A stretch of 64,000 bases of DNA from an uncultured Gammaproteobacteria bacterium (GTDB taxonomy: Bacteria > Pseudomonadota > Gammaproteobacteria > SZUA-229): the NCBI GenBank assembly GCA_963759005.1, contig CAVWXQ010000005.1, forward strand, positions 14,546-78,545. Reading direction: 5' to 3'. Made by a program: the position numbers and the translations under genes. This document shows positions 1 through 64,000 of this stretch, piece after piece (positions within the stretch are counted from its first letter, which is position 1; each line of letters opens with the position of its first letter). The notes beneath the pieces are model-generated. The model saw only the letters and a list, made by a program, of their open reading frames with translations. It did no database searches and was not told the origin of the DNA.

Positions 1-608
1 AAGGTGGGATCCACCGTTGTTGAATCAGACAATGTTGCCGTGGCTGCCTGCGGTTTCGAGATGAATGACCAGCTGTACGTCAGCCCATCGCCGTTACCAT
101 CGGATGAGCCACTGCCATCCAGGGTCACGGTGTCATCGACCAGCGGGGTCTGGTCTGGCCCCGCGTTGGCAATGGGGGATGAGTTGGGCACAAAATCAAC
201 AGAAGTTATTGCAGTGCCGGTTAAAGCGCTGGTTGTAGCGCCTATAGCGCCTGATATTGCTACTGGCGTAACTTCAAAGATAATGGATTGACCAATATCT
301 TCTGCAACCAGGATATAGTCCGATGTCGTTGCGCCGCCAATGACTGCGCCATTTCGCAACCAGCGGTAGATAGATTCGTCTTCAGCATCGTCTTCCGCAT
401 CGGCATAGATGTAATTGCCGATTAGGCGGTCATTAACCACAGCATCGCCACCATTTGCATCGGCAATATTGACACTGCTGGCCGTCGGTGCTTCGTTTAT
501 TGGTAAAGCCAGCTCATCGACACCACCACAGGCTACGAGAGCGAGAAGACCAGGTAAAACAAGACTAAAACGAAAGCTATTTATTGTGGTGAAATAAGGC
601 ACTAACAC
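1..608 (-). CDS. PKD/Ig-like domain lipoprotein; start is in the window (GTG/TTG candidates at 602, 608 or 614 with GGGAG SD), C-terminus runs off the window start
   Basis: The minus-strand frame is open from about 614 to position 1. The N-terminus ...FRFSLVLPGLLALVACGG has a lipobox (LVAC). Downstream is a PKD-like motif DDTVTLDGSGSSDGNGDGLTYSW. It is absent from the ORF track because no stop lies in the window. Confidence 0.5.
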   Translation of the reverse strand, partial: MLVPYFTTINSFRFSLVLPGLLALVACGGVDELALPINEAPTASSVNIADANGGDAVVNDRLIGNYIYADAEDDAEDESIYRWLRNGAVIGGATTSDYILVAEDIGQSIIFEVTPVAISGAIGATTSALTGTAITSVDFVPNSSPIANAGPDQTPLVDDTVTLDGSGSSDGNGDGLTYSWSFISKPQAATATLSDSTTVDPT

Positions 609-777
609 TCCCAAGTGTAGGTAGGCATATAAGCAAAGGCGAATATTAACCGCTTTTTACCTCATGCGCCAGTTTTTTGGCGATGTCTAAATTTCGACAA
701 GTCAGTTTAGTATTCTGTTTTTCATTGTTAGAGATTTCAATATACGATCAAGCTGATTGCCAAATCAGGCAACGGTT

Positions 778-1506
778 TTAAATCTGGTTTCCAGCTTCGA
801 GTGATCGACTGATATAAAGACGTTGCAGAGGGTCCTGCCGATAGAACAGGCGTAATTGCTGATAAATGCCAGCGTGGTATTGATGTAGCTGTTCAGGTGC
901 TGCAAAAAAATCTTCACTGACAACGGCAAAAAATTCAGCTGGATTTTCTGCCGCATAAGGATCAATCTCGGTTCGCTGATGGTGTTCAATTTGCTCTCGT
1001 AACTGCTTGAAAGTATCAGTGAAAGAGTCTATCCAGGTGTCTAAAACCATGTCCGGGTGCAACGGCGGTGTACCATCAGCCGCGCCATCGAGCATATCCA
1101 GCTTATGTGCAAATTCATGCAGAATGACAGTAGAACCTGTTCCATTTGAATGTTTATTCGGTTGTGCATCTTTCCATGACAGGATTAATGGCCCCCTGCT
1201 CCAGGCTTCACCACCAAGCACAGAACGCTGTTTGTGGACCACTCCAATTTCATCGCGTACTTCACGGCTAACGATAAACGCATCCGGATAAACAATAACT
1301 TCAACCCAGCCGTCATAATAATCAAGATCCAGATTAAGAATCAGTACACACGCCTGAGCTGCAATCACTGCCGACATGTAATCATCAACGTCCAGTCCAC
1401 CGGCACCAGTAATTGTTTTACGAATCAGAAACAGACTGGCCAGTTCCCGTAGCTGATGAAGCTCGTGCTGATCAAGGTGAAAATCTGTCAGTGAATCATC
1501 AACCAC
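778..1506 (-). CDS. mtfA: MtfA-like zinc-dependent peptidase (M90 family)
   Basis: HEFAH zinc-binding motif (ILHEFAHKLD). Length and overall sequence resemble E. coli MtfA. Confidence 0.65.
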   Translation of the reverse strand: MVDDSLTDFHLDQHELHQLRELASLFLIRKTITGAGGLDVDDYMSAVIAAQACVLILNLDLDYYDGWVEVIVYPDAFIVSREVRDEIGVVHKQRSVLGGEAWSRGPLILSWKDAQPNKHSNGTGSTVILHEFAHKLDMLDGAADGTPPLHPDMVLDTWIDSFTDTFKQLREQIEHHQRTEIDPYAAENPAEFFAVVSEDFFAAPEQLHQYHAGIYQQLRLFYRQDPLQRLYISRSLEAGNQI

Positions 1507-1793
1507 CCTCTGCCACAGCGTTGCAGGGATTCGAGCACAGACGTAACTGTCTTTGCTCTCGCCATCGAAAAAAACGATTTAACAACATTTGTAAATGCTC
1601 ATGATTTTTACTTCATTATGATTTCGTTTGATGTAGTTTAACCGCGTAATAACAAAAAGCTAAAATAACTATCTCATCGCAATATGTTATTAATTCTCAT
1701 CAAATTCCACAAAACAATAAAACTACAGTAAACACACCAACAAAATTCCCCTTGACATAATCAGACAGTTGCATTACTTTGATACCAGTCATT

Positions 1794-1807
1794 TAGACAA
1801 CTGTCTA
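1794..1807. promoter_or_regulatory. Palindrome TAGACAacTGTCTA just upstream of nemA (NemR-type TetR operator-like); possible -35 TTGACA at 1752-1757
   Basis: A 6+6 inverted repeat sits 30 bp upstream of the nemA ATG. A further IR partner is at 1771-1780. It resembles E. coli NemR boxes (TAGACC..GGTCTA), but no nemR gene is present in the window. Confidence 0.3.
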
Positions 1808-1836
1808 TACATAAAATAATAAGCAAGGAGAACACA

Positions 1837-2931
1837 ATGAGTGCAGATATCCTGTTCACACCAGTAACTCTCGGCAAGCTAACCCTGAAAAATCGCATGG
1901 TCATGGCCCCAATGACAAGAAACCGTGCTGCTGAAGGCAACATTCCACAGGCCATGAATGCAGAATACTACCGTCAGCGCGCCAGTGCAGGCCTCATTAT
2001 CACCGAAGCAACACAAGTCTCTCCAGAAGGCGTGGGCTACCCCGGCACGCCGGGTATACACAGTGAAGCACAGGTTACCGGCTGGCATAAAGTGACAGAT
2101 GCAGTACATGAGGAAGGCGGTCATATCTATCTACAGCTATGGTACTGCGGTCGTATCTCGCACCCTGATTTGTTACCCGATAAACAGACACCTGTCGCTC
2201 CTTCAGCAATAAAACCAGAGGGTGAAGCCATTACCTTTGAAGGCATGAAAGCCTTTGTCGAACCGCGCGCATTAGAAACAAACGAAATTCAGGACATCGT
2301 AGCGCAATATAAAAATGCGGCCTTAATGGCAAAACAGGCTGGTTTTGACGGCGTAGAAATCCACGCGGCAAACGGTTACTTACTTGATCAGTTCCTGCGT
2401 GATGGCTCCAATCAACGAACTGATGAATACGGTGGTAATGAAGAAAACCGCATGCGTTTTTTAAATCAGGTAATCGACGCTGTCCTGGAAGTTTGGGACA
2501 GTAACAGTGTTGGCATACGCCTGACCCCGGAAAACAGCTTTAACTCCATGTCCGACTCAAACCCGCAAGCACATTTTAACTACTTCATTACACAACTTAA
2601 TAGACGCAATCTTGCCTATTTACACATACTCGAAGGTGACATGATGGGTGCAGAACGAAACGTTGATTATCGCGCTCTACGTGATGTCTATAAAGGCATT
2701 TACATGGCCAATAATGGTTATGATAAAGACCGTGCGCAAACAGCAATAACAAATGGCGATTGTGACCTGGTCGCTTTTGGCGTTCCATTTCTGGCAAACC
2801 CGGATCTTGTATATCGCTATAAAAACAACCTGCAACTAAACGTAGCCGACCAGAATACTTTTTATGGTGGTGATGAAACAGGTTATACCGACTACCCATA
2901 TGCAGAGCAGGAAATTACAGAAACAGGTTAG
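1837..2931 (+). CDS. nemA: N-ethylmaleimide reductase / Old Yellow Enzyme family FMN oxidoreductase
   Basis: Near-collinear with E. coli NemA (MAPMTRNRA, YYRQRASAGLIITEATQVS, HAANGYLLDQFL, C-terminal GYTDYP). RBS AAGGAG lies 7 nt upstream. Confidence 0.85.
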   Translation: MSADILFTPVTLGKLTLKNRMVMAPMTRNRAAEGNIPQAMNAEYYRQRASAGLIITEATQVSPEGVGYPGTPGIHSEAQVTGWHKVTDAVHEEGGHIYLQLWYCGRISHPDLLPDKQTPVAPSAIKPEGEAITFEGMKAFVEPRALETNEIQDIVAQYKNAALMAKQAGFDGVEIHAANGYLLDQFLRDGSNQRTDEYGGNEENRMRFLNQVIDAVLEVWDSNSVGIRLTPENSFNSMSDSNPQAHFNYFITQLNRRNLAYLHILEGDMMGAERNVDYRALRDVYKGIYMANNGYDKDRAQTAITNGDCDLVAFGVPFLANPDLVYRYKNNLQLNVADQNTFYGGDETGYTDYPYAEQEITETG

Positions 2932-3051
2932 TCAAGATAACTGTTTTCTTTATACAAAAAGGATGGCCGGGCTAATATCCGGTTTTTGTTGTTGCCCTGG
3001 CTGATAAATTTAGCTATTGAATTTTCCTGTAGATGAGGTCATGATAATGAT

Positions 3052-3789
3052 ATGTCTTCAAAATACATACTAGCCTGTTTTTTTTATGCACAGCTGTTTT
3101 TTTTATCAAGCGGGCTGGTTATTGCTGACGAATACACACTACAACGTCAACAAATGCTTAGCAGCATAGAAGATGATGTAAAAATAACGGCAAAATACAT
3201 CAACAAAAAATCATTTGATAAGCTTGTTTTACAGGCCATGAATACGGTACCCCGGCATGAGTTTGTGCCAGCAAACATGCGCTCCGTAGCATATGAAAAC
3301 CGGCCTTTACCCATCGGTTTTGGTCAAACCATCTCACAACCGTATATCGTCGCCCTGATGACGGATTTATTACAGCCTCAACCAGATCAACGTGTTCTCG
3401 AAATCGGCACCGGCTCAGGTTACCAGGCGGCGGTACTTTCGCAACTGGTAGCAGACGTTTATAGTATCGAGATTATTGAAGAGCTGGGTAAATCTTCAAC
3501 GCAGCTGCTAACCCGACTTGGTTATGACAATATCGAAACGCGCATTGCTGACGGATATGATGGCTGGCCGCAACATGCCCCCTTTGACAGTATTATCGTG
3601 ACCGCAGCCATCAGCCATATCCCACCACCACTGGTTAAACAGTTAAAAAATGGCGGACGCATGGTGATTCCTGTGGGCACACGGTTTCAGACACAGTACC
3701 TGACGCTGGTCGAAAAAGACAAACAGGGTAAAGTCACAACCCAACAGTTACTGCCAGTCATTTTTGTACCGTTTACTGGCGCGCACTAA
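3052..3789 (+). CDS. Protein-L-isoaspartate O-methyltransferase homolog with N-terminal signal peptide/TM (predicted exported)
   Basis: The core is collinear with E. coli Pcm (GQTISQPY, LEIGTGSGYQAAVL, DGWP..APFDSIIVTAA). An additional approx. 25-residue hydrophobic N-terminus (ILACFFYAQLFFLSSGLVIA) is present. Confidence 0.75.
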   Translation: MSSKYILACFFYAQLFFLSSGLVIADEYTLQRQQMLSSIEDDVKITAKYINKKSFDKLVLQAMNTVPRHEFVPANMRSVAYENRPLPIGFGQTISQPYIVALMTDLLQPQPDQRVLEIGTGSGYQAAVLSQLVADVYSIEIIEELGKSSTQLLTRLGYDNIETRIADGYDGWPQHAPFDSIIVTAAISHIPPPLVKQLKNGGRMVIPVGTRFQTQYLTLVEKDKQGKVTTQQLLPVIFVPFTGAH

Positions 3790-3795
3790 CTGTTA

Positions 3796-6273
3796 GTGGC
3801 TTCAATAACTGATAAGCAGACAGCAACTCCACCGTTGTTGTCTATTTTTATCCTGTCTGCCTCTGCCCTGGCGTATGAAGTTCTACTGATAAGACTGTTT
3901 TCGGTTATTCACTGGCACCATTTCGCATTTATGGTGATCAGTATTGCTTTGCTCGGTTATGGTGTGAGCGGCAGTTTAGTTACCGTGTTTCGACGTTGGC
4001 TGCTGGATAACTATGACTTTGTATTTATCGCCAACATCCTGTTATTTGGACTTTCATCGATCGCCTGTTTCATTGTTGTGCAGCAATTGCCTTTCAATAC
4101 ACTGGAAATACTGTGGGACAGCGCGCAGTGGCAACGCCTGTTATTGAGCTATTTACTGCTGACACTGCCTTTTTTCTTTGTTGCTAATGCAATTGCACTC
4201 ACCATCATGCGCTTTCATCAGAAAATCCCACTGGTGTATGGCATTGATCTCATCGGTGCCGGTATCGGCGCGGTGTTAATCATGGCACTGCTGCAGGTAT
4301 TTTCAGCTGATGCCATGTTGCGTCTTTTAGCTATCAGCGGCATATCAGCAGGCTTTTTTGCCCTGTCTAACCTCAGCAACAGAGAAAAACAAATAACCAT
4401 TTCGGTACTTTTATTATGTTTACTTAGTGTTTTTTGGACACCACAGAAATGGCTTGATCTGCGCCTATCAGAATACAAGGGACTAACACAAACACTTTTG
4501 ATAAAAGGTGCTTCTTTGCGCCTGTCGCACACATCCCCTGTTTCTCAGACTGATGTTGTGCAAAGTCCGTTCATTCCATTTCGCAACGCTCCCGGTTTGA
4601 GTTTACAGAGCCCCGCGGCGCCACCAGAGCAGCTCGCTGTTTTCAGAGATGGTGATGAAATGACAACCATCGATCATGCCTCGGATAAAGGTTCAGGGGA
4701 CATAAGTTCACTTGACTATTTTGACTACATGAGTTCAGCCCTGCCTTATCACGTACACGGTTCGCCGCAAAGTGCACTGATTCTTGCCTCAGCCACCGGC
4801 GCACAGATATTGCAGTCGCATTATTATAAAATACCTCGAATTGATGCGGTCGAGCCAGATAAGCAGCTCAATTTATTGATTACTGATCAGTATGCGGATT
4901 ATTACGGCTGGCAGAAGCTGAAACACAAAGTAACCATTCACAACATATCAGTACGCGGATTTGCAGCCTCAGAAAAAAAATATGATATTGCCGTTTTGGG
5001 TCCGTCTGGCGCATCATCCGGTGGTTCGGCAGGCGTATATGCACTGTCAGCATCTTACGATTATACCGTTGAAGCTTTGCAGTCCTATCTGAAGCTGCTC
5101 GCTCCTGACGGACTATTAAGTTTAACCTTATGGACCAGCACACCTGCACGCGAAAACCTGAAGCTATTTGCAACTGCCGTTACTGCAATGAAGAATACCG
5201 GGATTAAACATCCTGAAAACAACATCGCGTGGATTCGAAGCTGGAATACCGCCACGCTGTTACTCAAGAACAGTGCGTTGACCGCTGAAGAAATAAACAA
5301 GGTGCGTGACTTCAGTTTATCGCGCAGCTTTGATCTGGCCTGGCTTCCCGGAATCAGCCCGTTCGAAGTTAACAAATACCAGTTATTGCAGGAACCTGTT
5401 TTTTATCTTGCTGCCCGATCTTTATTGAGCCAGTCCTTACTGAAAAACGACAAAAGCAATTTCATTCATGAATATAAATACGACATTCAGCCCGCTACAG
5501 ACGACAGACCTTATTTCAATAATTTTTTCAAATGGTCAAGCATGAAAGAGTTCCTGACCTTGCCCGGGCAGGCTGGCATATCGATGATAGGTGTTGGTTA
5601 TCCAACCTTACTGGTAACCCTGATACAGGCTTCTGTTGCTGCATTTATTCTAATATTGCTGCCTTTGTTTTTTGTGCAAACAGATATAAAGAAAACCGCA
5701 AACACGCGACGAAATATTATCTTTTACTTTCTGGCAATCGGGCTGGCATTTCTTTTTATTGAAATCGCCTTTATCCAGAAGTTTACCCTGATACTCAGCC
5801 AGCCACTGTATGCTGTTGCCGTGGCAATATGTGCCTTCCTTATTTTTTCAGGTCTCGGTAGCCTATATGTCCAGCACCGCATGAAAGCTTCATCAAGCTC
5901 CATCATAGCGGTTTTATTGCGCCGCTCAGTTATCATGATCGGGCTGATAATTATTATTTATATTGTATTATTACCGTTGATCAGCAACACGATTATGGCT
6001 ATGCCAGAAACAGCGCGAATTATTTCAGCTTTCGCTCTTGCTGCACCGCTTGCATTCTTTATGGGCATGCCTTTCTCGCTGGGCATGGCCACACTGCAAC
6101 AAACCAGTCCAGGCCTCATCCCCTGGGCCTGGGGTATCAACGGCTGCGCCTCGGTACTGAGTGCAGTACTGGCTGTGATACTGGCAATAGAGATAGGTTT
6201 TAATGGTGTCATGTTATGTGCAGTTGTACTGTATCTCATCGCATGGAGAAGCGCCTACAAACTTTATTCCTGA
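3796..6273 (+). CDS. Polytopic membrane protein with central spermidine-synthase-like (PABS/AdoMet-fold) domain
   Basis: It starts 7 nt after the Pcm-like gene. About 7 N-terminal TM helices are followed by LILASATGAQIL...VEPD...LLAPDGLLSL (aminopropyltransferase-like), then about 6 C-terminal TM helices. Confidence 0.6.
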   Translation: MASITDKQTATPPLLSIFILSASALAYEVLLIRLFSVIHWHHFAFMVISIALLGYGVSGSLVTVFRRWLLDNYDFVFIANILLFGLSSIACFIVVQQLPFNTLEILWDSAQWQRLLLSYLLLTLPFFFVANAIALTIMRFHQKIPLVYGIDLIGAGIGAVLIMALLQVFSADAMLRLLAISGISAGFFALSNLSNREKQITISVLLLCLLSVFWTPQKWLDLRLSEYKGLTQTLLIKGASLRLSHTSPVSQTDVVQSPFIPFRNAPGLSLQSPAAPPEQLAVFRDGDEMTTIDHASDKGSGDISSLDYFDYMSSALPYHVHGSPQSALILASATGAQILQSHYYKIPRIDAVEPDKQLNLLITDQYADYYGWQKLKHKVTIHNISVRGFAASEKKYDIAVLGPSGASSGGSAGVYALSASYDYTVEALQSYLKLLAPDGLLSLTLWTSTPARENLKLFATAVTAMKNTGIKHPENNIAWIRSWNTATLLLKNSALTAEEINKVRDFSLSRSFDLAWLPGISPFEVNKYQLLQEPVFYLAARSLLSQSLLKNDKSNFIHEYKYDIQPATDDRPYFNNFFKWSSMKEFLTLPGQAGISMIGVGYPTLLVTLIQASVAAFILILLPLFFVQTDIKKTANTRRNIIFYFLAIGLAFLFIEIAFIQKFTLILSQPLYAVAVAICAFLIFSGLGSLYVQHRMKASSSSIIAVLLRRSVIMIGLIIIIYIVLLPLISNTIMAMPETARIISAFALAAPLAFFMGMPFSLGMATLQQTSPGLIPWAWGINGCASVLSAVLAVILAIEIGFNGVMLCAVVLYLIAWRSAYKLYS

Positions 6274-6614
6274 GGAAAATACGCAGTTTGCGTAGCAACA
6301 TTTGAGTGATCATCAAATACTTTATATTCATAGCCGCAAATTCGAATCGCATCGCCATGTTTAATTTGTTTTTCTTTCACACAAAGATTATTCACATAGG
6401 TACCATTGGTACTGCCCAGATCCCTGATAGTGATATCTAACTGTTCAGCTAGATAACGATTGGGCACAAGCTTAAGCACCGCATGTTCACCGCTCACATC
6501 ACCACCGTCCAGCTGTAAACTGTTGCCATGGTTACGACCAATGCTGAACTCCCCTTCCGTCATATCAATTTCAGAAACGACAGCACCATTAACAATATGT
6601 TTTAGTTTAATCAA
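6264..6614 (-). CDS. Stand-alone FHA-domain protein
   Basis: GR..N.L.L....VS..HA.L and STNGTYVN motifs are typical of FHA domains. Confidence 0.7.
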   Translation of the reverse strand: MIKLKHIVNGAVVSEIDMTEGEFSIGRNHGNSLQLDGGDVSGEHAVLKLVPNRYLAEQLDITIRDLGSTNGTYVNNLCVKEKQIKHGDAIRICGYEYKVFDDHSNVATQTAYFPQE

Positions 6615-6858
6615 AATTCACTCCCAACATGTGTCTAAAAATATGACTTACTCTTCGTTATAAAAATAAAAAAACTATTGATTAACCATAGCCTAAATAA
6701 TAATAAAAAAGTGATAGCGACATCAGAATAGCTTTTTATAACCATTCTAATATGCTCATTTTTTGAAAATAATCATATCATCTACAAAAAATTGGGAGTA
6801 AAATGTCGATGCTGGCAGATTAAGTTCAGCAATAAATGTGAAGAAAAAGGAGATGTGT

Positions 6859-6966
6859 ATGGACAGAAACAAACCTGTGGAAGAGGAAACGAGGAGACTT
6901 ACATTCGCCGTTATTTTTATGTCGATATTTGTACTCGTATTATTTGGCCTGGCGCCAATAGTGTGA
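6859..6966 (+). CDS. 35-aa small single-TM protein (MDRNKPVEEETRRLTFAVIFMSIFVLVLFGLAPIV); paralog of 27741..27860
   Basis: SD AGGAG lies 8 nt upstream of the ATG. A charged N-terminus is followed by one TM helix. An intrinsic terminator follows immediately. It is below the ORF-track cutoff. Confidence 0.55.
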   Translation: MDRNKPVEEETRRLTFAVIFMSIFVLVLFGLAPIV

Positions 6967-7011
6967 ACAATGGCGATTCTATCTAGAGATGTGCCATTAG
7001 TTTAATGAAAT

Positions 7012-7048
7012 AATACGGCGACTATTCAGGTCGCCGTATTATTTTTTG
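7012..7048 (+). terminator. Rho-independent terminator (AATACGGCGAC-tattcag-GTCGCCGTATT + T7)
   Basis: A perfect 11-bp stem is followed by a T-run. It is 45 nt after the small ORF stop. Confidence 0.7.
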
Positions 7049-7091
7049 CCTTAACTTGTCATCCTGTGTATAGCCGACTGTTACAACTACT

Positions 7092-7937
7092 TTAATCGCC
7101 TTCCCAGCCGATCTGCACAGTAAACCCCGCTGCTTTTTTATGACCACCACCACCATATATTTTTGCCACTTCAGCAACATCAATACCATTTTCAGCTGAA
7201 CGCAAACTAAATGATCGGCCATCGGGGTGGTCCCAGTAACAGGCCGCAAAGGCTTCGCCAATAGACATAATATGGCCGGCATCAGATACGTAGGCTGATG
7301 ATGCATTGAGTACCGGTACATCATAACCAGCAATGACCATTCGCCTTACGCCGGATGCAATTAATTCTTTAATATCTTTTTGTAGTTTGCGCTCTATCGC
7401 TTCTCCATCTCGTTTTAATGCTTTCAGTTCATCCTTGTTACTGGCCATGAGTTTATCCCACACCTTGAAATCAAATGGGTAGGATGAAAGCGCAGCATTA
7501 ATCTCCCTGGTTCCATCAAGCTTAAACAACCATAAGTCGCGATCCTGAATATGTTTAATGAGTACTGGTGGCGGCTGATCAGGATTAAACCATTGCCATG
7601 CCAGCATAGCGCCGGACTTGTTCATATCAAACAGACCTTTTATTTTTCCGACTTTCAATAATTCAGATAAGTCCTCTTCAGCTGATATATGGTGATCAAG
7701 TATAGTGACGCTGGCGGCTGTTTTTAGCATATCTTCCAGCACCTTTTTTTTATAAGAGAAGTCGACCAGAAAAACATCCCGATCATTCACATCCGGAGGC
7801 GGCTGCTGGTGAACACCTTTATAGAATTGAATGTTTTCGCCTAATGCATTACGAACAGCCCAGGCAGCAGCATAACCATCAAGGCAATTACCGTGGTAGA
7901 TACATAACTTTTTTAGTTTGCTCATGTTAGTTAACAA
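7092..7937 (-). CDS. DHH/DHHA1 family phosphoesterase (NrnA-like)
   Basis: DHH motif ILDHH, N-terminal HGNCLDG, and C-terminal DHHA1 motif GGGGHKKAAGF. It is the last gene of a four-gene minus-strand operon. Confidence 0.7.
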   Translation of the reverse strand: MLTNMSKLKKLCIYHGNCLDGYAAAWAVRNALGENIQFYKGVHQQPPPDVNDRDVFLVDFSYKKKVLEDMLKTAASVTILDHHISAEEDLSELLKVGKIKGLFDMNKSGAMLAWQWFNPDQPPPVLIKHIQDRDLWLFKLDGTREINAALSSYPFDFKVWDKLMASNKDELKALKRDGEAIERKLQKDIKELIASGVRRMVIAGYDVPVLNASSAYVSDAGHIMSIGEAFAACYWDHPDGRSFSLRSAENGIDVAEVAKIYGGGGHKKAAGFTVQIGWEGD

Positions 7938-8412
7938 AACGAAAAGAGAAACTGGCCTTTATCAGTTTCATAGAAAGCCAGATAAAAATTAATGGGAAAA
8001 GAATGGTTTGCATGGTGAAGACAACAATCAGGTTTATTATATGGTTAGTTAAATCCTCTGCTTCTACTTTTAACTGTTCTACCTGTTTATCAACATTTAT
8101 AGAATCAATCGCTGAATCAATACTGCTACTCATCATTTCCAGCCAGGACATATCTTTGTTATCTATTTCCTGGTTATCTTTACTGATGTTGGCAATCGTA
8201 GTATTTGATTTATCCAACTGTTGTTTTGATTCGATATAGGTTGCTTGCAGAAATGCTTTGTATAGTCCATCACTGGTAATCGCCATTATCGGGATAAAAA
8301 ACCGTAGTATGACTAGAAAAACGATAGCTCGATATAAAATATTTTTTAGACTGAGCGACGTTTTATGATATTTCCAGAGAAATAACACCATCAGGAATAG
8401 TGATACCGTCAC
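7927..8412 (-). CDS. Hypothetical membrane/coiled-coil protein (possibly the 3' part of a frameshifted gene together with 8363..8779)
   Basis: It has N- and C-terminal TM helices. It overlaps the upstream ORF by 50 nt in another frame and overlaps the DHH gene by 11 nt. Confidence 0.4.
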   Translation of the reverse strand: MTVSLFLMVLFLWKYHKTSLSLKNILYRAIVFLVILRFFIPIMAITSDGLYKAFLQATYIESKQQLDKSNTTIANISKDNQEIDNKDMSWLEMMSSSIDSAIDSINVDKQVEQLKVEAEDLTNHIINLIVVFTMQTILFPLIFIWLSMKLIKASFSFRFVN

Positions 8413-8779
8413 AACTAATTGAAAAATAAAATGAAGAAAATATTTTTAGTAAAATTGATTGAATGCCGAGAGATGTTGTACATAAAAGCATCACCCAGGA
8501 AAAACGTTCTATCAAATCATTCACCGGATCCAGAATTTGACCGGGCGTTAAAATTAAACCAATACCCGCTGGTTCGACAGCCACTTCGGTGCCCTGCACG
8601 ACAGAAATCGCACCATTGAGTGTTTTTGCAATAGCAAATGCAACAAGGGAGCGTTGAAAACCCTCCTCTGTGTACTTTTCGCCGTATGTATCAAATAGCT
8701 TTGATACAGAAATGAATGCTAATAAGAGTAAACAGACAGTAATAATAACTTTTGGATAATTATCTTTGATGAAACTCAT
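8363..8779 (-). CDS. Hypothetical membrane protein
   Basis: Two or three TM helices. It lies 36 nt downstream of the methyltransferase gene. Confidence 0.4.
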   Translation of the reverse strand: MSFIKDNYPKVIITVCLLLLAFISVSKLFDTYGEKYTEEGFQRSLVAFAIAKTLNGAISVVQGTEVAVEPAGIGLILTPGQILDPVNDLIERFSWVMLLCTTSLGIQSILLKIFSSFYFSISCDGITIPDGVISLEIS

Positions 8780-8814
8780 TTGATTTTCTCGCTAATTATT
8801 ATATGAATTTTAAA

Positions 8815-9522
8815 CTATGGACGCTGCAACAAATCCACTCGAATCGGCATTAAAAAGTGCGCACCATCATCACCAAGGTGTTTTTCAAATCGTTGTTTGA
8901 CCAGCTTATATAATTTTTCATCGAGCTTATGGCTGGAGTGTGTTGCTTTAATCGTGTTATTTTCAAATTCAGCAAAATTTTCAAATTTCATCGGCGAATT
9001 AAAAAAGGTTTGTTTAACCAGCTCAAACAAACCATCATGCACCGCTTTTTTTACCGTGTTGAAAGCCGCCTGACGAACTTTCTGTTCATCGTGGAATAAA
9101 CGCAGAATTTCATTAAAATCTCCGGCAAACACCGGCTCGGAGATATAAACCAGACCAGCAGGCTTCAACACCCGTCTGATTTCCAGCATTGACCGCCCCA
9201 TTAGTTCTAACGGTACATGGTGCAGAGATTTAAACATAAACACCACATCAACCGATTCATCTTCCAGCGGTATTTCCTGCGCACCAGATAGAGCAAAAAA
9301 CACATTGGGTAAATCCGTAATCTGCAGGTTTTTTTTATGGGCAATCTCGTCAACTTCTAATGCGGTAATCTTACGATTGATACCAGATGTCGCAATGTTG
9401 CGGGTGATTTCAGCGCTACCGCAGCCCAACTCCAAAATATGTTTGTTATCCAGCGATAACAGGTCATTGTATATATCGGATTCAGGACAGTTATTTTCAA
9501 TTTGTTCAGCTGCTATTTTCAT
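8815..9522 (-). CDS. Class I SAM-dependent methyltransferase
   Basis: Motif I ILELGCGSA and post-I motifs are present. The probable start is MKIAAEQ at 9522, with AAGGG 9 nt upstream. The ORF track extends to 9600. Confidence 0.7.
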   Translation of the reverse strand: MKIAAEQIENNCPESDIYNDLLSLDNKHILELGCGSAEITRNIATSGINRKITALEVDEIAHKKNLQITDLPNVFFALSGAQEIPLEDESVDVVFMFKSLHHVPLELMGRSMLEIRRVLKPAGLVYISEPVFAGDFNEILRLFHDEQKVRQAAFNTVKKAVHDGLFELVKQTFFNSPMKFENFAEFENNTIKATHSSHKLDEKLYKLVKQRFEKHLGDDGAHFLMPIRVDLLQRP

Positions 9523-9673
9523 TGATAAACCCTTTGTAGAAAACCCGGATACGAGAATAATTATTGCAACATGCTGGTGCAAATGATTTTCAGTTATCAC
9601 TATGCCATTTTATTTAGAGTTTACCTTACTGGTCCTGGATCAGGTCTTTCGATTGTTATTAATCTGCAGGCAA

Positions 9674-10165
9674 TTACAAGCCAATACCTACACCAAGATG
9701 AAAGCTGGTTCGACTGCGTCCACTGTCCTGCGACCAGAGATGTAACTGCTCACTGTTGATAACCGCATATATGTAAGCGCTTTCACCCACATTGCCACTC
9801 TGGTTATCACTAATCTTGCCCAGTACAGAGATTACTCGGCCCTGTGCATAAGTGGTGGGCTCAAGATATCCCTGGTGCTGAATAATGAAGCGCCCCAGTG
9901 GTTTGCTTTCCAGTAATGGCCGGTGGGATGAATTGAGTGGATATGCCAGAACTTCAATGCGTGTTGAGTCTTTCAGATTTCGAGTGTCCAGAATGGTGCC
10001 ACCCCAGAGTGCAGTTTTTCCTTGATGAAGCTCATGTTCTGCGACCACGCTTTGCGGTGTAAGTGATTGATCGACCTGTGTGGTATCAAAATCAGGAGTA
10101 CTGGCACAACTTACCAGTAAACCGAGAAGAGCGAGAAGAGCGAGAAAAACAGGCTTGTTGATCAT
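9674..10165 (-). CDS. slp: Slp family outer-membrane lipoprotein
   Basis: Lipobox LLVSC. The W/FGG...GR..I/L...G pattern matches E. coli Slp/YeaY. Confidence 0.7.
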   Translation of the reverse strand: MINKPVFLALLALLGLLVSCASTPDFDTTQVDQSLTPQSVVAEHELHQGKTALWGGTILDTRNLKDSTRIEVLAYPLNSSHRPLLESKPLGRFIIQHQGYLEPTTYAQGRVISVLGKISDNQSGNVGESAYIYAVINSEQLHLWSQDSGRSRTSFHLGVGIGL

Positions 10166-10186
10166 GTTTTATTTTTTTGGCTTTAA

Positions 10187-10565
10187 CCCGGATATTTCAT
10201 AGGAATGCAGACAATGGGAACATGTTTTATAAAATCAGTCAGTGAGTCAGTTTGTACGATTCGCCGATAAAATCGTAGGAACGATTTTACATGAGCGAAG
10301 CGAGCCCGTAGGGTGAAGGGCAGGAAGCCCGTAATTAAAGCATAGCCGTTCGGCACATCGCTTCGCTGCTCCATGCATTGCCCTACTACCGTACTTCCTG
10401 TACATAAGCTATGGTTACAGGGGAATCGTACAAAATGGCCGCTGATATTTTTCCAAAAGCTGCATAGCGTTATCGGGTACATAGTGTACTTTCTAATATA
10501 CCTGAATTTCATATTACAATCATAGTGTTAAGCGAGATTAGCAAGGTTCCTATGAAATATCCGGG
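10187..10565. mobile_element. MITE family 2 copy A (379 bp, perfect 23-bp TIR TTAACCCGGATATTTCATAGGAA, flanked by TTAA at 10183-10186 and 10566-10569)
   Basis: Perfect terminal inverted repeats with TTAA on both sides. Internal hairpins (GAGCGAAGCGA/TCGCTTCGCTGCTC). Related copies at 30447 and 45290. Confidence 0.75.
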
Positions 10566-11153
10566 TTAATGAAGGCGGAGATGCGGATAATTGTAAGGAT
10601 AATAGTAAGGATAATACATCGGATAATAGGGGCCGTACATCCACGGGTAAGGTGGATAATCGAGATATGACTGTTCCGGTTCAGGGGGCCATAAGTAATA
10701 GTGATCTACCTGAATAACCGGATATTCATAGAGAAATTCTCCCACCTTGAGATTGTCAGCTCTGAGTACCTGTCCCGTTACTGTAATTTTGCGCTCCGCA
10801 CTATACACCTGCGGTTCCACGAATTCATCTATGATGGCGATAAATCGCCCCGGACTTTGATCAGAGCTCAGCGGTTTACCATTTTCACTTAAAGGAAACG
10901 CAATAATTGTCAGCACACTGGCATTTTGTTTGTTCTCCGTGTGAAGAATAGCGCCACCCCAGCGTACTTTTTGAGACAGGTAGGAGCCTGTCTGATGACG
11001 TACCTGTGCAACGCCGGGGCTGCCGTCCAGTGGTTGCTTTATTTCAGGCGGGATGTGTGAGCTACAGGCAGACAGCAGCACAATAACCGCAAGTCTGCCA
11101 AAAAAAGTTATCGATTTAAAAAATATCACTCCAGTTAGAAAAAACCAAGGCAT
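10566..11153 (-). CDS. Slp-family lipoprotein paralog with Tyr/Pro-rich C-terminal tail
   Basis: Lipobox LLSAC. A WGGAIL...GRFIA core is followed by YPPYPWMYGPYYPMYYPYYYPYNYP. Its stop TAA is the TTAA flanking the MITE. Confidence 0.65.
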   Translation of the reverse strand: MPWFFLTGVIFFKSITFFGRLAVIVLLSACSSHIPPEIKQPLDGSPGVAQVRHQTGSYLSQKVRWGGAILHTENKQNASVLTIIAFPLSENGKPLSSDQSPGRFIAIIDEFVEPQVYSAERKITVTGQVLRADNLKVGEFLYEYPVIQVDHYYLWPPEPEQSYLDYPPYPWMYGPYYPMYYPYYYPYNYPHLRLH

Positions 11154-11336
11154 AAAGGTTCAAATTATAAATAATGGCCTGCATCAAATGTAGCTACAGA
11201 AAATATTATGTTAGGTTTACCGCAAAACAGGCATTCGCCTAGTTGTCTGGACAAACAAAACCCCGCTCACTGGCGGGATTTATAATAGGCATGTGTTGTC
11301 GATCTCAGCACATAATTTCTTACTGTTAAAATTTAC

Positions 11337-11468
11337 TCAGCAGCCCACATCGTTTGTGACAACAGCTGAGTCAGTATTTACCTGCACGCCGGCAGGCATA
11401 AATAACGCCAAAGACTGACTAGAAAAAATCAAAACAAGAACTGCAATAAAGAATTTAATTAAATTCAT
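11337..11468 (-). CDS. 43-aa small secreted peptide (MNLIKFFIAVLVLIFSSQSLALFMPAGVQVNTDSAVVTNDVGC)
   Basis: GGAG lies 5 nt upstream of the ATG. It has a signal-peptide-like N-terminus and sits in a 700-bp AT-rich intergenic region. Confidence 0.35.
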   Translation of the reverse strand: MNLIKFFIAVLVLIFSSQSLALFMPAGVQVNTDSAVVTNDVGC

Positions 11469-12098
11469 GACTGACTCCGATTTTTGTAGCATTTAATTCT
11501 AATGTTGCAAAATATATACCAGAAAAATTATTCTTTATTTTTCAATCAGATAAAAAATTTAGTAGAAAACAGTTGTAAACTTTATAGACACCTGCATGAA
11601 TTCCTGATTCAGCTAAAAGCCCGTCATACCGGAATTTCAGGGGTTTTTAACGATAACTTCCTTACTGTTAATTATTACGACATTATTCTAATGTCGAAAA
11701 ATATGCCGCTTTAGCCAAACACACGTCATCACAGCAATGAATAGCGAGTTGTTATATCGAAAATGAGTTTTATTTTGATAAAACGAAGGTGTGAAAAAGA
11801 GTTTTACGTTAGCAAGTAGGTCGAAGAAGATGTAGTACAACTTGAAAAATTACCGTGTCAGATCACAGAACCGCAGGCGGGCATCACCCACCATCACCAC
11901 AGGTATATTGGCTGTATATTACCGGGCAATGCCCGACCTGCTTAGTTACAAATATAGTATTGTTATTGTTTTTTTCGCGCTGTTTACTACATGCCTGCTG
12001 CACTACGTCCTTCGGACCGTACTAGTGTACGTTCAAAATGCTCCCGGCATTTTAGTGCGTACGTTGCGGTTGCGGCTGAATGCTTTTGCTTTTTTTGA

Positions 12099-12950
12099 TT
12101 ATGCAGCAATGCACAACGTTTTTTGAAGTTCATCAATTTCGTGTCGTGAATCGACCAATAGCTTGAGAGAGTTATCAGCGTCAAATTGTTCGCCAGGCAG
12201 TTTTTTAAATACTGGCATTTCCAGAAAAGATGGGCAAGTAGAAAATTCTTCCGTTCCCATTAATGAGTACCATCGAGCAATGAGTACAATATCACTTAAA
12301 TCCAGCTTGTCATTTTCATCACGTTTCCATTGCTTACGTGTACGAACTGCATCAATTATTTCTTCGTCAAAGCCCCATAGTTCAAGTATCAACGAATTAA
12401 CAAGTGGGGATAACTCATCTATTGCAGCCAGGCGTCGTTCCTTATCATTAAATATCTCAGGTCGTTTCATAAGCCTGGTAAGCAATGGAGGTAATGCGAT
12501 GTCCTGTAATAATCCGGCCAACATCGCCTTACCTGAATCAACACCAGGTACGCTTTCCGCCAGGAAATAACTTAGTACGGCGACTTTTGTCGCATTCCTG
12601 TAACTCATTAACAGCGTTTTTTTCAAAGCTGGAGAAGTAACCGAAAACATAGAGCTTGTTGCATAGGTTGTTGCCAGATTCAATGTTGCTGACAAGCCTA
12701 AACGCAACACAGCACTTTCAATATCACTGGGTGGCTGCCTTAACATATACCTCACACTGTTTGATGTCCGCATGATAAACGCCGCCAAACCAGGATCAGA
12801 TTTCAATAAATCCGCTGCAACCTTATTTGTGCAATTAGGATCACGCAATTTTTGCCTGATCGTTAAGGTAATTTCAGGTAATGAAGGCAAAAGATTGGCA
12901 TCAGATACAAAACTCGAATATATATCTGCGTATATACCGGATGTACTCAT
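12099..12950 (-). CDS. HDOD domain signalling protein
   Basis: HDOD-like N-terminus (LPSLPEITLTIRQKLRDP..., D..LA.II..D..L) and helical HD-related fold. Confidence 0.6.
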   Translation of the reverse strand: MSTSGIYADIYSSFVSDANLLPSLPEITLTIRQKLRDPNCTNKVAADLLKSDPGLAAFIMRTSNSVRYMLRQPPSDIESAVLRLGLSATLNLATTYATSSMFSVTSPALKKTLLMSYRNATKVAVLSYFLAESVPGVDSGKAMLAGLLQDIALPPLLTRLMKRPEIFNDKERRLAAIDELSPLVNSLILELWGFDEEIIDAVRTRKQWKRDENDKLDLSDIVLIARWYSLMGTEEFSTCPSFLEMPVFKKLPGEQFDADNSLKLLVDSRHEIDELQKTLCIAA

Positions 12951-13154
12951 CGTGTTCCCGTCCTATATAAAACTATATTTGAAGTTAATTTGGCGCCAGA
13001 GCAGACTAGTTACTTCTTTTATTGCTTATCAGTCCAGCTAAAAACACCCTATTCTTAATTAGTTAACGGCAACACCTGGAATGTTCTTTAATAATATTTC
13101 TTGATATGGAGTGAGCAGCCACTACTAACAGTAATTGCAAGCTATTCGTATGTA

Positions 13155-14387
13155 TTATCCAGGAGTAAAGTAATTATCCCATCGCTTATCCAGCTTTTTG
13201 ATAGCCAGTTCAAGCGCAAGTGCACTGAGCTGCCCGCTTTCTTCACTAACCAGAGACAACACCAGTAGTTTATTCAAGGCATCATCAATCTCGAAATCTA
13301 CATGACAATGCCATTGATCAAGCAGCCAGCTTTCTATCGTAGTATCTAGCTGTTTACGTGTCATCGGTCCCCGTATCAGTAGAAAATAATAAGCCAGTAT
13401 CGCCTCCTTGCACTCCTCCTCTTCAGCATCATTTGCCAGCCGAAAAAAAACACCAGCGTTATTATCCAGATTTTTAAAGTACAGGTTTTGAGTAAGCGTC
13501 TGCATAAAACGCAATTTACGATTTTTGAAGTTGCTGAACTGCTTCCACAGGTAACCACCGAAAGTAGCGATACCAACAAGCAGGATTGTTATGGAGGTTT
13601 TATTAAGCTCGACCGGCTCAGCACTCAAACCCAGCCAAAAACCAAACAACGAACCGAGTAACACCATGGACGCGCCCAGTTTGGTAGTTAGTACAATACC
13701 GCCACTGACAATCGCCGGTACGCCGATCATCAATTTATCGCTGGTGCGCATACGCACCGCCGTATTGGGAAATAACATCTCAAGATCGGCCTTTGGCACA
13801 TTCTGAAATAACTTTAGCAATGTCGCACCGGGTTTACAGCCTGGTAAAGCCGCATTTTCCTGCTCAAAATCATCACGAAACCGGATATACAGCACCACAC
13901 GATCATAATTAGTGAAGCTGATGTCCTTTTTGAGCAGCCCGAAAAAACGGCTGATGGTTTCCGTGTGCGTAGATACGCCACGGCAAAATAGCAGTGCTTC
14001 GGAGAAATCGTCAAAGTCCACATGCAGACGAATCTTGAAAAGAGACGATTCATTCAATGCTGCGTCCAGATCCATTTGTGTTATACGCTCATAATTCGCC
14101 TTCTCCAGCAGATTATCCAGTAACTCAATAAAACTGAGTTCCGACAACGGTCTACGGTTATCAAATGAACATGTATCCGCATCCGGATCAAGCAAAGCAT
14201 AACTGTCCTTTAAAGATTCAACGATTTGATGAAACTCAAAATGAAAAATACTGCCCAGCATGTAATACAACTGACGTAAATTTTCTTCCTGCCCCGCCAG
14301 GTTGCCATCCAGCAAACACATCTCGACGATATCGTGTTTGCGGTATGGGATGAAGCGGGTTGGCTTATCAGTAGTGAATTCAGACAT
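13155..14387 (-). CDS. Conserved hypothetical protein with two central TM helices (DUF3754/TMEM143-like?)
   Basis: 410 aa. Large cytoplasmic domains flank a TM hairpin (IGVPAIVSGGIVLTT...LLGSLFGFWLGL). Confidence 0.4.
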   Translation of the reverse strand: MSEFTTDKPTRFIPYRKHDIVEMCLLDGNLAGQEENLRQLYYMLGSIFHFEFHQIVESLKDSYALLDPDADTCSFDNRRPLSELSFIELLDNLLEKANYERITQMDLDAALNESSLFKIRLHVDFDDFSEALLFCRGVSTHTETISRFFGLLKKDISFTNYDRVVLYIRFRDDFEQENAALPGCKPGATLLKLFQNVPKADLEMLFPNTAVRMRTSDKLMIGVPAIVSGGIVLTTKLGASMVLLGSLFGFWLGLSAEPVELNKTSITILLVGIATFGGYLWKQFSNFKNRKLRFMQTLTQNLYFKNLDNNAGVFFRLANDAEEEECKEAILAYYFLLIRGPMTRKQLDTTIESWLLDQWHCHVDFEIDDALNKLLVLSLVSEESGQLSALALELAIKKLDKRWDNYFTPG

Positions 14388-14526
14388 CAGGTGTGATTGA
14401 GTAAGCGTTGCTAATTGAAATAGTGTTGTTTCATTATGGGCATGTCAGCAAAAAACTACGTAAGGTGCGACGGTTTTCTCCGCTTGATGCAAAATCAAGT
14501 TCACGGCAGTGTAATTTTAAATCTGA

Positions 14527-15051
14527 TCAATCTATCTGAATTCGATGAAAACTTGTTTTATGGCATTTAGGACAGGGTGGTATTTTCCCCGACTTATGAA
14601 AGTGCAGTTTTTCCCCGCATTGATCACAGATCAGTGTGCCGAAACCCGCAATCTCCCCAGTGTGGTAGTCATAAGGTTTATGCGCATTTTCTTTCATGCG
14701 CAGTAATTCAACGGTCGTTTTGTCGGCAGCCTCAAGCATCATGTGGATCATCGCATTCTTAATGAGCGACGTTTCAAAACCCAGCCAGTCTTTAACTGCA
14801 TACTCTGTTTCTGAAAGGTAACTAATAACCTCATCCAGATCACGTTTCAGCCAGACAGCAAGTTTATCCGCATCCTCTTCTGTTAGCTGTTCAATTTCTT
14901 TCGCTTTTTCCTTAGCTTCATCAACTAACTGGTGAATCAACGGTCCGCTCTTATCTTTAGCCTTGTTTAAGTTCTCAGCGATGTGCTCATACATAGTTTC
15001 ATAGGCAGCTCCAAGCGTATCAAGAGGGTCTACGTGTGGCGTTTTACTCAT
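14527..15051 (-). CDS. Coiled-coil protein with C-terminal zinc ribbon (CDQCG...CPKCH)
   Basis: C-x2-C-x17-C-x2-C at the C-terminus. Confidence 0.5.
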   Translation of the reverse strand: MSKTPHVDPLDTLGAAYETMYEHIAENLNKAKDKSGPLIHQLVDEAKEKAKEIEQLTEEDADKLAVWLKRDLDEVISYLSETEYAVKDWLGFETSLIKNAMIHMMLEAADKTTVELLRMKENAHKPYDYHTGEIAGFGTLICDQCGEKLHFHKSGKIPPCPKCHKTSFHRIQID

Positions 15052-15337
15052 TTTTTCTTCCTCCTTAGTTTTCTAATTACTTCACCCACAGTCTATGCGT
15101 ATTAGCCTGCTTTATGTTGATACAAATCAAACTTGCCTGCGATTTAGTTAGTCTTGCCCGGATATTCAGAACAGTTAATAAAACACCTCATCATCTCATT
15201 TCAATAGTTTTTCATATCCTAAAGTTTGATGGCTTATAGCCGATTATAAAATACTCCAGCTAGTCAAAGACAGCAGATCATGTTTAACATCAGATAAGAA
15301 GCCAATAAAGTAGGCACAACTTGTAAAAAATAATATT

Positions 15338-16730
15338 ATGATCAAGATCTCAGCCATTCCATCGTTAAGTAAAATCCTGACAGAACCAGTACCGGATTTA
15401 ACGAAAACCTGGAAAGTTGGACAGGTGTTGAATGCGACCGCCGAACGCAATGCAAAAGCTCAGGATAATGTCCTCATGCGTATCGGGCAATCTATCCTGC
15501 AGGCAAAAACCCCGGTTGCGCTTAAAGCTGGCGATGCCCTCAAGTTGTTAGTCAAGTCGCTTGGCGATAGACCGGTATTAAAAATTCAGACAACAGCCAG
15601 CCCGCCCCTGATAGCAGCGCAGAACCTGAAAAGTTTTATCGGCCGGCAGCAGGATCTAACCAGCCTGCTACAACTCAGTCAAAAAATCATCGAAAGTTCC
15701 GTAACACCCAAAGTACTCAAACAACAGCTAATTGATTTAAACCAGAAACTGCCCAGTGTCGAACAGGCAACACAAGCAAAAACATTGGAAAAATTAATTC
15801 AAAATAGTGGCGTATTTCTCGAATCCAAATTAAAGCATCTGCAAAAAGATACGCCACTACACAATACCAGAGGTTTTAATGCGCCACATCAAAATTCACA
15901 ACATAATGCACTAAAACAGGACGTTAAAAGTCAGCTACTCAGAATTAGCGCCCAATTAAAAAGTGAGCTACCTGAACTGGCAGCAAAATCGCCGATAACA
16001 ATAACAAGAAATCTTCAAACAGTATTAGATCCACTAGTAAAACAGTTTATAAAAGGTGAAATTAGCCTTACCCAGTTATCAACCCTGTTAACAATTCAAC
16101 TCCCTAAAAAACACAGTCAGTTAATTCAGCAGGCCTTGACCACGGCAGATATAAGCCTGTTACCTAAGGAATTAAAAAATAGCTTCACCGTATTATTGAA
16201 TTACTCACAACAGCATGCCAATCCGAAACAAATACAGGATAATTTATCCAGCCTGTTAAAAACCATGGAATTATTACAGGACCTAAAAATAGCTGTTGAT
16301 GGTGTTTTGGCAAAAATATCATCACAGCAACTTACAACATTAACTCGAGAAACCGATAGTTTATTACTGTTATTATTTGATATCGTTTTAAAAGATAAAA
16401 CAGAAAATCATTTAATTCAGTTTCGACTGGAACAGGAAAAATCGGCGAAGGATCAAAACGACCTCAAGCTGGACGGTTGCACTGAATTTCAACTTCAAAG
16501 AACTTGGCCCTATTCAGGCGAGACTGCATTTAACTGATAATCATATTTCCACCGTGTTCCGTGCAGAGCAGGAAAATACGGCTAAAAACATATCGAAACA
16601 AATCAATTTGCTTGACACCGCCTTTAGGCGTATTGGCTTTGATGCAATAAACCTGGATGTTAGCCAGGGCGACATTAGTAAACCCAGAGACTTTCCCAAA
16701 AACGTTCATATACTGGATGAAAAAGCATGA
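15338..16730 (+). CDS. FliK-like (flagellar hook-length control C-terminal domain) protein with apparent frameshift near 16480 (ORF-track frame stops at 16537; the FliK C-domain continues in another frame to 16730)
   Basis: N-terminus GQVLNATAE...LMRIGQSILQAKTPVALKAGDALKLLV is FliK-like. The alternative frame reads ELGPIQARLHLTDNHISTVFRAEQENTAKNISKQINLLDTAFRRIGF, which matches the Flg_hook domain. Its stop TGA overlaps the ATG of the next gene (ATGA). Confidence 0.5.
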
Positions 16731-17026
16731 TCAATAAGACACCACAAAGAATAGCCGTAGCACTTGAATACGATGGCGAAACTGCGCCTAGAGTAACAGC
16801 AAAAGGCATGAATGATATTGCTGATAAAATCATTGATATTGCCACTGAACACGGTATACCTTTACAGCATAATGATGGACTGGTTGAGGTACTGTCACAG
16901 ATGGACCTGGGTGATGAAATTCCCGAAAACTTATATAGAGCAATTGCTGAGGTCATTGCATTTGCTTATATTCTTGCGGGTAAATTTCCTAAAAGTTATA
17001 CGCCAACGTTATATCTGGAGGGCTGA
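16727..17026 (+). CDS. Stand-alone FlhB/EscU C-terminal domain protein (YlqH-like)
   Basis: RIAVALEYDGETAPRVTAKGMNDIADKIIDIATEHGIPL...IPENLYRAIAEVIAFAY is the conserved FlhB cytoplasmic-domain pattern. Confidence 0.7.
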   Translation: MINKTPQRIAVALEYDGETAPRVTAKGMNDIADKIIDIATEHGIPLQHNDGLVEVLSQMDLGDEIPENLYRAIAEVIAFAYILAGKFPKSYTPTLYLEG

Positions 17027-17164
17027 ACATTTTTATATCTTTGCCTTATGTATCTATAATGAATGCAATAAAAATGCGACAAATAAAGTTTTCACAAAAT
17101 ACTTGCTGGCTACGACCATAACATAAACTTCTAACTGACAAATCGTCGTCTACCCCATCTTGAA

Positions 17165-17449
17165 TTAACAGGAAACTGCGATATTTTTACTGCTGTTTTT
17201 TTGTGAACAAATAATCAACAAAACCTGTCCAATTGCTTGCAAGCCTGCTGCTAGCTGATCAGAATTAATGTGAGAATTTTTTACTATCGAATCCACATCA
17301 ACTTCCCCTGGAAACTGATAACTATGCTCATATAATAAACAGTAGATGGTCTGAAAAACGCCTGTTTTTTGAACAGCGGCTAAAATAGCTGTTACGGCTT
17401 CAGTTAAAAATCGACTGGCCTGATCGTTAGAAAATTCAACAGAAATCAA
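17165..17449 (-). CDS. Hypothetical protein
   Basis: ORF only. Confidence 0.25.
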   Translation of the reverse strand: MISVEFSNDQASRFLTEAVTAILAAVQKTGVFQTIYCLLYEHSYQFPGEVDVDSIVKNSHINSDQLAAGLQAIGQVLLIICSQKNSSKNIAVSC

Positions 17450-17566
17450 GCTTTTCGTAAAAGCCGTGTTAAATTCATCAAAAACTCTCTTTTAAAAGTT
17501 CCATATAGACCTCATGTATCAATTAAAATTAATAATCTGTTTGACGTAACTATAAAAAAATCACTT

Positions 17567-17837
17567 CTAGTACTCTATCAACCTGATAATGACGGATGCA
17601 GTTGGTCTGTCAGCGTTCAGGGCAAGGCACGCCTCGCAGCAAATGGCCTTAGTCCTTTGCAAGAGGTGTAACGATGCCATGGACGTTGACAGACCAACCC
17701 TTCGGGCATCGCTGTGGTGTCTCGCCACTGCGTTACAGCACTTGACAAGGACTATGGCCATTGCCTACGTACTGTGCCTTGTTGCGAAACACCACAACGA
17801 TGCTGCATCCGTCATTATCAGGTTGATAGAGTACTAG
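17567..17837. mobile_element. MITE family 1 copy 1 (approx. 265-bp nested palindrome, ends TACTCTATCAACCTGATAATGACGG.TGCAG, CTAG on both sides)
   Basis: There are three near-identical copies in the window (here, 25728 and 47657). A 35-bp TIR encloses a second internal inverted repeat. The ORFs inside are mirror artefacts. Confidence 0.8.
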
Positions 17838-17948
17838 TGAGTAACGACATAAAGCCACATTTAACATTTGTTAACGTTGTTACAGCATTATTGTTAAACT
17901 AGCTATGGCAATATTCATAAGAAATGAAGCTATTGAGAGGACTGTTTT

Positions 17949-18677
17949 GTGCGTATTGGATTACTGGAAGACGACTTAAGTCAAATTGAATTAATTAGCC
18001 TGTGGGCGAGTGAAGCTGGTGACCATCTACAGTCTTATACCTCTGGTAAAAGTTTTCGTGAAGCGATGAACACAGAAAACTTTGACCTGCTGGTACTCGA
18101 CTGGCATCTTCCCGATACTACCGGTATCGAGGAGCTCGACTGGTTACGCGGTGAGAAAGCCTCCAGCACACCGGTCATTTTTATTACCAGTCGGGACAGC
18201 GAACAAAGCGTAGTCGAAGCGCTGGATCACGGCGCAGATGATTATATGGTCAAACCGGTGACAAAAGGCGTCACCCTGGCCCGTATCAAAGCACTTCAGC
18301 GTCGTAATAAGATCGGCGACACGCTGGCGACTTCAGGCAGTGGGATGGCTAATGAGACTGACCGGGTGTCCGCCATTCTTGATTTCGATCCTTATCTAAT
18401 TAATACCGCGGAGCACAGTATCTCGGTCAATGGCGAAGTGATAAAACTCACCTATAAAGAATTTGAACTGGCGGCTTACCTGTTTCGTCATGCCGGTTGC
18501 CTGGTTTCACGTGATCATCTGCTCGAGTTCATCTGGGGCACACGGGCAGATCTCAATACCCGTACGGTGGACACCCATATCAGTCGGATTCGCTCAAAAC
18601 TGGGGATTAACCCGGCCGTTGGCTGGCAGCTCAGTAGCATCTATCAACGCGGTTATCGTTTATCCAGGGTATCTTAG
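17949..18677 (+). CDS. OmpR/PhoB-family response regulator (GTG start)
   Basis: Receiver domain (LVLDWHLPD..., K at MVKP) and winged-helix C-terminus (LTYKEFELAAYL...TVDTHISRIRSKL). Confidence 0.75.
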   Translation: MRIGLLEDDLSQIELISLWASEAGDHLQSYTSGKSFREAMNTENFDLLVLDWHLPDTTGIEELDWLRGEKASSTPVIFITSRDSEQSVVEALDHGADDYMVKPVTKGVTLARIKALQRRNKIGDTLATSGSGMANETDRVSAILDFDPYLINTAEHSISVNGEVIKLTYKEFELAAYLFRHAGCLVSRDHLLEFIWGTRADLNTRTVDTHISRIRSKLGINPAVGWQLSSIYQRGYRLSRVS

Positions 18678-18689
18678 GACTAAATAAAA

Positions 18690-19790
18690 ATGTTTCGATT
18701 TATCACCGCACTACTATTAATGCTAACCATCAGTCTGCCCGGCCTGGTTACCGCCGAGGAAGAATACTGGGAATACACCTTCCGACCCGGTGACAGCATC
18801 TGGAAGATCGCTGAAAAATATACAACGTCGGTAAATAACTGGGCAGAAATCCAGGAGATAAACAAAATACTCGAAGGACCGGATCGAAGAATTCGTCCGG
18901 GAACACGCATCGTGATACCAGTTTCGATGTTGAAATTACAACCTACCCCGGCACTGGTCATCGCGGTAAGCGGTGATGTCAGTCTGCTACGCGCTAATGG
19001 TGAAAAGTCAGAAGTAATAATCGGCACAAAATTATACAGTGGTGACCGGGTGGTTACTGCAGACAGGGAAAACCTGCGCATGCAGTTTGCCGATAAATCC
19101 GAGTTACAGGTGCTGCCCAATAGTGAGGTTGTACTCGACAAGCTCAGTCATCATGAAACCAGCGGCATGGTGGATACGCGTATACGGCTAAATTCCGGCA
19201 GGGTGAATACCTGGGTAGAGCAACAGAGACCGGATAGCCATTATGAGATTATCACCCCCGCGGCCATTACCGCTGTTAGGGGTACCGCGTTCAGGTTATC
19301 GACTGATGATGAGCAGATCAGTCGAACCGAGGTGACAGCAGGGATTGTCGGGGTATCCGCTGGGGGAGCTGAAAAACAGGTCAATGATGGTTACGGTATT
19401 GTCGCAGAAAAGGACAAACCGCTTCCTGAACCGGTGAAATTATTAGCCGCGCCCGAAGTCAGCGACAACCTGTCTGCAGACAACAGCGAACTTCACGTCT
19501 CATGGAATAAACTTGCAGGCGCTAAAGCTTATCGTTACCGGCTGGCAAGCGACCAGCAATTCAACCAGATCATCATCGATGAGTCGACAGAAAATAACTC
19601 AATCAAACTGACAGAGTTAGCTCCCGGCCAATATTACCTGCAGGTAAGGGGCATTGATCAGTTCAAACTGGAAGGTGTTGACGCAATCAATGACTATGAG
19701 GTCCAGCAAGCACCACCGCCTCCTGTGGTAGATGATTCCTACTGGAAAGTCATCATCACCACCGGCATAGTCGTGCTGTTACTGCTCTGA
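18690..19790 (+). CDS. Periplasmic LysM + FecR domain protein
   Basis: Signal peptide. LysM (YTFRPGDSIWKIAEKY...NWAEIQEIN). FecR-like (ITPAAITAVRGTAFRL). C-terminal TM. Confidence 0.65.
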   Translation: MFRFITALLLMLTISLPGLVTAEEEYWEYTFRPGDSIWKIAEKYTTSVNNWAEIQEINKILEGPDRRIRPGTRIVIPVSMLKLQPTPALVIAVSGDVSLLRANGEKSEVIIGTKLYSGDRVVTADRENLRMQFADKSELQVLPNSEVVLDKLSHHETSGMVDTRIRLNSGRVNTWVEQQRPDSHYEIITPAAITAVRGTAFRLSTDDEQISRTEVTAGIVGVSAGGAEKQVNDGYGIVAEKDKPLPEPVKLLAAPEVSDNLSADNSELHVSWNKLAGAKAYRYRLASDQQFNQIIIDESTENNSIKLTELAPGQYYLQVRGIDQFKLEGVDAINDYEVQQAPPPPVVDDSYWKVIITTGIVVLLLL

Positions 19791-19822
19791 TGCCATAAGA
19801 CTGATGCTGTGAAGCCGAACTT

Positions 19823-22480
19823 GTGAATCTGATTGGAGCTAAAGGCAACGGTTCGGGTGTAATCGAACACTTTTTTCTGGTTGCCATACTGGCGTTTGTA
19901 GCCGGGATGTTCGTTTATAATAATGTGTTATGGCGCTGGGACAACCTGCTGTATGACGCCCAGTTGTCCTTCTGGACTCGAACGGTGTCCGATGACATCA
20001 TCATTATCGCCATCGATGATGAAAGCCTGAATGAACTGGGACGCTGGCCCTGGCCACGATCAACCCATGCACACCTGATTAATCAACTCGAACTCGAATC
20101 ACCCCGCGCTATCGGCCTGGATATAATATTCAACGAGTCCGATACAAACAATCCGCTGTCCGATGTCTTACTGGCGCGTGCTATGCGTGCCAGCGGCAAA
20201 GTCGTGTTGCCGGTGTTCATGTCTCAGCAAAGCAATAACTCCTATCCCATAGAAGCCCTGCCTTTACCCGAGTTTACCCAATATGCGGCTGCACTTGGAC
20301 ACGTGCATATCGATATTAGTGCCGATGGTATCGCGCGACGCGTATTTCTCAGAGAAGGTATCGGTGAGCCGCACTGGATGCATTACAGCCTGGCGTTATT
20401 GAGTCTTACCGGTGAGGGTGTCTTGCCTGAGCCAGATATAAAAATTGATGGTAAAACGAAACAGTATTCAGCCATGCAATGGTCCAGAGAATACCCGTTC
20501 CTGATACCCTATGCAGGGCCACCCGGACATTTTCAGCAGATAGGTTATTCACAGGTGCTGGCCGGGTTATACTCGAAAGACCTGTTTCGCGACAAGATTG
20601 TGCTGATAGGAACCACCGCTGAAGGTCTGGGTGATGCCCTGCCTACACCACTATCGGGTAATGGCGGCATTATGCCGGGGGTTGAGATCGTGGCCAATGT
20701 CGTTGATGCGATACGTAGTGATCTTCGCATTAGCGAGCTGGATACATCCTGGCTGATAGCCATAACTGCCCTGCTGGTGGCACTGCCCGTAATGATCTAC
20801 CCGTACCTGAACCCCGGCAGTACATTGCTGGTCCTGTTTAGCATCGTTCTCGGCACACTGGTGCTGGTCGCTTTGCTGTTATGGTTATTCGGCATATGGG
20901 TGCCGGTTTCCACTATATTGTTGTTTCAGTTTATCAGTTATCCGTTATGGAGCTGGCGCCGACTGGTACTGGCGATGCGCCACATTAATGCCGAGCTGAA
21001 TCAGCTTTCTGCCAGGCAGAAAGCATTGACTATGCACCGGGAGCGGAATATTGCTGATGAGATCAGTTTTATTTCATTGTTCATTCCGATCAAGGGCTGG
21101 GTGTTACAGGATGAAAATGGCCACAACCTTATGCAGCAAGGGTCGGTCCCCGTTTGCAATCTAAGCCAGTTAAAAGCGGATGGCTGGAGCGTAGATGGCT
21201 ACCGATACTGGGCGCAGACTCGCTATCACAACAAACCCTGCAGGCTGGGTTTGAGCATGGGTATGGATGCGGTGATTAGCGATGAAGAAAAACGCCTGTT
21301 AAATAGCCTGGTCCATACGCCACTGAGCGCTGAAACAGAACAGGGTGCCTACGTTGAAGATGTTCTACAGGCAAAAATCCAGCAGGTGCAGGCCGTGGGT
21401 AGTGAATATGAAGAACTCAGGCGTATTATTGATGACAGCCTGTCTGGTATGGCCGATGGTGTATTGATATGCAGTAGCCGAGGCCAGGTGATGCTGTCCA
21501 ATCGACGTGCAGGATGGTATCTGTATGGCGATGATAATGCCGATATCAACGCTGAGTCATTAATCCATATATTGGAGCATGTCCGGCTGAAAGATGGCGG
21601 TAGCTGGCACCCTCTGTTGCAACGTGTCATGTTCAGACAGGAGCGTGTGCTGGCCGATGCCCAGCATGAAGAGGGTCGAGACCTCATGGTCGAAATTAGT
21701 CCATTGCGAATTATCGGTGATGTGTTTGATGGTTTTGTGGTCAATTTTTCGGATATCAGCATGTTGAAGGCCAGTGAACGCAAGCGTACCGAAGTGCTGA
21801 ACTTCCTCTCTCACGATCTGCGCGCGCCCTTATCATCGATGCTTGCCATGATCGAACTGGCAAAAAATAAAAGCAGTGTCGATGAGGTGCGTTCCATGCT
21901 GGCAGACATGGAAAAGAACACCCATAAAACGTTACATCTTGCCGAACAGTTTTTGCAATTAGCACGCGCCAATACCAGCGAGAATATTATTTTTTACGAT
22001 ATAGATTTTAACAGCGTAGTACTGAATGCGATTGATCAGCTCTGGGCGCTATCAAATAAAATGCAGGTCAGCGTCACTCACCAGTTTGACGGTGATGAAT
22101 TATGGACCCACGCAGAACCTGACTTACTGGAACGGGCAATACTTAACCTGCTATCCAATGCAATAAAACATAGCCAAGAAGGTGCAGCTGTTAACGTCAC
22201 GGTGACACTGAATGAGAATGAGATCAGCTGTTGCGTTATTGATCAGGGTTCGGGTATTTCCATGCAAGAGCTGCCGCATTTATTTGAAATGTTCAGACGG
22301 ACACAGGGCTCTGGTGTTGAGCGTATACAAGGCATAGGACTCGGACTGGCTTTTGTGGATGCAGTCGCCAGGCGCCATTCAGGGCATGTCGATGTCGAGA
22401 GCAGACTGGGTGAAGGCTCGAGTTTCTGTTTAAAAATTCCACAAGTAAATCCCGTCGATCCAGTAGAGCTAATAGATTAA
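19823..22480 (+). CDS. Sensor histidine kinase with CHASE2 extracytoplasmic domain and PAS
   Basis: CHASE2 signature (IIIIAIDDESLNELGRWPWPRSTHAHLINQL...GLDIIF), TM bundle, H-box SHDLRAP, HATPase_c (LLSNAIKHS, GIGLGLAFV). Confidence 0.75.
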   Translation: MNLIGAKGNGSGVIEHFFLVAILAFVAGMFVYNNVLWRWDNLLYDAQLSFWTRTVSDDIIIIAIDDESLNELGRWPWPRSTHAHLINQLELESPRAIGLDIIFNESDTNNPLSDVLLARAMRASGKVVLPVFMSQQSNNSYPIEALPLPEFTQYAAALGHVHIDISADGIARRVFLREGIGEPHWMHYSLALLSLTGEGVLPEPDIKIDGKTKQYSAMQWSREYPFLIPYAGPPGHFQQIGYSQVLAGLYSKDLFRDKIVLIGTTAEGLGDALPTPLSGNGGIMPGVEIVANVVDAIRSDLRISELDTSWLIAITALLVALPVMIYPYLNPGSTLLVLFSIVLGTLVLVALLLWLFGIWVPVSTILLFQFISYPLWSWRRLVLAMRHINAELNQLSARQKALTMHRERNIADEISFISLFIPIKGWVLQDENGHNLMQQGSVPVCNLSQLKADGWSVDGYRYWAQTRYHNKPCRLGLSMGMDAVISDEEKRLLNSLVHTPLSAETEQGAYVEDVLQAKIQQVQAVGSEYEELRRIIDDSLSGMADGVLICSSRGQVMLSNRRAGWYLYGDDNADINAESLIHILEHVRLKDGGSWHPLLQRVMFRQERVLADAQHEEGRDLMVEISPLRIIGDVFDGFVVNFSDISMLKASERKRTEVLNFLSHDLRAPLSSMLAMIELAKNKSSVDEVRSMLADMEKNTHKTLHLAEQFLQLARANTSENIIFYDIDFNSVVLNAIDQLWALSNKMQVSVTHQFDGDELWTHAEPDLLERAILNLLSNAIKHSQEGAAVNVTVTLNENEISCCVIDQGSGISMQELPHLFEMFRRTQGSGVERIQGIGLGLAFVDAVARRHSGHVDVESRLGEGSSFCLKIPQVNPVDPVELID

Positions 22481-22650
22481 CCGAGACACATTTTCCTGGT
22501 GCACCATACGCACTGGAATGAAACACAAAAAGTTGATTCATGGTGTGTACGATACACCATGCAGCCAAACCCTGGCTATTCTCCTGCACTGCATACAGCT
22601 GCAATTCGTTATACCTGTCCTTAACAAAAGCGTTAACCGGTCTTATGCTC

Positions 22651-22670
22651 AATTGTAAGCAATTGTTAAC
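22651..22670. promoter_or_regulatory. Conserved palindromic operator AATTGTAAGCAATTGTTAAC upstream of cassette copy 1
   Basis: The same approx. 45-bp block (aattgtaagcaattgttaa.tc..catttt...gcattgc) recurs at 26368. A related perfect palindrome GTTAACAATTGTTAAC is at 27539. Confidence 0.45.
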
Positions 22671-22732
22671 TCTTCATTTTCAGCATTGCCTATTGTTACC
22701 AGCTTATTTATAGTGATCGCGAAATAGCATGA

Positions 22733-23110
22733 TTGATTAATTCATCTATTTCTAACGACCAGCTATTGGAGAATCAAATGGACTGTAGAAAAGAGTGTTT
22801 TGCAGAACACGGTGTTACTTTTGCAGAGAAACTGCAAGAAGTCGGATTCTCAGTGGATCAGGCCGGGCAGTTTTTGCCTGAAACAGAATCAGGCATTATG
22901 GCTGGCATGCAAAATACGGGTGTAGAAAATATGATGGCAACCCTGTTATCTGAAGAGCCTTCTCAGTTATCAAACTTAATTAAGGTAGAAGCTATCGCCA
23001 ATAAACTGGGGGTGAATCATTATCAGGTAACAACTGGTCATGAAGCAATCACTCCCCTCATGTGCAAAGCATTATCACAAAAAATAATGATCTTGCTGGT
23101 GCTTCTTTAG
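22733..23110 (+). CDS. Hypothetical protein, cassette gene A1 (probable start 22778, GGAGA SD)
   Basis: Paralogous to 26403..26870 (LSEEPSQLSNLIKVEAIANKLGV vs LSDNPSQLIKTINVHAMAKKLGI). Confidence 0.5.
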   Translation: MINSSISNDQLLENQMDCRKECFAEHGVTFAEKLQEVGFSVDQAGQFLPETESGIMAGMQNTGVENMMATLLSEEPSQLSNLIKVEAIANKLGVNHYQVTTGHEAITPLMCKALSQKIMILLVLL

Positions 23111-23198
23111 CCTGAGGTTCAACGGGTGAAATAACCAGTTCAGTTAAAAATTTTTGTTTAGTAAATAACTTTATATTAACAACACAGGAGAACATAAC

Positions 23199-23606
23199 AT
23201 GTCAAAAAATATTCAAAGTATAGAAGGTATCGGTCCGAAGTATGCGGAACTACTGCTACAGGAGTGTATTAAAACTACTGATAAGTTGCTGGAAGTCGGC
23301 TGCAGCAAATCTGGCCGAAAAGAACTGGCAGAAAAAATATCAATCAATGAAACCAGTATATTGAAGTGGGTCAACATGTGTGATCTGTTTCGCATAAATG
23401 GTGTTGCTGGACAGTTCGCAGAACTTCTTGAGGGTGCCGGCGTTGATACTGTAAAAGAACTTCGCAATCGTAATGCTGATAATCTTGCAGAGAAAATGGC
23501 TGAAGTAAACAAAGAGAAGCATTTATGTAAAGCCTCTCCCAGATCAAAAACTGTCAGCAAGTGGATAGAACAGGCAAAAACTTTAGAACCAATGGTTACG
23601 CATTAA
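23199..23606 (+). CDS. DUF4332-type helix-hairpin-helix protein, cassette gene B1
   Basis: IEGIGPKYAELL and GVAGQFAELLEGAGVDTVKELRNRNADNLAEK are two HhH-like repeats. It is about 70% identical to 26909..27316. Confidence 0.6.
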   Translation: MSKNIQSIEGIGPKYAELLLQECIKTTDKLLEVGCSKSGRKELAEKISINETSILKWVNMCDLFRINGVAGQFAELLEGAGVDTVKELRNRNADNLAEKMAEVNKEKHLCKASPRSKTVSKWIEQAKTLEPMVTH

Positions 23607-23775
23607 TTCATCATCACATTACCATACCCTGGGCAATTTCTTTCCGGCGGCATGACGGTTGTGCCTTTGGCTTCGGCAGCGAAGAAGCCGCTAAAGCCAT
23701 TACAGATAAGATGGCGTTATATTAATAATAATTAATCGCCCGGTCCTTGTTATTATTGAAGTCCGCTATTGCGGG

Positions 23776-23803
23776 CTTTTTTTATTATCCTAAGACGTTA
23801 TTT
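23776..23803 (+). terminator. Rho-independent terminator after B1
   Basis: GTCCGC-tatt-GCGGGC followed by T7. Confidence 0.5.
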
Positions 23804-23948
23804 AAAACTATGCACTTTTCTGAAAGCAATCCAGTTGTTTCGAATGGATTTGAGAACCCTGAGATAAGGTACGAACCAGAACAGAGTATTGATTCTGATA
23901 TTTTAATGGTAGTGGTGTTAAGCCGGCGCATCCATTCACCTGGCCTGA

Positions 23949-24422
23949 TTAATTCTGCTTGATAATTTCAACCAGAGGTATGAACTTGTCACCATTTTTA
24001 ACATGCAGCTCGCCATCAAGATAGACCAGGTTAGCCTGTTGCTCTGCGGTCAGCATTTTCCATTCTTTTAACGTACTTAAGTCAAAGTTTTCTATTTCAT
24101 ACTGGTGTTTTGTGGGTTTCGTTAAACCCGATAGTGATGTTATGTTATTACTTTTCTGCACGGTGATAATCGCATTGTTATAACCAGCCGCATGTACTTC
24201 CTTAAGTATATCAAGTGCCCTGTTTTTATTTTCATAGGGGCTAAGACGTGTTCGAATATAGCCGTTACTGGCTTTTTCAGTGTAAAGGTTACCGTGTACT
24301 TTTAACGACTCATAACGCTACAGCTGTGGCGATTTAGACGCCTCTATCTATACGGCATATTGCTCGGCCCAACACTTACCGGTGACCAGTGCTAATAAAA
24401 TTAATATTCTATACTTTTTCAT
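23949..24422 (-). pseudogene. SPOR-domain periplasmic protein with two in-frame TAG codons (24348-50 and 24318-20)
   Basis: From the ATG at 24422 the frame reads MKKYRILILLALVTGKCWAEQYAV*IEASKSPQL*RYESLKVHGNLYTEKASNGYIRTRLSPYENKNRALDILKEVHAAGYNNAIITVQ... The second half is a SPOR fold pattern. The same frame continues to the stop at 23949. Confidence 0.5.
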
Positions 24423-24600
24423 AGCATCATTCCTTTCTGATCTGTGGAGACTCTATTCAATCACAGTCATAAATGCTTAGATATAAGATGAATGGCATGT
24501 TTGTAACATTTAACATAGAGTTAACAATCTCGAGAATTTACGTGGTTACTATAATGTCATCTTAAACAATGTCATCTTAATCCTAAGTGAGGAAGTAAAA

Positions 24601-25731
24601 ATGAATAAAGTGATGTTAGTAACAGCAGTATCTTCAATCGTAGTGTTGTCAGGCTGTGCATCTACAGGTGAAACAGGCGCAAACATTCAGAAAGAATACG
24701 AAGCTGAACTTAATGCCCGTAACCAGCAAATTGAACAATTAAAACAGAAGCTGGATGAAAGCCAGAAAGTGGCAGCCTCATCCAGAAGTACACCTACAAG
24801 CGCATCTGCCAGCATGGAAACACAGCAAGCGACGAATACTAGTACAACTTTCAATAATAACCTGTTGCCACCAAATGCCAAGGCTGGTCAATGTTTTGCT
24901 CGCGTTTACACACCGCCCACCTACCGAACAGAAAGCGAAAGTGTACTTAAAGCTGATGGTTATGATGTGGTAACAATCATACCTGCTGTTTATGGTACTG
25001 AAAAACAAACGGTAATGACTGCAGAAGCAACGGAAGCTCTCGAAGTCATCCCGGCGGTTTATGGCTGGAAAGAAGAACAGGTATTAGTCAGTCCTGAAAT
25101 CACTGAATTACAACGTGTGCCAGCAAAATATGGCTTCGAAGAAGAAAAACTTCTAGTTAAACCTGCACACTCCATATGGAAAAAAGGCACCGGCCCTATC
25201 ACAAAAGTAAACCAGAGCACTGGTGAAATCATGTGCCTGGTTGAAGTACCGGCTGTTTATGAAACCGTTAAAAAACGAGTTCTACTAACACCTGAAACCA
25301 CCAAACTGGTTGTCGTTAAAGCGGCAGTTTACAAAACGGTCAAAACACGCGTTGTTGAGCAGCCTGCCAGAACGGTTAGCAAAGAAATCCCTGCAAAATA
25401 CGACACTGTAGAGGTGAAAAAGCTGCTTAAAGAGTCAACCACAACATCGGTTAGTGTTCCTCCTGTATATGAAACAGTGAAAACCACCATTAATGTCGCT
25501 GATGGCTTCCTTGAGTGGACACCGATTCTGTGCGAAACCAATGTTACTGGTGACATTATTCGTCAGCTTCAGCAATCATTGAATGATAAAAACTATAACG
25601 CTGGTCCAGTCGATGGTGTTTATGGTTGGCAGACTACTGCTGCAGTTCGCAAATACCAGAGAGATAATAAGATGCCTGGTGACGGTCAGTTGACGATTGC
25701 ACTGGTTGAATCTTTGAATCTTAAATACTAG
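24601..25731 (+). CDS. Lipoprotein with 7 tandem approx. 20-aa repeats (PAVYxTxKxxVL) and C-terminal peptidoglycan-binding (PG_binding_1-like) domain
   Basis: Lipobox VLSGC. Repeats PAVYGTEKQTV / PAVYGWKEEQV / PAKYGFEEEKL / PAVYETVKKRV / AAVYKTVKTRV / PAKYDTVEVKK / PPVYETVKTTI. C-terminal NYNAGPVDGVYGWQTTAAVRKYQ. The stop TAG lies in the CTAG target of the adjacent MITE. Confidence 0.65.
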   Translation: MNKVMLVTAVSSIVVLSGCASTGETGANIQKEYEAELNARNQQIEQLKQKLDESQKVAASSRSTPTSASASMETQQATNTSTTFNNNLLPPNAKAGQCFARVYTPPTYRTESESVLKADGYDVVTIIPAVYGTEKQTVMTAEATEALEVIPAVYGWKEEQVLVSPEITELQRVPAKYGFEEEKLLVKPAHSIWKKGTGPITKVNQSTGEIMCLVEVPAVYETVKKRVLLTPETTKLVVVKAAVYKTVKTRVVEQPARTVSKEIPAKYDTVEVKKLLKESTTTSVSVPPVYETVKTTINVADGFLEWTPILCETNVTGDIIRQLQQSLNDKNYNAGPVDGVYGWQTTAAVRKYQRDNKMPGDGQLTIALVESLNLKY

Positions 25732-26007
25732 TACTCTATCAGCCTGATAATGACGGATGCAGCATCGTTGTGGTGTTTCAGCAACAAGGCACAGTACGTA
25801 GGCAATGGCCATAGTCCTTGTCAAGTGCTGTAACGCAGTGGCGAGGACACCGACAGCGATGCCCTGAAGGGTATGGTCTGTCAACATCCATGGCACTGCG
25901 TTACACCTCTTGCAAAGGACTAAGGCCATTTGCTGCGAGGCGTGCCTTGCCGCTGAAACGCTGACAGACCAACTGCATCCGTCATTATCAGGTTGATAGA
26001 GTACTAG
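25728..26007. mobile_element. MITE family 1 copy 2 (inverted internal orientation), CTAG flanks
   Basis: The sequence is near-identical to the copies at 17567 and 47657. Confidence 0.8.
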
Positions 26008-26047
26008 GGGTCTTAAATAGTAACCAAACTACTAGTTTATGTAGTTA

Positions 26048-26080
26048 ATAAGGGCGGCTTTATGCCGCCCTTATTGTTGT
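26048..26080 (+). terminator. Hairpin TAAGGGCGGC-tttat-GCCGCCCTTA + U-rich tail; probable original terminator of the lipoprotein gene, now separated from it by the MITE
   Basis: 10-bp GC-rich stem followed by ttgttgtggttt. Confidence 0.45.
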
Positions 26081-26367
26081 GGTTTAAATCTAGTATACGG
26101 CTTTTCATCTACTATCTGCGAAAGGATTCCTTTGAAACACTCATTACCTGAATAAAGACGTCATGAAGGTATCAACATTTGTCCGGATATTTTCTCAAAG
26201 CGCGAGTTCATTTGTTTCAATTATAAGCCACTTGAGCTCCAGGAATAGCGACGCTTCGATTGGTAATATCCGCTATCGTATTCTTAAGAAAACAGAGAAC
26301 AGTGCTCGCCAGCAGAGTGTCACACCTTCGGCCATCGGTAAATACGTTACATCCTCTCGGTATAACG

Positions 26368-26386
26368 AATTGTAAGCAATTGTTAA
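26368..26386. promoter_or_regulatory. Second copy of the AATTGTAAGCAATTGTTAA operator, upstream of cassette copy 2
   Basis: See 22651. Confidence 0.45.
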
Positions 26387-26402
26387 ATCAACATTTCTTG
26401 CA

Positions 26403-26870
26403 TTGCTTAAGTCCATGTACTTTTCTATAGTACCTATCAACGAAGAAGCAAACATTACTGTTTTGTCACTAATGGGGATTTACGTGGATTTTATAAAAAT
26501 TTATTTTGATGAATACAGCAGTGCGTTTACCAGAAAGCTGGGGGATGCGGGAATCACTGGCGATCTGGCTACTCAGTTCTTGTCTGAAACCGCATCGGCT
26601 ATCATGTACACCATCATAAACACAAACCTGGAAAAAACAATAGAAATACTGTTATCAGATAATCCTTCACAGCTTATAAAAACAATTAATGTCCATGCAA
26701 TGGCAAAAAAACTGGGCATAAGTTCAGAACAGATATCATCTGGCCTCGAATCCATTGCACCTGTAGTTTCACTGGTGTTTTTACTTAAGAGTAACGAGAT
26801 AGTTGCTGCCACGGCTTCTTTAGCCTGGAAAACAACAGATGAATACATCGATTCAGTGGGTAATTTATAG
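26403..26870 (+). CDS. Hypothetical protein, cassette gene A2 (true start uncertain)
   Basis: Paralog of 22733..23110. Confidence 0.5.
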   Translation: MLKSMYFSIVPINEEANITVLSLMGIYVDFIKIYFDEYSSAFTRKLGDAGITGDLATQFLSETASAIMYTIINTNLEKTIEILLSDNPSQLIKTINVHAMAKKLGISSEQISSGLESIAPVVSLVFLLKSNEIVAATASLAWKTTDEYIDSVGNL

Positions 26871-26908
26871 ATAAATAATAATTATTTTAACTATATCGGA
26901 GAAAAAAA

Positions 26909-27316
26909 ATGTCAAGAAGTCTTCAAAATGTAAAAGGTATCGGACCGAAGAATGCAGGACTATTAAACCAGCAAGGGATCTATACCACTAGCAAACTGCT
27001 GGAAGTTGGTCGCAACCGTTCTGGCAGAAAAGAAATAGCGGACAAAACATCTATCAGTGAATCCATAATACTGAAATGGGTCAACCTGTGCGACCTGTTT
27101 CGGATAAATGGCATTGCCGGACAGTTCGCAGAACTGCTTGAATGTGCAGGCGTAGATACCGTAAAGGAACTTCGGAATCGAAATGCAGAAAATCTTGCAG
27201 AAAAAATAAAAGAAGTAAATGAGCAGAAACACCTGTGTAAAGTAACACCTAGTGCAAGCAATATATCAGACTGGATCGAACAGGCAAAAACAATGGAACC
27301 CATGGTTACGTATTAG
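26909..27316 (+). CDS. DUF4332-type HhH protein, cassette gene B2
   Basis: Paralog of 23199..23606. Confidence 0.6.
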   Translation: MSRSLQNVKGIGPKNAGLLNQQGIYTTSKLLEVGRNRSGRKEIADKTSISESIILKWVNLCDLFRINGIAGQFAELLECAGVDTVKELRNRNAENLAEKIKEVNEQKHLCKVTPSASNISDWIEQAKTMEPMVTY

Positions 27317-27433
27317 AATAGACATGTGCATGACAACGAAATGTCTTATGCTGCAACTGGTATGTTCCTTAGATGTGGAATAACTGGACTACTATACCTA
27401 TAAAAATAATCGTCTGGTGAATGTGAACCTTTA

Positions 27434-27457
27434 AGCCCGTTGTTACGGGCTTTTTTA
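27434..27457 (+). terminator. Rho-independent terminator (AGCCCGT-tgtt-ACGGGCT + T6)
   Basis: Clean stem-loop plus T-run. Confidence 0.65.
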
Positions 27458-27538
27458 TCGTTTTTTTACTATGTATTAGCGTAGACGAAAGATGCAAAGA
27501 AAAACCTGCTCCCATCTTTAACTCCTAAGAAAACTACA

Positions 27539-27554
27539 GTTAACAATTGTTAAC
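27539..27554. promoter_or_regulatory. Perfect 16-bp palindrome GTTAACAATTGTTAAC
   Basis: It shares the CAATTGTTAA core with the operators at 22651 and 26368. Confidence 0.35.
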
Positions 27555-27740
27555 AGTTGCGTTATATAAATTAACAGATTGTTCCCGTAAAATTTAAATA
27601 TCAAATTCATTGTAAATATCGGGTAGAAATTCATGCTCAAACTAAAAACCGGAAGTTTTTTACTGCAATGTTCGCAGCGTTACAGAGACGTGTAACTGAT
27701 ATAAATAACAATCTTCTACACAAAAAGAAAGGTGCAATAG

Positions 27741-27860
27741 ATGAATACTAAAAAATCGATTTATTTTAAAAGACAATTGGATGATGAGACGAGAAAATTA
27801 ATAATAGTGGTTATTTGTTTGTCGGTGTTCGTTGCCATTATATTTGGATTTGGAGCGTAA
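27741..27860 (+). CDS. 39-aa small single-TM protein (MNTKKSIYFKRQLDDETRKLIIVVICLSVFVAIIFGFGA); paralog of 6859..6966
   Basis: It shares the D/EETRR/KL + TM helix architecture with the 35-aa ORF. An AAAGG SD is upstream. Confidence 0.5.
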   Translation: MNTKKSIYFKRQLDDETRKLIIVVICLSVFVAIIFGFGA

Positions 27861-27898
27861 TTAGTGAGGCCGGAGTGATTATTACCTGACCACAGTAG

Positions 27899-28060
27899 TA
27901 GTTGATCAAAATTTAATCTCCTGGCAACACCTTCACGCAAACTTTGTATGGGAAGCAATGTTAATACACTACATTTTCCCAGTATTCCCGCAAAACGACA
28001 ATCACTACGCCACTGATAATATCGGTTAATGCCACTATAAAATAAACAGGTCATCAGACT
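27899..28060 (-). pseudogene. Diverged duplicate of the 3' end of ybbP (FtsX permease), C-terminal approx. 45 codons only
   Basis: About 70% nt identity to 32497..32650. The encoded ...LTLLPIQSLREGV matches the permease C-terminus ...LTSPPIQSLRQGV. Confidence 0.55.
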
Positions 28061-28132
28061 AATAGGGATCGTAGTTGTCATTGATCAATAATTTAATCCC
28101 TGCGTTCCTTATGAGCGCTTTCTGCGATCCCA

Positions 28133-28495
28133 TTAATTATTTTCAATTCCTACTTGAAATAGTGTTTCCATATCAGGCCTTAGGCTGCAATTGCCAGTAC
28201 CCAGGAAAGATACACTTTTACCTGTTGCATAAGCTGTAAGTAGCAGGCTTAAAATCGCTTTACCCTGTTGAGTATCCGTATTAACAGCCCAATAACCAGA
28301 AGTTGCGCAATCAGGTTTAACATTGTAACTTCCGGTTATGTTTACATGCGTAGGGTTTTGATTTGGTGCCGCATAATCTCTACCAGATACAAACAGCTTT
28401 TGAATCGTGCCTAGCTGGTTTCCAGCGAACGAAAAACTACTAGAGAGCAAGAGAAAAGATATTATTATTGTTTTCATGTCATTAATCCGGGTCAA
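28133..28495 (-). CDS. Small secreted two-cysteine protein (TTG start at 28495, or ATG at 28477)
   Basis: Signal peptide MKTIIISFLLLSSSFSFA. The mature protein is about 95 aa with two Cys. Confidence 0.45.
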   Translation of the reverse strand: MTRINDMKTIIISFLLLSSSFSFAGNQLGTIQKLFVSGRDYAAPNQNPTHVNITGSYNVKPDCATSGYWAVNTDTQQGKAILSLLLTAYATGKSVSFLGTGNCSLRPDMETLFQVGIENN

Positions 28496-28588
28496 AGAAG
28501 AATTGTTGTTAATATAGTATGAATCAGAAGAATAAAATAAGAAATATCAGGGTACAGTACGCTTCAATCCGACCCCGGTCGCAATGAC

Positions 28589-28608
28589 ATTAATGGATGT
28601 CCATTAAT
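28589..28608. promoter_or_regulatory. Palindrome ATTAATGGAtgTCCATTAAT between divergent genes
   Basis: 9+9 bp inverted repeat. Confidence 0.3.
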
Positions 28609-28679
28609 ACTTTTACTAATGTATAACGGGAATGCTGATATTACAACTATAAAACAATGTCATTAGCCAACGATCACAA

Positions 28680-29345
28680 ATGTCTATAATAAACACCTCT
28701 TTCTTCAACCGTGATGCCTGCCTGGTAGCGCAACAATTACTGGGTAAAATCATTCGTAGAGAATACAGGGGGCAATGGCTGTCCGCTCGTATCATAGAAA
28801 CCGAAGCCTATTATCTGGAAGAAAAAGGAAGCCATGCATCTCTTGGTTATACGGAAAAACGGAAAGCCCTGTTCATGCCAGCAGGCACCATCTACATGTA
28901 TTACGCACGAGGCAAAGACTCATTAAACGTAAGCTGCAAAGGTAAAGGCAACGCTGTTCTGATAAAGTCTGCCTACCCTTTTTCCGATAACTGCTCGCCG
29001 CCTGCTGCAACCGAAATCATGCGGCAATTAAACCCAACGACTTCTGGTCAACTGCGGCCTGTAGAAAAACTCTGTAATGGCCAAACTTTATTGTGCAAGT
29101 CACTTGATCTGAAAGTTAGAGATTGGGACCAGCAACAATTTGATAAGAAACGTTTTCACCTTGAAAACATCAATAAAATTCCAGAAAAGATTATACAAAC
29201 AACACGACTTGGTATCCCTGCAGGTCGGGATGAACATTTACCATACCGCTTTATAGATTATGACTTTGCAAAATTCTGCACCAGCAACCCACTAACAAAA
29301 CGTAATATCGATAAAAACCTGCAGATAATAATCAGCCCTGGTTAG
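28680..29345 (+). CDS. DNA-3-methyladenine glycosylase (Mpg/AAG family)
   Basis: ARIIETEAYYLEEKGSHASLGYTEKRKALFMPAGTIYMYYARG matches the Mpg family pattern. Confidence 0.7.
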   Translation: MSIINTSFFNRDACLVAQQLLGKIIRREYRGQWLSARIIETEAYYLEEKGSHASLGYTEKRKALFMPAGTIYMYYARGKDSLNVSCKGKGNAVLIKSAYPFSDNCSPPAATEIMRQLNPTTSGQLRPVEKLCNGQTLLCKSLDLKVRDWDQQQFDKKRFHLENINKIPEKIIQTTRLGIPAGRDEHLPYRFIDYDFAKFCTSNPLTKRNIDKNLQIIISPG

Positions 29346-29417
29346 ATCGTGAATTGGGTCAGATCATAGCATCCTGTTTACAGACACATTCTATGGTCCG
29401 AGCCTGGTCTTCTTGTA

Positions 29418-30386
29418 TCAGCTGTGTTCATTACAACGCTGGCAGACGAACTCCTCCAGTTTTGCTGCGTCTCTGGCGAAATTGCGGATGCCCTCTGCCA
29501 GCTTTTCAGTGGCCATGGCATCTTCATTCATCATCCAGCGGAACGCCGATTCATGCATCGGGATGATATCAATCTCCATTACCCTGGCTTTTTCTGCATC
29601 GAGTCGACGCGCTACATCGCCTTCGGCAGCGCGAAGCTCTTCCATTAGCTCAGGCGAGATAGTCAGCAGGTCACAGCCCGCGAGCTCCAGGATCTCACCG
29701 CTGTTGCGGAAGCTTGCCCCCATCACCACGGTAGAGTAGCCGTGATGTTTGTAGTAGTTGAAAATTTGGGTAACCGACTGAACGCCTGGATCTGCTTCAG
29801 GCGAGTAACCATCTACACCTTCAGCCGCCTTGTACCAGTCCATAATGCGACCTACAAAAGGTGAGATCAAGGTGGCGCCAGCCTTGGCTGCAGCGATCGC
29901 CTGTGCCACGCTGAACATCAGGGTCAGGTTGCAGTGAATACCACGCCGCTCCAGCTCGCTAGCGGCCTGGATGCCTTCCCATGTGGACGCTATCTTGATG
30001 AGGATCCTTGAGCTATCGATACCTGCTTGCTCATACAGGGACATCAGGCTTTCAGCTCGGGCGACAGTTGCGTCGCTATCAAAAGACAGACGGGCATCAA
30101 CCTCGGTTGAAACTCGCCCGGGGATAAGTTTAAGTATTTCTGCCCCGAAGTTCACCGCCAGCTTATCCATCATATCAATCGCACGGGTTTCCATTTTCTC
30201 ACTGCGAGTCATAGCGTAGTCAATTGCATCTTGCAACAGATGCTCATACTGGTTTTTTTGTGCGGCCTTGAGTAATAGTGAAGGATTGGTAGTGGCGTCT
30301 GTAGGCGCATAAGCGCTGATTGAGTCTATATCGCCGGTATCTGCCACCACTGTAGTCATTTCTTTCAACTGATCAAGCTTGTTCAT
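29418..30386 (-). CDS. tal: Transaldolase
   Basis: [11 protein letters not shown]...[13 protein letters not shown] is collinear with E. coli TalB. The start is taken at MNKLDQL (30386) rather than the track start at 30425. Confidence 0.85.
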
Positions 30387-30446
30387 AGGTGTACATCCTC
30401 TTCCAGGACTGATTAAAAGTAACAAATTGCAGTCTATCTTTTTTAA

Positions 30447-30775
30447 CCCGGATATTTCATAGGTACGCTGTCAATATAGCTTAACACTATGTTTATAATT
30501 AGAAATACAGGAATATTAGAAAACTACACCATATACCCGATACCGCTCGGCACAACGCTACGCTCATATAAAATCGTTCCTACGATTTTATCGGCGAATC
30601 GTACAAACGACCGCCACGGATGGCGGAAGTGTCGATTTTGCATCGTTACATTGATGTAACTTATTAGGGCAATGCAGGAGCTATTGCCGAGGAGCATCAC
30701 ATCGACCTGACTCACTGCCGATTTTTAAAAAAACATAGCCCCAACTACTGCATTCCTATGAAGTATTCGAGTTCA
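30447..30775. mobile_element. MITE family 2 copy B (left TIR intact, right TIR degenerate), 60 bp upstream of the tal start
   Basis: TTAACCCGGATATTTCATAGG at 30443. Internal homology to copy A (cgattttatcggcgaatcgtac). The right end ttcctatgaagtattcgagttca is degenerate. Confidence 0.65.
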
Positions 30776-31588
30776 TAACCAAATATAACGAATTAATATT
30801 GATATGCCCACAATTATCTTGAATGAAAACATAAGATATGCGAAACAGTAACTGTATTAATAGACATGAGACCAATTTGCATGCCAACCCGAATAGAAAG
30901 AGGCATAGGGACATAGTGAATAATTAATCCGCCCTTACACTTTTGCACCACCTCAGTCCATCAACACACCGACGCCTGATGATGGTGACATGGGCTTGAT
31001 TTAACCTAAATAACTCAGTTGAACCTACTGCGAACGACCAATGCACTGAATCTACAAGACTTTCTCGAACATTTTGAACTCACCGTATAGGTGATACGTT
31101 TTCGCTCAAAATAACCGATAAAGTATCGTATATTCAACACTTTGATCGCTCTCGCTACGATTCAACTGATTTATTTAGGTTAAGCTGTAATAAATGTGAA
31201 CTTAGCAACACAAATATAATGCTCATAAGTAGATGCCTTCGTGTTCAGGTAGTAAAAGCGCACGCCTATTACGTCTCCTTTAAGTATTCTTTTATAGGCT
31301 GAAATAAGGTATACTGGACTGTCGAGTTCAGGTGTCTATTGATTTACACTTCCTTCTCAGCGCGGTAATCCTTTCCTCAAGGCTGAAACCTTAACAAGGT
31401 TCGTGGCGTAGCAACCATCCGCAAATAATCCTGCCAGAAAAAACTGCATCTTGCTGGAATGATCAACATTTACAAGGTCTTGCGTTTTAATCCAGCATAA
31501 CAAGGCCACAGAAAATAACTGCTCGCGCATAGAAAAAAGCAAACCCGGTCATCGCGCACGACGAAGATAAATAGTGAGGCATTAAAGC

Positions 31589-31819
31589 ATGCATAATGAA
31601 GCAAAAGAAAGTAAATACCAGGTAATAACGGTTGAAAAAACCACCGCCCCGGAGGGTATGCCAGGTGATAACTGGTTTCGCTATGTTATTCAAAAAGGCG
31701 ATTTAGCCAATTCAATAATGGAATGCAAAAAAACCGGTTCTCTCAAGACGGTTACCGAACACGCAAAAGACCAGGCCGAAATCATTAATTCACGTAATGT
31801 TAGAGGTGGTCGAAAGTAG
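31589..31819 (+). CDS. Hypothetical protein
   Basis: ORF only, with a plausible SD. Confidence 0.3.
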   Translation: MHNEAKESKYQVITVEKTTAPEGMPGDNWFRYVIQKGDLANSIMECKKTGSLKTVTEHAKDQAEIINSRNVRGGRK

Positions 31820-31936
31820 AAACCAACAATTAAAGTTTGCATTATTACTCAACTAACTAAAAATTTTAAGTATCCACCTTTCAAACGACAAACCAATAAA
31901 AATGGATTGACTACCCTTAAATATTATTTGCCTGAT

Positions 31937-32458
31937 TTATTTAGCAACCTTTAAATTATTATTAATATCCCGGCTTTGACGAATAAGCGTATTGCTTTCA
32001 AAGCGTAAAGAAGATTTAGTTAATCTATCATACAGAACGACATTAACCGTCGCCGCCAGGTTCATGCAGCCGATGGTGGGCACATAAACGACCTCATCCG
32101 CCCTGTTTATAACTTGCTGACTAATGCTACCGTCTTCTGGCCCGAAAATATAAAAAGCATTAAACGGGTGCTGATACGCCGGCAATGCTATAGCATCCTC
32201 AGCAAATTCAACACACACTATTTTCAACTTCTCAGGCAGGTCATCTATAAGGTTTGTTACTTCAGATAGCGGAACATTCCGACTTACCTTACGACTCATA
32301 TCCACTGTACACGATTTAAGCTTTAGAGCACGTGGATAACGTTTGCCGGTATAAAAAACATTATCGACTTGAAAGTTACCTGCAGCACGCATTACCGAGG
32401 CTACATTCTCCGGACTTTTGGGATTAATTAATCCAATACTGACTTTTGATTCTTTCAT
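31937..32458 (-). CDS. SpoU/TrmH-family RNA 2'-O-methyltransferase
   Basis: NVASVMRAAGNFQVDNVF...FGPEDGSI...TIGCMNLAATVNVVLYD are SPOUT motifs. Confidence 0.65.
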   Translation of the reverse strand: MKESKVSIGLINPKSPENVASVMRAAGNFQVDNVFYTGKRYPRALKLKSCTVDMSRKVSRNVPLSEVTNLIDDLPEKLKIVCVEFAEDAIALPAYQHPFNAFYIFGPEDGSISQQVINRADEVVYVPTIGCMNLAATVNVVLYDRLTKSSLRFESNTLIRQSRDINNNLKVAK

Positions 32459-32509
32459 CTATTTGATAGTTTTAAATCAGATTAGCAGCGTTCCAATTTA
32501 ATATCCTGG

Positions 32510-35059
32510 CTAGACACCCTGGCGCAGGCTTTGTATGGGTGGCGATGTTAATACACTACGTGTTCCAAGTATTCCTGCAATGACGACGATCAGTATGCCA
32601 CAGATAATACCTGTCAGGGCCACGGTAATATCAAACTGGTAAGAAAACTTGAAAACGAATTTAGCCAGTAGCCAGGCAAGTGACGTTGCTGCAACTCCGG
32701 CCAGTAAACCGGACAATGCACCGAGCAGGGTAAATTCTGCAAACAGTCCAAGCATCAGGGTTTTTTTGCTGGCCCCTAATGTTCTTAATACCGCGTTTTC
32801 GAATCGCCTTTCATCATGACTAGACTGAATAGCCGCATACAATACAGCCAGACCGGCCAACAATGTAAACAGAAAAATAAATTCAACTGCCAGTGAGACA
32901 CGATTGATGATACCACGTACACGATTCATGATGGTTTCCACATCAATCAGCGTAATGTTGGAAAACTGGCGTACCAGACTAGCCAGTTGCAAACGTTGCT
33001 TTTTATTGAGATAGACACTGGTTACCCAGTTTGCCGGTTTATCTTCGAGCACAGCCGGTGGCACCACGGTGAAAAAGTTAATATTGAAAGTGTCCCAGTC
33101 GACAGTGCGAAGATTACTCACGGTGAAATCCATAACTGTGCCATTAATATCGAAACCAATAACATCATTCAGTTTCAGTTTTAAGGTTTCAGCCAGTTTC
33201 GATTCCAGTGACAATAAAGGTTTTCCAAAATCATCCCTGCTCCACCATGAACCGGCAACCACGGCATTACCCAGTTGCATATTCTCAGCCCATGAAAGAT
33301 TAAATTCACGGGTCAGCAGATGTTTTGCACGTTCACTTTCATAGTCTGAACTATTCACCTTGCTGTTATTAATCTCCACCAGCCTGGCCCGCACCATGGG
33401 ATATAATTTGGTATTGCTGACCCCCATAGTTTGAAAATAATCTGTTATTGGTGTTACCTGATCAGGCTGTACGTTGATCACAAAATAATTCGGCGCATTT
33501 TCGGGCAGACTGTTTTGCCAGTCGTTGAGTAAATCAGAACGCACAGTAGACAATAACAGCATTACCATAATCCCCAATCCAAAAGACACAATCTGAATCA
33601 CACTACTGCCTGGCCGGCGTGAAATATTTGCCAGCCCAAAACGCCAGGCTATACCCACTCTGCCACGCAAACGATTCAGCAGCAGAATGAGAAGGTAAGC
33701 AGCCAATGCCAGTATTACCAGGGTAGCCATAATGCCGCCAACAACCACACTAACCAGTAATATATCTCCGATCTGCAAATACATCAGCAGCGACATAGAC
33801 AACAACACAGCAAGGTAAACGGTCCAGACACGGGGCGGCTGCGTTGGCACATCTTTACGTAACACATGTAATGGCGGCACCCGGCGCAAGGAGAGCAATG
33901 GCGGCAGTGCAAAGCCGATAAGCAAAACGATGCCAGTTGCATAACCCAGAAAAAACGCTGTAAAAGATGGTGCAGGTAATTGTGTTAGCACCAGTTGATC
34001 AAGCAATTGTGTTATTACAAACTGTGTCAGTAAACCAAGAAAACAGCCAACACTGCTGGCCAGCAGTGCAAGCCAGAACATTTCCAAAGTGAAAAGTTGT
34101 ATGATGGTTTTCTGCGAGGCGCCAAGACAGCGCATCATGGCGCTGTTATTAAGGTGACGGTTGCTAAAACGGTTTGCCACCGTCGCCACTGCAACGCCAG
34201 CAAGCAACACGCTGATCAGTGCGGCAAGGCCAAGAAACTTTTTAGCACTATGTAGTGCAGTATTCAGTTCCGGCCGGCCTTCTTCAAGCGTAAGAATGCT
34301 TTCACCCGGTCGTAACTTATTCGTAATGGCCTTGCGATAACTGTTAATACTGCTGCTTTCTCCCGAAATCAACACGCGATAATTTACCAGTGCGCCTGTA
34401 CTTATCAATCCGGTGCTTGCCAGATCGAGACTGTTCATCATCACCCGTGGCGCAACACTAAACAGGTCACCGGCACGGTCGGGTTCATAACGCAGGATCT
34501 TGCCAAGTTTGAAGCTTGCATTGCCGAGGTCCACCCTGTCACCCATGTTTAAACCCAGTAGCGTCAAGAGTCGTGCTTCTACCCAGAGTTCACCCGGTGC
34601 CGGCAAACTAGTGGTTGCTTCATCATCACCAAAAGCACTGTCACTGATGCGTAACACACCGCGTAAAGGATAACCTTCGCTGACCGCCTTTACTTCTGTC
34701 AGTTGCAGACCTTCGTTAGCCAGTAGCACACTACGAAACTGTATCGTGGTGGTTACCTGAAAGTCATTTGATCGTGCATCAGCGATAAAATCGTTAATAT
34801 CGGAACGTCCGGAAGTAATCACCAGGTCAGCAGCAATCAGTTCAGCTGACTGCATTTGCAGACCTTGTTCGATTCGGTTTGTGAACAGGCCCACGGCAGT
34901 AATACTGGTTACCGCGATGATAAGACCAATGGCAAGAATATTTAGCTCACCGCCGCGCCAGTCACGCCATAACATGCGCCATGAGTTAGTCCAGTAAAAG
35001 CCAAACCCTCGATTTTGTCCAGAGCCTGTGTTCTTTGCGGAAAACGTATTTGGAATCAT
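32510..35059 (-). CDS. ybbP: FtsX-family ABC transporter permease (YbbP-like, 10 TM, two FtsX domains)
   Basis: 849 aa. Duplicated FtsX-like TM bundles. It is adjacent to the ybbA-like ATPase and tesA as in E. coli. Confidence 0.75.
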   Translation of the reverse strand: MIPNTFSAKNTGSGQNRGFGFYWTNSWRMLWRDWRGGELNILAIGLIIAVTSITAVGLFTNRIEQGLQMQSAELIAADLVITSGRSDINDFIADARSNDFQVTTTIQFRSVLLANEGLQLTEVKAVSEGYPLRGVLRISDSAFGDDEATTSLPAPGELWVEARLLTLLGLNMGDRVDLGNASFKLGKILRYEPDRAGDLFSVAPRVMMNSLDLASTGLISTGALVNYRVLISGESSSINSYRKAITNKLRPGESILTLEEGRPELNTALHSAKKFLGLAALISVLLAGVAVATVANRFSNRHLNNSAMMRCLGASQKTIIQLFTLEMFWLALLASSVGCFLGLLTQFVITQLLDQLVLTQLPAPSFTAFFLGYATGIVLLIGFALPPLLSLRRVPPLHVLRKDVPTQPPRVWTVYLAVLLSMSLLMYLQIGDILLVSVVVGGIMATLVILALAAYLLILLLNRLRGRVGIAWRFGLANISRRPGSSVIQIVSFGLGIMVMLLLSTVRSDLLNDWQNSLPENAPNYFVINVQPDQVTPITDYFQTMGVSNTKLYPMVRARLVEINNSKVNSSDYESERAKHLLTREFNLSWAENMQLGNAVVAGSWWSRDDFGKPLLSLESKLAETLKLKLNDVIGFDINGTVMDFTVSNLRTVDWDTFNINFFTVVPPAVLEDKPANWVTSVYLNKKQRLQLASLVRQFSNITLIDVETIMNRVRGIINRVSLAVEFIFLFTLLAGLAVLYAAIQSSHDERRFENAVLRTLGASKKTLMLGLFAEFTLLGALSGLLAGVAATSLAWLLAKFVFKFSYQFDITVALTGIICGILIVVIAGILGTRSVLTSPPIQSLRQGV

Positions 35060-35083
35060 ATGGTTAAAACCTCAATAGAACGG

Positions 35084-35782
35084 TCAACTGCGTTTTCCAG
35101 GTTTAAGCAGTCTGCCGCCGTCGAGCTGAATAGACTGTTTACATAACTGCGAAAGCTGCACATCATGTGTTGCCATAATCAATGTTGTTCCCAGTTCAGA
35201 ATTAAGTTCGAACAGCAGCTTAATAATGCGTTTACCGGTTTCACTGTCCAGGTTACCAGTAGGTTCATCCGCAAACAGGACGAGAGGTTTTGTAGAAAAA
35301 GCACGGGCAATAGCACAACGTTGCTGTTCGCCACCGGACAGCTGGTTCGGATAATGAAAAAGTCGTTCACCCAGGCCTACACGTGTGAGCAATTCCTTGG
35401 CGGTTTTTCGCGGATGCGGTGCCTGTGCCAGTTCCAGTGGCAGCATCACATTCTCCAGTGCGGTTAAACCCTGCAGCAGCTGGAAATTCTGAAAGACGAA
35501 GCCCACGCGTTCAGCCCTGAGCAAGGCGCGTCCGTCTTCATCAAAATCATTGAGGTTGTTATTGTCCAGAAACACTGCACCGGACGACGGTGTATCCAGC
35601 CCTGCAAGCAGGCCAAGTAAGGTGGTTTTACCTGAACCGGAAGCGCCAAGAATAGCTACCGAAGTTCCCGCTTCAATGGTAAAGTTGATATCATCTAGCA
35701 GAGTCAGTACCCCGTCTCGGGTTATAACCTGCTTGCCCAATTGACGGGCTTCAACAAAAACATTAGCAACTGCATTAATCAT
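35084..35782 (-). CDS. ybbA: ABC transporter ATP-binding protein (YbbA-like)
   Basis: Walker A GASGSGKTT, signature LSGGEQQR, Walker B LVLFADEPT. The start at 35782 aligns with E. coli YbbA. Confidence 0.8.
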   Translation of the reverse strand: MINAVANVFVEARQLGKQVITRDGVLTLLDDINFTIEAGTSVAILGASGSGKTTLLGLLAGLDTPSSGAVFLDNNNLNDFDEDGRALLRAERVGFVFQNFQLLQGLTALENVMLPLELAQAPHPRKTAKELLTRVGLGERLFHYPNQLSGGEQQRCAIARAFSTKPLVLFADEPTGNLDSETGKRIIKLLFELNSELGTTLIMATHDVQLSQLCKQSIQLDGGRLLKPGKRS

Positions 35783-36479
35783 GATAAAAAAATTCTCCGC
35801 TTTATTAAGCACAACTTTATTAAGCACAACTATCAAACCAGTGCTTTTTTGCCTGGTTATGGCTAGCCAGGTTTTGATAGTCAACAATACTGTATTCGCC
35901 GTAAATAAAACACCAGCTACCATACTGGTTTTAGGTGACAGCTTAAGTGCTGCCTATGGTATCAATATCAATGAGGGCTGGGTCGCGTTGTTGCAACAAC
36001 AAGTTATCAACGAAGGTTATGATTACAAGGTGATTAATGCAAGCATAAGTGGTGATACCACGCGTACCGGTTTAAGCCGTATCAATTCAATGCTGAAAAG
36101 CCACAAACCAGAAATTGTCATTATCGCGCTGGGTGGAAACGATGGCTTGCGCGGCCTTGCTTTTAGTGAAATTGAAAACAGCCTTTCCAGCATAATCGAA
36201 TCATGTAAAAAACAGCATGCTGAAATACTGCTACTCGGCGTGCGTCTACCACCCAATTACGGCCCTGTTTATAATAAGCAGTTCGCTGAATTATATCAAC
36301 GACTGGCTGATCATTTTGACATAACCCTGCTGCCTAAAATGCTCGACCAGGTGGCTGATAACCCTGAGTTAATGCAAGATGATGGCATGCATCCGAAAGC
36401 GAAAGCGCAGCCATTAATTATGAAAAATGTGTGGACCGGTTTGAAGTCGATACTTGAAAAAGAAAAAGACAATAAATGA
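35781..36479 (+). CDS. tesA: SGNH arylesterase / acyl-CoA thioesterase I (TesA-like); true start probably internal (signal peptide)
   Basis: ILVLGDSLSAAY...ASISGDTT...ALGGNDGLRG...DDGMHP is collinear with E. coli TesA. The track start ATG overlaps the ybbA start in a CATG. Confidence 0.75.
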   Translation: MIKKFSALLSTTLLSTTIKPVLFCLVMASQVLIVNNTVFAVNKTPATILVLGDSLSAAYGININEGWVALLQQQVINEGYDYKVINASISGDTTRTGLSRINSMLKSHKPEIVIIALGGNDGLRGLAFSEIENSLSSIIESCKKQHAEILLLGVRLPPNYGPVYNKQFAELYQRLADHFDITLLPKMLDQVADNPELMQDDGMHPKAKAQPLIMKNVWTGLKSILEKEKDNK

Positions 36480-36582
36480 ATATTCCAACCTGCAGGGTGC
36501 ACTGTGCGCACCATGGTGCTATTGTTTCTATTTACGTTACGGTAAAACATGGCGTACCCTACGAATGACAATATTGGATGAG

Positions 36583-37461
36583 TTAACGGTTTTCAGACAG
36601 CTCAGTGAACATACGAATATAGTCGTTCGTCTTGCTAATAAAATAATCCTTCTGCTCAGGCGTAAAGCTATGCACTATTTGTACTGTTAGTTGCACAATA
36701 ATTTTCTGGTTGGCTGTGTTTTTACTTTTTATCCCTGTTTCATTATCCATCTTAAATTCAGCAAAAAATAATGCCAGTCGCTCAGACTTAACCGCCTCAG
36801 ACTCATTGCTATCAAGAATGTCCTGAATACCTCGCTGCCATAACAATCTTTGCTGCAATCGCAACCCGGCAGCGCTATGCAATTTACTCGCCGCCAGCTC
36901 AATGGCTTCTTGCTGTTCGTCCGTCAGCTCACCCAGCCAGTTCTCATAGTTATCCAACATAGATTCAGTGAACGAATCGATACGTTCCTGTTCATCGAGA
37001 TCGATATAGTCATCACGAAAATCCTGGTTCTTATCAGCAATGCTTGCAAACAGTTCCCGACGTTGCTCGCTATTTAGCAAAGGCAGCAAGATCGTCATTT
37101 CCTCATTTATTTTTTGCGATAGAGATAACCAGAAAGACTCCAATGTAGCGATATGCTGGAATAATTGTGCTTCTGTTAGCTGTGGACCTGCATCCCGTTG
37201 TAATCTGCGTAACCATTCAGCATACTGTTTTAGCTGCGTATTGCGGTGCCAGTTAATAAGCAGCTGTGTGCGCTGGTCGACTTTTTTCTCAAGAATGTCA
37301 CCGAATGTAACCAGACCTTCTAGATAAGATGGAATCAGATAATCCAGCTGGTTATACCATGTTTTAAATGAACACGCAGTAATGATAGCGATGAATAGAG
37401 CCATCAGAAAAATTTTCTTCTGACGTGTTAATGTCGCCTGTAGTGCAACCATTATCTTCAC
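36583..37461 (-). CDS. Hypothetical lipoprotein
   Basis: Lipobox IITAC. Helical and acidic. Confidence 0.45.
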   Translation of the reverse strand: MKIMVALQATLTRQKKIFLMALFIAIITACSFKTWYNQLDYLIPSYLEGLVTFGDILEKKVDQRTQLLINWHRNTQLKQYAEWLRRLQRDAGPQLTEAQLFQHIATLESFWLSLSQKINEEMTILLPLLNSEQRRELFASIADKNQDFRDDYIDLDEQERIDSFTESMLDNYENWLGELTDEQQEAIELAASKLHSAAGLRLQQRLLWQRGIQDILDSNESEAVKSERLALFFAEFKMDNETGIKSKNTANQKIIVQLTVQIVHSFTPEQKDYFISKTNDYIRMFTELSENR

Positions 37462-37704
37462 CTTCTTATATCGCGTATAGATATCAAGGTAACGAAGCGT
37501 TTAACCTTGACGAATGCCCGCTGACCAATCATGAATTCAAAATAACATGATAAAAAGAAATCAAAAAATAGTATCTATATACCATGATGATAGAGAAGAT
37601 AAAAATGTACTAGTTCATTCCATCATGGTTATCCAGTCATTAAGCCTTGAGTATTGGCGAGCCAGCTTGGGCCCGCCAAAGCATTACTCAATGTAGTTAC
37701 TCAA

Positions 37705-38460
37705 TCAGGCTGCATATTTCTCGTCAGTCGAAGCAAAGTAATTTTCGAGATCTTCACTGCTACCGATGTGCTCACCATCGATGAAAACCTGTGGTACGGT
37801 TTCCATGCCTGTAATAGCGCGAACGGAACGTGTCGCTGCATGTGTACCTAAACTGATCTCGTCATAATCCAGACCGTGCTCTGACAGGATCTGTTTCGCA
37901 CGTGCACAGAAAGGACATCCGGGACGCGTAATTATACTCACTGCAGGTGGTTTCCTGGCTTCAGCATTGATATATGTCAGCATCGTGTCTGCATCAGATA
38001 CTTCGAAAGGGTCGCCCGGCACATCGTCTTCGATAAACATCTTCTCGATGACACCGTCTTTGACCAGCATCGAATAACGCCATGAGCGCTCACCGAATCC
38101 GATATCTGATTTATCGACCAACATGCCCATGCCGCGACTAAAATCACCATTACCGTCCGGTATCAGAGTGACATTGTCGGCTTCCTGGTTCTGTTTCCAG
38201 GCATCCATGACAAAAGCATCATTCACCGACAGACAGACGATCTCATCGATACCGTTGTCTTTGAATGTATCAGCCAGTTCGTTATAGCGTGGTAAATGTG
38301 TCGAAGAACATGTCGGGGTAAATGCACCAGGTAGTGAAAATACGACGACTGTTTTACCCTTAAACAGATCATCGCTATTTACATCAACAAATTCACCGTT
38401 GCTGCGGGTCTTAAATACGACGTTCGGCACGCGTTCGCCTTGTTTATTTTCTAGCATCAT
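37705..38460 (-). CDS. Hybrid peroxiredoxin (Prx5)-glutaredoxin
   Basis: PGAFTPTCS peroxidatic Cys context and C-terminal Grx CPFC. Confidence 0.8.
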   Translation of the reverse strand: MMLENKQGERVPNVVFKTRSNGEFVDVNSDDLFKGKTVVVFSLPGAFTPTCSSTHLPRYNELADTFKDNGIDEIVCLSVNDAFVMDAWKQNQEADNVTLIPDGNGDFSRGMGMLVDKSDIGFGERSWRYSMLVKDGVIEKMFIEDDVPGDPFEVSDADTMLTYINAEARKPPAVSIITRPGCPFCARAKQILSEHGLDYDEISLGTHAATRSVRAITGMETVPQVFIDGEHIGSSEDLENYFASTDEKYAA

Positions 38461-38642
38461 TCTCTCCTGTTACATTTTCTTAGGTTACGGCAGCATCAGT
38501 TCTGATCTGCTCATGGTGTATTATGTTGACTAATATTGAATAGATAAAATCATTTATTTCTACTACCTTGATAGTTATATTCTATCGTCTATTTAAAGCA
38601 GCTTGTTTGATATAAACCTGAGAGAGCTGCAATACCATTTCA

Positions 38643-39194
38643 CTAAAATCTTACGCGGCGTAGTTCTTTTTCTATATCATTGATAACATTTGTATTCAGG
38701 GGGTCGATAGCACTTTGATAACTCTTCACCAGTTTGCCGTCACTATCGATGAGATATTTATGGAAATTCCACTGCGGATAAATTCCAGAGATTTCAGCCA
38801 GCTTCCGGTAGAAAGGATCAGCATTATGTTTGCTGACACGTGTCTTGCTGAACATGGGAAACTCGACTCCATAGGTCATCCTGCAGAATGTTTTGATCTC
38901 TTTTTCAGTACCTGGCTCCTGATGACCAAAATCATTTGACGGGAAACCAAGTACCACCAGTCCACGTTCCTGATACTGTTTATACAATTTTTCCAGTGAA
39001 TCATATTGATCGGTATAGGCGCAGCGACTAGCGGTATTTACTACTAAAAGGACTTTACCCTGGTATTCATCACACAGGTTTAACTGCGTTTCTTTATCCA
39101 GAGTGCGGACAGTAAAATCGAGTAGTTCGGAGCACTCTCTGGCGGTCAGCTGGGTGTTACCCAGTAATACGGCTAAGAATAATATAATTCGCAT
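38643..39194 (-). CDS. Glutathione peroxidase with signal peptide
   Basis: NTASRCAYT, LGFPSNDFGHQEPG, and WNFHKYLI are Gpx motifs. Confidence 0.8.
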   Translation of the reverse strand: MRIILFLAVLLGNTQLTARECSELLDFTVRTLDKETQLNLCDEYQGKVLLVVNTASRCAYTDQYDSLEKLYKQYQERGLVVLGFPSNDFGHQEPGTEKEIKTFCRMTYGVEFPMFSKTRVSKHNADPFYRKLAEISGIYPQWNFHKYLIDSDGKLVKSYQSAIDPLNTNVINDIEKELRRVRF

Positions 39195-39228
39195 CTATGC
39201 CTCTGACTTAAATATTTTCGATAACATA

Positions 39229-40092
39229 TCAGAACGGGAATTTATCGAATGAAGTAAATTTGGTAACACCGGGTGGTAACTTACGCATACGTTTTACGCC
39301 TTCGCCTCCTACCCATAGATCCACATTTTCCGGAATAGAATCACGCAATTCGAGCAGGTTACTGCGAATATTTTCATATTGATAAGCGCCGCTGAAAGTT
39401 ACCCCTAAAGCATCCACATTAAAACGATCAACCGCTGAAACGATCTGATCCAGGGGAACTTCACCACCTAGGTTGATCACGCTTACATTACCTGCAGACA
39501 ACAATCCCGAAAACATCAAAAGTCCAAGTGTATGTTCTTCACCAGGCAAGGTTGCGACCAATACACGTGGTTTTTTAGTGATTTTCTGTATGGCGGAAAT
39601 TTCACTATTGAGAAAATGTGTCAGTACTTCTGAAAGCAGGTGCTCTTCAAAATTGTGTAATTGTCCTTTCGCCCAGCGTTCACCAACGGTATACAGCAAC
39701 GGTACTACTGTTTCTGTTATGAATGTCTGCATGCCTTGCTGCTGATAGAGCTGTGACAGTACTGTTTCCAGCTCAGAGCCATCGGTTGTCTGCAACACGG
39801 TCAAAATATGTTCGATTGACTCATGGGTTGAGACAACCGGGTAAAGCTCAGCTTCGACTAAATCCAGGTCTGTATCATTCAGCGCCACCACTTTTCCCGG
39901 GCGTAAGCCCTGATCGAGCAGACGTCGAATACGCTGTAGTCGGCGTAGCTGCCTTTCAGGGTACATGCGCTCGCCTTTATCGTTACGAAGGGGCTCAGGA
40001 AACCCATAGCGACGCTCCCAGACTCGCAGTGTATCGCGAGCTATGCCGCTGTCACGTTCAACTGCACTGATGGATAAATATTCATAATTCAT
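39229..40092 (-). CDS. MerR-family regulator with C-terminal cobalamin-binding domain (CarH/LitR-like)
   Basis: MerR HTH (YLSISAVERDSGIARDTLRVWERRYGFP) plus a B12-binding domain with E-x-H-x-x-G (GEEHTLGL). The start is at MNYEYLSI. Confidence 0.7.
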   Translation of the reverse strand: MNYEYLSISAVERDSGIARDTLRVWERRYGFPEPLRNDKGERMYPERQLRRLQRIRRLLDQGLRPGKVVALNDTDLDLVEAELYPVVSTHESIEHILTVLQTTDGSELETVLSQLYQQQGMQTFITETVVPLLYTVGERWAKGQLHNFEEHLLSEVLTHFLNSEISAIQKITKKPRVLVATLPGEEHTLGLLMFSGLLSAGNVSVINLGGEVPLDQIVSAVDRFNVDALGVTFSGAYQYENIRSNLLELRDSIPENVDLWVGGEGVKRMRKLPPGVTKFTSFDKFPF

Positions 40093-40250
40093 AGTAACAT
40101 TATAGACAAATATTAAAAAAATAGCAACATTAATGCTATTTGTCCTAGACAAAAGATAAATAATCCATATAATTAACTCATGGGATATCCAAATAGAGCT
40201 GAAATGCCCATCGTTAGAAAATTCAAAAAACCATTTATTGGAGAAAGATA

Positions 40251-40415
40251 ATGAATAATTATGAAGAACATAACCTTGCTATCGAAAAGTTTTATGACAA
40301 GGCCATACTTGCAGCAGAATTAGAAGATATTGAAATTTTGTCCTCCGTAGTTCCTGGAAGTCGACTTCACGAAATAATTCACAATCCGATCGATAGCGGT
40401 ATTGATGAAGGTTAA
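40251..40415 (+). CDS. 54-aa acidic small protein (MNNYEEHNLAIEKFYDKAILAAELEDIEILSSVVPGSRLHEIIHNPIDSGIDEG)
   Basis: GGAGA lies 8 nt upstream and a strong terminator is downstream. It is divergent from the CarH-like gene. Confidence 0.4.
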   Translation: MNNYEEHNLAIEKFYDKAILAAELEDIEILSSVVPGSRLHEIIHNPIDSGIDEG

Positions 40416-40485
40416 TCTCCACAGTTGGGCTCTGGTATAAACATTCAATGTCACTCAGTTACACACATTTTGTTGATAACCTTGA

Positions 40486-40526
40486 GCCCGCCGGAGAGTG
40501 TCCTAGCCCTCTCCGGTGTTTTTTTA
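40486..40526 (+). terminator. Rho-independent terminator (CCGGAGAG...CTCTCCGG + T8)
   Basis: 8-bp GC stem followed by a T-run. Confidence 0.7.
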
Positions 40527-40651
40527 CAGCGATGATTAATAAAAACACTACTTAACAATAGAAAGAGAATCGAACATGTGTCTGTTAATTTATAAAATAT
40601 GATTCATGAAATTGCAGATTTTCACCCTTAAAAATACGGTTACCTATACTG

Positions 40652-41227
40652 ATGAATAGCCTTATAATGAGCACTGGACTAGTCAACAGCGCGATCGCCA
40701 GTGAGATGAATAATGATAATCACATTATAGATGACCGTAGCAACAACGATGTTACGTCGAACCTTGGTAGCAACTGGCAGCTGGTAACTGATAATGTCAT
40801 GGGAGGCCTGTCTCAAGGTGAGTTAATCCTGGATAACTATAAAGGTAGAAACTGTCTGCGTATGCGTGGCAATGTCACGACTGAAAACAATGGTGGATTT
40901 GTGCAGATAGCACTGTCTCTATCGGACCGGGGTGTTTTTGATGCTTCAGCCTATACCGGCATCGAGATAGAAGTCGCTGGTAACAACGAACTTTATAACA
41001 TTCACTTCCGTACCGCTGAACTCTGGTTTCCATGGCAATCATATAGATCTAGTTTTACCGCAGGTAGTGACTGGCAAACATATCGCATAGCTTTTTCAGA
41101 GCTGGAGAAATATAAAACCTTCCATAAGTTTGCGCAGGATGAACTAAAACGCATAGGTCTTGTTGCCATAGGGCGAGAATTTCAGGCAGATCTATGTTTA
41201 GCGGACATCCGATTCTACCGTGATTGA
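40652..41227 (+). CDS. CIA30 (complex I intermediate-associated protein 30)-like domain protein
   Basis: NWQLVTDNVMGGLSQGEL...GNVTTENNGGFVQI matches CIA30. Confidence 0.6.
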   Translation: MNSLIMSTGLVNSAIASEMNNDNHIIDDRSNNDVTSNLGSNWQLVTDNVMGGLSQGELILDNYKGRNCLRMRGNVTTENNGGFVQIALSLSDRGVFDASAYTGIEIEVAGNNELYNIHFRTAELWFPWQSYRSSFTAGSDWQTYRIAFSELEKYKTFHKFAQDELKRIGLVAIGREFQADLCLADIRFYRD

Positions 41228-41260
41228 TTCAGCAATGTCCGCAACGCAGTCAATTCAATC

Positions 41261-42010
41261 ATGAAAGGGTCAGCCGCACTTGTTATCGGTGCCAGTGGCA
41301 GCCTTGGCTCTGCATTGTGTAACAGATGGCAAGAGGATGAAAACATATTCAATGTTTTCGCCGTTAGTAGACAGCTAACAGTAACCCACGATACTGGTCA
41401 GGACGATACAATGGACAGGATACACTGCGATTACAGTGAGGCATCAATTACTGAAGCCTGTGAAAAAATCAAAACATTAATGGATGCAAAAAGCCTGGAC
41501 TCAATAAGCCGGGTATGCATCTGCAATGGTATTTTACATAACGAAAATGTCTGGCCGGAAAAACGCATGGAAGACATCGATATCAGCGCATTACAGGAAG
41601 TCTTTACCATCAATTGCATCGTTCCACTGCTCTGGTTAAAAGCGCTGATCTCACTCGTTAGAGCGCCGTCAGACTGTGTTATCACGGTTTTTAACGCGAG
41701 GATAGGAAGTATCGGTGACAACCGTTCCGGCGGCTGGTACAGCTACCGTGCATCAAAAGCTGCACTAAACATGCTGTTAAAAACCGCAGCAATCGAATAT
41801 GCAAGGCGAGCCAAAAATGTAAAGATTATCTCGTTCCACCCGGGCACAACCGATACAGCCTTATCAAAACCTTTTCAGGCTTCAGTAAAAAAAGAAAACT
41901 TGTTTACCCCCGATTTTGTTGCAGGCCATCTCGTGAATATCATGAATAACCAGACGGTAGACGGCTCATTATCATTCATCGACTGGGAGAATAAATCCAT
42001 TGCCTGGTAA
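41261..42010 (+). CDS. SDR-family oxidoreductase
   Basis: GASGSLGSAL glycine motif and YSYRASKAA catalytic YxxxK. Confidence 0.7.
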   Translation: MKGSAALVIGASGSLGSALCNRWQEDENIFNVFAVSRQLTVTHDTGQDDTMDRIHCDYSEASITEACEKIKTLMDAKSLDSISRVCICNGILHNENVWPEKRMEDIDISALQEVFTINCIVPLLWLKALISLVRAPSDCVITVFNARIGSIGDNRSGGWYSYRASKAALNMLLKTAAIEYARRAKNVKIISFHPGTTDTALSKPFQASVKKENLFTPDFVAGHLVNIMNNQTVDGSLSFIDWENKSIAW

Positions 42011-42437
42011 CGAAACCATTGCTAAAACACTCGGTTATGCCGGGCTAATACCGTTTATCATATTCAGTATCGGAAGCTGGACAGGATTGCCTTATATCAC
42101 TGACAGCATCCAAATATTGATAGCCTATGCAGCAATAATTTTTAGTTTTATGGGCGCGATATATTGGGGTGTTGTAATGTCGAGCAAGGATGATCAAGGT
42201 GGTAAATATTTTATAGCCAGCGTCTTGCCTGCTCTGGTCGGCTGGCTTGCCCTGTTAGTGCCGGTGCTGTTCGCTCTGATTTTTTTACTTGTCGGCTTTA
42301 TCTTACTTTTTGTTTATGACCGTTATGTAGAGAAGTCACTAGGATTACCCAACTGGTATATCCCGTTACGCATGAGACTGACATCAATTGTTACACTATG
42401 TTTAACGGCCGCGCTGCTATCAATTATTTTGCACTAA
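42000..42437 (+). CDS. Small 4-TM membrane protein (DUF3429-like)
   Basis: Hydrophobic. Overlaps neighbours by 11 and 40 nt (operon). Confidence 0.45.
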   Translation: MPGNETIAKTLGYAGLIPFIIFSIGSWTGLPYITDSIQILIAYAAIIFSFMGAIYWGVVMSSKDDQGGKYFIASVLPALVGWLALLVPVLFALIFLLVGFILLFVYDRYVEKSLGLPNWYIPLRMRLTSIVTLCLTAALLSIILH

Positions 42438-43084
42438 CCCCGTTTAACGCCGACAGTTTTAAAAATATTATTAATATGTTGTTAAAAAAAGAAGAGATCG
42501 AGTTGCTGGATAATCGATATCGGGCACTTTTCATAAACGCCTTAAGTGGTTTTAAGAATGCAAACCTGATTGCTACCTGTGATAGCAAAAATAATTCCAA
42601 CCTTGCTATCTTCACCTCTGTCTTTCATATTGGTTCGCATCCGCCCTTACTCGGTATGATCGTGCGACCTCACTCGGTGGCAAGGCATACCCTGGAAAAT
42701 ATACTCGAAACAAAACACTACAGTATCAACCAGGTGAATGAGGCGATCTATCAACAGGCGCATCAAACGTCTGCACGTTATGCCAGACAAAGATCAGAAT
42801 TTGAGGCCGTTGCTCTAACAGAACAATGGCAGCCTGACTTCGCCGCACCGTTCGTAGCAGAAAGTCATATACAACTTGGCATGGAACTGCGGGAACATCA
42901 TCACTTAACAATCAATAACACCGATATGATTATCGGCGAAATAACATACATAAATATTGAAGATGACATTGTCGAAGAAGATGGCTATGTAGCTATCGAA
43001 CGCATCAAGAGTGTTGTCGTCAGCAGTCTGGACAGTTATCACGGTACACATTTATTATCACGCCTGACGTATGCCAAAGCATAA
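42398..43084 (+). CDS. Flavin reductase-like (FMN-binding split barrel) protein
   Basis: NLAIFTSVFHIGSHPPLLGMIVRP matches the flavin-reductase domain core. Confidence 0.5.
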   Translation: MFNGRAAINYFALTPFNADSFKNIINMLLKKEEIELLDNRYRALFINALSGFKNANLIATCDSKNNSNLAIFTSVFHIGSHPPLLGMIVRPHSVARHTLENILETKHYSINQVNEAIYQQAHQTSARYARQRSEFEAVALTEQWQPDFAAPFVAESHIQLGMELREHHHLTINNTDMIIGEITYINIEDDIVEEDGYVAIERIKSVVVSSLDSYHGTHLLSRLTYAKA

Positions 43085-43137
43085 AAAAAGGACCAGAGAG
43101 CATACACTCTTCGACCCTTGTTATCATGGCTGCTAGA

Positions 43138-43431
43138 TCAGACGCAACCAGTTGGTTTTGGTAGACCACCATATTTGGTTATCGGTTTCATCGGGCCAGT
43201 CATCCACATTTTGAATATTTCTTTTTGATCGATGCCTGTATATTTGGCGAATTTTCGGATCGGCGGAACGACAGCGTTATCCTCATAATATTCTCTGGCT
43301 TTGAGTATCTGCTGCCATTTGCTGTCATCGAGATCCACGCCATCGGTCTCAGCCATAGCGCGGCCTATTTCAGGTGACCAGGTGTTCATATCGACAAGAT
43401 AGCCGTCGCCATCACGTTCATAGTTTTGCAT
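43138..43431 (-). CDS. TusE/DsrC-family sulfur-relay protein (single C-terminal Cys; ends GLPKPTGCV)
   Basis: Collinear with DsrC/TusE (EYYE...PPIRKF.K...GGLPKPTGCV). It lacks the second, Cys-A, residue. Confidence 0.75.
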   Translation of the reverse strand: MQNYERDGDGYLVDMNTWSPEIGRAMAETDGVDLDDSKWQQILKAREYYEDNAVVPPIRKFAKYTGIDQKEIFKMWMTGPMKPITKYGGLPKPTGCV

Positions 43432-43764
43432 ATTTATTGCCTCGTAAAGTAATTACTGATGTTTATGGTTAATAATATAATATGGGGACGGAAAGCAAAA
43501 AATCAAGGTGTTACAAAATTATGAGATTCAGATGTAATTTATCAAATATATTTTATAAGTATTTGAATATATTGAAAATAAGCGTCAATACTACACTGAT
43601 GATGAGTATCAAAATGATAAGGATAAAATTTTTTCAGACGCTGTTTCTATACCTATATCACCGGGCAACTTACCAAACCAGTTCAGCGACCAGGGTGCAA
43701 AATCCAGCAACGCACCGATGATTAGTAATAGCACCCCCATTATCATTAGCCATCCAGATCCTGT

Positions 43765-44460
43765 TTATTCGATTGTTTTTGAAATATCTATCATGTCGCC
43801 CTGTTTCATCAACAGTAGATCCCTGATAAATATCCAGTGCCAGGCAAGTCCCGCTAATACCGCAATGTGAAATAACTCGTGTGGCCCAATGATGCCGGAG
43901 ATAACGACAGGTAAGCGCAGGAACTCAAGGCTGGCACCGACTGTATAAGCAAGTGCACCATAGAGCAGAGGTTTGATAATGGCAAATCCGTGAAGTCGAT
44001 GCGTCAAATATGCCGATAAAATACCTAACCAGCCGAGCCCCAGGTAAGCCACCAGCCCCACCCATTCTGCCAGCTCATTAAAGAATATTGATTTCAAGGT
44101 AATGCCGGCAATAGCCAATGACCAGATAACTATTAGAAAACCCCAGCGCCAGAAGCCGGTAAATAAAATGCTATGTACCGGTGTAAAAGTACCGGCGATT
44201 AAAGCAAAGATACCGGCATGATCCAGTCGCTGTAAGACAGCGCGATTAACACCCTGTAAATCCAATAAATGGAAAACACCACTCATGGATAACAAAAAAA
44301 CACCCGAGAGCACAAACACGCCGACAGCAATAGCCCAACCAGTATGGCTGCGAGCCATGTATATCAACTTAATGCCGTATACAAAAAAAACCAGCGCACC
44401 CAGTAAATGACTCATCGAGCTAAATGGTTCGCTAAAACCTGTTATCGAAATTGTATTCAT
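43765..44460 (-). CDS. Hemolysin III / PAQR family membrane protein
   Basis: 7 TM. HlyIII-like His motifs (HLLGA..., HELFH). Confidence 0.7.
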   Translation of the reverse strand: MNTISITGFSEPFSSMSHLLGALVFFVYGIKLIYMARSHTGWAIAVGVFVLSGVFLLSMSGVFHLLDLQGVNRAVLQRLDHAGIFALIAGTFTPVHSILFTGFWRWGFLIVIWSLAIAGITLKSIFFNELAEWVGLVAYLGLGWLGILSAYLTHRLHGFAIIKPLLYGALAYTVGASLEFLRLPVVISGIIGPHELFHIAVLAGLAWHWIFIRDLLLMKQGDMIDISKTIE

Positions 44461-44879
44461 TGTGACTCTGAAGGATAGTGTCGGAAATTGTCCTAACTAG
44501 TAGCGTAAACCATATCCTGACTTCACCAGGCTGTCATCCCGACCAAATCGTTAGCAACGATTGCGAATGTACAAAGCACAGCCCGCTAGCAGGAAGACTG
44601 GAATACAAAACCGGTTTAATTTATACGACACGGGATCTTATACTATGTCCGCATTGTTTCTTTGTTGCACCAATCTGTTACTAAATTATTTATTTTGCAC
44701 AACAATATTGCACGCAAACAGTTCTGGAGAGATAACAATAACAATTCTACTCATAATATTTATCATAACAATCAGTTGCTTACAGAATTATTACTGTAAT
44801 AAAATACAACTGGCATGTTTTATGTATTGTATAACCATGTAATGTATAACGACTAACAATTTACAATGAGGATAGCAAA

Positions 44880-45065
44880 ATGAGCAACAATTACAATACT
44901 TCAGATTTTGTTGGAATGAGCCTTACTGCCAATAATGAACTGGAACCTTACGATTCTCAACTGGAATTACAACAGGTGTCTACATATTCACAGGAATCCC
45001 AAACTGAAATACGTATCGAACATATGTTGCTCAATCACAGTAAATACTACGTTTACTGCGAATAA
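44880..45065 (+). CDS. Hypothetical small acidic protein
   Basis: GAGGA lies 9 nt upstream of the ATG. No similarity recognised. Confidence 0.25.
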   Translation: MSNNYNTSDFVGMSLTANNELEPYDSQLELQQVSTYSQESQTEIRIEHMLLNHSKYYVYCE

Positions 45066-45123
45066 CAAAACACGCATTATATTTCCAATATCTTACTTCG
45101 AGGAGGTATACGAGTAGGTATAC

Positions 45124-45180
45124 TAGTAAAAAAGGGTCGGTGATACATTGATGCTAATAGCTTTCGAAAGTCACCGACCC
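45124..45180 (-). terminator. Minus-strand rho-independent terminator (GGGTCGGTGA...TCACCGACCC + T6)
   Basis: 10-bp stem. A T-run lies on the minus strand. Confidence 0.5.
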
Positions 45181-45289
45181 ATAAATAATGACAATTTCAA
45201 TAACTACAAGAGTAAAAGCTGATTGATGAATTAGAATTTAAGAGAGTGTTCAATTATTATTTTATCCATGCCTCTTCTTCCTGTAGGCG

Positions 45290-45344
45290 TAATTAACACA
45301 ATAGTGTTAAGTTGATTTTTCAGTATTCCTATGAAATATCCGGG
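45290..45344. mobile_element. Solo end fragment of MITE family 2 (TTCCTATGAAATATCCGGG + TTAA)
   Basis: Perfect right-TIR copy plus an internal catagtgttaag block. No partner TIR. Confidence 0.6.
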
Positions 45345-45351
45345 TTAATTC

Positions 45352-45636
45352 TTATTTGCGGTGAATCCTTTCTATTCGACATTCCATCGAGCCAAATAAC
45401 CAGCTTGAAATGATAGTAACCAGTATCAGCACTGCAACACTCGCCATAATCGCAACTATAAAGATCATAATGAACCCTACTGACAGTGTCACGGCAACAC
45501 CAATTATTGGCAGCAGAATAAATATAACGATGGCCGTGACCAATGCCGCAATAATAATCGCACCAAGTATCAATAAAATTCTTGTAAAAGGATTACATAC
45601 TTCCTTACCGTTAATGATTATTCGTGTATTCATCAT
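45352..45636 (-). CDS. Small 3-TM membrane protein (YqiJ/NfeD-associated?)
   Basis: Hydrophobic. It lies immediately downstream of the NfeD gene. Confidence 0.4.
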   Translation of the reverse strand: MMNTRIIINGKEVCNPFTRILLILGAIIIAALVTAIVIFILLPIIGVAVTLSVGFIMIFIVAIMASVAVLILVTIISSWLFGSMECRIERIHRK

Positions 45637-45642
45637 GAGCTT

Positions 45643-46119
45643 TTACTGTGACAATTTAACCTTGAATACACCCACGTCAACCGAACTAACCGATACCCTT
45701 TGCCCTGCCTGAATGGTGCTTATACCTGCATCCTTATCAATCTCAACTTTCCAGGTAATACCCGAATAATGTGTAGAGCCCGGTTTGTTCACCGCAATAT
45801 CACTTTCCACTACAAACTCATGGCCAATCAGGTCGCTGCTATTGTCTTTTTCTAATGGAGAATCATCCTGTAAATTTTTCAATGGCTTCCACAGCAGTGA
45901 AGTAATAATCCCCGAACTAATACCGGTACAGGAAACGCCCGCAATCCATGTTTCTGGCAGCACAGCAAAACTCATCAATGCCCCGGTCGTTAGTGCACCC
46001 AAACCAGCAAACAAAAAAACACCGGTGGTAAAGCCGGTAACAACTTCAATAGCCAGCATGGCAAAGCCAAGCATCAGCCAGAACTCTGCCTGGTGATTGA
46101 CAATATAATCGGTAATCAT
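45643..46119 (-). CDS. ybbJ: NfeD-family membrane protein (YbbJ-like)
   Basis: N-terminal TM region plus C-terminal OB-fold. It follows the SPFH gene as in E. coli qmcA-ybbJ. Confidence 0.65.
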   Translation of the reverse strand: MITDYIVNHQAEFWLMLGFAMLAIEVVTGFTTGVFLFAGLGALTTGALMSFAVLPETWIAGVSCTGISSGIITSLLWKPLKNLQDDSPLEKDNSSDLIGHEFVVESDIAVNKPGSTHYSGITWKVEIDKDAGISTIQAGQRVSVSSVDVGVFKVKLSQ

Positions 46120-46174
46120 CTTGTCCCCCGTTTTTAGTACTTATCATTGGCCGGCGATTATTGGCCGGCGATTA

Positions 46175-47128
46175 TTAGCTAACTGTTTTATCGCTATTTA
46201 AGGTATTAATAATGGTCATGGCCTCTGCAACCACATTTGCCGCATTACTGTTGCCCTCAGGCAATAACACCACGGTTGAATCTTTGGCGATGGCGTGTTT
46301 TGCCTCGATCGCTTTAGCCGCAAGATCCAGTTGAATCGCTTTTTGACCTTCTATTGTATTAGCAACCTGACCGACTGTATCAAGGGCTTTTGCCTGTGCA
46401 TCGGCAACCGCGATAATAGCCTGCGCCTCACCTTCTGCACGTAATATCTGTTCGGCCTTATCCGCTTCGGCAGCCAGCACCTGAGCCTGTTTGGCACCTT
46501 CAGCCACATTAATAGCCGACTGACGATTACCCTCAGACTCCAGAATAGTGGCTCGCTTTTCACGTTCGGCTTTCATCTGGCGTTCCATCGCATCTAAAAT
46601 AGTACGCGGTGGTTCAATATCCTTAATTTCATAACGCATCACCTGCACACCCCAGGGTTCTGACGCCATATTAATTGCATTTACAATATTTATATTCAGG
46701 CTTTCACGCTCTTCGAATGTTTTATCCAGATCAATTTTACCAATTTCACTACGCATAGTAGTTTGTGCCAACTGGCTGACAGCATACACGTAATTATCAA
46801 CACCGTAAGATGCCTTGTAAGCATCAAGTAATTTCAGATACAGCACACCATCCACCACCAGTGAAATATTATCTTTGGTAATCGCTGCCTGACTGGGCAC
46901 ATCAAAAGCATGTTCTTTTAATGACTGGTCATATGCCACTTTATCAATGAAGGGAAAAAGTACATTCAGGCCGGCAACCATGGTTTTGTTATACTTTCCA
47001 AATCGCTCGACGACAAACGCACGATTCTGCGGCACAAACTTGATCGAGGACTTCACCAGGATAATAATTAATACGGCTAGCCCTGTCCAAAAGTTAAAAA
47101 TCACACCCAACAATTCATCAATACCCAT
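46175..47128 (-). CDS. qmcA: SPFH/band-7 (stomatin-like) protein
   Basis: N-terminal TM, PHB domain, and an Ala/Glu-rich coiled coil. Confidence 0.75.
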   Translation of the reverse strand: MGIDELLGVIFNFWTGLAVLIIILVKSSIKFVPQNRAFVVERFGKYNKTMVAGLNVLFPFIDKVAYDQSLKEHAFDVPSQAAITKDNISLVVDGVLYLKLLDAYKASYGVDNYVYAVSQLAQTTMRSEIGKIDLDKTFEERESLNINIVNAINMASEPWGVQVMRYEIKDIEPPRTILDAMERQMKAEREKRATILESEGNRQSAINVAEGAKQAQVLAAEADKAEQILRAEGEAQAIIAVADAQAKALDTVGQVANTIEGQKAIQLDLAAKAIEAKHAIAKDSTVVLLPEGNSNAANVVAEAMTIINTLNSDKTVS

Positions 47129-47656
47129 GGTTCGTCCTCTTTAATTATTGTTTAGTCAGTGAGAATAGCAGATTGACCACTAAAATACGGCGAAATCGAA
47201 GATAGACCACGAGTTAAATTACAAAAAAGAATAACCGTGATCTTCTTCTGTTGGTTGCTGATGATTATAGGGAAAAAACGGTGGTCTATCATTGATTGTA
47301 TCAATAATGATAAGACTCACGGGCAAGAAAACCTGAAGCCGCATTTTTCGATGTGCGAGATAATGTCTGCATCACTTTAAACGGTATCACTTCAAATGCG
47401 TGATCCTGCTTTATATCCGACATCATACTTAGCCATAAATGCGTCGTCATTTGTGCATCGGCCAGCGCTCTATGGAAGGTACCATCATTGGGCAAGGTTT
47501 TGTATTTAACCAGGGTACCCAGTTTATGATTGGGTGCATCAGGATAAACCCGCCGGGATATCAGCATAGAACAGGCAAACGGCCCATGCTGATTACGCTT
47601 AACACGGTTAAGCTCTGAACCAGGAAAGCGAGAATCAAATGACGCATTGTGTGCTA

Positions 47657-47927
47657 CTTGTACTCTATCAACCTGATAATGACGGGTGCAGTTGGTCTGT
47701 CAACGTTCAGGGTAAGGCACGCCTCGCAGCAAATGGCCTTAGTCCTTTGCAAGAGGTGTAACGATGCCATGGACGTTGACAGACCAACCCTTCGGGCATC
47801 GCTGTGGTGTCTCGCCACTGCGTTACAGCACTTGACAAGGACTATGGCCATTGCCTGCGTACTGTGCCTTGTTGCGAAACACCACAGCGATGCTGCACCC
47901 GTCATTATCAGGATGATAGAGTACTAG
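47657..47927. mobile_element. MITE family 1 copy 3 inserted in-phase (267 bp including the CTAG duplication) in the exonuclease gene
   Basis: Flanks gcta-CTtG[...]CTAG-atta. The ancestral gctaCTAGatta encodes ...YNLVAH.... The element carries a TAA in the gene frame at 47823-25 on the minus strand. Confidence 0.8.
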
Positions 47928-47992
47928 ATTATAATCCTCGATAAAATCAGCAAATGCCAGCATCACTTCCTCACAGGGCGCCGCCTTGTTAA

Positions 47993-48318
47993 GGGCACCT
48001 CTATTAATTGCTTGTGCCCTCTGGCTTTACGACCAGTTCAGAATCAAGACGTGCTTTTGAAGCCATGCCCACAGTTAATACACATGGGCCTGTCGAAAAA
48101 GCGCAACGCAGAGTCTGGGCTGGTCGTAAAGCCCCGTAGGGCGCAGCCTGAAGCATGCATCTGCTCGGCAATTGCTCCTGCATTGCCCTACTACCGTCCT
48201 TCCATGGACATATGCGTTGTGAGCCTTGAGAATGGAATAACCATTCTGCTGCGGCTCACGCCTTGCAGCTACACGCTTCAGGTCACGCAGAGGACATAAG
48301 CAATTAATAGAGGTGCCC
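47993..48318. mobile_element. MITE family 3 (326 bp; 21-bp TIR GGGCACCTCTATTAATTGCTT, TTAA duplication) in the exonuclease gene
   Basis: TTAA lies on both sides (47989-92 and 48319-22). It shares an internal 60-70 bp core (..gcattgccctactaccgt..) with MITE family 2. Confidence 0.7.
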
Positions 48319-48549
48319 TTAAGCATCTTATTGGTAATGCCCGTATAGTTCTCAATGAAGGCACTTATGCGCTTATGAGGATTCATCAACTGTTGAAAAC
48401 GATCAACTAATTCACCGTTCACTAATTTCACCGCACCTATTTCAATGGCACGATCACCGTAATCAGGCGACAGACCTGTGGTTTCAAAATCCAGGACAAT
48501 AACCGTATCGGCAGTTGAATTTATATCAATCATTTTTATATTTTATGAA

Positions 48550-49552
48550 TTAACGATATAGCACAATACGGTAATGCGCATTGCCGTTTCTTAATCGTGT
48601 GATCGCTTCATTTATGTTATCGAAGCTAAATTTTTCGATAACGGGTTTGATGTCGTGGAGTCGGGCAAACTCAAGCATTTTAGTAATTGTGGCAGGACTG
48701 CCTACCGGGGAGCCAGAGATAGAACGTTGATTCATAATGAGTGAAAACACATTGATATCCAGCGGTTCTAATGTCGCACCAACAAAATGTAATCGCCCGC
48801 GAGCATGCAGCGTGCTGAGATACAAGTTCCAGTCCAGCTTAACGTTGACCGTAGAAATAATCAGATCAAAGCTGCCGACTGCCGCTTCTATGTCATTCTG
48901 ATCGCGGGAATTTAATGTATGGTGAGCGCCCAGATTCAAGCGCTTCATTTTTTTTCGCTTCACTGGAAGTAAAAGCCGTCACTTCACAACCCCATGCTTT
49001 AAGAAACTGCAGCGCCATGTGGCCAAGACCGCCGATGCCAATAACCGCCACTTTGTCTGTAGGTTTGATATCAAACTGAACCAGGGGATTAAACACAGTG
49101 ATGCCACCGCAAAACAGCGGGCCGGCAGATTCCAGATCCATACCTTCTGGAATCGGCACCACACTATTTGCCTGCGCGCGCACCTTGTCGGCAAAACCCC
49201 CATGATGACCAAGGATAGTGGGCTGTGAAGTAGCGCAAAGGTTATGGTCACCGCTGCGACAAAGCGCGCACTCGTTGCAGTAACCTGCATGCCAGCCCAG
49301 CCCCACGACCTGACCCATAGTGAAATGTTTAACCTGGTCACCGATTTTAGCAATCTTGCCGACTACTTCATGCCCGGGCACAACAGGGTACTGGGTCATG
49401 CCCCAGTCATTATCAATAACACTCAAATCACTGTGACAAATACCCGAGTAGAGAACATCAATCTCAACCTCATTATCTTTTAATTCACCCGGATCATACT
49501 CAAAGGGTTTAAGCGTACCCTTAGGTTCAAACGCTGCAAAGGCTTTTATCAT
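48550..49552 (-). pseudogene. Zn-dependent NADP alcohol dehydrogenase (YahK/cinnamyl-ADH-like) with frameshift near 48965
   Basis: ORF 48893..49552 carries the GHEVVGKI Zn site and GIGGLGHMA Rossmann. The C-terminal 110 aa (LGAHHTLNSRDQND...) continue in the +1 frame (ORF 48550..48963). Confidence 0.6.
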
Positions 49553-49954
49553 GATTAATTTCCTCCTGATAGGGATTGATCGTTAATTGTTGATAGTAAA
49601 TGGTGGTCTGTCTTCTCTAACGGGTCTAAATATTACACCCAATAGGCTAGCGAAAGATATCAATGTTGATCAACCATGGTCTGCAGACAGACAAAAAAAG
49701 GACGATATAACGTACAAGGTGAGATTATTATTTAACAACATACAGTATTTGATCAATATGTAATTTCTCTGAATCACCCCGCATTTTGTAGCACCTAAGG
49801 AAGCTCTGCTTTAGTTGATTAGAGTCTGGCACTGAACACCGATCCCCTTCACTCCTCCAGTGTTACTGTTAAAGTTATTATATAGAATGTGACTTATGTT
49901 CTTCACTGGAGTCTAATTGTAAGAATAAATATTAATAATATTGATATCACTGCT

Positions 49955-50095
49955 GTCCCGTTAACTGCCAGAGACATGAATTGGGCATATCCAGCAATGA
50001 CCATCACCCGCATGGATGCGGGTGTTGAGTCACCATGGATGGTTTCACGGCGCGTCATTGCTGGGTGTGACGGATTCATGTCTCGATTGTAACTA
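49955..50095 (+). repeat. Repeat family 4 copy 1 (approx. 140 bp, imperfect TIR GTTAACTGCCAGAGACATGAAT / ATTCATGTCTCGATTGTAAC, internal hairpin CACCCGCA-tgga-TGCGGGTG)
   Basis: A conserved approx. 75-nt block is shared with 53290..53400. It is about 130 nt upstream of the ompA-lipoprotein gene. Confidence 0.5.
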
Positions 50096-50223
50096 ATGCT
50101 GGTTTTGTTAGATGTATCAACATACGCAGGCACTGATAATAAAGTTAACGGGACAGTAGTGTATTGATATATGTCTTAACTACTTTTTTATTGACAAGTA
50201 TTATAAAATCTTAAATTTGGGGA

Positions 50224-51630
50224 ATGATAATGAAAATCATAACAAACTTGTTAAAGCTAAATCTGCTAGCCGCAATTATCGTTCTGGGTGGCTGCGCGTC
50301 ATCACAACCTAAATTAACGCAGGAACAGGTTCTGGAGCTGTATCCACAGGTCACGCAACTCGATTCAGCCGTTAAAAATTCGAAATCCAAAGGGGCAGAA
50401 TTATTTGCACCTGAAAGCTATGCCAGGGCCAGTGATTCACTGGATAGTGCAATGGATGCTGCGCATAATAATGAACAGGATAATGCAAGTAAAGCAGCTG
50501 CTGAAGGCTTGAAGACCATTGATAAGCTAAATAGCGATACACAAAAGAGTCGTGAAATACTGAGCGAAGTAGTAGATGCTCGTCAACGCGCAATTTCTGC
50601 TGGCGTCGTTTCACTGCAGGGCGATAAACTCGCTGAGATGGACAAGAAGCTTAAAAAGGCCTCAGCGTTGATTGAAAACGGCAAAATTGAGGACGCGAAA
50701 CAGCTCCGACCTGAACTTATCGAAGGTTACACAAAACTTGAACTTGCAACCTTGAAAATGGGTACCGCAGAAAAAGCCAAATCCGCTATAGCGGATGCTA
50801 AAAACCATGACGCGAAAAAATATGCGCCAAAAACACTTGCCGAGGCTGAAGAAACATTGGCATTAGCTGAAAGTATCCTTGAGGCCGACCGAACACAAAC
50901 CGACAAGGCAAATGTCCAGGCAATAAAAGCACAATGGCTGGCTGAAAAAAGTTCGTCTATCACCGAAACAGTCAAAGACTTTGAACGTCGCGATTACTCC
51001 ACGGAAGATATAGTGCTTTGGTATCAACAGCAGCTGAACACAATTAATGAACCTATTGGTGGGCCACTCCCGTTCAATAAAGCCAATGACGATATGGTGC
51101 AATCATTTAAAAAAACTGTAAAACAGCTTAAGTCTGCCGAAGTTGAATATAGTGAGCAGTTAGCATTAACAGAAATAGAACGCACAGCCATACTACAAAA
51201 GGAAACTGCAAGAAAAGAAAAATTTGAAGAAGTACAGGCTATGTTTACGGCAAAAGAAGCAAACGTATATCGTCAACGACAAAATGTTTTGATCTCTGCA
51301 CATGGATTCCAGTTTCCTTCTGGAAAAAGTGAAATTCAGACTGACAACTTCCCACTGATGAATAAAATAATACGTGCGATAAAGATTTTCCCTAATTCAC
51401 GTATTGAGATTACCGGGCACACTGACTCAACAGGATCTGACAACATTAACCAGTCAGTCTCACAAGCACGAGCCGAGAATGTCGGTAAATTTTTGATTGA
51501 AGTTGGTGAGTTATCAAAGAGCCGCATCAAAACCGCGGGATATGGAGAAAGCAGACCAGTAGCCACCAATAAAACGGAAAAGGGCCGTGCTGAAAACCGT
51601 CGTGTTGAAATTAATATTATTAACGAATAA
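50224..51630 (+). CDS. OmpA-family lipoprotein with long N-terminal helical (DUF4398-like) region
   Basis: Lipobox VLGGC. C-terminal OmpA domain (ITGHTDSTGS...NQSVSQARAENV...RRVEI). Confidence 0.75.
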   Translation: MIMKIITNLLKLNLLAAIIVLGGCASSQPKLTQEQVLELYPQVTQLDSAVKNSKSKGAELFAPESYARASDSLDSAMDAAHNNEQDNASKAAAEGLKTIDKLNSDTQKSREILSEVVDARQRAISAGVVSLQGDKLAEMDKKLKKASALIENGKIEDAKQLRPELIEGYTKLELATLKMGTAEKAKSAIADAKNHDAKKYAPKTLAEAEETLALAESILEADRTQTDKANVQAIKAQWLAEKSSSITETVKDFERRDYSTEDIVLWYQQQLNTINEPIGGPLPFNKANDDMVQSFKKTVKQLKSAEVEYSEQLALTEIERTAILQKETARKEKFEEVQAMFTAKEANVYRQRQNVLISAHGFQFPSGKSEIQTDNFPLMNKIIRAIKIFPNSRIEITGHTDSTGSDNINQSVSQARAENVGKFLIEVGELSKSRIKTAGYGESRPVATNKTEKGRAENRRVEINIINE

Positions 51631-52094
51631 TTCGCTTTATCGCTAACTTTTTTTTCTAGAGCTATCATGACATGGATGTTTAGATAGAATTATCCTGGGG
51701 CAGAGTTCACTGCTAAGCCTGGCGAAACCTACGGCATAAGGATCCGTCGCTAGTCAGTCCGGGGAGCGCAATACCTGGTTTGGTATCGTCTAATGGTAAA
51801 CGGCAGTTTACCGGTGATAAATCAAAACTGGTTAAGTGCCAGGCCTTCATCAAGCATGAGCTTGTATCGACAGCGCACGAAGTAGAGTGATAGCATGTCC
51901 ACACTCCTTTTGATTATCCTGCAATACAAAACCAAACGATAAAATAAACAGCATGTATTCTTCATTTGTTCATTCTACTTAGAGTATATAAAATGCTGAG
52001 TATACCACCATCTTCTACATCGGGATGCGGTTGCTTAAGTGAGCAGCGCCTTTCTGATTAGTGTAACCGTAAATCACGTAAGCAGTGCGTTAGA

Positions 52095-52493
52095 TCAGGC
52101 ATGATCCGATTGACTATACATATCTTTAAGCTGCAATATCACTGCGCCGAGTCCTGACAGCAGCAGCGCAAATATAAGCAAAGCTCCAATCACTGGAATA
52201 TTCTTTAATAGTCCCAGCACAAGAATGACTAAAGCAACAGAAATAAATCTTCGACCGGTCGATGAAACATCCTTATTGAAGCGCCTTGCTAGCCAGTCGC
52301 CAACAAAGAAACAGGAAACCAGAAAACCGATTAGTAATGCCACGAAATAAAGCGCCATAATACTCAGGCCAATCCATATACCCAGAACAAGTGCCATTAA
52401 TAATGATGCGGTTATGGGCGCGATGATGAGTACCAGGAAACCTGCACCAAGACTTTTCAGTGGCTCGACTGAAATCCTGTCAGCTGTTGACAT
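52095..52493 (-). CDS. Small 4-TM membrane protein, operonic with the bactofilin-like gene
   Basis: Hydrophobic. A 14-nt overlap links it to the upstream gene. Confidence 0.4.
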   Translation of the reverse strand: MSTADRISVEPLKSLGAGFLVLIIAPITASLLMALVLGIWIGLSIMALYFVALLIGFLVSCFFVGDWLARRFNKDVSSTGRRFISVALVILVLGLLKNIPVIGALLIFALLLSGLGAVILQLKDMYSQSDHA

Positions 52494-53193
52494 GGTGAAT
52501 CCAGGGAAAAGCTATATACAGGACAAAACTGGCAACGATCATGGTGATAATAAAGAAAATGCCAGCGCCTCTGTGAGAGCGATCCCACTCGACCTGCTCG
52601 TAAGTAACATTGCCCGTTATTTTGGCAGCAGAATGTATATTCGCTTCATTGGGGCTTCTGTAATGTAAATCCCCATCGATAATGGCTCCTTCGAGGATTT
52701 GTATCTCTCCACCTTCGAGTCTCACATTGCCATGAATCGTACCGGATAGTCGAATGCTACCGGCACCTATAACCAGGTCTTTGTTAACCGTTCCGGCGAC
52801 ACGTACATCACCGCCAGCCAGCCATACCTCGCCGCCAATAGTTGAACCTGCAGAAACGTTAATTCGTCCGCCACTTGCGATAAGATCATCACCAATATTG
52901 GCATCGATTGAAATATCCCCGCCGGCGGTACGAACATCATCCTGAATGTCTCCACGTAGCTGAACCGAGCCACCAGCGGCAATAACATCTCCTTTGATAT
53001 GATGCCCGATAAACAATTCCCCGCCGGCAATTACTGCATCACCTGAAATGACAGCATTAATATCAACAGTACCACCCGCAGCGTAATAATCATCGTTGAC
53101 AGTACCGAGTCGTGTTACCGTCTCACCACTTTCTGGCATAGAGAAGCTAAGCAAAGGAAATAGAAGCATCAACGACAGAAGACAAGATTGCAA
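52480..53193 (-). CDS. Bactofilin-like (DUF583/CcmA, beta-helical polymer-forming) protein with signal peptide
   Basis: Repeated G.V.G.V..GG...V.G hexad pattern across about 150 aa. Confidence 0.55.
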   Translation of the reverse strand: MQSCLLSLMLLFPLLSFSMPESGETVTRLGTVNDDYYAAGGTVDINAVISGDAVIAGGELFIGHHIKGDVIAAGGSVQLRGDIQDDVRTAGGDISIDANIGDDLIASGGRINVSAGSTIGGEVWLAGGDVRVAGTVNKDLVIGAGSIRLSGTIHGNVRLEGGEIQILEGAIIDGDLHYRSPNEANIHSAAKITGNVTYEQVEWDRSHRGAGIFFIITMIVASFVLYIAFPWIHHVNS

Positions 53194-53289
53194 AACTATT
53201 TTTCCGTCTGTTCATGTTTAGTTACCTTTTAAGTACTTTTTAAGTACTTTAATGTGAATTACTAATTTCTGCTCAATATTTTTAAATAA

Positions 53290-53400
53290 ATCCTCACTGC
53301 AGTCCCGTTAACTGAGAGACATGAATCGGACAGATTTATCAACGATCATCACCCGTACGCAGGCCTTGAGCCGCTATGGGTGACAGGTAATCTCTTGTTA
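53290..53400 (+). repeat. Repeat family 4 copy 2 (conserved 5' block TCACTGCAGTCCCGTTAACTGAGAGACATGAATCGG...CATCACCCG, divergent 3' part)
   Basis: About 85% identical to 49940-50010 over the first 75 nt. Confidence 0.45.
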
Positions 53401-53529
53401 TGACAAAACCTTAATAGAACTCATCTTAAGCAATTTCTAGCTTAAGACTACACCTTAACGGGTAATAATTCTGTTGATATTAACGTAGATAGTTTTTCAA
53501 TTGTCACCACCCCTAAAGATCACTACAAA

Positions 53530-53823
53530 TTAGACGCAACCCGTTGGTTTAGGTAAACCGCCATATTTTGTTATTGGCTTCATCGGACCGCTCATCCACA
53601 TTTTGAATATTTCCTTCTGATCGATGCCAATATACTTGGCGAATTTGCGGATAGGAGGAACCACTGCGTTATCTTCATAGTATTCCCTTGCTTTGACTAT
53701 CTGATCCCATTTGGCTTCGTCGAGTTCTACCCCGTCGCTCTCTGCCATAGCGCGACCTATTTCAGGCGTCCATTCGTTCATGTCGACCAGATAACCGTCA
53801 CCATCGCGTTTAATTTCTAGCAT
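53530..53823 (-). CDS. TusE/DsrC-family protein, paralog (approx. 85% aa identity) of 43138..43431
   Basis: Same length and the same C-terminus GGLPKPTGCV. About 80 bp of upstream sequence is also conserved between the two copies. Confidence 0.75.
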   Translation of the reverse strand: MLEIKRDGDGYLVDMNEWTPEIGRAMAESDGVELDEAKWDQIVKAREYYEDNAVVPPIRKFAKYIGIDQKEIFKMWMSGPMKPITKYGGLPKPTGCV

Positions 53824-54045
53824 TTATATTGCCTCGTCAAGTCGTTAAAATTAATTGTACTGTCTGTTTATATGGTGACGAATGACTATAAATCAAGGTG
53901 TTATCGTATATTGTAGAAAACGGCCTGAAGAAAAGCAGAGACAAGGATCCTCCTCTTTGTTGCCTGTTTACAAAATACCAAATGGTTCAATCCGCTCCGG
54001 CTCTAAAACTAATACTTTTCCACGTCCTCGTCGTTAGCACTCGAA

Positions 54046-55098
54046 TTAAGGACTCGGATTAGCGTGTGCATTATGAATTTCTTCGATCGCAGATAACACC
54101 TCATCCGATAAAGCCAAATTGATGCTATCAATATTACTGCGTAACTGTTGCATGGTAGTTGCACCAATAATAGTACTGGTCAAAAACGGCCTGCTGTTGA
54201 CATAAGCAAGCGCCATCTGCGCTGGCTCCAGACCATGGCTTCGCGCCAGTGCTACATAAGCCTCGGTAGCCGCCACCGCTGCGGGACAACTGTAACGGGT
54301 ATATTCCGGAAACAGTGACAGGCGAGAACCATCAGGTAAAGCACCATCGAGGTATTTGCCCGAGAGCACACCAAAACCCAGTGGCGAATACGCCAGCAGT
54401 CCCACCTGCTCACGCCAGGAGATTTCCGCCAGACCAACCTCATAGCTGCGGTTCAGCAGACAATAAGGGTTCTGCACACTAACAATACGCGGCAACCCCG
54501 CCTGCTCGGCATAATGCAGAAACTGCATCACCCCCCAGGGGGTTTCGTTCGATAAACCGATATGGCGGATTTTACCGGCCTTCACCTGCTCAGCCAACGC
54601 TTCCAGAGTTTCCAGAAGCGGGGTAATGTGCTCTTCTGAGGGTTTTTCAAAACCAAGCTTGCCAAAAAAATTAGCCTCACGTTGCGGCCAGTGTAATTGA
54701 TACAGATCGAGATAATCAGTCTGCATGCGTTTAAGACTGGCATCCAGCGCCAGAGCAATATCACCCCGAACATAACGGGTGGCGCCACCACGAATATGCG
54801 GTATCCAGTCTTCTCCGGGCCCGGCAATTTTGCTGGTCAGTACAAGCTGTTCACGTGCCCCCCGTGCCTGCAACCATTCGCCGATAATTTCCTCGGTTCG
54901 CCCGTATGTCTCAGTCCGTGGCGGTATGGCATAAAGCTCTGCCGTATCAATAAAATTCACGCCCTGTAATAGTGCATAATCCATTTGTTCAAACGCCTGC
55001 TCTCGCGTGTTCTGCTGGCCCCAGGTCATGCTGCCAAGGCAGATGACACTTACATCAATTTCAGTATTACCAAGTTTGCGATATTTCATATTGCTCAC
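54046..55098 (-). CDS. Aldo/keto reductase (Tas-like, NADP-dependent)
   Basis: LGSMTWG, FIDTAELY, and HIGLSNETPWG motifs. Confidence 0.75.
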   Translation of the reverse strand: MSNMKYRKLGNTEIDVSVICLGSMTWGQQNTREQAFEQMDYALLQGVNFIDTAELYAIPPRTETYGRTEEIIGEWLQARGAREQLVLTSKIAGPGEDWIPHIRGGATRYVRGDIALALDASLKRMQTDYLDLYQLHWPQREANFFGKLGFEKPSEEHITPLLETLEALAEQVKAGKIRHIGLSNETPWGVMQFLHYAEQAGLPRIVSVQNPYCLLNRSYEVGLAEISWREQVGLLAYSPLGFGVLSGKYLDGALPDGSRLSLFPEYTRYSCPAAVAATEAYVALARSHGLEPAQMALAYVNSRPFLTSTIIGATTMQQLRSNIDSINLALSDEVLSAIEEIHNAHANPSP

Positions 55099-55238
55099 CT
55101 AAACGAACCCGAATTATTTTATTGTGTTTATGATCGTATATAAATTATGCCATATAATAATTATTTTAGAGAATTAGGTACTCTGCTCTCTTTTACGCTA
55201 TACAATCAACCGAGTGTCTGACAGCTTTTTCTCCACCA

Positions 55239-55997
55239 TTGATTTACAACCATGACTATCCCTTTTCTCATAATATGAAATCACTACCGATGGCAAAAAT
55301 ACTAATCAAATCATCCACTCTTTTCGCCCTGGCATCTTTGTCATTCATACCTGTCAGCTATGGCGAACCGGTTATGTCGTCAGCGGATAAGCCAGCAGCA
55401 GTTAAGCAAGAAATAGTCACCGTCGATGGCCGCGAAGTCATCCTTAATAGTGACGGCACCTGGAAATACCTTTCAACAGATCGCTACGTCAACACAAAAG
55501 ATGGTACCCGTGTACGCTTGAAAGATGATGGCAGTTGGCAATATATGGGCAACGCACCATTAACTTCAAAAGAACAAGTTCGAACTACCGATCTGGATAT
55601 AAAACTTCAGAAAGTGGTCATCGAAACATATAAAAAGAAAAGTCAAAAGAACACCAGTGTGAAAACACAAACGGTATTCCATGTGCACCTTGCATATTCA
55701 CCCCAGGCAAAAAGAAATATCAGTATCAAGAAAAGCGATATTTCACTAATTGAAGTAAAAGATAACAATGGAAAAAACTACCCGGTACTGTCGATTAAGC
55801 CAGGTTCCAAACAATTACAGGCCAACACAAACACCACAATAGTGGTACGCGCAGAAAAATCGCCATCAATCTGGAATAACGTTAAATCGATGGAAATAGT
55901 ATTTAAGACCGGGTTTCTGGGAATCGAAACACCGATTACATTAAGTCAGAACACAATTGATTTTGATGAAGAAAAAGTGGATGGTTTTGATTATTAA
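55239..55997 (+). CDS. Secreted hypothetical protein with two DGTWKY / DGSWQY repeats (DUF3157-like)
   Basis: Signal peptide. The LNSDGTWKY / LKDDGSWQY duplication. Confidence 0.4.
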   Translation: MIYNHDYPFSHNMKSLPMAKILIKSSTLFALASLSFIPVSYGEPVMSSADKPAAVKQEIVTVDGREVILNSDGTWKYLSTDRYVNTKDGTRVRLKDDGSWQYMGNAPLTSKEQVRTTDLDIKLQKVVIETYKKKSQKNTSVKTQTVFHVHLAYSPQAKRNISIKKSDISLIEVKDNNGKNYPVLSIKPGSKQLQANTNTTIVVRAEKSPSIWNNVKSMEIVFKTGFLGIETPITLSQNTIDFDEEKVDGFDY

Positions 55998-56048
55998 AAT
56001 GAATCTCTGATTAAATTGAGGCAAGATCACAGCGACCCTTATAATTTA

Positions 56049-57329
56049 TTATCTGAGTTCAAGATTAACCGACTTTATGTCTTTGCTACCGCCTTCTGCA
56101 TTTTCAAGATAGTGAAGTTCAATACTGTCTCCCGGTTTCTTGCCCATTATGGCCAATTTGAAGTCAGCAAAACTTTTTACTGTTTCATTATCAACACTTA
56201 TAACAACCATGCCTTTCACCAGGCCGGCATCTTTTGCGGCACTGTTATCTGAAAAACCCTTGATTACAACCAGTTTGCCTTCGGTTTGCAGGAGAGCACC
56301 GATAAGGCCAACAGGTTCAAGTGTCTGTTTTGCGGATAACACCAGAAAATCTGCCATATTTTCCGATATTGGCAAAAAGTCTTCAGAAACCAGGATTGAA
56401 AATTGCTTTACATCAATTCGTCGCTTTATACGGTTGGGAATACCCGAGCCATACGCTATATGGCCACTGCCTGCGAGAATGAGCATGCGTGACTCAGGAT
56501 TTTCCTCCAGATAGTGTGCCGCAGACTCGGCCATACTTTCATCCCATGTGAGCTGGCCACGCAGAAAATCCTTAAATTCACCTGGATAGTCCGGATGTGA
56601 ATCAAATATACTGCGAAGGCGTTTTTCGTACGCTTTGTCTGACCAGTCATAGCTCTGCGGTAGTTGTTTTTTAAGTTCTGCAGATAAATCATCGAAGCCT
56701 GAATGGCTCAGGGCACTGCTTAGTTCCCGTGAGGCATTAAGCGCAATAACAGGAATATTATGTGCACGTGCATACTGCATTATTGGTTGATAAAGTCGGT
56801 AATCGAATCGCCAGCGCTCGAAATAACCGGTCAGGTGAAGCATTTCCTGTTCAGACATTTCACCTGCAACATAAGCATCCAGATGTTTTTGAAATGGCTG
56901 CTGGAACCATTCAACGCCGATAGCAAGCTTTGGTGATTTCTGATATAACAGCTTTAATATTTCCAGCTGAACCAGGTGATGGTCCAATCTCGTGTGCGTT
57001 TCCCCTACCAGTACTACCCGGGCAGCATTAATTTGCTGTATTGTCTGTGCCAGCGTATCGGTCTGCTCCAGTTTTACAACAGGCAGGTTTTTAACTGCGT
57101 TTGTATCAATGTTCGTGGTGGCATTAGTGGCGGCGTTACTGACGGGGCTACTGACGGCATTAGTTGTGCTATTGGTATCGAGGTTTTCTATGTTTGACAA
57201 GGCAAACACAGTATGACTGAAACAAAAAACAAACACGGTTATAGCCAGCAGCAGTGAGACACTAACAGCTGTCTGGCTTATTTGAGGTTGAATATGATGA
57301 TTAACAGTTTCTATTTTGCACGGCGTCAT
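56049..57329 (-). CDS. ChaN/Tiki-superfamily (haem-binding uptake-like) protein fused to a C-terminal PDZ domain; N-terminal TM/signal
   Basis: VVLVGETHTRLDHH..., later ILAGSGH (ChaN motifs). C-terminal GLVKGMVVISVDNETV...GDSIELHY is a PDZ domain. Confidence 0.55.
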   Translation of the reverse strand: MTPCKIETVNHHIQPQISQTAVSVSLLLAITVFVFCFSHTVFALSNIENLDTNSTTNAVSSPVSNAATNATTNIDTNAVKNLPVVKLEQTDTLAQTIQQINAARVVLVGETHTRLDHHLVQLEILKLLYQKSPKLAIGVEWFQQPFQKHLDAYVAGEMSEQEMLHLTGYFERWRFDYRLYQPIMQYARAHNIPVIALNASRELSSALSHSGFDDLSAELKKQLPQSYDWSDKAYEKRLRSIFDSHPDYPGEFKDFLRGQLTWDESMAESAAHYLEENPESRMLILAGSGHIAYGSGIPNRIKRRIDVKQFSILVSEDFLPISENMADFLVLSAKQTLEPVGLIGALLQTEGKLVVIKGFSDNSAAKDAGLVKGMVVISVDNETVKSFADFKLAIMGKKPGDSIELHYLENAEGGSKDIKSVNLELR

Positions 57330-59390
57330 AAGGAGTCTCTCTGGTTATTGCTGATTCTTATTTTGACAGTTCCTGATATTTTTGCTGGAGAAACCATTCA
57401 TCACGAATTACATGTCAAGCTTCGTCCGATTGATGCCAGCATTAGCGTCACCGCAACCGTGCAACTGCCAGCAGGGTCTAACACTGCAGAATTTTCGCTG
57501 CGAAACGGTTTGACTGTAAAAGCTAGCGGTCTTGAACTCACCTTACTCGGTGAATCCGAATCAGGACGTTTGCGCCACTATCGAATTAACAGACTGCCAG
57601 CTGATGGAAAGGTTCAGCTCAGCTATGAAGGCAAAATAGTATCAGGAGAAATCGAGGACCCATTCGGCATGCCTGAATCGGTATTAAACACAGAGAATGT
57701 ATACCTTGATAAACGCAGCGCCTGGATACCAGACTTTGATGGTCACCCGTTGTTTACATTCAGTTTACAGGTAGATGCGCCGCAAGACTGGCAAATAATC
57801 AGCCAGGGCAAACGTATCGAAGTAACCGGTGGTTACCATTTTGACATGCCGCAGCCACAGGATGAAATTTACCTGTTAGCTGGATCTTACCAGCGATTCT
57901 CGAAAAGACACAATGGCATCGAGATCGAGGTTTATCTGTTTCAGGCAGATACAGCACTGGCAGAAAAATACCTGAAAAACTCTGCCGACTATATCGACAT
58001 GTATAACGACTGGATCGGCCGATACCCTTATGCCAAATTTGCCATCGTGGAAAATCGCTGGCAAACAGGCTATGGTATGCCTTCCTTTACCCTGCTCGGA
58101 TCAAAAGTGATACGACTGCCGTTCATTCTGAGCACATCACTGCCACACGAAATTCTGCATAACTGGTGGGGTAACGGTGTCTATATCGATTTCTCTAAAG
58201 GCAACTGGAGCGAAGGTCTGACTGCCTACATGTCTGACCACTTTAGTAGTGAACAGCAAGGCAAGGGCGACGAATACCGTCGCAAAGCACTTGAACGTTA
58301 CGCAAACTTTGCCGCTGAGCAAGGTGATTTTGCGCTTACTGACTTCCGCTCACGACATGATGATGCCAGCCAGGCAATTGGTTACAGTAAATCGCTAATG
58401 CTGTTCCACATGTTACGAACCCGGTCAGGTGATGAGGCATTTAAAAATAATATTAGACAGTTCTGGCAGCGTTACCAGTTCAACTATGCGAACTTCCTTG
58501 ATGTTATCAAGCAACTGTATGCCGATAATAATAATGATAGCTACAGGCTTTTTCTTGAGCAATGGTTGTACAGGACAGGCGCGCCTGAATTATTTCTGGA
58601 TAATGTTAGTGTCAACAGGCTAGATGATAGCTATTTACTATCGATCAATATCAGTCAGCAACAACAGGGCCCCGCTTATCAGTTGCAGATACCGCTTGAG
58701 GTATCACTTCAAGGTAAATCACAGGTTTTGCGCGAGACTATTTTCCTGACAGAAAAAAACAATGTGTTTACCTTTAACTATAAACAAGACCCACAGTCGG
58801 TAACACTGGACCCAAATTACGATGTATTTCGACTATTACATGCTAACGAGCGCCCTGCTACCTTAGGTCGTTTGTTTGGCGCAAAAAAACAATATCTGGT
58901 ATTGCCCGCAAATGCACCTGCAGAACAGATCAAAGCATGGCAGTTATTAGCCGCTTCATGGTCCAGGCGGTATCATAATATAGAGCTGCTGTTTGATAAC
59001 GAGAATGCAAATGAAATGAAGGCACTAGCAGAAGATGCAGCAGTCTGGTTGCTGGGCTGGAATAACAAATGGTTAAAAGATAAACGGCAATATCTGACTT
59101 CGACATCACTAACGCATTCACAAACGCTATCAGCTCACACAGTAACAATAGACAAGCAACAGCTATTTGCTAATAAACACGCCGTAGTGCTACTTGATGC
59201 GGACAATAGTCACACTCCGTTGGGTTTTATTGGTGCGGAAAATCCTGAAGTAATCGCTTTACTAGCAAGAAAGTTACCTCATTACAGCAGTTATGGAATG
59301 CTCGCATTCGAATTGCCTGAAGTGAACAATATAATAAAGCGACGCCTTCCCGTACTTAAATCACCGATGGCCTGGAAACCAGATCAATGA
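57282..59390 (+). CDS. M1-family zinc metallopeptidase (aminopeptidase N-like) with signal peptide
   Basis: HEILHNWWGNGV-x-E is the HExxH(x18)E gluzincin motif. An upstream GYGMP exopeptidase-like motif (GAMEN equivalent) is present. Confidence 0.7.
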   Translation: MRLNMMINSFYFARRHKESLWLLLILILTVPDIFAGETIHHELHVKLRPIDASISVTATVQLPAGSNTAEFSLRNGLTVKASGLELTLLGESESGRLRHYRINRLPADGKVQLSYEGKIVSGEIEDPFGMPESVLNTENVYLDKRSAWIPDFDGHPLFTFSLQVDAPQDWQIISQGKRIEVTGGYHFDMPQPQDEIYLLAGSYQRFSKRHNGIEIEVYLFQADTALAEKYLKNSADYIDMYNDWIGRYPYAKFAIVENRWQTGYGMPSFTLLGSKVIRLPFILSTSLPHEILHNWWGNGVYIDFSKGNWSEGLTAYMSDHFSSEQQGKGDEYRRKALERYANFAAEQGDFALTDFRSRHDDASQAIGYSKSLMLFHMLRTRSGDEAFKNNIRQFWQRYQFNYANFLDVIKQLYADNNNDSYRLFLEQWLYRTGAPELFLDNVSVNRLDDSYLLSINISQQQQGPAYQLQIPLEVSLQGKSQVLRETIFLTEKNNVFTFNYKQDPQSVTLDPNYDVFRLLHANERPATLGRLFGAKKQYLVLPANAPAEQIKAWQLLAASWSRRYHNIELLFDNENANEMKALAEDAAVWLLGWNNKWLKDKRQYLTSTSLTHSQTLSAHTVTIDKQQLFANKHAVVLLDADNSHTPLGFIGAENPEVIALLARKLPHYSSYGMLAFELPEVNNIIKRRLPVLKSPMAWKPDQ

Positions 59391-59442
59391 AATCCTGGCG
59401 TCTGAATCCTGGATTTTTAGTCTACCGACTATTTACTCTGCT

Positions 59443-59485
59443 ATAAAAAAACAGAGGGCAGTATCAAAACCTTTTGATACCGCCC
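59443..59485 (-). terminator. Terminator hairpin (CAGAGGGCGGTATCAAAAGG...CCTTTTGATACTGCCCTCTG) with T7 on the minus strand
   Basis: Long perfect stem. It lies 47 nt after the stop of the minus-strand gene 59532..59900. Confidence 0.6.
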
Positions 59486-59531
59486 TCTGCAATCTACAAT
59501 GAAACCAGAGGTAATACAATCAAGGACAATA

Positions 59532-59900
59532 CTATCTTTGAGCACTCATGGGGGCATTTGGCTCAACCTCAGCCATTGCACTCTCTACTTCACGTGCTTC
59601 CATAGCTGCACCAACGTCTTCCAGAGTCACCGCCATTTCAGCGCCGACGTCTGCTATATCTCCACCCATTTCAGTGCCTGCATTTCCTACATCAGTATCG
59701 CTTGTTTCCATTGCGCTGCCCACATCGATGGTATCGCCACCCATATCGTCAAAGGTCATGTCGAGATGAACATCGGATATATTCTCTTCGATCATCTCAT
59801 AAACATCCGCATCGACAATATCGGCAGCGGGATGATGTGCAAATGCTGCGGTGCTACCCATTGCCATAATGATTGCAGTACTTAGTAATAATTTATTCAT
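59532..59900 (-). CDS. Secreted acidic Met/His-rich repeat protein (possible periplasmic metal-binding protein)
   Basis: Signal peptide ...STAAFA, then HHPAAD, then repeats DVGSAMET / DVGNAGTEMGGD / DVGAEMA / DVGAAMEA. Confidence 0.45.
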   Translation of the reverse strand: MNKLLLSTAIIMAMGSTAAFAHHPAADIVDADVYEMIEENISDVHLDMTFDDMGGDTIDVGSAMETSDTDVGNAGTEMGGDIADVGAEMAVTLEDVGAAMEAREVESAMAEVEPNAPMSAQR

Positions 59901-60270
59901 GTATTTAACTCTCTATAAAATGTTATCGTGTCTAATTTTAATTTATGATCGTGGATTTATTTCCCACATGCACTTCATTATGCGTGGTAATTTTTCCCAC
60001 GTCAAATGTTTTTTAATCAGAAATAAATAAATAATTCCCGCTATTCATTCGTTTTATTGATAAAAATCAAAAAAACTGAATATAGTACGGATGTGGTGCT
60101 GAAATAAAAGGGCTCGAAGCAAACCTGAATTCCAATCTCTGATGAAAAAGTGTCCGTTAAACTTGGGGAGGTTCATCTTGTCCCCCTATATGTTGTTAAT
60201 AAATAGTATGCGAATTTAATTTAAGTTTGTCCTGTTTCAGCCGCTAAATGCTATAGATAATCTAAAACAT

Positions 60271-61543
60271 GTGTCGACAACCAGACTCACTGGTTCAGTA
60301 TTCACACATACTCACAACATGGGGATACAGATAATAATGCAAAATGCATTTGTTGGCCGGCAACCAATTTTTGACCAGAACAAAGTAGTTTATGCTTATG
60401 AGCTACTGTTTCGTAATGGCATACAAACCAATGCCGGTGTTATCGATGGTAATCAGGCTAGTACACAGGTAATGCTCAATGCATTAACTGAATTTGGACT
60501 CGACAATATCGTCGGCAACAATCTCGCTTTCATAAACCTGACTCAGGAACTACTGATTGACGATTTAATCCAGGTACTGCCACAAGAACGCGTGGTTCTG
60601 GAAGTACTGGAAAATGTCGCCGTTAATGAACAGCTAATTGACGCCGTCCGTAAACTATCCAGCCAGGGTTATATTATTGCGCTGGATGATTTTGTCTATA
60701 GTGAGCAATGGCGACCGCTGGTTGAGATTGCCGATATCATCAAGCTGGATGTGATGGCCATGGAAAATAGTGAAATAGAGGAACTGGTACAATTTCTACG
60801 TCCATTCAACAAACTTTTGCTGGCTGAAAAAATCGAGACCATTGAACAATTCACCTACCTTAAGAGTCTGAATTTCGACTACTACCAGGGATATTTCCTT
60901 AGCAAACCTTCCATTGTGGAGGGAAAACGCACACCAACCAATAAGATATCTATTCTGCAGCTACTGGCAAAGCTGGCCAGTCACCGACCCTGTTCATGCC
61001 GAAATTGAGACACTCATCACACAGGATGTTTCCCTGAGTTATAAAATATTGCGTTTTATTAATTCCGCCCATTTTGCTCTGCCAAGAAAAATAGAGTCAA
61101 TCAAGGAAGCGATTCTTTATCTTGGTCTCAGTAACATCCGCCGTATTGCTTCGATGATAGCGATGACCGGGTTCAACGATCAACCGCACGAAATACTCCT
61201 TACGGCACTGCTCAGAGCACGCATGTGTGAGTTGCTGGCAGAAGCCGCAGGCTATGACAACACAGATACCTGTTTCACCCTGGGACTATTTTCCGCACTG
61301 GACATAATGTTAGTCATGCCAATGAAAAAGGTAGTGAGAGAACTGCCTTTAGGTGAAGATCTGGAGCACGCATTAGTCGGCGGTTGTGGTGATTTAAGTA
61401 GCGCTCTGAGATGTGTACTGGCTTACGAACGTCAACAATGGACTGATATAAAATTTGCCGAACTAAGTGGAAATGAGATCAGTCGCATTTATCTCAAGGC
61501 CGTGCAGTGGAGCAACGAAGCAGGCAGGTCAATGCGAACATGA
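60271..61543 (+). pseudogene. EAL (c-di-GMP phosphodiesterase) - HDOD fusion gene with a +1 frameshift near 60985
   Basis: ORF 60271..61008 has VGRQPIFD...YELLFR (EAL). ORF 60914..61543 has ..DVSLSYKILRFINSAHF (HDOD). The two frames meet at ...ISILQLLAKLASH|DPVHAEIETLITQDV. Confidence 0.6.
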
Positions 61544-61796
61544 ATAGTAAATAAAAGCACAAACAAAAATAAACGAAGACATCAGCTACAGATCATTTGT
61601 TCATCTTACACCGAGACCATCGGCGACAAATCACAATGCTCATCATTGCACCAATATTATTATTTAACCAGCCGTCACTTTAGTTTAAACTTAAAGATCG
61701 AGAAACTTAAGTTTCCGTCTTGAAACTAAAAAGAGCTATATTTTTTATCTTCAATTTCAACTTCTTCCCCCACACTTTCTACTGAGAAAATAAAAA

Positions 61797-62867
61797 ATGA
61801 CACAAGTATTGGATGTAGTAAAAGCCGGCGTAGTGACCGGTGATGATGTACAAAAACTTTTACAGGTTGCCAAAGATGAAGGTTTTGCCCTGCCGGCAGT
61901 CAATGTAGTCGGTTCCGATTCGATAAATGCCGTACTGGAAGCAGCGGCCAAAGCCAAATCACCGGTAATGGTGCAATTCTCCAGCGGCGGTGCTGGCTTC
62001 TATGCTGGTAAAGGTTGTCCAGCGGATAATCCGATGGTAATAGGAGCGGTTGCCGGTGCTCAACATGTACATGCCATGGCCGCGGCTTACGGCGTACCGG
62101 TCATCCTGCATACCGATCATGCCGCGCGTAAACTGCTGCCCTGGGTTGATGGCATGCTGGATGCGGGCGAAGCCTATTACGAAAAACATGGCAAACCTCT
62201 GTTTAGTTCACACATGCTCGATCTCTCTGCCGAACCGCTTGAGGATAACATAGTTATCTGTGAACAGTATCTGGCACGCATGAGTAAAATCGGTATGACT
62301 CTGGAAATCGAATTAGGCGTTACCGGTGGTGAAGAAGATGGTGTGGATAACACGCATCTCGACAACGCCTCGCTTTACACTCAACCAGAGGATGTGGCCC
62401 TGGCCTATGAACGTCTGAGTAAGATTAGCGACAAATTCACCATCGCAGCTTCCTTCGGCAACGTGCATGGTGTCTATAAACCCGGCAATGTACATTTAAC
62501 CCCCAAGATTCTGGACAACTCACAAAAATATGTTCAGCAGAAATTCTCTACCGGTGAGCGCCCACTTAATCTGGTATTCCACGGTGGTTCAGGTTCTGCC
62601 CGTGAAGAAATTCGCGAAGCCATTTCTTATGGTGTTATAAAAATGAATATCGATACCGATACGCAATGGGCTGCCTGGGATGGCGTTCGCGCTTATGAAG
62701 CAGAACACCATGATTACCTGCAAAGCCAGATCGGTAACCCGGACGGTGACGACAAACCAAACAAAAAAATATACGACCCACGCATGTGGTTACGTGCCGG
62801 TGAAGAAGCCATGGTAAAGCGTTTGCTGGCCGCATTCGAAGACCTGAACTGCATGAATCGAAACTGA
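61797..62867 (+). CDS. fbaA: Class II fructose-bisphosphate aldolase
   Basis: Collinear with E. coli FbaA (GDDVQK..QVAKE..FALPAVN, HTDHAA, GGEEDGVDN, HGGSGS). Confidence 0.9.
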   Translation: MTQVLDVVKAGVVTGDDVQKLLQVAKDEGFALPAVNVVGSDSINAVLEAAAKAKSPVMVQFSSGGAGFYAGKGCPADNPMVIGAVAGAQHVHAMAAAYGVPVILHTDHAARKLLPWVDGMLDAGEAYYEKHGKPLFSSHMLDLSAEPLEDNIVICEQYLARMSKIGMTLEIELGVTGGEEDGVDNTHLDNASLYTQPEDVALAYERLSKISDKFTIAASFGNVHGVYKPGNVHLTPKILDNSQKYVQQKFSTGERPLNLVFHGGSGSAREEIREAISYGVIKMNIDTDTQWAAWDGVRAYEAEHHDYLQSQIGNPDGDDKPNKKIYDPRMWLRAGEEAMVKRLLAAFEDLNCMNRN

Positions 62868-62891
62868 TAGTGGAAACATATTTATTCGGCT

Positions 62892-62947
62892 CAGAGAGTA
62901 ACATGTTCAAAAATTAGAACCAGTTACTCTCTGAACCAGTATTTTTA
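62892..62947 (+). terminator. Probable terminator after fbaA (CAGAGAGTAAC...GTTACTCTCTG + T5)
   Basis: 11-bp stem with a 20-nt loop. The T-run begins 8 nt after the stem. Confidence 0.4.
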
Positions 62948-63060
62948 TGCATAAAAATATCGATTAGAAAAACAGCTTATTAATATTAAATTAGACTTCT
63001 AAAAGAGGGCTTCAGTGCTATTTTTATTTGTGCCGAAGAACGACAGCCCCGGTTGCAGCA

Positions 63061-64000
63061 ATAATGATAAAAGATATACTGGATGAAACATTTAGCATCG
63101 TGCTGGCAGGTGGCCACGGCTCTCGCCTCAAGCCACTGACCAATGAACGTGCCAAACCAGCTGTGCCCTTTGGTGGCAAATACCGAATTATCGATTTCAC
63201 CCTGTCCAACTGCCTGCATTCTGGTCTGCGTCGTATCCTGGTATTAACACAGTACAAGTCCCACTCACTGCAGGAGCATCTGCGTGATGGCTGGTCCATC
63301 TTTAACCCGGAGCTCAATGAATATATTACCCCTGTACCACCGCAGATGCGTACCGGTGAAAAATGGTATGCCGGCACCGCCGATGCAATTTATCAGAACC
63401 TCAATCTGCTGGAAGAAAGTAATGCGAAATACGTAATTATCCTGTCGGGTGATCACATCTACCGCATGGATTACGCTGCCATGCTCGAATACCACACCCA
63501 ACAAAACGCAGTAGCCACGGTAGCCTGCATGGAAGTAGCACTGGATGAGGCACGCGGTTTTGGCGTTATGTCGATAGATAAAAATCAACGGATTCTGGCT
63601 TTTGAAGAAAAACCGGACGAGCCCCAGTGTCTGCCAGATAACCCGCAGTGTGCGCTAGCTTCAATGGGTATCTATGTTTTTAATCTGCAACTGCTGGTGG
63701 ATGAACTGAAACGGGATTTCGATGCCCCCAACTCTAGCCATGACTTTGGTAAAGACATCCTGCCGCACCTCATCGACGAACAGCCGGTGTTTGCCTACCC
63801 CTTCGGCAGCCAGGAAGGTCGTGTCTCCCAGGATCGCTACTGGAAAGACGTCGGTACCCTGGACGCCTACTACGAAGCCAATATCGCCCTTCTGGAACCC
63901 GTACCACCACTTAACCTGTACCAGCGTGACTGGCCCATCCGTAGCTATCTGCCGCAAAGCCCGCCGGCTCGCACTGTACCCGGACCGGACGGACACGACG
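63061..64000 (+). CDS. glgC: Glucose-1-phosphate adenylyltransferase, 3'-truncated by window end
   Basis: [50 protein letters not shown] is the classic GlgC N-terminus. It is open to the window end. Confidence 0.85.

Follow-up and report, generated by a model that had tools for sequence, protein, structure and literature searches.

An IS1380-type MITE very likely split a pair of slp genes in an uncultured gammaproteobacterium

In the 64,000-nt stretch of DNA analyzed here (the window), which comes from an uncultured gammaproteobacterium, two neighboring genes for Slp-family lipoproteins are separated by a 379-bp element (copy A, 10187–10565). Our analysis indicates that copy A is very likely a MITE that was moved by an IS1380-family transposase and inserted into a TTAA on the stop codon of the upstream gene, splitting the slp pair. 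The family to which copy A belongs is short, bounded by TIRs and non-coding; its copies are dispersed and accompanied by a target duplication, and an autonomous element with matching ends exists.

Both slp genes are encoded on the minus strand. The upstream gene, slp1 (10566–11153, listed at 195 aa), and the downstream gene, slp2 (9674–10165, 163 aa), both matched PF03843 (E=1.8e-47 and 2.7e-38, respectively), and their proteins are 29% identical. The ATG of slp2 is at 10165, so that 17 nt lie between it and the left TTAA (10183–10186). On the other side of the element, the TAA stop codon of slp1 (10566–10568, minus strand) was confirmed to be part of the right TTAA (10566–10569), as an earlier note on this DNA had read it. 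The same note had supposed that the two paralogs were once a tight tandem pair and had proposed a comparison with relatives lacking the insertions. Empty sites were indeed found in relatives. In one of them (L006), which is syntenic and shows ∼81% nucleotide identity, the orthologs of slp1 (5900–6451) and slp2 (6470–6952) are separated by 18 bp, and the slp1 stop codon overlaps one TTAA. As this site has a single TTAA, copy A represents an insertion with target duplication, by which the distance between the two genes was increased by 383 bp, from 18 bp before to 400 bp now. L006 has copies of the same MITE at other intergenic sites, and the sites occupied there differ from those of the window. 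With regard to the mechanism, a transposase acting in trans would have inserted copy A into the TTAA overlapping the slp1 stop codon, and the staggered cut would have duplicated the TTAA and thereby regenerated this codon.

The inverted repeat that bounds copy A (10183–10205 and 10547–10569) is 23 nt long and 100% complementary, in full agreement with the first description of a perfect 23-bp repeat with TTAA on both sides. It is composed of TTAA and a 19-nt TIR, CCCGGATATTTCATAGGAA, which occupies 10187–10205 on the plus strand (L-end) and 10547–10565 on the minus strand (R-end). When up to three mismatches were allowed, the TIR had four matches in the 64-kb window, compared with 0.00 expected from shuffled sequences. 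The body of copy A, whose L→R direction is the plus strand, is absent from the syntenic L006 locus and is homologous to 33 complete copies (188–900 bp) in MAG loci and to a 249-bp consensus. Copy A is this 249-bp base element plus a 15-nt variant segment and two nested modules, Y and X, both of which lie in the apex of a long interrupted central hairpin (10205–10465, plus strand; left arm ∼10205–10266, right arm ∼10407–10465). The T-run TATTTTTCC is located in the hairpin region (10446–10454, plus strand). Comparison with the 249-bp base copies showed that module Y (∼72 nt; 10267–10338, plus strand) stands where these have an AAA loop at the tip of the hairpin; it is common to copy A, L006 4769–5200, L027, L028 and L010. 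Module X (57 nt; 10350–10406, plus strand) consists of CGGCA...GCATTGCCCTACTACC, a small hairpin and ATA, and is inserted in the palindrome CCATAGCTATGG. It was observed in 26 unique contexts, which included at least three sites in the MITE as well as unrelated repeats, one of them at 48161–48215 of the window. Its presence in some copies and absence from others suggests that module X (48–57 nt) is itself mobile. In being nested within other repeats, at several positions and without evident duplication, it is similar to the cyanobacterial SDR elements, which are reportedly dispersed repeats of very small size that occur nested, although no sequence relation between the two is known. No evidence of coding capacity could be observed: a 109-aa ORF inside copy A had no Pfam match, and every T1 base copy (T1 being the subfamily of copy A) contains at least one stop in each of the six frames. 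A reading frame in the R→L direction was considered as coding evidence and rejected for copy A, as it was uninterrupted in 17 of 24 T2 copies and in no T1 copy.

More than 100 distinct copies of this MITE were identified in uncultured sediment Gammaproteobacteria (114 de-duplicated copies overall; 49 genome loci and more than 120 metagenome loci). The earlier note had named a lack of other copies as a refutation, and further copies are indeed present in related genomes. Two TIR subfamilies, T1 (ends CCCGGATATTTCATAGG) and T2 (ends CCCGCATATTGCATGAG), are joined to one body, and the TIR sets co-vary; the copies in the window belong to T1. When copies were searched for without bias, by means of a 25-mer from the interior, the flanks CTAG, CTAA, TTAG and TTAA were recovered. 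The family had been described as TTAA-flanked, which holds for the three intact ends in the window and for both sides of 35 out of 53 T1 copies, whereas the target of the family as a whole is YTAR. The idea of a TTAA target duplication was borne out by the empty sites with one TTAA. Filled and empty sites, when compared, indicate a duplication of no more than 4 bp (2–4 bp). It should be noted that none of the 2-, 3- and 4-bp models fits all copies and that unequal flanks (CTAG/CTAA) are common in T2; the 4-bp reading was preferred on the strength of ISPa33, ISPosp7 and most T1 copies, in which 4 bp are seen. TAACTGA heptamer repeats were also checked, and no arrays were found.

The ends of the element point to the IS1380 family. 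A complete IS in L044 (82–1697) has TTAA on both sides, and the sequence of its right end, CCCGGATATTTCATAGGAAA, is that of the MITE TIR (20/20 nt). It encodes a 450-aa protein (PF13701, DDE_Tnp_1_4, E=3.6e-167) that is 49–50% identical to the transposases of ISPa33 and ISPosp7. Related ISs in L050–L053 have the ends CCCGGATATTTCA and are flanked by CTAG, TTAG or CTAA, and the flanks are CTAA/CTAA for ISPa33 and CTAG/CTAG for ISPosp7. According to the ISfinder description, IS1380-family members have ends beginning with CC and generate a direct repeat of 4–5 bp. The nearest named ISs are ISPa33 and ISPosp7 and, more distantly, ISEcp1 and ISPme1. The likeness extends to ends that start with CC(C/T)G and carry the motif CCCGGAT.TTTCA; the CCCGG ends of the MITE, with 4-nt YTAR flanks, resemble in particular ISPa33 and ISPosp7 with their 4-bp YTAR flanks. 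In contrast with these ISs, copy A has no transposase and has only ∼20 nt per end in common with them. Its 19-nt ends would be the binding and cleavage ends for a DDE transposase of the ISPa33/ISPosp7-like group. A tblastn search with the L044 transposase detected no IS1380-type transposase in the 64-kb window or in ∼1 Mb of gammaproteobacterial-like loci; the matches were confined to GC-rich IS loci, and GC-rich contigs, in part labelled Planctomycetota, harbor the complete IS copies that were observed. We therefore infer a partner transposase in the host lineage. Homologs of this transposase are extremely common in metagenomes, and no AT-rich candidate appeared among the best 120 when they were ranked by amino-acid composition. 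In the open literature searched, no IS1380-derived MITE appears to have been described. A duplicated TTAA immediately next to ends with an initial CCC is also reminiscent of the eukaryotic piggyBac transposons, whose ends read CCC...GGG. piggyBac integrates at TTAA (PMC7351741), and IS1380 transposases serve as its prokaryotic outgroup (PMC10813416). However, the target of the MITE family is YTAR and not strictly TTAA, and the L044 transposase is of the PF13701/PF01609 type and not piggyBac-like; membership of the piggyBac superfamily was ruled out by the CTAG, CTAA and TTAG flanks together with this transposase.

Additional copies of the element are present elsewhere in the window. Copy B (30443–30775, minus strand, with L→R pointing at tal) has its body at 30447–30771, between a TTAA (30443–30446) and a decayed TTCA (30772–30775; TGAA on the minus strand). 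A second copy with a decayed right end had been noticed here at 30447–30775 and 60 bp before tal; the body in fact ends at 30771, and 56 nt separate the tal ATG (30386) from the TTAA. Copy B is internally rearranged, and both the T-run and the 3′ hairpin arm are missing from it. It is absent from four related contigs (L174, L175, L176 and L177), where the empty site is a lone TTAA located 50 nt before the tal ATG. The earlier note had placed it in or next to the tal promoter, and its location in the tal 5′ region was supported: this insertion, relative to L174–L177, lies 50–56 nt before the ATG and 6–7 nt downstream of a promoter-like site (TGGGCA-17-TATATT, 30782–30810, minus strand; a consensus match) that is conserved in both L174 and the window. 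Copy B would have placed a 325-nt leader between this site and tal. A solo R-end fragment (45301–45348, plus strand; consensus positions 202–249) has its TTAA at 45345–45348, 3 nt from the stop of the ORF 45352–45636; it had been recognized before as a solo TIR fragment abutting that stop, at 45290–45344, coordinates that are corrected here. Finally, a decayed R-end relic with a CTAG flank (32459–32513, plus strand) is the fourth copy or fragment in the window and occupies the entire gap from the stop of an FtsX-like gene, whose TAG is the CTA at 32510–32512, to the ATG of a SpoU-like gene. In L174, a full 249-bp CTAG-flanked copy is found at this site. The relic, the IS1380 link and the nested modules are not mentioned in the earlier note.

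The interior of the MITE encodes no protein and contains a long hairpin whose pairing is kept by compensatory changes. Eight pairs showed double (compensatory) changes, 95.8% of cells were paired compared with ∼30–40% when slid, and the covariation score was reached by none of 500 shuffles. The two strands differ greatly. The predicted folding energy was −73.8 kcal/mol for L→R versus −48.8 kcal/mol for R→L, with L→R being stronger in all 40 copies, and G·U was counted in 278 cells versus A·C in 10. Columns with at least two mismatches showed the same trend (15 G·U versus 2 A·C), and singletons were about equal (8 and 6); the G·U bias could partly reflect the common ancestry of a few source copies. 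In copy A, the L→R strand, which has the more stable fold, is antisense to slp. One explanation, which we regard as possible although still doubtful, is that the L→R strand of the MITE body gives rise to a functional RNA element specific to that strand (an RNase III/stability hairpin, a terminator or a small RNA), which would be under selection and carried by the TIRs, with its orientation at the landing site setting its effect. Both the compensated pairing and the extreme and repeated strand asymmetry favor this explanation, as do the joining of one body to two co-varying TIR sets and the order of features on the L→R strand, where a T5 run comes after the hairpin and, in some variants, a promoter-like box before it. 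In addition, in the only copy in the window pointing L→R at a gene (copy B, at tal), neither the 3′ arm nor the T-run is left, and 25 of 27 T2 cases with co-directional flanking genes have these in the R→L direction (25:2; 32:6 over all copies). On the other hand, T1, to which the window copies belong, showed no orientation bias (7:4), and the argument from orientation was dropped for the window copy; the T2 bias may also stem from target asymmetry at TAG stop codons or from the direction of replication, and the arms of long palindromes can be homogenized without selection. Moreover, the body matched no family of Rfam 15 at the gathering threshold; with the cutoff relaxed to E≤10, copy A and a T2 copy still had no match, and a base T1 copy gave chance-level matches to miRNA hairpins only.

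If the sequence comparisons are taken further, the body may be a selected, strand-specific structured RNA or ssDNA element of ∼170 nt, which in variants with the promoter-like box and a U-tract might be a complete cassette for a small RNA or a terminator. Joined to two different IS1380-type end sets, it would behave as an RNA element carried about by transposases, and it would host the smaller mobile hairpin X (48–57 nt), which would insert without duplication into several unrelated repeat families. This broader picture is put forward with considerable reserve. The MITE may be compared with transcribed hairpins such as ERIC (Yersinia), NEMIS/Correia (Neisseria) and REP/BIME (Escherichia coli), which are likewise small, intergenic and TIR-bounded and use short TA-containing targets. 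The strand-specific G·U pairing and folding energy might be an indirect hint that it, too, is co-transcribed and processed as RNA. The effects of ERIC on mRNA are said to depend on orientation. These elements have no sequence relation to the present one and another transposase family, and they differ from it in that two TIR subfamilies on one body and nested mini-modules are present here. Bacterial hairpin MITEs of this kind are long imperfect palindromes that are co-transcribed with their neighbors and can fold as RNA hairpins (PMC1590033).

It is unlikely that slp2 now takes its promoter, or slp1 its terminator, from the insertion and that the two genes have thereby become separate transcription units. 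Such a role was proposed in the earlier note, and it would suit the 400 nt that separate the genes through the element, the native sequence of only 17 nt upstream of slp2, and the 15-nt variant segment, which has TATAAA on the minus strand, together with the short, weak T-tract that follows the hairpin on this strand in copy A. Outward promoters are carried by the IS1380-family elements ISEcp1 and ISPme1 (PMC9330008), but the TIRs are all that the MITE has in common with the IS, so IS-internal promoters would not have been inherited. We scanned the region upstream of 10165 for σ70-like promoters (at least 4/6 in both hexamers, −35/−10 spacing of 16–18 nt) and for terminators, and found neither on the minus (slp) strand within 10183–10569; the stable hairpin with the T5 run is located on the plus strand, opposite to slp. 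The proposal thus received no support. The sole promoter-like site of the scanned slp region (CAGACA-16-TAAAAT, 10208–10235, plus strand; 9/12) points L→R, antisense to slp, and is confined in the alignment to variants with the 15-nt insertion. RNA polymerase reading through from slp1 probably still transcribes slp2, crossing the element on the strand that folds less strongly, and any effect on slp2 would be post-transcriptional or a partial polarity, with no new promoter; consensus scans can miss real promoters, and this statement on slp2 expression is based on such scans alone. The reading that TTAA is part of the terminal repeat without target duplication, or that this is native regulatory DNA of palindromic form and not an insertion, draws on the palindromic TTAA that extends the inverted repeat to 23 nt, and is hardly credible, being already contradicted by the exactly one TTAA in the empty sites at both the slp and tal loci, by the CTAG, CTAA or TTAG flanks of other copies and by the occurrence of copies at unrelated loci.

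Taken as an IS1380-type MITE insertion, copy A is ordinary biology; its hairpin is unusually well kept and strand-specific, and the selection-like signatures of the MITE interior are confined to one strand. About 1 kb of apparently intergenic DNA around slp, tal and two other genes would be transposon debris and not native regulatory DNA. As the insertions are the only difference of the slp1–slp2 pair and the tal leader from those of close relatives, these loci offer natural with/without pairs for examining effects on expression. The YTAR/TTAA target would let such elements occupy stop codons harmlessly, and the family documents MITEs that appear to rely on transposases of the IS1380 type, to which piggyBac is related and which are found in bacteria.

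Copy A (body 10187-10565, 379 bp) is bounded by a perfect inverted repeat of 23 nt (10183-10205 and 10547-10569, arms 341 nt apart), each arm of which consists of TTAA followed by CCCGGATATTTCATAGGAA. When up to three mismatches were allowed, the terminal inverted repeat (TIR) motif had four sites in the window (two at the ends of copy A, a single end at 30443 and another at 45326-45348) vs none in 100 shuffles. The flanking minus-strand ORFs, slp1 (10566-11153) and slp2 (9674-10165), both encode Slp-family lipoproteins (PF03843, E=1.8e-47 and 2.7e-38, respectively) that are 29% identical to each other. The right TTAA contains the TAA stop codon (10566-10568) of the upstream gene slp1, and the ATG of slp2 is at 10165. 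Apart from small coordinate corrections, the earlier note was correct in describing a TTAA-flanked element with perfect TIRs on the slp stop codon, and its assignment to the MITEs held for every feature that could be tested.

An exact-match scan with TTAACCCGGATATTTCATAGG, using one genome per species, identified 49 loci, mostly in MAGs of uncultured Gammaproteobacteria (main sources MFD03551.bin.2.90, MFD03551.bin.2.72 and ALSabin.113). One of these loci, L006, is syntenic with the window (∼81-85% nucleotide identity). Its slp orthologues lie 18 bp apart with one TTAA, which overlaps the first gene's stop codon, and the difference from the window is exactly the element and one additional TTAA. 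This bears out the proposal that the slp paralogs formed a tight tandem pair before the insertion. Two other intergenic sites of the same neighbourhood hold MITE copies of L006's own. For copy B (body 30447-30771), near tal, we compared contigs fetched by Tal proteins 88-92% identical to that of the window, and all four of them (L174-L177) lacked a counterpart of 30447-30771. L174 and L176 have one TTAA, 50 nt upstream of the tal ATG; in the window, copy B is flanked by TTAA on one side and a decayed TGAA on the other. Since copies A and B are missing from the corresponding sites of relatives, both insertions are recent enough to be polymorphic among them.

Upstream of tal, L174 and the window both keep a conserved promoter-like site (TGGGCA-17-TATATT), which ends 6-7 nt ahead of the copy B insertion point. 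Together with the absence of copy B from L174-L177, this supports the suggested location of copy B in the tal leader or promoter region. If the site is the tal promoter, the tal leader would now include all of copy B. Other differences were also observed in this spacer. The distance between tal and the SpoU-like gene is ∼640 nt longer in the window than in L174, L176 and L177, all by insertions. Two stretches have no counterpart in these three contigs: ∼97 nt upstream of tal (30863-30959), and another TTAA-flanked MITE at 31001-31183 (183 bp, TIR TTAACCTAAATAACTCAGTTGAA, 96% complementary). The ends of the latter likewise start with CC, so it may also depend on an IS1380-type transposase.

Among the TIR matches was L044, a contig with 66% GC from a Planctomycetota-labelled MAG, in which a 1,616-bp element (82-1697) has TTAA on both sides; its ends are CCCGGATATTTCATAGGAAA, identical to the MITE TIR, and CCTGGATATTTCAT at the opposite end. 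A second L044 position, 7813-8000, also bears on this IS1380-family transposase or its end sequence. The 450-aa product of the 1,616-bp element belongs to PF13701 (DDE_Tnp_1_4, E=3.6e-167), and at least 8,000 proteins of the collection are homologous to it at E≤1e-20. Identity is 74-89% for the 120 best of these; many stand alone on contigs of ∼1.6 kb, and one carries the NCBI name 'IS1380 family transposase'. This transposase is exceptionally frequent and highly conserved in environmental data. The same end sequence was also seen, often at contig ends, in MAGs labelled Planctomycetota, Phycisphaerae, Acidobacteriota and Flavobacteriaceae. Four more complete IS copies (L050-L053) have ends CCCGGATATTTCA and flanks CTAG, TTAG or CTAA. 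The nearest annotated plasmid relatives of the L044 transposase are ISPosp7 (50% aa identity; ends CCTGAATATTTCAC and CCCGCATATTTCAC, flanks CTAG/CTAG) and ISPa33 (49%; ends CCCGGATTTCTCATGA, flanks CTAA/CTAA). The MITE ends and flanks match those of IS1380-family elements. Only ∼20 terminal nucleotides are common to the MITE and these ISs, and the sharing of terminal nucleotides alone is the usual relation between a MITE and its IS. No PF13701-type transposase was found in the window or in any fetched AT-rich locus; we infer a transposase partner in the host lineage. The TTAA|CCC... layout of the MITE resembles piggyBac (PMC7351741), of which IS1380 transposases are the prokaryotic outgroup (PMC10813416), but neither its target, which is not strictly TTAA, nor the type of transposase places it in the piggyBac superfamily. 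Separately, in L017 (1158-1700), a TIR-like end (CCTGGATATTTCATAGCAATGCAG) precedes an ORF whose N-terminus was likened, by eye only, to that of a helix-turn-helix transposase of the IS630 type; the element there may be nested or chimeric.

The first scan demanded TTAA, which biased its result. When metagenome contigs were searched instead with a 25-mer from the conserved interior, at least 120 loci were obtained (one titled marine-sediment metagenome), and the flanks among the matches listed were CTAG, CTAA, TTAG and TTAA; the family target is YTAR. The copies form two subfamilies that have ∼78% of the body in common and whose ends co-vary: T1, to which the window copies belong, has ends CCCGGATATTTCATAGG and TTAA/TTAA flanks in 35 of 53 copies, and T2, found among metagenome loci L054-L173 (for example, at L090 7642-7883), has ends CCCGCATATTGCATGAG and mostly CTAG/CTAG or CTAG/CTAA flanks. 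With TAA or TAG inside YTAR, a stop codon offers the element a naturally safe target, and duplication of that target restores the codon. For genes ending toward the R end, the stop lay inside the flank in 18 of 59 cases. In L174, a full 249-bp T1 copy (763-1020, CTAG/CTAG) sits on the stop codon of an FtsX-like gene and is followed by a second solo TIR; its window counterpart is only a 51-nt R-end relic (32459-32509), and the gap from the FtsX-like stop (TAG within CTAG) to the SpoU-like ATG (32459-32513) is wholly relic. As T2 flanks, unlike those of T1, are often unequal (CTAG left, CTAA right), the flanks do not distinguish a 4-bp duplication from one of 2-3 bp within YTAR; 4 bp fits ISPa33, ISPosp7 and most T1 copies. 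Orientation was biased relative to co-directional neighbours (32:6, p=2.4e-5), entirely due to T2 (25:2; T1 7:4), and this bias was rejected as evidence for the window copy, which is T1. A full-length stop-free frame on the R→L strand was present in 17 of 24 T2 base copies and in none of T1.

The commonest form of the MITE is 249 bp, and the left two-thirds of the T1 element is a single long interrupted hairpin. In an alignment of 19 short T1 copies, both partners had changed in 8 of 40 internal pairs (such as G-C in 12 copies vs A-U in 7), 95.8% of cells were paired vs 28-42% with slid partners, and the observed covariation score was reached by none of 500 shuffles. Read L→R, the cells of 40 base-length copies were Watson-Crick in 1,790 cases, G·U in 278, A·C in 10 and of other kinds in 40. 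Mismatches common to at least two copies comprised 15 G·U and 2 A·C columns, and singleton mismatches were about equal (8 and 6 columns, respectively). Hairpin pairing is strand-specific, with L→R mismatches almost all G·U. With ends removed, predicted RNA folds averaged -73.8 kcal/mol for L→R vs -48.8 kcal/mol for the complement, L→R being stabler in all 40 copies. A five-T run follows the hairpin on the L→R strand. Both this run and the hairpin 3' arm are absent from copy B, which is rearranged. No Rfam family matched any form of the MITE.

The earlier view of the element as promoter or terminator for slp was unsupported, as a consensus scan of the minus strand within copy A found neither a σ70-like promoter nor a terminator; therefore, slp1 and slp2 are most likely still co-transcribed through it. 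Since L→R of copy A is the plus strand (predicted fold -141.1 kcal/mol), slp transcription would yield the R→L strand, which folds less stably. Even so, the slp-sense strand (404 nt) has a predicted fold of -127.9 kcal/mol (z=-6.7), and the modelled transcript would still be very structured; partial polarity or processing may occur there.

Three additions set copy A apart from the base element: a 15-nt variant segment, which gives a promoter-like plus-strand site, CAGACA-16-TAAAAT, in the consensus scan, and, at the hairpin apex, modules Y (10267-10338, ∼72 nt) and X (10350-10406, 57 nt). Module Y contains several small hairpins (AAAATCGT-AGGA-ACGATTTT and GGGC-AGGAA-GCCC), takes the place of the AAA loop, and is also present in some copies of L006, L010, L027 and L028 and in part in copy B. 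Module X (48-57 nt) reads (T)CGGCAATTGCTCC.TGCATTGCCCTACTACC, then a covarying hairpin of 4-6 bp (loop ATCCAT/TTCCT), then ATA. It was found in 26 unique contexts in ∼1 Mb, nested at three or more positions of the MITE and in other, unrelated repeat families (window 10350-10406, 30640-30694 and 48161-48215; L007 885; L026 7934; L030 3012 and 7076; L074 5633; L085 3268). No duplication was seen around it at the two best-defined sites; module X could be a mobile element of very small size. One of its hosts is a third TTAA-flanked element at 47989-48322 (334 bp, TIR TTAAGGGCACCTCTATTAATTGCTTGTGCCCTCTG, 94% complementary). The window also holds three copies of a different MITE family (17567-17837, 25728-26007 and 47657-47927; ∼270-280 bp, 35-nt TIR CTAGTACTCTATCAACCTGATAATGACGGATGCAG), whose internal halves recur in both orientations.

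The MITE would work in the manner of ERIC and NEMIS, hairpin MITEs that are transcribed (PMC1590033), but it shares neither sequence nor transposase with them. No description of an IS1380-derived MITE was found in the open-access literature. The MITE category itself is well known, and what goes beyond the routine in this family is the signature of selection on one strand of the body, the one body with two sets of ends, and the nested mini-modules.

What the first reader, a model, noticed from the sequence alone, without database searches (positions are those of the whole stretch)
17567..17837. MITE family 1: a 265-bp nested-palindrome element with CTAG target duplication, three copies in 64 kb
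Copies lie at 17567-17837, 25728-26007 (internal part inverted) and 47657-47927. Each has 35-bp terminal inverted repeats (TACTCTATCAACCTGATAATGACGG.TGCAG) enclosing a second inverted repeat (GCAAATGGCCTTAGTCCTTTGCAAGAGGTGTAACG / CGTTACAGCACTTGACAAGGACTATGGCCATTGC), so the whole element can fold into one long hairpin. Every copy is bounded by CTAG on both sides. At the exonuclease insertion the pre-insertion sequence can be reconstructed as gctaCTAGatta, which implies a 4-bp duplication. A 4-bp YTAR duplication is the signature of IS5-family transposition, but no transposase gene is present in this window. The ORFs listed inside the copies are mirror-image artefacts of the palindrome.
Basis: seen in the sequence. 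Interest (0 to 1): 0.7.

Follow-up and report, generated by a model that had tools for sequence, protein, structure and literature searches.

The report
CTAG-targeting two-armed miniature transposon
A 265-bp non-coding mobile DNA element (a MITE) sits three times in this window, always at a CTAG-type site, and has split an exonuclease gene. Its transposase is unknown. It carries two conserved hairpin arms that other MITE families in the same bacteria also carry.

Summary
The repeat is real: three copies, 93-97% alike, and copy 2 is simply the whole element reversed. It is mobile. Removing it, together with a second MITE, restores a 211-aa exonuclease that is intact in relatives, and related strains show empty or singly occupied sites.

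Three details do not.
- One flank is CTTG, not CTAG.
- The base outside TACTC is G at 31/31 independent ends, while the outermost flank base varies (C 24, T 5, A 2). Five sites pair TTAG with CTAG-type rather than CTAA. This fits GTAC...GTAC ends with a TA duplication inside YTAR, as in IS630/Tc1-mariner or IS1301, not a 4-bp IS5-type duplication.
- The favoured fold is a 32-bp terminal stem carrying two 98-nt hairpin arms, not one long hairpin.

The arms share an invariant core and strongly covarying stems. Their wobble pairs are strand-specific (G·U 83, A·C 1). They recur in two other MITE families with different ends. Six subfamilies keep exactly 265 bp and matched ends, although the ends diverge faster than the interior.

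No transposase or full-length parent element was found. Verdict: a genuine MITE of unusual architecture; mobilising enzyme and arm function are unresolved.

The parts
17570..17834 (+). MITE copy 1, 265 bp from the G tip to the C tip. It is flanked by TA at 17568-17569 and 17835-17836, within CTAG at 17567-17570 and 17834-17837. It is intergenic, about 110 bp upstream of a response-regulator ORF (17949-18677).
17570..17601 (+). Left terminal inverted repeat of copy 1 (32 nt): GTACTCTATCAACCTGATAATGACGGATGCAG.
   Evidence: 32/32 identical to the reverse complement of the right end
17602..17699 (+). Left hairpin arm (L module), sense on the + strand. Core motifs are GCAAGGC, AATGGCC.TAGTCC, CAAG and AACG.
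   Evidence: covariance model R1, 109.5 bits; covariation
17700..17704 (.). Centre linker. Together with neighbouring bases it forms CCCTTCGGG, a possible mini-hairpin.
17705..17802 (-). Right hairpin arm (R module), sense on the - strand.
   Evidence: R1, 96.4 bits
17803..17834 (-). Right terminal inverted repeat of copy 1.
25731..26004 (-). MITE copy 2, 274 bp with small indels, whole element reversed. Its flanking CTAG at 25728-25731 contains the TAG stop codon of the 376-aa ORF 24601-25731. It lies between that stop codon and a GC-rich inverted repeat followed by a T-rich stretch at about 26053-26085, seen by eye and not scanned. The arms are at 25763-25863 (+, R type) and 25871-25972 (-, L type).
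47660..47924 (+). MITE copy 3, 265 bp, inside a DnaQ-like 3'-5' exonuclease gene on the - strand. Flanks are CTTG on the left and CTAG on the right. The arms are at 47692-47789 (+) and 47795-47892 (-).
47993..48318 (.). Second MITE family (F2, 326 bp) in the same exonuclease gene. Its TIR is GGGCACCTCTATTAATTGCTT and it is flanked by TTAA (47989-47992 and 48319-48322). It carries two copies of the same hairpin module, at 48024-48134 (+) and 48208-48266 (-).

Best explanation
This is a non-autonomous DNA transposon (MITE) of 265 bp.

Shown directly:
- It has GTAC tips and 32-bp perfectly matched terminal inverted repeats.
- It is found at different loci and in both orientations.
- Its insertions are polymorphic between related strains.
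- It inserts at CTAG or YTAG-type sites. Each insertion adds 267 bp, that is 265 bp plus 2.
- It is built as TIR - arm - 5-nt centre - arm - TIR.
- Each arm is a roughly 98-nt hairpin whose structure is conserved on the strand that runs 5'->3' inward from the nearer tip.

Inferred:
- It moves by cut-and-paste, carried out by a DDE transposase supplied in trans that binds the TIRs.
- That enzyme makes a 2-nt staggered cut at the central TA of CTAG, so repair duplicates TA.
- The enzyme is most likely of the IS630/Tc1-mariner type. An IS5-family IS1301-like enzyme is the alternative.

Weaker inference:
- The arms are a cis-acting or regulatory structure inherited from the ends of the parent element.
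- Because one 'sense' arm faces each end, any single strand that enters from outside meets a stable, sequence-specific hairpin first. This holds for a read-through transcript or for the lagging-strand template.
- The arms may therefore insulate or process read-in transcripts, or help assemble the ends.
- The divergence between the two arms also prevents a 265-bp perfect palindrome from forming.
For: Copies and chance.

Mobility:
- The reconstructed exonuclease is 211 aa and 90% identical over its full length to an intact 211-aa homologue.
- Its DNA is colinear, without gaps, with the empty sites in L035 and L036.
- L031, 94-96% identical to the window, has this MITE but lacks the F2 MITE.
- The MITE is nested in another MITE (F3), and the composite lies at five or more different loci.

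Target and duplication:
- G at 31/31 independent ends and 61/61 ends in total. Flank positions -4, -3 and -2 vary.
- Five sites pair TTAG with a CTAG-type flank.
- CTAG is fourfold depleted in the window, so three hits on it are not chance.
- Literature: IS630 inserts at TA within CTAG; IS1301 targets AYTAG and duplicates TA; flanking repeats of MITEs decay over time.

Architecture:
- The two-armed fold is favoured by 26-30 kcal/mol.
- 30 of 35 arm pairs have compensatory double changes. All five measures exceed all 500 shuffles and all slid controls.
- G·U outnumbers A·C by 83 to 1 and by 72 to 9 in the wider alignment.
- The same module lies 26-32 nt from the tip in families F1, F2 and F3.

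Subfamilies: six of them, five exactly 265 bp (L041 is 313 bp with an insertion), with the two ends 31-32/32 identical within each of those five.
Against: - No full-length element with these ends was found. The exact 21-mer scans of genome contigs and metagenome contigs gave only MITEs, solo ends and probable chance hits. None was found in any fetched locus, in plasmids or phages, or in viral contigs.
- Because CTAG is a palindrome, duplications of 0, 2 or 4 bp give the same sequence at a perfect site. TA rests on statistics of imperfect flanks, not on a clean non-palindromic duplication.
- The ends diverge faster between subfamilies (62-84% identity) than the interior does (83-96%), yet stay matched within each element. 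This is unusual for a transposase binding site. It could instead point to selection for, or a mechanism maintaining, base pairing of the two ends.
- The proposed role of the arms is untested.
Confidence: 0.6

Rival explanations
1. One reading: an IS5-group MITE with ends TACTC...GAGTA that duplicates a 4-bp YTAR target (CTAG).
For: - Most flanks read CTAG on both sides.
- A real IS5-like bacterial MITE, MITEPsy1, duplicates 4 nt at CTAG or YTAA (PMC3189936).
- The length of the empty-site reconstruction also fits this model.
Against: - The base next to TACTC is G at 31/31 independent ends, whereas its symmetry partner at -4 is C in only 24/31.
- Five sites with TTAG at one end have CTAG or C(A/T)(A/T)G at the other, never the CTAA that a 4-bp direct repeat requires.
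Confidence: 0.1
2. The same MITE and the same TA duplication, but mobilised by an IS5-family transposase of the IS1301/IS427 kind rather than an IS630-family one.
For: - IS1301 targets AYTAG and duplicates TA (PMC2193550).
- The flanks here show Y at -4, and A is the commonest base at -5 (14/31).
- From my own knowledge, IS5-family ends often start with G.
Against: - The preference for A at -5 is weak (A 14, C 9, T 5, G 3).
- No such transposase or matching IS end was seen.
- CTAG with a TA duplication is equally the IS630 pattern.
Confidence: 0.2
3. A structure-dependent single-strand mechanism, like REPIN/RAYT or IS200/IS605-derived palindromic elements. An HUH enzyme would recognise the hairpin arms, and CTAG would be a cleavage or target tetranucleotide that is not duplicated.
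For: - The arm structure is conserved in a strand-specific way, with invariant unpaired bases.
- The two arms lie in inverted orientation, like a REP doublet.
- The interior is better conserved than the ends.
- The module persists across families with different ends.
Against: - The element has long perfect TIRs and two-fold symmetry. From my own knowledge, IS200/IS605 elements are asymmetric, lack TIRs and use hairpins on one strand only.
- The arms are about 98 nt, not the 20-40-bp REPs with GTAG or CGTC tags (PMC3733652 abstract).
- The ends are 31-32/32 matched within each of five subfamilies, as expected of a TIR-binding enzyme.
- Flank decay treats T and A alike on both sides.
Confidence: 0.08
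4. Not a transposon at all: a family of structured RNA genes or regulatory hairpins duplicated together with their surroundings.
For: Strong structural covariation and exact length conservation at 265 bp.
Against: - The boundaries are sharp at TA/CTAG and the flanks are unrelated.
- One copy sits inside a coding sequence that is intact in relatives.
- Copies are nested in other repeats.
- There is no Rfam match even at E = 10.
Confidence: 0.02

Closest known systems
IS630/Tc1-mariner-derived bacterial MITEs (for example RUP of S. pneumoniae, proposed to be moved by IS630-Spn1; PMC2229807) and IS630 itself
   Same: - Small and non-coding, with TIRs.
- Insertion at TA, with IS630's known preference for TA inside 5'-CTAG-3'.
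- Transcripts are predicted to form long stem-loops.
   Different: - No matching IS630-family element or transposase was found.
- The tips are GTAC.
- The TIR is 32 bp and perfect.
- The element has two conserved internal hairpin arms and a fixed 265-bp length across subfamilies.
MITEPsy1 of Pseudomonas syringae (IS5-like; PMC3189936)
   Same: A bacterial MITE that inserts at CTAG.
   Different: MITEPsy1 is 100 nt long and duplicates 4 nt (CTAG or YTAA). Here the flank statistics reject a 4-bp duplication.
Correia/NEMIS elements of Neisseria (PMC2229807)
   Same: - TA at the termini and TIRs of about 24-26 bp.
- Located in intergenic and 3'-UTR positions.
- Hairpin transcripts that affect neighbouring mRNAs.
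   Different: - No sequence similarity was tested or seen.
- Correia elements are 107-155 bp and fold by pairing of the 5' and 3' ends, without separate arms.
CIR elements of Caulobacter and Brucella (PMC2229807)
   Same: The RNA model has two long inverted repeats that form two arms joined by a linker.
   Different: CIRs lack TIRs, and their mobility is unclear. Here the arms sit inside a classical TIR element with insertion polymorphism.
REPINs / BIMEs moved by RAYT transposases (PMC2817692 and PMC3733652)
   Same: Two palindromic units in inverted orientation, with structure more conserved than sequence.
   Different: REPs are 20-40 bp with GTAG or CGTC tags and no flanking TIRs. Here the units are 98 nt, carry a different conserved core, and are bracketed by 32-bp TIRs.

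Membership tests
Bacterial MITE (non-autonomous TIR element) | Small size (about 50-500 bp) with no coding capacity | tested here: met
   The element is 265 bp. Its internal ORFs (82-92 aa) have no Pfam domains and match only ORFs from other copies of the same element.
Bacterial MITE (non-autonomous TIR element) | Terminal inverted repeats | tested here: met
   The ends are 32/32 complementary in copy 1 and 31-32/32 in five subfamilies.
Bacterial MITE (non-autonomous TIR element) | Multiple dispersed copies with presence/absence polymorphism | tested here: met
   There are 3 copies in the window and copies at 31 independent flank clusters in the fetched loci. Empty sites occur in L035 and L036, and a singly occupied site in L031.
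Bacterial MITE (non-autonomous TIR element) | Target-site duplication | tested here: inconclusive
   Each insertion adds 267 bp net at a CTAG-type site. TA is inferred from flank statistics. The palindromic target hides the true length of the duplication.
Bacterial MITE (non-autonomous TIR element) | A cognate autonomous IS with matching ends | tested here: not met
   None was found in the genome, metagenome or viral scans, in plasmids or phages, or in the fetched loci. The scans used an exact 21-mer, so a parent with diverged ends would be missed.
IS630/Tc1-mariner-mobilised element | TA duplication | tested here: inconclusive
   The pattern is consistent with TA: G is fixed at -1, while T and A at -3 and -2 decay alike. 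No clean non-palindromic case is available.
IS630/Tc1-mariner-mobilised element | Preference for TA inside CTAG (IS630 proper) | tested here: met
   The commonest flank is CTAG and the target consensus is YTAR. CTAG is fourfold depleted in the window.
IS630/Tc1-mariner-mobilised element | TIR similarity to an IS630-family IS, and presence of that transposase in the genome | not testable with these tools
   No ISfinder-type library is available, the whole genome is not available, and the collection scans are capped.
IS5 family, IS5 group | 4-bp YTAR direct repeat | tested here: not met
   G at 31/31 ends against C at 24/31. Five sites pair TTAG with a CTAG-type flank and none has CTAA.
IS5 family, IS1301/IS427-like | TA duplication in an AYTAG target | tested here: inconclusive
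   Y at -4 is met. A at -5 is only 14/31.
REP/REPIN (RAYT-associated) | 20-40-bp palindromes with a GTAG or CGTC tag and no TIRs | tested here: not met
   The units are 98 nt, have a different conserved core, and are bracketed by 32-bp TIRs.
Any Rfam 15 RNA family | Covariance-model match | tested here: not met
   No match at gathering threshold over the whole window, and none at E <= 10 over the element.

The most novel reading that the evidence does not exclude
The roughly 98-nt arm would be a previously undescribed structured single-strand motif, either RNA or ssDNA. Its core is GCAAGGC / AATGG / CAAG / AACGC, held in covarying stems and always read inward from the element tip. On this reading the arm, not the TIR, is the conserved functional unit of a group of MITE families (F1, F2, F3). 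It would be required in cis for an as yet uncharacterised, structure-dependent step of mobilisation or of transcript control. That would explain why the ends are exchangeable and fast-evolving while the arms and the 265-bp geometry stay fixed.
Probability: 0.2. Interest if true: 0.7.

Novelty: new variant of a known kind. Interest (0 to 1): 0.45.

Why it matters
As a MITE it is ordinary biology with local consequences:
- a disrupted exonuclease gene;
- an insertion between a stop codon and a likely terminator hairpin (not scanned);
- an insertion upstream of a regulator gene.

Four features are unusual:
- The pattern of conservation is inverted. The ends diverge faster than the interior yet stay perfectly matched within each element.
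- The length is fixed at 265 bp in five of the six subfamilies.
- The hairpin module shows strand-specific covariation.
- The same module recurs, at the same distance from the tip, in MITE families with unrelated ends and different target tetranucleotides.

If the module proves to be a functional RNA or ssDNA signal, it would give a handle on how some bacterial MITEs are recognised or tolerated.

It would also give a search model for finding these elements in uncultured marine-sediment Gammaproteobacteria. There they evidently fragment metagenome assemblies, since many hits lie at contig ends.

Tried and rejected
- Rfam gave nothing, at gathering threshold over the whole window and at E <= 10 over the element.
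- BLAST of the element against phages gave nothing. BLAST of the 39-nt end against plasmids at E <= 10 gave nothing.
- BLAST of the element against plasmids gave only a 29-nt match to the arm core, in Shewanella-type DNA next to qnrA6. This is informative for the module but not for the transposase.
- Viral-contig scans with the end motif and with the arm core found nothing.
- Two metagenome hits (L017, L030) sit in unrelated contexts with no transposase nearby. I treated them as probable chance 21-mer matches.
- An rve-domain ORF in L038 has IS3-type domains (rve, rve_3) and lies about 4 kb from that locus's MITE, so I did not pursue it as the parent.
- A regex for GTAC...TGAYGG.T.CAG ends found only MITE-spaced pairs, with no pair 1-3 kb apart.
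- Exact-sequence look-up of the 376-aa neighbour gene found no record.
- A sigma-70 scan found one outward-facing promoter-like site in the left end (CTGACA-16-CATTAT). That is no more than shuffled sequence gives, so I make no claim from it.
- I considered that covariation could come from templated 'quasipalindrome correction' rather than selection. I rejected that as the sole cause, because it would not produce a G·T excess that switches strand between the two arms.
- The Shewanella MR-1 mobile-element paper (PMC2394961) is not held.

Full report
**1. Observation**

The three stretches are copies of one element. Copies 1 and 3 align directly. Copy 2 aligns as a whole in reverse complement, with a few 1-2-nt indels. 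The 25-nt end motif occurs six times in the window with at most one mismatch, against none in 100 shuffles. The copies are 93-97% identical. The 271-nt stretch folds far better than shuffled sequence (z = -15 as DNA, -17 as RNA).

Two statements in the finding are wrong in detail:
- The left flank of copy 3 is CTTG, not CTAG.
- Copy 2 is simply inverted. Its interior is not rearranged.

**2. It is mobile**

Copy 3 lies in a DnaQ-like exonuclease gene on the minus strand. That gene also carries a second, unrelated 326-bp inverted-repeat element (F2, 47993-48318, flanked by TTAA). I removed both elements and kept one copy of each flanking tetranucleotide. This gives a 211-aa ORF that is 90% identical over its full length to an intact 211-aa protein from a metagenome.

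The DNA of two such relatives (L035, L036) is colinear with the reconstruction and has no gap. It shows a single TTAA at the F2 site and CTGG at the site of this element. A closer strain (L031, 94-96% identical) has this element but not F2.

Exact-motif scans found the element in four MAG contigs labelled uncultured Gammaproteobacteria or Thiotrichaceae, and in 29 sediment-metagenome contigs. Many of these hits lie at contig ends. Using the element's spurious ORF as a protein query found 34 more clusters.

**3. Target and duplication**

CTAG is a palindrome. A 4-bp duplication with ends TACTC...GAGTA, a 2-bp TA duplication with ends GTAC...GTAC, and no duplication at all therefore all give the same sequence at a perfect site. 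Imperfect flanks separate the models.

I grouped 61 ends into 31 independent flank clusters:

| Position relative to TACTC | Bases observed |
|---|---|
| -1 | G 31/31 |
| -2 | A 26 |
| -3 | T 24 |
| -4 | C 24, T 5, A 2 |

Under a 4-bp duplication, -1 at one end is the complement of -4 at the other, so the two positions should vary alike. They do not (Fisher p = 0.011).

Five independent sites read TTAG at one end. Their partners read CTAG or C(A/T)(A/T)G, never CTAA. The net insertion is 267 bp, that is 265 plus 2.

I conclude that the element is GTAC...GTAC, the duplication is TA, and the target is YTAR with a strong preference for CTAG. CTAG is rare in this window (63 observed, 240 expected), while CTGG and CCAG are twofold over-represented. 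This makes the specificity striking. It may also explain why flanks so often read CTGG, CTTG or CAAG.

TA inside CTAG is the known behaviour of IS630 (reference cited in PMC2170065). IS1301 targets AYTAG and also duplicates TA (PMC2193550). A true 4-nt CTAG/YTAA duplication is known for the IS5-like MITEPsy1 (PMC3189936), but that model does not fit here.

**4. Anatomy**

The minimum-energy fold is not one long hairpin. It is a 32-35-bp terminal stem that bears two separate hairpins of about 98 nt, joined by a 5-nt centre. The single-hairpin alternative is 30 kcal/mol worse with RNA parameters and 26 kcal/mol worse with DNA parameters. In the palindromic register only 7/17 and 11/25 positions of the outer arm segments are complementary, against 35/35 in the terminal stem.

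The left arm and the reverse complement of the right arm are homologous. They share the blocks GCAAGGC, AATGGCC.TAGTCC, CAAG and AACG, but their stems differ and are internally compensated.

**5. The arm is a conserved module**

A covariance model built from the arms (R1) finds all six arms in the window. It also finds two more arms inside the F2 element (45.5 and 23.4 bits).

In the metagenome loci a third family carries one such arm. This family (F3) has ends ATTCCGCAGTTGA and CTAG flanks. F3 contains this MITE nested at a fixed position, and the composite occurs at five or more loci with different flanks. A fourth family (F4) is inserted at a CTAG inside the F3 arm in some copies.

I aligned 18 arms from all these sources. 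The results were:
- 30 of 35 predicted pairs keep pairing through changes on both sides.
- 95% of cells are paired, against 67% in shuffles and 33-47% when partners are slid.
- All five measures exceed all 500 shuffles.

Wobble pairs are strongly one-sided: G·U 83 against A·C 1 in the first alignment and 72 against 9 in the wider one. The favoured strand is the + strand for the left arm and the - strand for the right arm. In F1 and F2 it is the strand that runs 5'->3' inward from the nearer tip (in F3 it is the strand running inward from the left tip), and the arm starts 26-32 nt from that tip. A mutational bias or a templated correction of palindromes would not switch strand at the centre of a 265-bp element. 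I therefore take this as selection on a single-stranded form, either RNA or ssDNA.

A degenerate copy of the core (28.8 bits) lies in chromosomal-type DNA next to qnrA6 on IncC plasmids of Klebsiella and E. coli. From my own knowledge, that DNA is of Shewanella origin.

**6. Subfamilies**

Contigs L033 and L037-L044 show six versions of the ends:
- GTACTCTATCAACCTGATAATGACGGATGCAG
- GTACATCGTCTACATTATATTGACGGATTCAG
- GTACTCCAACAAGGCTATATTGATGGATACAG
- GTACTCCGACAAGGTGATATTGATGGGTTCAG
- GTACTCCTTCAACATGATAATGCCGGGCTCAG
- GTACTTCGTCAAGGTAATGTTGATGGATGCAG

Five of the six are exactly 265 bp long, with the two ends 31-32/32 identical to each other. The sixth (L041) is a chimera with mismatched ends (24/32) and an insertion. 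The ends are only 62-84% identical between subfamilies, while the interiors are 83-96% identical (58-65% for the most distant subfamily). Four of the five closer versions share the centre sequence AACCCTTCGGGC (L040a reads AAGCCTTTGGGC), so they descend from one MITE ancestor rather than from separate deletions in different parents.

Ends that change faster than the interior yet stay matched are unusual for a MITE. I cannot explain this. Co-evolution with diverging transposases, exchange of ends by recombination, and correction across the paired terminal stem are all possible.

**7. What was not found**

There is no transposase among 20 window ORFs of 230-470 aa. No ORF-bearing element with these ends appears in any collection scan or fetched locus. 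There is no Rfam family match.

The scans used an exact 21-mer and were capped at one per large collection. A parent with diverged ends would have been missed.

**8. Interpretation**

The best-supported reading is a MITE mobilised in trans by a DDE transposase that duplicates TA within CTAG. An IS630/Tc1-mariner-type enzyme is most likely, with an IS1301-like IS5-family enzyme as the alternative.

The arms are a conserved, strand-specific hairpin module that belongs to the element end in several MITE families. Their role is inferred only. Because a sense arm faces each end, any transcript or exposed single strand entering from outside forms that hairpin first. This would suit insulation or processing of read-in transcripts, or an architectural role at the ends.

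Keeping the two arms different from each other also avoids a long perfect palindrome. From my own knowledge, long perfect palindromes are unstable in bacteria.

The last is contradicted by the empty sites.

**9. Verdict**

This is a real, mobile and locally disruptive element of a known kind. Its architecture is unusual enough to count as a new variant. The mobilising enzyme and the function of the arms remain open.

Noticed in passing
window 47993-48318 (TTAA at 47989-47992 and 48319-48322): A second MITE family (F2, 326 bp, TIR GGGCACCTCTATTAATTGCTT) also interrupts the exonuclease gene. Relatives L031, L035 and L036 have a single TTAA at that site. F2 carries two diverged copies of the same hairpin module.
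   Followed up: partly
window 10185-10567 and 30445-30773; partial ends near 45326-45346 and 32491-32511: Another inverted-repeat element family, with ends (TT)AACCCGGATATTTCATAGGAA. Read as TTAA|CCC...GGG|TTAA, this resembles the piggyBac end and target pattern (my own knowledge). The 109-aa ORF at 10183-10512 lies inside one copy and may be an artefact.
   Followed up: partly
window 30667-30691 (+) and 48164-48188 (-); also L041 about 90-115: A small hairpin, GGGCAATGCAGGAGC(A/T)ATTGCCGAG, is shared by the F2 MITE and the AACCCGG-ended element. It also occurs as an insertion in the left arm of one family-1 copy (L041). This suggests that sub-modules are exchanged between MITE families.
   Followed up: no
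whole window: CTAG is fourfold under-represented (63 observed, 240 expected), while CTGG and CCAG are about 2.1-fold over-represented. From my own knowledge, this is the pattern expected from very-short-patch-type repair. MITE flanks and empty sites often read CTGG, CTTG or CAAG where CTAG is expected.
   Followed up: partly
L008 2095-2590, L011, L016, L022, L032: A composite element: MITE family F3 (ends ATTCCGCAGTTGA, CTAG flanks, one hairpin module) with a family-1 MITE nested at a fixed position. It is present at five or more loci with different flanks, so the nested pair moved as one unit. In L016 and L032 a fourth MITE (ends CCCGCATTTCTCACCAGG) is inserted at a CTAG inside the F3 arm.
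   Followed up: partly
L034 2969-3058 (NC_021667.1, IncC plasmid, between a substrate-binding protein gene and tsaA, near qnrA6 and ISCR1): A 29-nt match at 96.6% identity to the arm core (GCAAATGGCCTTAGTCCTTTGCAAGA, preceded by GCAAGGC). It scores 28.8 bits with the arm model, but its stems have decayed. The module therefore exists outside the sediment Gammaproteobacteria.
   Followed up: partly
L020 4363-4418 and L027 3375-3434; L001 1656-1692 and L023 2236-2266: Natural deletion derivatives. L020 and L027 are 'minis' of end plus end with almost no interior. L001 and L023 are solo ends.
   Followed up: no
window 48550-49552 (- strand): Two overlapping ORFs (219 aa and 137 aa) look like the two halves of one zinc-type alcohol dehydrogenase. 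This suggests a frameshifted pseudogene right next to the disrupted exonuclease gene.
   Followed up: no
window 22651-23606 versus 26368-27316; 43137-43436 versus 53529-53828: Diverged duplications (77-83% identity): a two-gene cassette (copy 2 of the MITE lies about 360 bp upstream of its second copy), and a 97-aa ORF.
   Followed up: no
window 17586-17613 (- strand), and the equivalent place in other L-type arms: An outward-facing promoter-like site, CTGACA-16 nt-CATTAT, spans the foot of the left arm and the inner TIR. It is no more than chance by the scan, but the two hexamers lie in conserved parts of the element.
   Followed up: no

Follow-up and report, generated by a model that had tools for sequence, protein, structure and literature searches.

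Two gene cassettes in a 64,000-nucleotide stretch of DNA from an uncultured Gammaproteobacteria bacterium (the whole stretch is henceforth referred to as 'the window') are best explained as anciently diverged operons that form one small regulon, with one gene for a DUF937-like protein (A) and one for a DUF4332 protein (B) in each operon. Both operons carry the same tandem direct repeat (henceforth referred to as the 'box') upstream of their promoters, and we consider it somewhat probable that the response regulator of a neighbouring CHASE2 two-component system binds the box promoters of both cassettes and activates them as one regulon.

Two paralogous A-B cassettes and their surroundings

The initial annotation of the window had described two paralogous pairs, A1/B1 and A2/B2, and the alignments bear this out: B1 and B2 are 70% identical (E 3e-73, all 135 amino acids aligned), as had been estimated, and A1 and A2 are 42% identical over 96 amino acids (E 4e-24), rather than the approximately 35% first given. 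The duplication was also rightly judged to be old, since A1 and A2 belong to different clades of the A family, each found in several genomes, and the adjacency of A and B, on which that reading depended, is kept in other genomes. The TTG start codons originally assigned at 22733 (A1) and 26403 (A2) fall inside or before the promoter; the A1 start is most likely ATG 22778, which is preceded by a GGAGA Shine-Dalgarno sequence, and the A2 start is most likely GTG 26484, with an alternative in-frame ATG at 26472. The features of the cassettes and their surroundings are as follows.

17165 to 17500, minus strand: A', third A-family paralogue of the clade III stand-alone type, found by tblastn and ORF clustering, apparently disrupted near its N-terminus
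17570 to 17834, unstranded: MITE copy between A' and the response regulator gene, with exact terminal inverted repeats
22778 to 23110, plus strand: A1, clade-I A-family gene, divergent DUF937-like, C-terminally truncated
23199 to 23606, plus strand: B1, DUF4332 protein, 135 amino acids, intact (AF2 pLDDT 91)
23758 to 23787, plus strand: terminator-like hairpin and T-run 3' of B1
23949 to 24423, minus strand: decayed SPOR-like gene with two in-frame stops
24601 to 25731, plus strand: PG_binding_1 lipoprotein (Pfam)
25731 to 26004, unstranded: MITE copy, ~270-bp palindromic
26484 to 26870, plus strand: A2, clade-II A-family gene, 128 amino acids, intact (AF2 pLDDT 88, eight helices)
26909 to 27316, plus strand: B2, DUF4332 protein, 135 amino acids, intact
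27433 to 27460, plus strand: terminator-like hairpin and T-run 3' of B2
47660 to 47924: third MITE copy

A neighbour-joining tree divides the A family into three old clades, each spanning several genomes; the window carries one member per clade, two of the three being damaged. Compared with its counterparts at loci L079 and L031, A1 has a 1-nt and a 6-nt deletion near 23085 and a TGG to TGA change, which together remove the near-invariant ASLAW motif. The frame of A' is restored by removing one T from a T5 run, giving MELLKESFDEFNTAF..., which matches the family N-terminus. A had been reported to have no recognisable domain, and this is true at Pfam thresholds (A1 scores 16.3 bits against the 25.4 needed for DUF937, and A2 gave no match to that profile) but not of the family, which is a distant DUF937 branch. 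Judged by its sequence, A is a divergent, DUF937-like protein, all-helical and rare; the remote relationship has its only support in other members of the family, of which 18 of 61 sampled match DUF937 (best E 1e-8), and only 138 representatives at 50% identity were found among 1.84 billion proteins. The DUF937/YidB-like proteins (PF06078, PF20159) are likewise small, all-helical and cytoplasmic, and true DUF937 or DUF2780 genes hold the place of A before B at distant loci (L097, L139; L151, L153, L156). In contrast to DUF937, which has a glycine-rich C-terminus, the A family ends in the ASLAW motif.

The assignment of B to DUF4332 (PF14229) stands, as B1 and B2 score 137.6 and 137.9 bits, far over the Pfam cut-off of 23.2, and cover positions 1-122 and 2-121 of the 122-position profile. 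B consists of two tandem (HhH)2-like modules, which could be binders of nucleic acid or of a protein partner. Further Pfam matches are to HhH_5, TfoX_C and Cdd1-type profiles, and weak fold matches (E ≥ 0.1) are to NusA AR1-AR2, domain 5 of Hel308/Pol-theta, the Rad51/RadA N-terminal domain and BAF. Some JGI records name DUF4332 homologues 'predicted flap endonuclease-1-like 5' DNA nuclease', whereas B is without a nuclease domain and has only the two (HhH)2-like modules; a limited literature search found no experimental function for DUF4332.

The decayed SPOR gene, the peptidoglycan-binding lipoprotein and the MITE that had been placed between the copies were all found, the SPOR assignment being borderline (the intact homologue at L005 matches SPOR with E 7e-4 and 20.3 bits, just under the cut-off of 21). 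Homologues of the PG_binding_1 gene adjoin B at L089, L090, L095, L118 and L131, and those at L127 and L143 are preceded, at about 90 nt, by a box of their own. The three MITE copies are near-identical and non-coding, about 265-275 bp long with 32-nt terminal repeats, and the whole element folds as a hairpin (z = -17).

A tandem direct repeat upstream of the A-B promoters

The following elements were located around the two cassettes.

22650 to 22669, plus strand: Box 1, CAATTGTAAG CAATTGTTAA, tandem 10-bp direct repeat with core TTGTAAG-N3-TTGTTAA
22686 to 22714, plus strand: predicted promoter 1, -35 TTGCCT (22686-22691), 17-nt spacer, -10 TATAGT (22709-22714), from a promoter scan
26367 to 26386, plus strand: Box 2, GAATTGTAAG CAATTGTTAA
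26403 to 26431, plus strand: predicted promoter 2, -35 TTGCTT (26403-26408), 17-nt spacer, -10 TATAGT (26426-26431), read from the sequence and aligned with promoter 1
27540 to 27559, minus strand: orphan box, CAACTGTTAA CAATTGTTAA, with the palindrome GTTAACAATTGTTAAC inside it

The 19-mer AATTGTAAGCAATTGTTAA is exact at both 22651-22669 and 26368-26386, and both window copies read TTGTAAG-CAA-TTGTTAA. Allowing up to 3 mismatches, the 19-mer has 3 matches in the window, where 0.08 are expected, and none of 100 shuffles reached 3. Conservation of the upstream block had been correctly noticed, although its length is 65 bp rather than 45 bp: positions 22650-22714 and 26367-26431 are identical at 46 of 65 positions (71%), compared with 17/65 in the ungapped upstream flank and 22/63 in the downstream one. 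Both copies have a common sigma-70-type layout (-35 TTGCYT, 17-nt spacer, -10 TATAGT). Transcription starts were predicted from consensus hexamers, matches to which are no commoner in the scanned 5.4-kb region than in shuffled sequence, and the promoter calls are supported because they are conserved across species and not because of the scan. The distance from the second CAATTG to TATAGT is 49 nt in the window copies and in most listed box-A/B promoters (for example L001, L006, L007, L015, L016, L021, L031, L050, L059 and L066). With its end 16 nt short of the -35 hexamer, the box lies at about -71 to -52 relative to the predicted transcription start near 22721, upstream of the -35 in an activator-type position, not that of an operator over the core promoter. 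The palindrome previously seen some 220 bp after copy 2 is present at 27539-27554, 223 bp past the B2 stop; a search for a promoter at the usual spacing from the orphan box found none, and the orphan box also occurs in the close relatives L001, L004 and L086.

Across about 35 related loci, some of them on contigs of 55-64% G+C, the conserved feature is TTGTWAA-N3-TTGTNAA, a tandem direct repeat with a 10-bp period. The earlier description as a CAATTG-rich palindromic operator does not capture the essence of the element: the CAATTG dyads are confined to the AT-rich clade and are gone from loci at 54-64% G+C, where TTGTTAAC-GA-TTGTCAAC followed by a TAGACT -10 is kept before B. The direct repeat is also kept, and the dyad symmetry lost, in distant sites such as TTGTTAACGATTGTCAAC, and the L107 site TTGTTAAACATTGTGAAC is non-palindromic. 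Of the marks of a palindromic repressor operator, dyad symmetry is unconserved among orthologous sites, and there is no overlap of the box with the transcription start or core promoter.

Box and promoter spacing are conserved 5' of A/B at L001-L006, L079, L081-L083, L085-L087 and L093, all of which were retrieved by protein and not by motif; at L006, the 20-mer is exact and lies at an unchanged distance from TATAGT even though the identity of A is just 46%. In a genome-wide exact-pattern scan, 10 gammaproteobacterial species genomes had the box before A, B or both; of the 43 pattern matches in 426 kb, 30 fall no more than 800 bp upstream of B, and these come from 25 of the 80 loci. Could the identical 19-mer nevertheless stem from recent promoter copying, by gene conversion or a mobile promoter cassette, or from chance in AT-rich DNA rather than from selection? 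It is identical even though the A coding regions are only 42% identical, and MITEs lie nearby. We regard this reading as extremely improbable, because other species, with A at 30-46% identity, have the same 20-mer at the same spacing, only 0.08 matches are expected by chance in the window, and the box is absent from the MITE sequence. Random occurrence in an AT-rich genome had been named beforehand as a ground for doubt, whereas the repeat persists in contigs of 55-64% G+C and the box recurs 5' of A/B up to 64% G+C. Conservation of the box across genomes effectively refutes copying and chance.

Nearly every gammaproteobacterial box precedes B, or A then B, the exceptions being boxes before a stand-alone A' (L007), the PG_binding_1 gene (L127/L143) and a regulator gene (L024); in some distant loci (L091, L110, L122, L133) the box is reversed relative to B. 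The placement of nearly all boxes before B, together with the Pfam matches of B and its weak fold matches to the (HhH)2 modules of DNA-handling proteins, would suit an autoregulatory operator for the operon's own product, either B (helix-hairpin-helix) or A, with the two-component system a mere neighbour. We hold this to be very unlikely. B is 55-60% identical in the 55 of 80 metagenome loci that show no box, so a sequence-specific interaction with the box would have been lost there while B was kept, and HhH motifs touch the DNA backbone without sequence specificity. With regard to A, Foldseek returned no significant fold match to DNA-binding proteins (best E 2.7, TM about 0.2), and the presence of the box without A at L059, L088, L089 and L098 indicates that A is not required. 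Furthermore, a position upstream of the -35 is unusual for an autorepressor. B is better described as a putative, widespread core target of the regulon and not as its likely regulator.

The CHASE2 two-component system as candidate regulator

A two-component operon precedes the first cassette on the same strand.

17861 to 17875, plus strand: single box-like unit TTAACATTTGTTAAC, 1 mismatch to TTAACAATTGTTAA, putative autoregulatory site
17949 to 18677, plus strand: OmpR/PhoB-family response regulator (RR), receiver plus winged-helix (Pfam Response_reg and Trans_reg_C)
18690 to 19790, plus strand: LysM and FecR-domain protein, middle gene of the two-component operon (Pfam LysM, FecR)
19823 to 22480, plus strand: CHASE2 sensor histidine kinase (Pfam CHASE2, HisKA, HATPase_c)

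The initial annotation had passed over the RR, the likely regulator, encoded immediately upstream. The RR reached no equivalog cut-off in NCBIfam, its best match being PhoB (132 bits against a cut-off of 296). Its orthologues are 71-79% identical, and for a second RR clade the figure is ~45%; both clades share one recognition helix, STRTVDTH(I/V)SR(I/L)R, in keeping with the TTGTnAA core, which is likewise conserved. The box-like unit lies 74 nt 5' of the RR start codon, and an equivalent unit is conserved before the orthologous RR genes of L015 (TTTACAATTGTTAAC) and L010 (TTTACATTTGTTAAG), making three species with the window. It comprises one good unit only and suggests autoregulation.

The sites bound by OmpR/PhoB-family regulators are tandem direct repeats of 10-11-bp period, which in most cases overlap the -35 or lie upstream of it; the PhoP box is TGTTTA-N5-TGTTTA, the CpxR box GTAAA-N5-GTAAA, and the pho box and OmpR sites are also direct repeats. 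Our box shares with these two tandem 7-bp half-sites that are spaced by one helical turn and precede a weak -35, and its locus shares an adjacent winged-helix regulator and a probable autoregulatory site. The half-site TTGTWAA, with its 10-bp period and, in the AT-rich clade, two CAATTG dyads, matches no named regulator. Tandem repeat, fixed distance upstream of the -35 and co-occurring winged-helix regulator all accord with a site of the OmpR/PhoB type at which binding is putative, and since the tandem repeat is the typical form for this family and such an RR is encoded upstream, the RR most likely docks at the box.

The CHASE2 kinase gene lies directly 5' of box-A-B in 7 of 14 genome loci, and also at L079, L081, L087, L088 and L093; in the genome loci with the kinase, the RR and LysM/FecR genes were found wherever the contig extends far enough. 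The system (RR, LysM/FecR, CHASE2) is found beside box-A-B or box-B in many genomes and in several arrangements: it precedes A-B in the window and L015 and follows A-B in L008 and L080, and the RR gene is divergent from A in L010 and convergent in L110, L122 and L133. Of the loci that span at least 3 kb and whose upstream DNA is readable, 8 have both box and system, 9 the box only, none the system only and 33 neither (Fisher p = 4.5e-5, inflated by shared ancestry). In the 9 of 17 box-positive loci with no two-component system within the retrieved DNA (including L005 and L006, ~6 kb each side), the link would have to act in trans. Such loci favour a box bound by another, unlinked factor, be it a different OmpR-family or other dimeric regulator that these lineages conserve, with the adjacent system controlling something else, as do L006, where another OmpR-type RR and its HAMP-type kinase lie 1.1 kb 3' of B, and the L024 box, which with the same spacing precedes an unrelated atypical OmpR-family regulator gene. 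We nevertheless think an unlinked factor unlikely, because no regulator other than the CHASE2-system RR is repeatedly linked to box-A/B where the gene context is rearranged, no box-negative locus of at least 3 kb carries the system, and recognition helix and box core are both conserved over both RR clades.

In the regulation that we favour, the CHASE2 histidine kinase would phosphorylate the RR, the co-encoded LysM/FecR protein probably taking part in the periplasmic input of the kinase; the phosphorylated RR would then bind TTGTWAA-N3-TTGTTAA (embedded in CAATTGTAAGCAATTGTTAA) as a head-to-tail dimer and activate both A-B promoters from an upstream, class-I-like position, and the weaker single unit before the RR operon would serve its autoregulation. 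The promoterless orphan box, the reversed boxes of some distant loci and the box-positive loci with no system in reach tell against this scheme. Transcription starts, RR-box binding, the sign of regulation and the signal sensed are what we infer here. That one regulator governs both copies, as originally proposed, is still the best reading, given that box and promoter spacing are shared by both.

By gene order and domain content, the operon resembles the 'BiofilmReg' operon of Burkholderia contaminans and other Burkholderiales, which, in the accessible part of its description, comprises an RR, a LysM/FecR protein and a CHASE2 kinase (PMC5192318), likewise encoded on one strand. The same part reports that interruption of the Burkholderia RR abolishes the biofilm and that the fourth gene encodes a DUF4136 protein (PMC5192318), where the window instead has adjacent DUF937-like and DUF4332 genes; it holds no mention of a DNA target or regulon for BiofilmReg.

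Possible roles of A and B

The regulon is unnamed, and would represent an ordinary kind of bacterial regulation acting on uncharacterised genes. A and B are both predicted by sequence to be cytoplasmic. B keeps 55-60% identity from Gammaproteobacteria to Bacteroidales-like contigs and is recurrently linked to MscL, MscS-like channels, PG-binding lipoproteins and SPOR proteins. This linkage would be explained if the CHASE2 system sensed the envelope or peptidoglycan and had A and B as a dedicated pair of effectors in the cytoplasm, B acting on the nucleoid or transcription machinery under envelope or osmotic stress, a proposal that we put forward as quite unlikely. If true, it would provide the first function for two large DUF families and the first defined regulon of a CHASE2 kinase.

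Two A-B cassettes and the promoter region that they share

Each cassette consists of a DUF937-like gene (A) followed by a DUF4332 gene (B), and the two are arranged as follows.

Gene pairs of the window
22778-23110, plus strand: A1, first gene of pair 1
23199-23606, plus strand: B1, second gene of pair 1
26484-26870, plus strand: A2, first gene of pair 2
26909-27316, plus strand: B2, second gene of pair 2

In protein alignments A1 and A2 share 42% identity across 96 residues (E = 4e-24), and B1 and B2 share 70% across all 135 (E = 3e-73). Both B proteins match Pfam DUF4332 over its full length (138 bits against a cut-off of 23), with further Pfam matches to HHH_5, TfoX_C and Cdd1; neither A1 nor A2 has an above-threshold Pfam match, and NCBIfam yields no name for A or B. 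The start codons, ATG at 22778 (A1) and GTG at 26484 (A2), align with one another and each stands behind a Shine-Dalgarno sequence; the TTG starts chosen in the initial annotation fall within or ahead of the promoter.

The 19-mer AATTGTAAGCAATTGTTAA is present in exact copies at 22651-22669 and 26368-26386. When as many as 3 mismatches are allowed, it matches three times in the window against 0.08 expected; the third match is a palindromic site at 27540. The earlier observation of paired cassettes with a shared upstream element holds, and is far from chance. The conserved upstream block described previously is real, but its length was understated: it extends over 65 bp (22650-22714 and 26367-26431, 46 of 65 positions identical), and its flanks are identical only at random level (17/65 and 22/63). 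Because the block consists of a 20-bp element built on a tandem direct repeat with a 10-bp period (TTGTWAA-N3-TTGTNAA as the consensus of related loci; the element is henceforth referred to as the box), 16 nt, TTGCCT or TTGCTT, 17 nt and TATAGT, we read it as a sigma-70-type promoter with an upstream element. The box would lie at about -71 to -52 if the predicted transcription start (about 22721 and about 26438 for the two copies) is ~7 nt past the -10 element. A sigma-54 or ECF-type promoter was rejected, as both the hexamers that are conserved and their 17-nt spacing agree with sigma-70, and a riboswitch or leader reading was dropped when the whole window, scanned against Rfam with the gathering thresholds, returned no RNA family. 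Sites of the IHF, LacI-family and GntR/PdhR types do not fit the box at its conserved positions. A looser scan of the whole window (TTGTWAA-N3-TTGTWAA, up to 2 mismatches) gave 6 sites against 4.3 expected, and since this is no overall enrichment, the window offers no basis for calling additional regulon members; upstream of its peptidoglycan (PG)-binding lipoprotein gene there is a half-site at best.

The third site (27540-27559) reads best as CAACTGTTAACAATTGTTAA on the minus strand and is retained by close relatives, with neither a promoter at the usual spacing nor an adjoining remnant of A or B. An ORF of 48 aa (27369-27515, minus strand), preceded by a strong Shine-Dalgarno sequence (AGGAG), starts 24 nt past this orphan box and crosses the B2 terminator in antisense direction; gene calling finds it in L001-L004 as well, and the usual promoter layout would not fit between box and ORF.

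Conservation of the box in other genomes

Among the six contexts retrieved via the A2 protein, A is directly followed by a DUF4332 gene in all six and preceded by the exact 19-mer in five. In locus L006 the A protein is only 46% identical, yet the 19-mer is exact and the box-to-TATAGT distance (49 nt) unchanged; locus L005 carries two slightly differing boxes. The region between A and B in the latter (L005:6387-6902) holds a terminator-like hairpin, a second complete box with promoter and a short ORF, the start of which resembles the N-terminus of A; together they look like what is left of another A copy. An exact-pattern scan with CAATTGTWANCAATTGTWAA against 185,579 species genomes returned 72 loci. 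In 10 of these, all in Gammaproteobacteria (Thiotrichaceae and unclassified MAGs), the pattern is followed directly by A and/or B, and the promoter is laid out in the same way. Most of the other loci belong to AT-rich Bacteroidota, Melainabacteria and similar genomes and lack the promoter layout; we take most matches outside Gammaproteobacteria to be due to chance, given the AT-richness of these genomes and the absence of the promoter spacing.

We also sampled 80 metagenome loci independently of the motif, via B. The box (up to 2 mismatches) stands ahead of A-B in L079, L081-L083, L085, L086 and L093, and in distant loci of 54-64% G+C B occurs without A, behind repeats of the type TTGTTAAC-GA-TTGTCAAC and a -10 element TAGACT. 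Over 426 kb, the pattern TTGTHAA-N4-TGTNAM (up to 1 mismatch) matched 43 times, and 30 of these matches, at 25 loci, lie within 800 bp upstream of B. These cross-locus results, including the repeats of the G+C-rich loci and the 30/43 matches upstream of B, identify the direct repeat with its 10-bp period as the conserved element. The CAATTG palindromes are an elaboration particular to one clade, and the initial annotation misread the element as a palindromic operator.

Two further settings of the box were observed. In a gammaproteobacterial MAG (L024:4516-5560) the same box, with similar -35/-10 spacing, precedes the gene of an OmpR-family regulator that is atypical and has an extended N-terminal region. 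At L127:3141 and L143:2678 (both minus strand) a second box of direct repeats, TTGTTAACGATTGTTAC, lies with a -10 element TATACT ~90 nt upstream of a PG_binding_1 lipoprotein gene divergent from B; in these lineages the lipoprotein may be part of the same regulon.

The A and B protein families and their surroundings

Homologues of A2 form 30 clusters among 5.8 billion sequences, 0 of them with a Pfam domain, and a profile search with the A family found 138 representatives among 1.84 billion proteins (E up to 1e-3). Since 18 of 61 sampled family members match Pfam DUF937 (best E 1e-8), we assign A as a divergent DUF937-like protein on profile evidence. AlphaFold models A confidently (pLDDT 88), with eight helices, and a Foldseek search of the PDB gave no fold match below E = 2.7. 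The family comprises three clades: genes of clade I lie next to the kinase gene and have B behind them, those of clade II have B behind them at other places in the genome, and those of clade III stand alone. Because every clade spans several genomes, the split is judged to be old, in agreement with the old duplication proposed initially. The window has one gene of each clade.

A-family genes of the window by clade
A1, clade I: 1-nt and 6-nt deletions and TGG to TGA; near-invariant ASLAW C-terminus lost
A2, clade II: intact
A' (17165-17500, minus strand), clade III: readable only after removal of one T from a T5 run

Signs of damage are seen in three neighbouring genes: A' (minus strand, T5 frameshift), A1 (plus strand, small deletions and a nonsense codon) and the minus-strand gene between the cassettes (23949-24423), which carries two nonsense codons and which we read as a decayed SPOR-like gene. 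The damage may reflect local gene decay or, in part, assembly error. Three copies of a fully palindromic MITE of ~270 bp (17570-17834, 25731-26004 and 47660-47924) have exact 32-nt terminal inverted repeats, and the element in its entirety folds into a single long hairpin (-179 kcal/mol, z = -17). One of the copies sits between the A' gene and the promoter region of the response regulator (RR) gene. A secreted-looking protein of 120 aa is encoded at 28133-28495 (minus strand) and has no Pfam or NCBIfam match.

B is widespread (>2,930 clusters with E <= 1e-10). Its sequence has no significant match in the PDB, and its model (pLDDT 91) contains two (HhH)2-like modules, for which the fold search gave only weak (HhH)2 matches (E >= 0.1), to NusA AR1-AR2, Hel308/Pol-theta domain 5, the Rad51/RadA N-terminal domain and BAF. 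Conservation of this 135-aa DUF4332 protein across phyla is unusually strong: the metagenome loci with B at 55-60% identity (L112-L150) include Bacteroidales-like contigs that encode it at the same length, without the box and often next to a HerA-like (YjgR-type) ATPase gene. The position of A before B is held by true DUF937 genes in L097 and L139, by DUF2780 genes in L151, L153 and L156, and by MscL in L094 and, by sequence, also in L113. MscS-like channels lie 3' of B in L005, L059 and L066, and PG_binding_1 lipoproteins and HerA-like ATPases are further recurrent neighbours. Neighbours of this sort are a hint of envelope or osmotic stress. Abstracts and matching text passages on DUF4332, DUF937, COG3743 and a CHASE2 regulon contain no functional data on A or B.

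The neighbouring two-component system as candidate regulator

Upstream of the first cassette lies a three-gene two-component system (TCS).

Genes of the two-component system
17949-18677: response regulator (Response_reg and Trans_reg_C)
18690-19790: protein with LysM and FecR domains
19823-22480: CHASE2 histidine kinase

ORF clustering across loci and BLAST showed that this system recurs beside box-A-B or box-B: directly upstream in the window and in L015, L016, L021, L050, L066, L079, L081, L087, L088 and L093, downstream of A-B in L008 and L080, with the RR gene divergent from A in L010, and convergent with B in L110, L122 and L133. Since the linkage outlasts gene rearrangements, a functional tie between the TCS and box-A/B is suggested. 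When only loci that span 3 kb or more and have readable DNA upstream are counted, box and TCS occur together in 8, the box alone in 9, the TCS alone in 0 and neither in 33 (Fisher p = 4.5e-5, with no correction for phylogeny). The recognition helix of the RR, STRTVDTH(I/V)SR(I/L)R, is identical in orthologues at 71-79% and ~45% identity to the RR of the window; the alignment was oriented with a PhoB sequence. A single conserved box-like unit precedes the RR gene in three species.

Box-like units before the RR gene
Window 17861-17875: TTAACATTTGTTAAC
L015: TTTACAATTGTTAAC
L010: TTTACATTTGTTAAG

Regulators of the OmpR/PhoB family bind as head-to-tail dimers to direct repeats of 10-11 bp, usually upstream of or over the -35 element. 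Because the family binds such repeats, the simplest model is that the RR (17949-18677) would activate both A-B promoters via the box, and it would probably activate its own operon too. On the best reading, the initial annotation was right to place both copies under one regulator; it missed the adjacent RR as the likely binder. In type, the system would be a two-component regulon of the conventional kind, with a direct repeat as its box and with uncharacterised members.

The architecture of the TCS operon is that of the ‘BiofilmReg’ operon described in Burkholderia (PMC5192318), and the passages of that paper covered by our search make no mention of a DNA target. In the portions of the literature searched, no DNA target or regulon is given for CHASE2/LysM-FecR systems, and keyword searches returned no match to the box and regulon. 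For this TCS the results provide a candidate cis element that is concrete and testable, together with a short list of proposed targets: B, A, the TCS's own operon and possibly the PG-binding lipoprotein. They also link DUF4332, a small and strongly conserved family (>2,900 clusters), with a defined signalling input and with partners of the DUF937 and DUF2780 families, which narrows the search for its role. The regulatory logic is conventional. The interest lies mainly in the testable connection among DUF4332, the DUF937-like proteins and the CHASE2 system.

Follow-up and report, generated by a model that had tools for sequence, protein, structure and literature searches.

One DEDDh exonuclease gene interrupted by two different MITEs in an uncultured marine gammaproteobacterial lineage

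Two different MITEs lying side by side within one small bacterial gene raise the question of whether that gene had ceased to matter before the second element arrived, or whether the site itself attracts insertions. Such a locus is found in a 64-kb stretch of DNA from an uncultured gammaproteobacterium (the window, whose numbering is used here unless another contig is named), and an earlier note made from the letters alone had read it as a single DEDDh exonuclease gene broken by two different MITEs, a reading that the present analysis bears out. The interrupted gene extends over positions 47301-48533 of the minus strand, where, from 48533 down to 47301, an ATG start and the Exo I motif VLDFETTGL are followed by two interruptions that leave three pieces. 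The 5' piece (48319-48533, minus strand, nucleotides 1-215 after reconstruction) bears Exo I and, at its end, the TTAA target of the element that we call family 3; it is 96.9% identical in nucleotides to the intact allele of contig L132. The middle piece (47924-47988, minus strand, nucleotides 216-280) terminates with the intact CTAG copy of the target of the other element, family 1, and the 3' piece (47301-47656, minus strand) carries Exo II, Exo III and the stop codon. The two MITE bodies are separated by 69 bp, of which 65 bp are unique gene sequence, a spacing slightly shorter than the 70 bp first reported.

Removing each MITE body together with one copy of its flanking target yields an open reading frame of 636 nt, corresponding to 211 codons and a stop; the 212 aa proposed earlier had counted the stop codon as a residue. 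The encoded 211-aa protein combines Exo I (DxE; D15 and E17 in VLDFETTGL), Exo II (D; D101 in NASFD, within NLVAHNASFD) and Exo III (Hx4D; H155 and D160 in HRALADA, within HRALADAQMT) in a single domain, as in DEDDh exonucleases, and the three motifs quoted in the earlier note were thus all recovered. A database search returned thousands of homologues, mostly of 209-213 aa, and the alignment of the rebuilt protein that the note had proposed gave 90% amino acid identity over 100% of the length of the intact 211-aa homologue P0001, without gaps at the junctions. Likewise, neither junction was gapped in a protein alignment of 12 sequences, in which 100 columns were invariant. Since the excised reading frame aligns without gaps to intact orthologues whose gene order matches that of the window, the three pieces belong to a single DEDDh exonuclease gene. 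The inserts add 267 bp (family 1) and 330 bp (family 3), and both lengths are multiples of 3, as had been pointed out; each nonetheless introduces stops in the frame of the gene, three for family 1 and two for family 3. With stops in each insert and no fragment carrying all three Exo motifs, no active enzyme is expected, in agreement with the initial description of the gene as dead or split.

Both inserts are true MITEs, since they display terminal inverted repeats, target-site duplications when compared with the empty site, many dispersed copies elsewhere and no coding capacity. Their bodies are small (263 and 326 bp) and without a transposase gene, their internal open reading frames do not exceed 95 aa, and both form long branched hairpins that are much more stable than the folds of shuffled sequence (z-scores -13.3 and -11.5). 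An autonomous element with the same ends was seen for family 3 (contigs L011 and L083) and was not found for family 1. Other kinds of insert were considered and rejected: inteins or in-frame MITE-encoded peptides are incompatible with the in-frame stops (two and three) and with the empty orthologous sites, and a comparison of the whole window with Rfam at the gathering threshold yielded no group I or group II intron and no other RNA family, while a permissive search (E up to 10) of positions 47200-48700 returned only two chance-level matches, none of them credible.

The family 1 body (47661-47923, 263 bp) has ends of the form TACTCTATCA(A/T)CCTGATAATGACGG and two internal stem-loops, and its 35-nt terminal inverted repeats (47657-47691 and 47893-47927) are 94% complementary. 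The intact target copy reads CTAG on the plus strand (47924-47927), whereas the second, degenerate copy reads CTTG on the plus strand, i.e. CAAG on the gene strand (47657-47660). Relative to the empty site CTGG, the interrupted gene thus shows CTAG and CAAG, a net gain of 4 bp by an imperfect duplication. The CTAG duplication announced in the earlier note therefore holds as a duplication and fails as a perfect one, the gene strand reading CTAG and then CAAG. The same applies to the proposed excision of 47661-47927, which designated the right element with shifted boundaries: it would leave N-Q-V at the junction, and the motif NLVAHNASFD is restored only by removing 47657-47923. The family 1 site is the one and only CTAG of the exonuclease gene, and judging from the aligned alleles the pre-insertion site would most simply have been CTAG, derived in this lineage from CTGG by a synonymous CTG to CTA substitution.

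Two further copies of family 1 occur in the window, an intergenic one at 17571-17833 with CTAG at both flanks, and a third at 25732-26003 (25728-26007 with its flanks), also bordered by CTAG on both sides and located within a CTAG that holds the TAG stop of the open reading frame 24601-25731. Matches to the family 1 ends amount to 6 in the window (0.00 expected in shuffled sequence), and a genome scan extended the dispersal of the family from these three copies to 4 contigs from three other MAGs, assigned to other uncultured Gammaproteobacteria and to Thiotrichaceae. Contig L003 bears a solo family 1 end only, beside an unrelated gene. Among all the ends seen, the flanking tetranucleotide was mostly CTAG, with single occurrences of TTAG, CTAA, CTTA and CAAG. 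IS630-type elements duplicate the TA inside CTAG; because the family 1 body is bordered by an invariant G at its left and an invariant C at its right, the duplication could involve either the four base pairs, as in IS5, or the central TA of CTAG alone, as in IS630. No autonomous partner of family 1 was detected by the genome scan, whose 4 contigs were devoid of transposase, by a scan of viral contigs or by blastn against plasmids.

The family 3 body (47993-48318, 326 bp) has ends GGGCACCTCTATTAATTGC and forms a long branched hairpin, with 35-nt terminal inverted repeats (47989-48023 and 48288-48322) that are 94% complementary. Perfect TTAA copies stand on both sides (47989-47992 and 48319-48322) where orthologues have a single TTAA, ATGCTTAACAAGG, so that the TTAA duplication described earlier stands unchanged. 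Its ends were matched twice in the window (0.02 expected in shuffled sequence), so that chance is excluded here as it is for family 1. The 19-nt end was present on at least 120 metagenome contigs, frequently at their termini, a position typical of repeats. Paired copies (n = 18) measured 159-326 bp, apart from two of about 1.3 kb; matching 4-bp flanks were observed for 14 of the 18 pairs, with varied sequences (duplications of TTAA, TAAA, TATA, ATAA, GTAA, TAGA, TTTA and ATCA), and TTAA accounted for 75 of about 140 flanks. These matched and varied flanks demonstrate that family 3 makes a 4-bp duplication with a preference for TTAA.

The larger elements with family 3 ends (1.26-1.31 kb), complete on L011 (267-1522) and L083 (4162-5468), encode a transposase of 346-363 aa with DDE_Tnp_1 (6.8e-21) and DUF772 (9e-20) domains, i.e. 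of the IS5-family type, and related transposases were identified on three more contigs (L023, L053 and L119). The contigs L011 and L083 have a G+C content of 50-56%, compared with 43% in the window, and probably derive from different hosts. No match to an IS5-type transposase was obtained in the window by tblastn. Since family 3 carries the ends of an IS5-family transposon, it was presumably moved in trans by an IS5-family transposase. The copy in the exonuclease gene exceeds the common 264-bp form by an additional 48-nt hairpin module. This module (about 48-55 nt, GGCAATTGCTCCTGCATTGCC...), which lies at 48161-48215 in the interior of family 3, recurs in a copy of a further family, family 2 (30640-30694), and thereby suggests nested or modular small elements.

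IS5 is reported to duplicate a Py-T-A-Pu tetranucleotide, most often CTAG, with TTAA among its known sites (PMC5493358). An IS5-family source, as judged from a DDE transposase combined with a 4-bp duplication, was found for family 3 only, which resembles IS5-family elements in its 4-bp duplications and in the 19-nt ends that it shares with the DDE_Tnp_1/DUF772 elements, and departs from the strict YTAR target of IS5 through its A/T-rich targets (TTAA, TAAA, TTTA, TATA). The flanks of family 1, with CTAG far ahead of TTAG, CTAA, CTTA and CAAG, are in turn similar to the IS5 target list of the same study (PMC5493358). Both MITE families differ from full IS5 elements, with no transposase in the window and no autonomous partner found for family 1.

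Other small elements and compositional features were observed in the window. Family 2, with ends AACCCGGATATTTCATAGGAA preceded by TTAA, occurs between genes at 10185-10567, 30445-30773 and 45326-45346, twice as a full copy and once as a solo end. The spacer between the genes for OmpA and a Zn-dependent alcohol dehydrogenase (ADH), which is about 236 bp longer in the window than in L132, holds a palindromic element at 49970-50084 (about 115 bp, ends GAGACATGAAT), and a related half-copy is located at 53315-53364. The tetranucleotide CTAG occurs 63 times where base composition predicts about 240, a four-fold deficit; CTAA and TTAG are scarce too, and TTAA is at expectation. Only 76% of the window is taken up by open reading frames of 100 aa or more.

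What the interrupted gene encodes bears on whether its loss matters. Pfam RNase_T covers residues 12-166 of the rebuilt protein (4.2e-33), and the Exo I-III motifs with their DEDDh residues liken it to DnaQ and PolC-type DEDDh domains (RNase_T; PDB 2p1j, 1j53). Its best solved relative is the PolC-type exonuclease domain 2p1j (6e-26), followed by the epsilon subunit at about 1e-15. By contrast with a true dnaQ product, this stand-alone protein of 211 aa scores below the equivalog cut-offs, with 105.1 bits for TIGR01406 (cut-off 222.7) and 94.3 for NF004316 (cut-off 196); more generally it falls below the cut-off of every named NCBIfam equivalog and passes only a broad 'dnaq' subfamily domain model. 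A replicative dnaQ, encoding the epsilon subunit of DNA polymerase III, was accordingly rejected (105 vs 222.7 bits), and on these profile scores the gene is best predicted to be a PolC-exo-like stand-alone paralogue and not the replicative proofreading subunit. No second dnaQ or paralogue was found by tblastn within the 64-kb window. A role in defence was also discarded, the PADLOC matches being to the generic DEDDh domain only and the neighbouring genes encoding ADH, Band_7, NfeD and OmpA.

The comparison of the locus across strains, which the earlier note had also proposed, revealed intact alleles with empty sites. Contigs of five assemblies, found through a 90% cluster (L132, L133 and L135-L137), bear an intact exonuclease allele with 96.4% nucleotide identity, in which the two insertion sites are empty and read CTTAAC and CTGG; in the longer ones (L132, L133 and L135), the gene order OmpA-ADH-exonuclease-Band_7-NfeD is the same as in the window. 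The orthologues on L001 and L002 also align through both junctions, with a single TTAA, ATGCTTAACAAGG, and with AATCTGGTA at the other site. In total, seven orthologous alleles have a single TTAA at the family 3 site.

Contigs from five assemblies (L127-L131) represent a strain about 94-96% identical to the window, in which family 1 occupies the identical position with the identical CAAG flank. Given this shared position and shared degenerate flank, family 1 represents one old inherited insertion, and its junction with the 3' piece recurs in these five independent assemblies. Upstream of family 1 (the counterpart of window position 47928 onward), the sequences of L127 (1-2640) and L130 (1-231), two contigs that are identical downstream of the MITE, differ from each other and are unrelated to the window, while L128, L129 and L131 break off inside the MITE or at its edge. 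The divergent upstream DNA of L127 and L130 is probably due to repeat-induced misjoining, a MITE-mediated rearrangement being the alternative. Because their upstream parts stop or run into unrelated DNA, L127-L131 are uninformative on family 3, the insertion of which was seen only in the contig under study; the open reading frame that begins at the start of the gene and extends into family 3 likewise forms a singleton cluster. A further allele, on L134 (ENA ERZ25073484, 1-617, 617 bp, 2.2x coverage), has internal deletions of 16 bp and 130 bp in the exonuclease, the latter covering both MITE insertion sites, and is either an independent null allele or a deletion of a MITE-bearing one.

The adjacent ADH gene (48550-49552, minus strand), which encodes an intact protein of 333 aa in L132 and L133, is in the window broken in two by a +1 indel, so that the locus has a second pseudogene. 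Its two open reading frames are of 219 aa and 137 aa, the window reading CTTGAATCTGG and the intact L132 CTTAGTCTGG, and the indel lies outside a nearby A8 run. The orthologous family 1 copies (window 47657-47927, L127 2641-2907) differ at 4 of 267 positions (1.5%), whereas every flanking segment differs by 4.1-4.5% between the window and L127. Simple vertical descent does not explain this discrepancy, for which recombination between strains, gene conversion among MITEs or the collapse of repeat reads into a consensus are possible causes; the low divergence of the MITE would fit a movement of MITE-bearing alleles between strains by recombination.

Signs of decay in the rebuilt gene are slight. 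Based on few substitutions, dN/dS was 0.31-0.46 in comparisons involving the window allele vs 0.18-0.21 between intact alleles, and for the 3' piece the window lineage has accumulated 6 non-synonymous and 4 synonymous changes, compared with 1 and 3 in the sister allele, all small counts. Among 119 homologues, 89 columns show a conservation of 97% or more, and at these the window protein departs only once (L105P), which is within the range of intact proteins. A candidate damaging change, E162Q, was dismissed, because P0160 and P0162, both intact alleles, share it. The conservation of the rebuilt protein implies that decay is very recent or that selection has not been fully lost; the inactivation itself is recent. 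An allele tree built from 308 nt contained too few differences to order the events. Elsewhere in the window, the other located MITE sites (2 of family 1 and 3 of family 2) are all intergenic (5/5), which indicates that insertions into live genes are normally purged.

The locus very probably records a dispensable paralogue that was killed by one MITE, the second insertion going into DNA that was already dead. Of the two explanations offered in the earlier note, dispensability is favoured because the protein falls below the dnaQ cut-off, MITEs elsewhere in the window are intergenic, different lesions are present in other strains and the adjacent ADH is broken. In the order of events that we infer, the sole CTAG of the gene would have arisen by a synonymous CTG to CTA substitution, and family 1 would have inserted there and inactivated the gene; family 3, with its perfect TTAA duplication, would have landed later in a gene that was already dead, at no cost. 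Family 1 is probably the older event, as one of its target copies has mutated to CAAG and its insertion is shared with a related strain. After this first kill, lineage-specific secondary damage would have accumulated, here in the form of the second MITE.

The other explanation, a local hot spot in which target or structural preferences of the transposases, and not lost selection, account for the two hits, is less favoured and rather unlikely, although target-site preference may have contributed. Family 1 did use the single CTAG of the gene, a tetranucleotide that is rare in the window (63 vs about 240), family 3 has a strong preference for TTAA, the tetranucleotide at 75 of about 140 flanks, and IS5 hot spots tied to DNA structure have been documented (PMC5493358). 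However, the gene contains five TTAA, and the one beside family 1 has no obvious claim over the others; in addition, no second allele with an independent insertion was found at either site, the shared family 1 copy counting as one event. About seven MITE sites placed at random in 64 kb would give only an estimated 0.05 pairs within 70 bp, a figure in favour of a hot spot, yet close pairs become several times likelier if insertions are tolerated in no more than about a quarter of the window (ORF coverage 66-76%). The avoidance of genes by the other MITEs of the window argues against a hot spot as well, and the independent lesions that involve no MITE, in L134 and in the adjacent ADH, point to relaxed selection.

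The preserved frame invites the thought that the gene is still usable, through precise excision or RNA-level removal acting as a reversible switch, or as a split enzyme. Neither insert shifts the frame or removes a catalytic residue, the conservation of the rebuilt protein matches that of its intact homologues, and reversible IS5 insertion and excision have been reported for E. coli fucAO (PMC5493358). We consider this highly improbable in view of the in-frame stops and of the lack of any intron family match at gathering or permissive threshold. The Exo I, II and III motifs of what is a single-domain fold are moreover divided among separate pieces; owing to the degenerate CAAG, excision of family 1 might fail to bring back the original codon, and the insertion persists across diverged strains. 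A more specific version, in which precise excision by a transposase re-activates a proofreading-like exonuclease, perhaps in a subset of chromosome copies or cells, is equally hard to credit; if true, such a reversible off-state could modulate mutation or recombination rate. Least believable of all is an assembly artefact, in which repeat copies were misplaced into an intact gene during metagenome assembly. Related short-read contigs do break at family 1 (L128, L129, L131) or misjoin through it (L127, L130), but consecutive parts of the gene on both sides together with target duplications are not created by misassembly, and the junction between family 1 and the 3' piece was obtained in five independent assemblies.

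Genes interrupted by MITEs are well known, including in giant sulfur bacteria (PMC4853749), and the target choice of IS5-type elements is well described (PMC5493358). The closest precedent is hupL of Candidatus Thiomargarita nelsonii, a gene interrupted by a MITE with 10-bp direct repeats and 19-bp inverted repeats (Flood et al. 2016, PMC4853749). As in that case, structured hairpin families spread through the genome interrupt a protein-coding gene in an uncultured gammaproteobacterium, and relatives of the window locus are labelled Thiotrichaceae or Gammaproteobacteria, the hupL case being from a giant sulfur bacterium. The present locus differs in that the MITE families are different, that two unrelated ones share a single gene and that intact alleles of sister strains allow exact reconstruction.

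What is new here amounts to two MITE families and one more pseudogene made by MITEs, and no concept is changed. For annotation, the three ORF fragments belong together as one pseudogene, and the elements are also of use for bacterial MITE catalogues. Killing of the exonuclease by one MITE, with a second following into dead DNA, as we favour, makes this locus a fully reconstructed case of MITE inactivation in an uncultured marine gammaproteobacterial lineage, for which public metagenomes contain intact, MITE-bearing and deleted alleles alike, and in which the dead gene would serve as a permissive landing site for further insertions.
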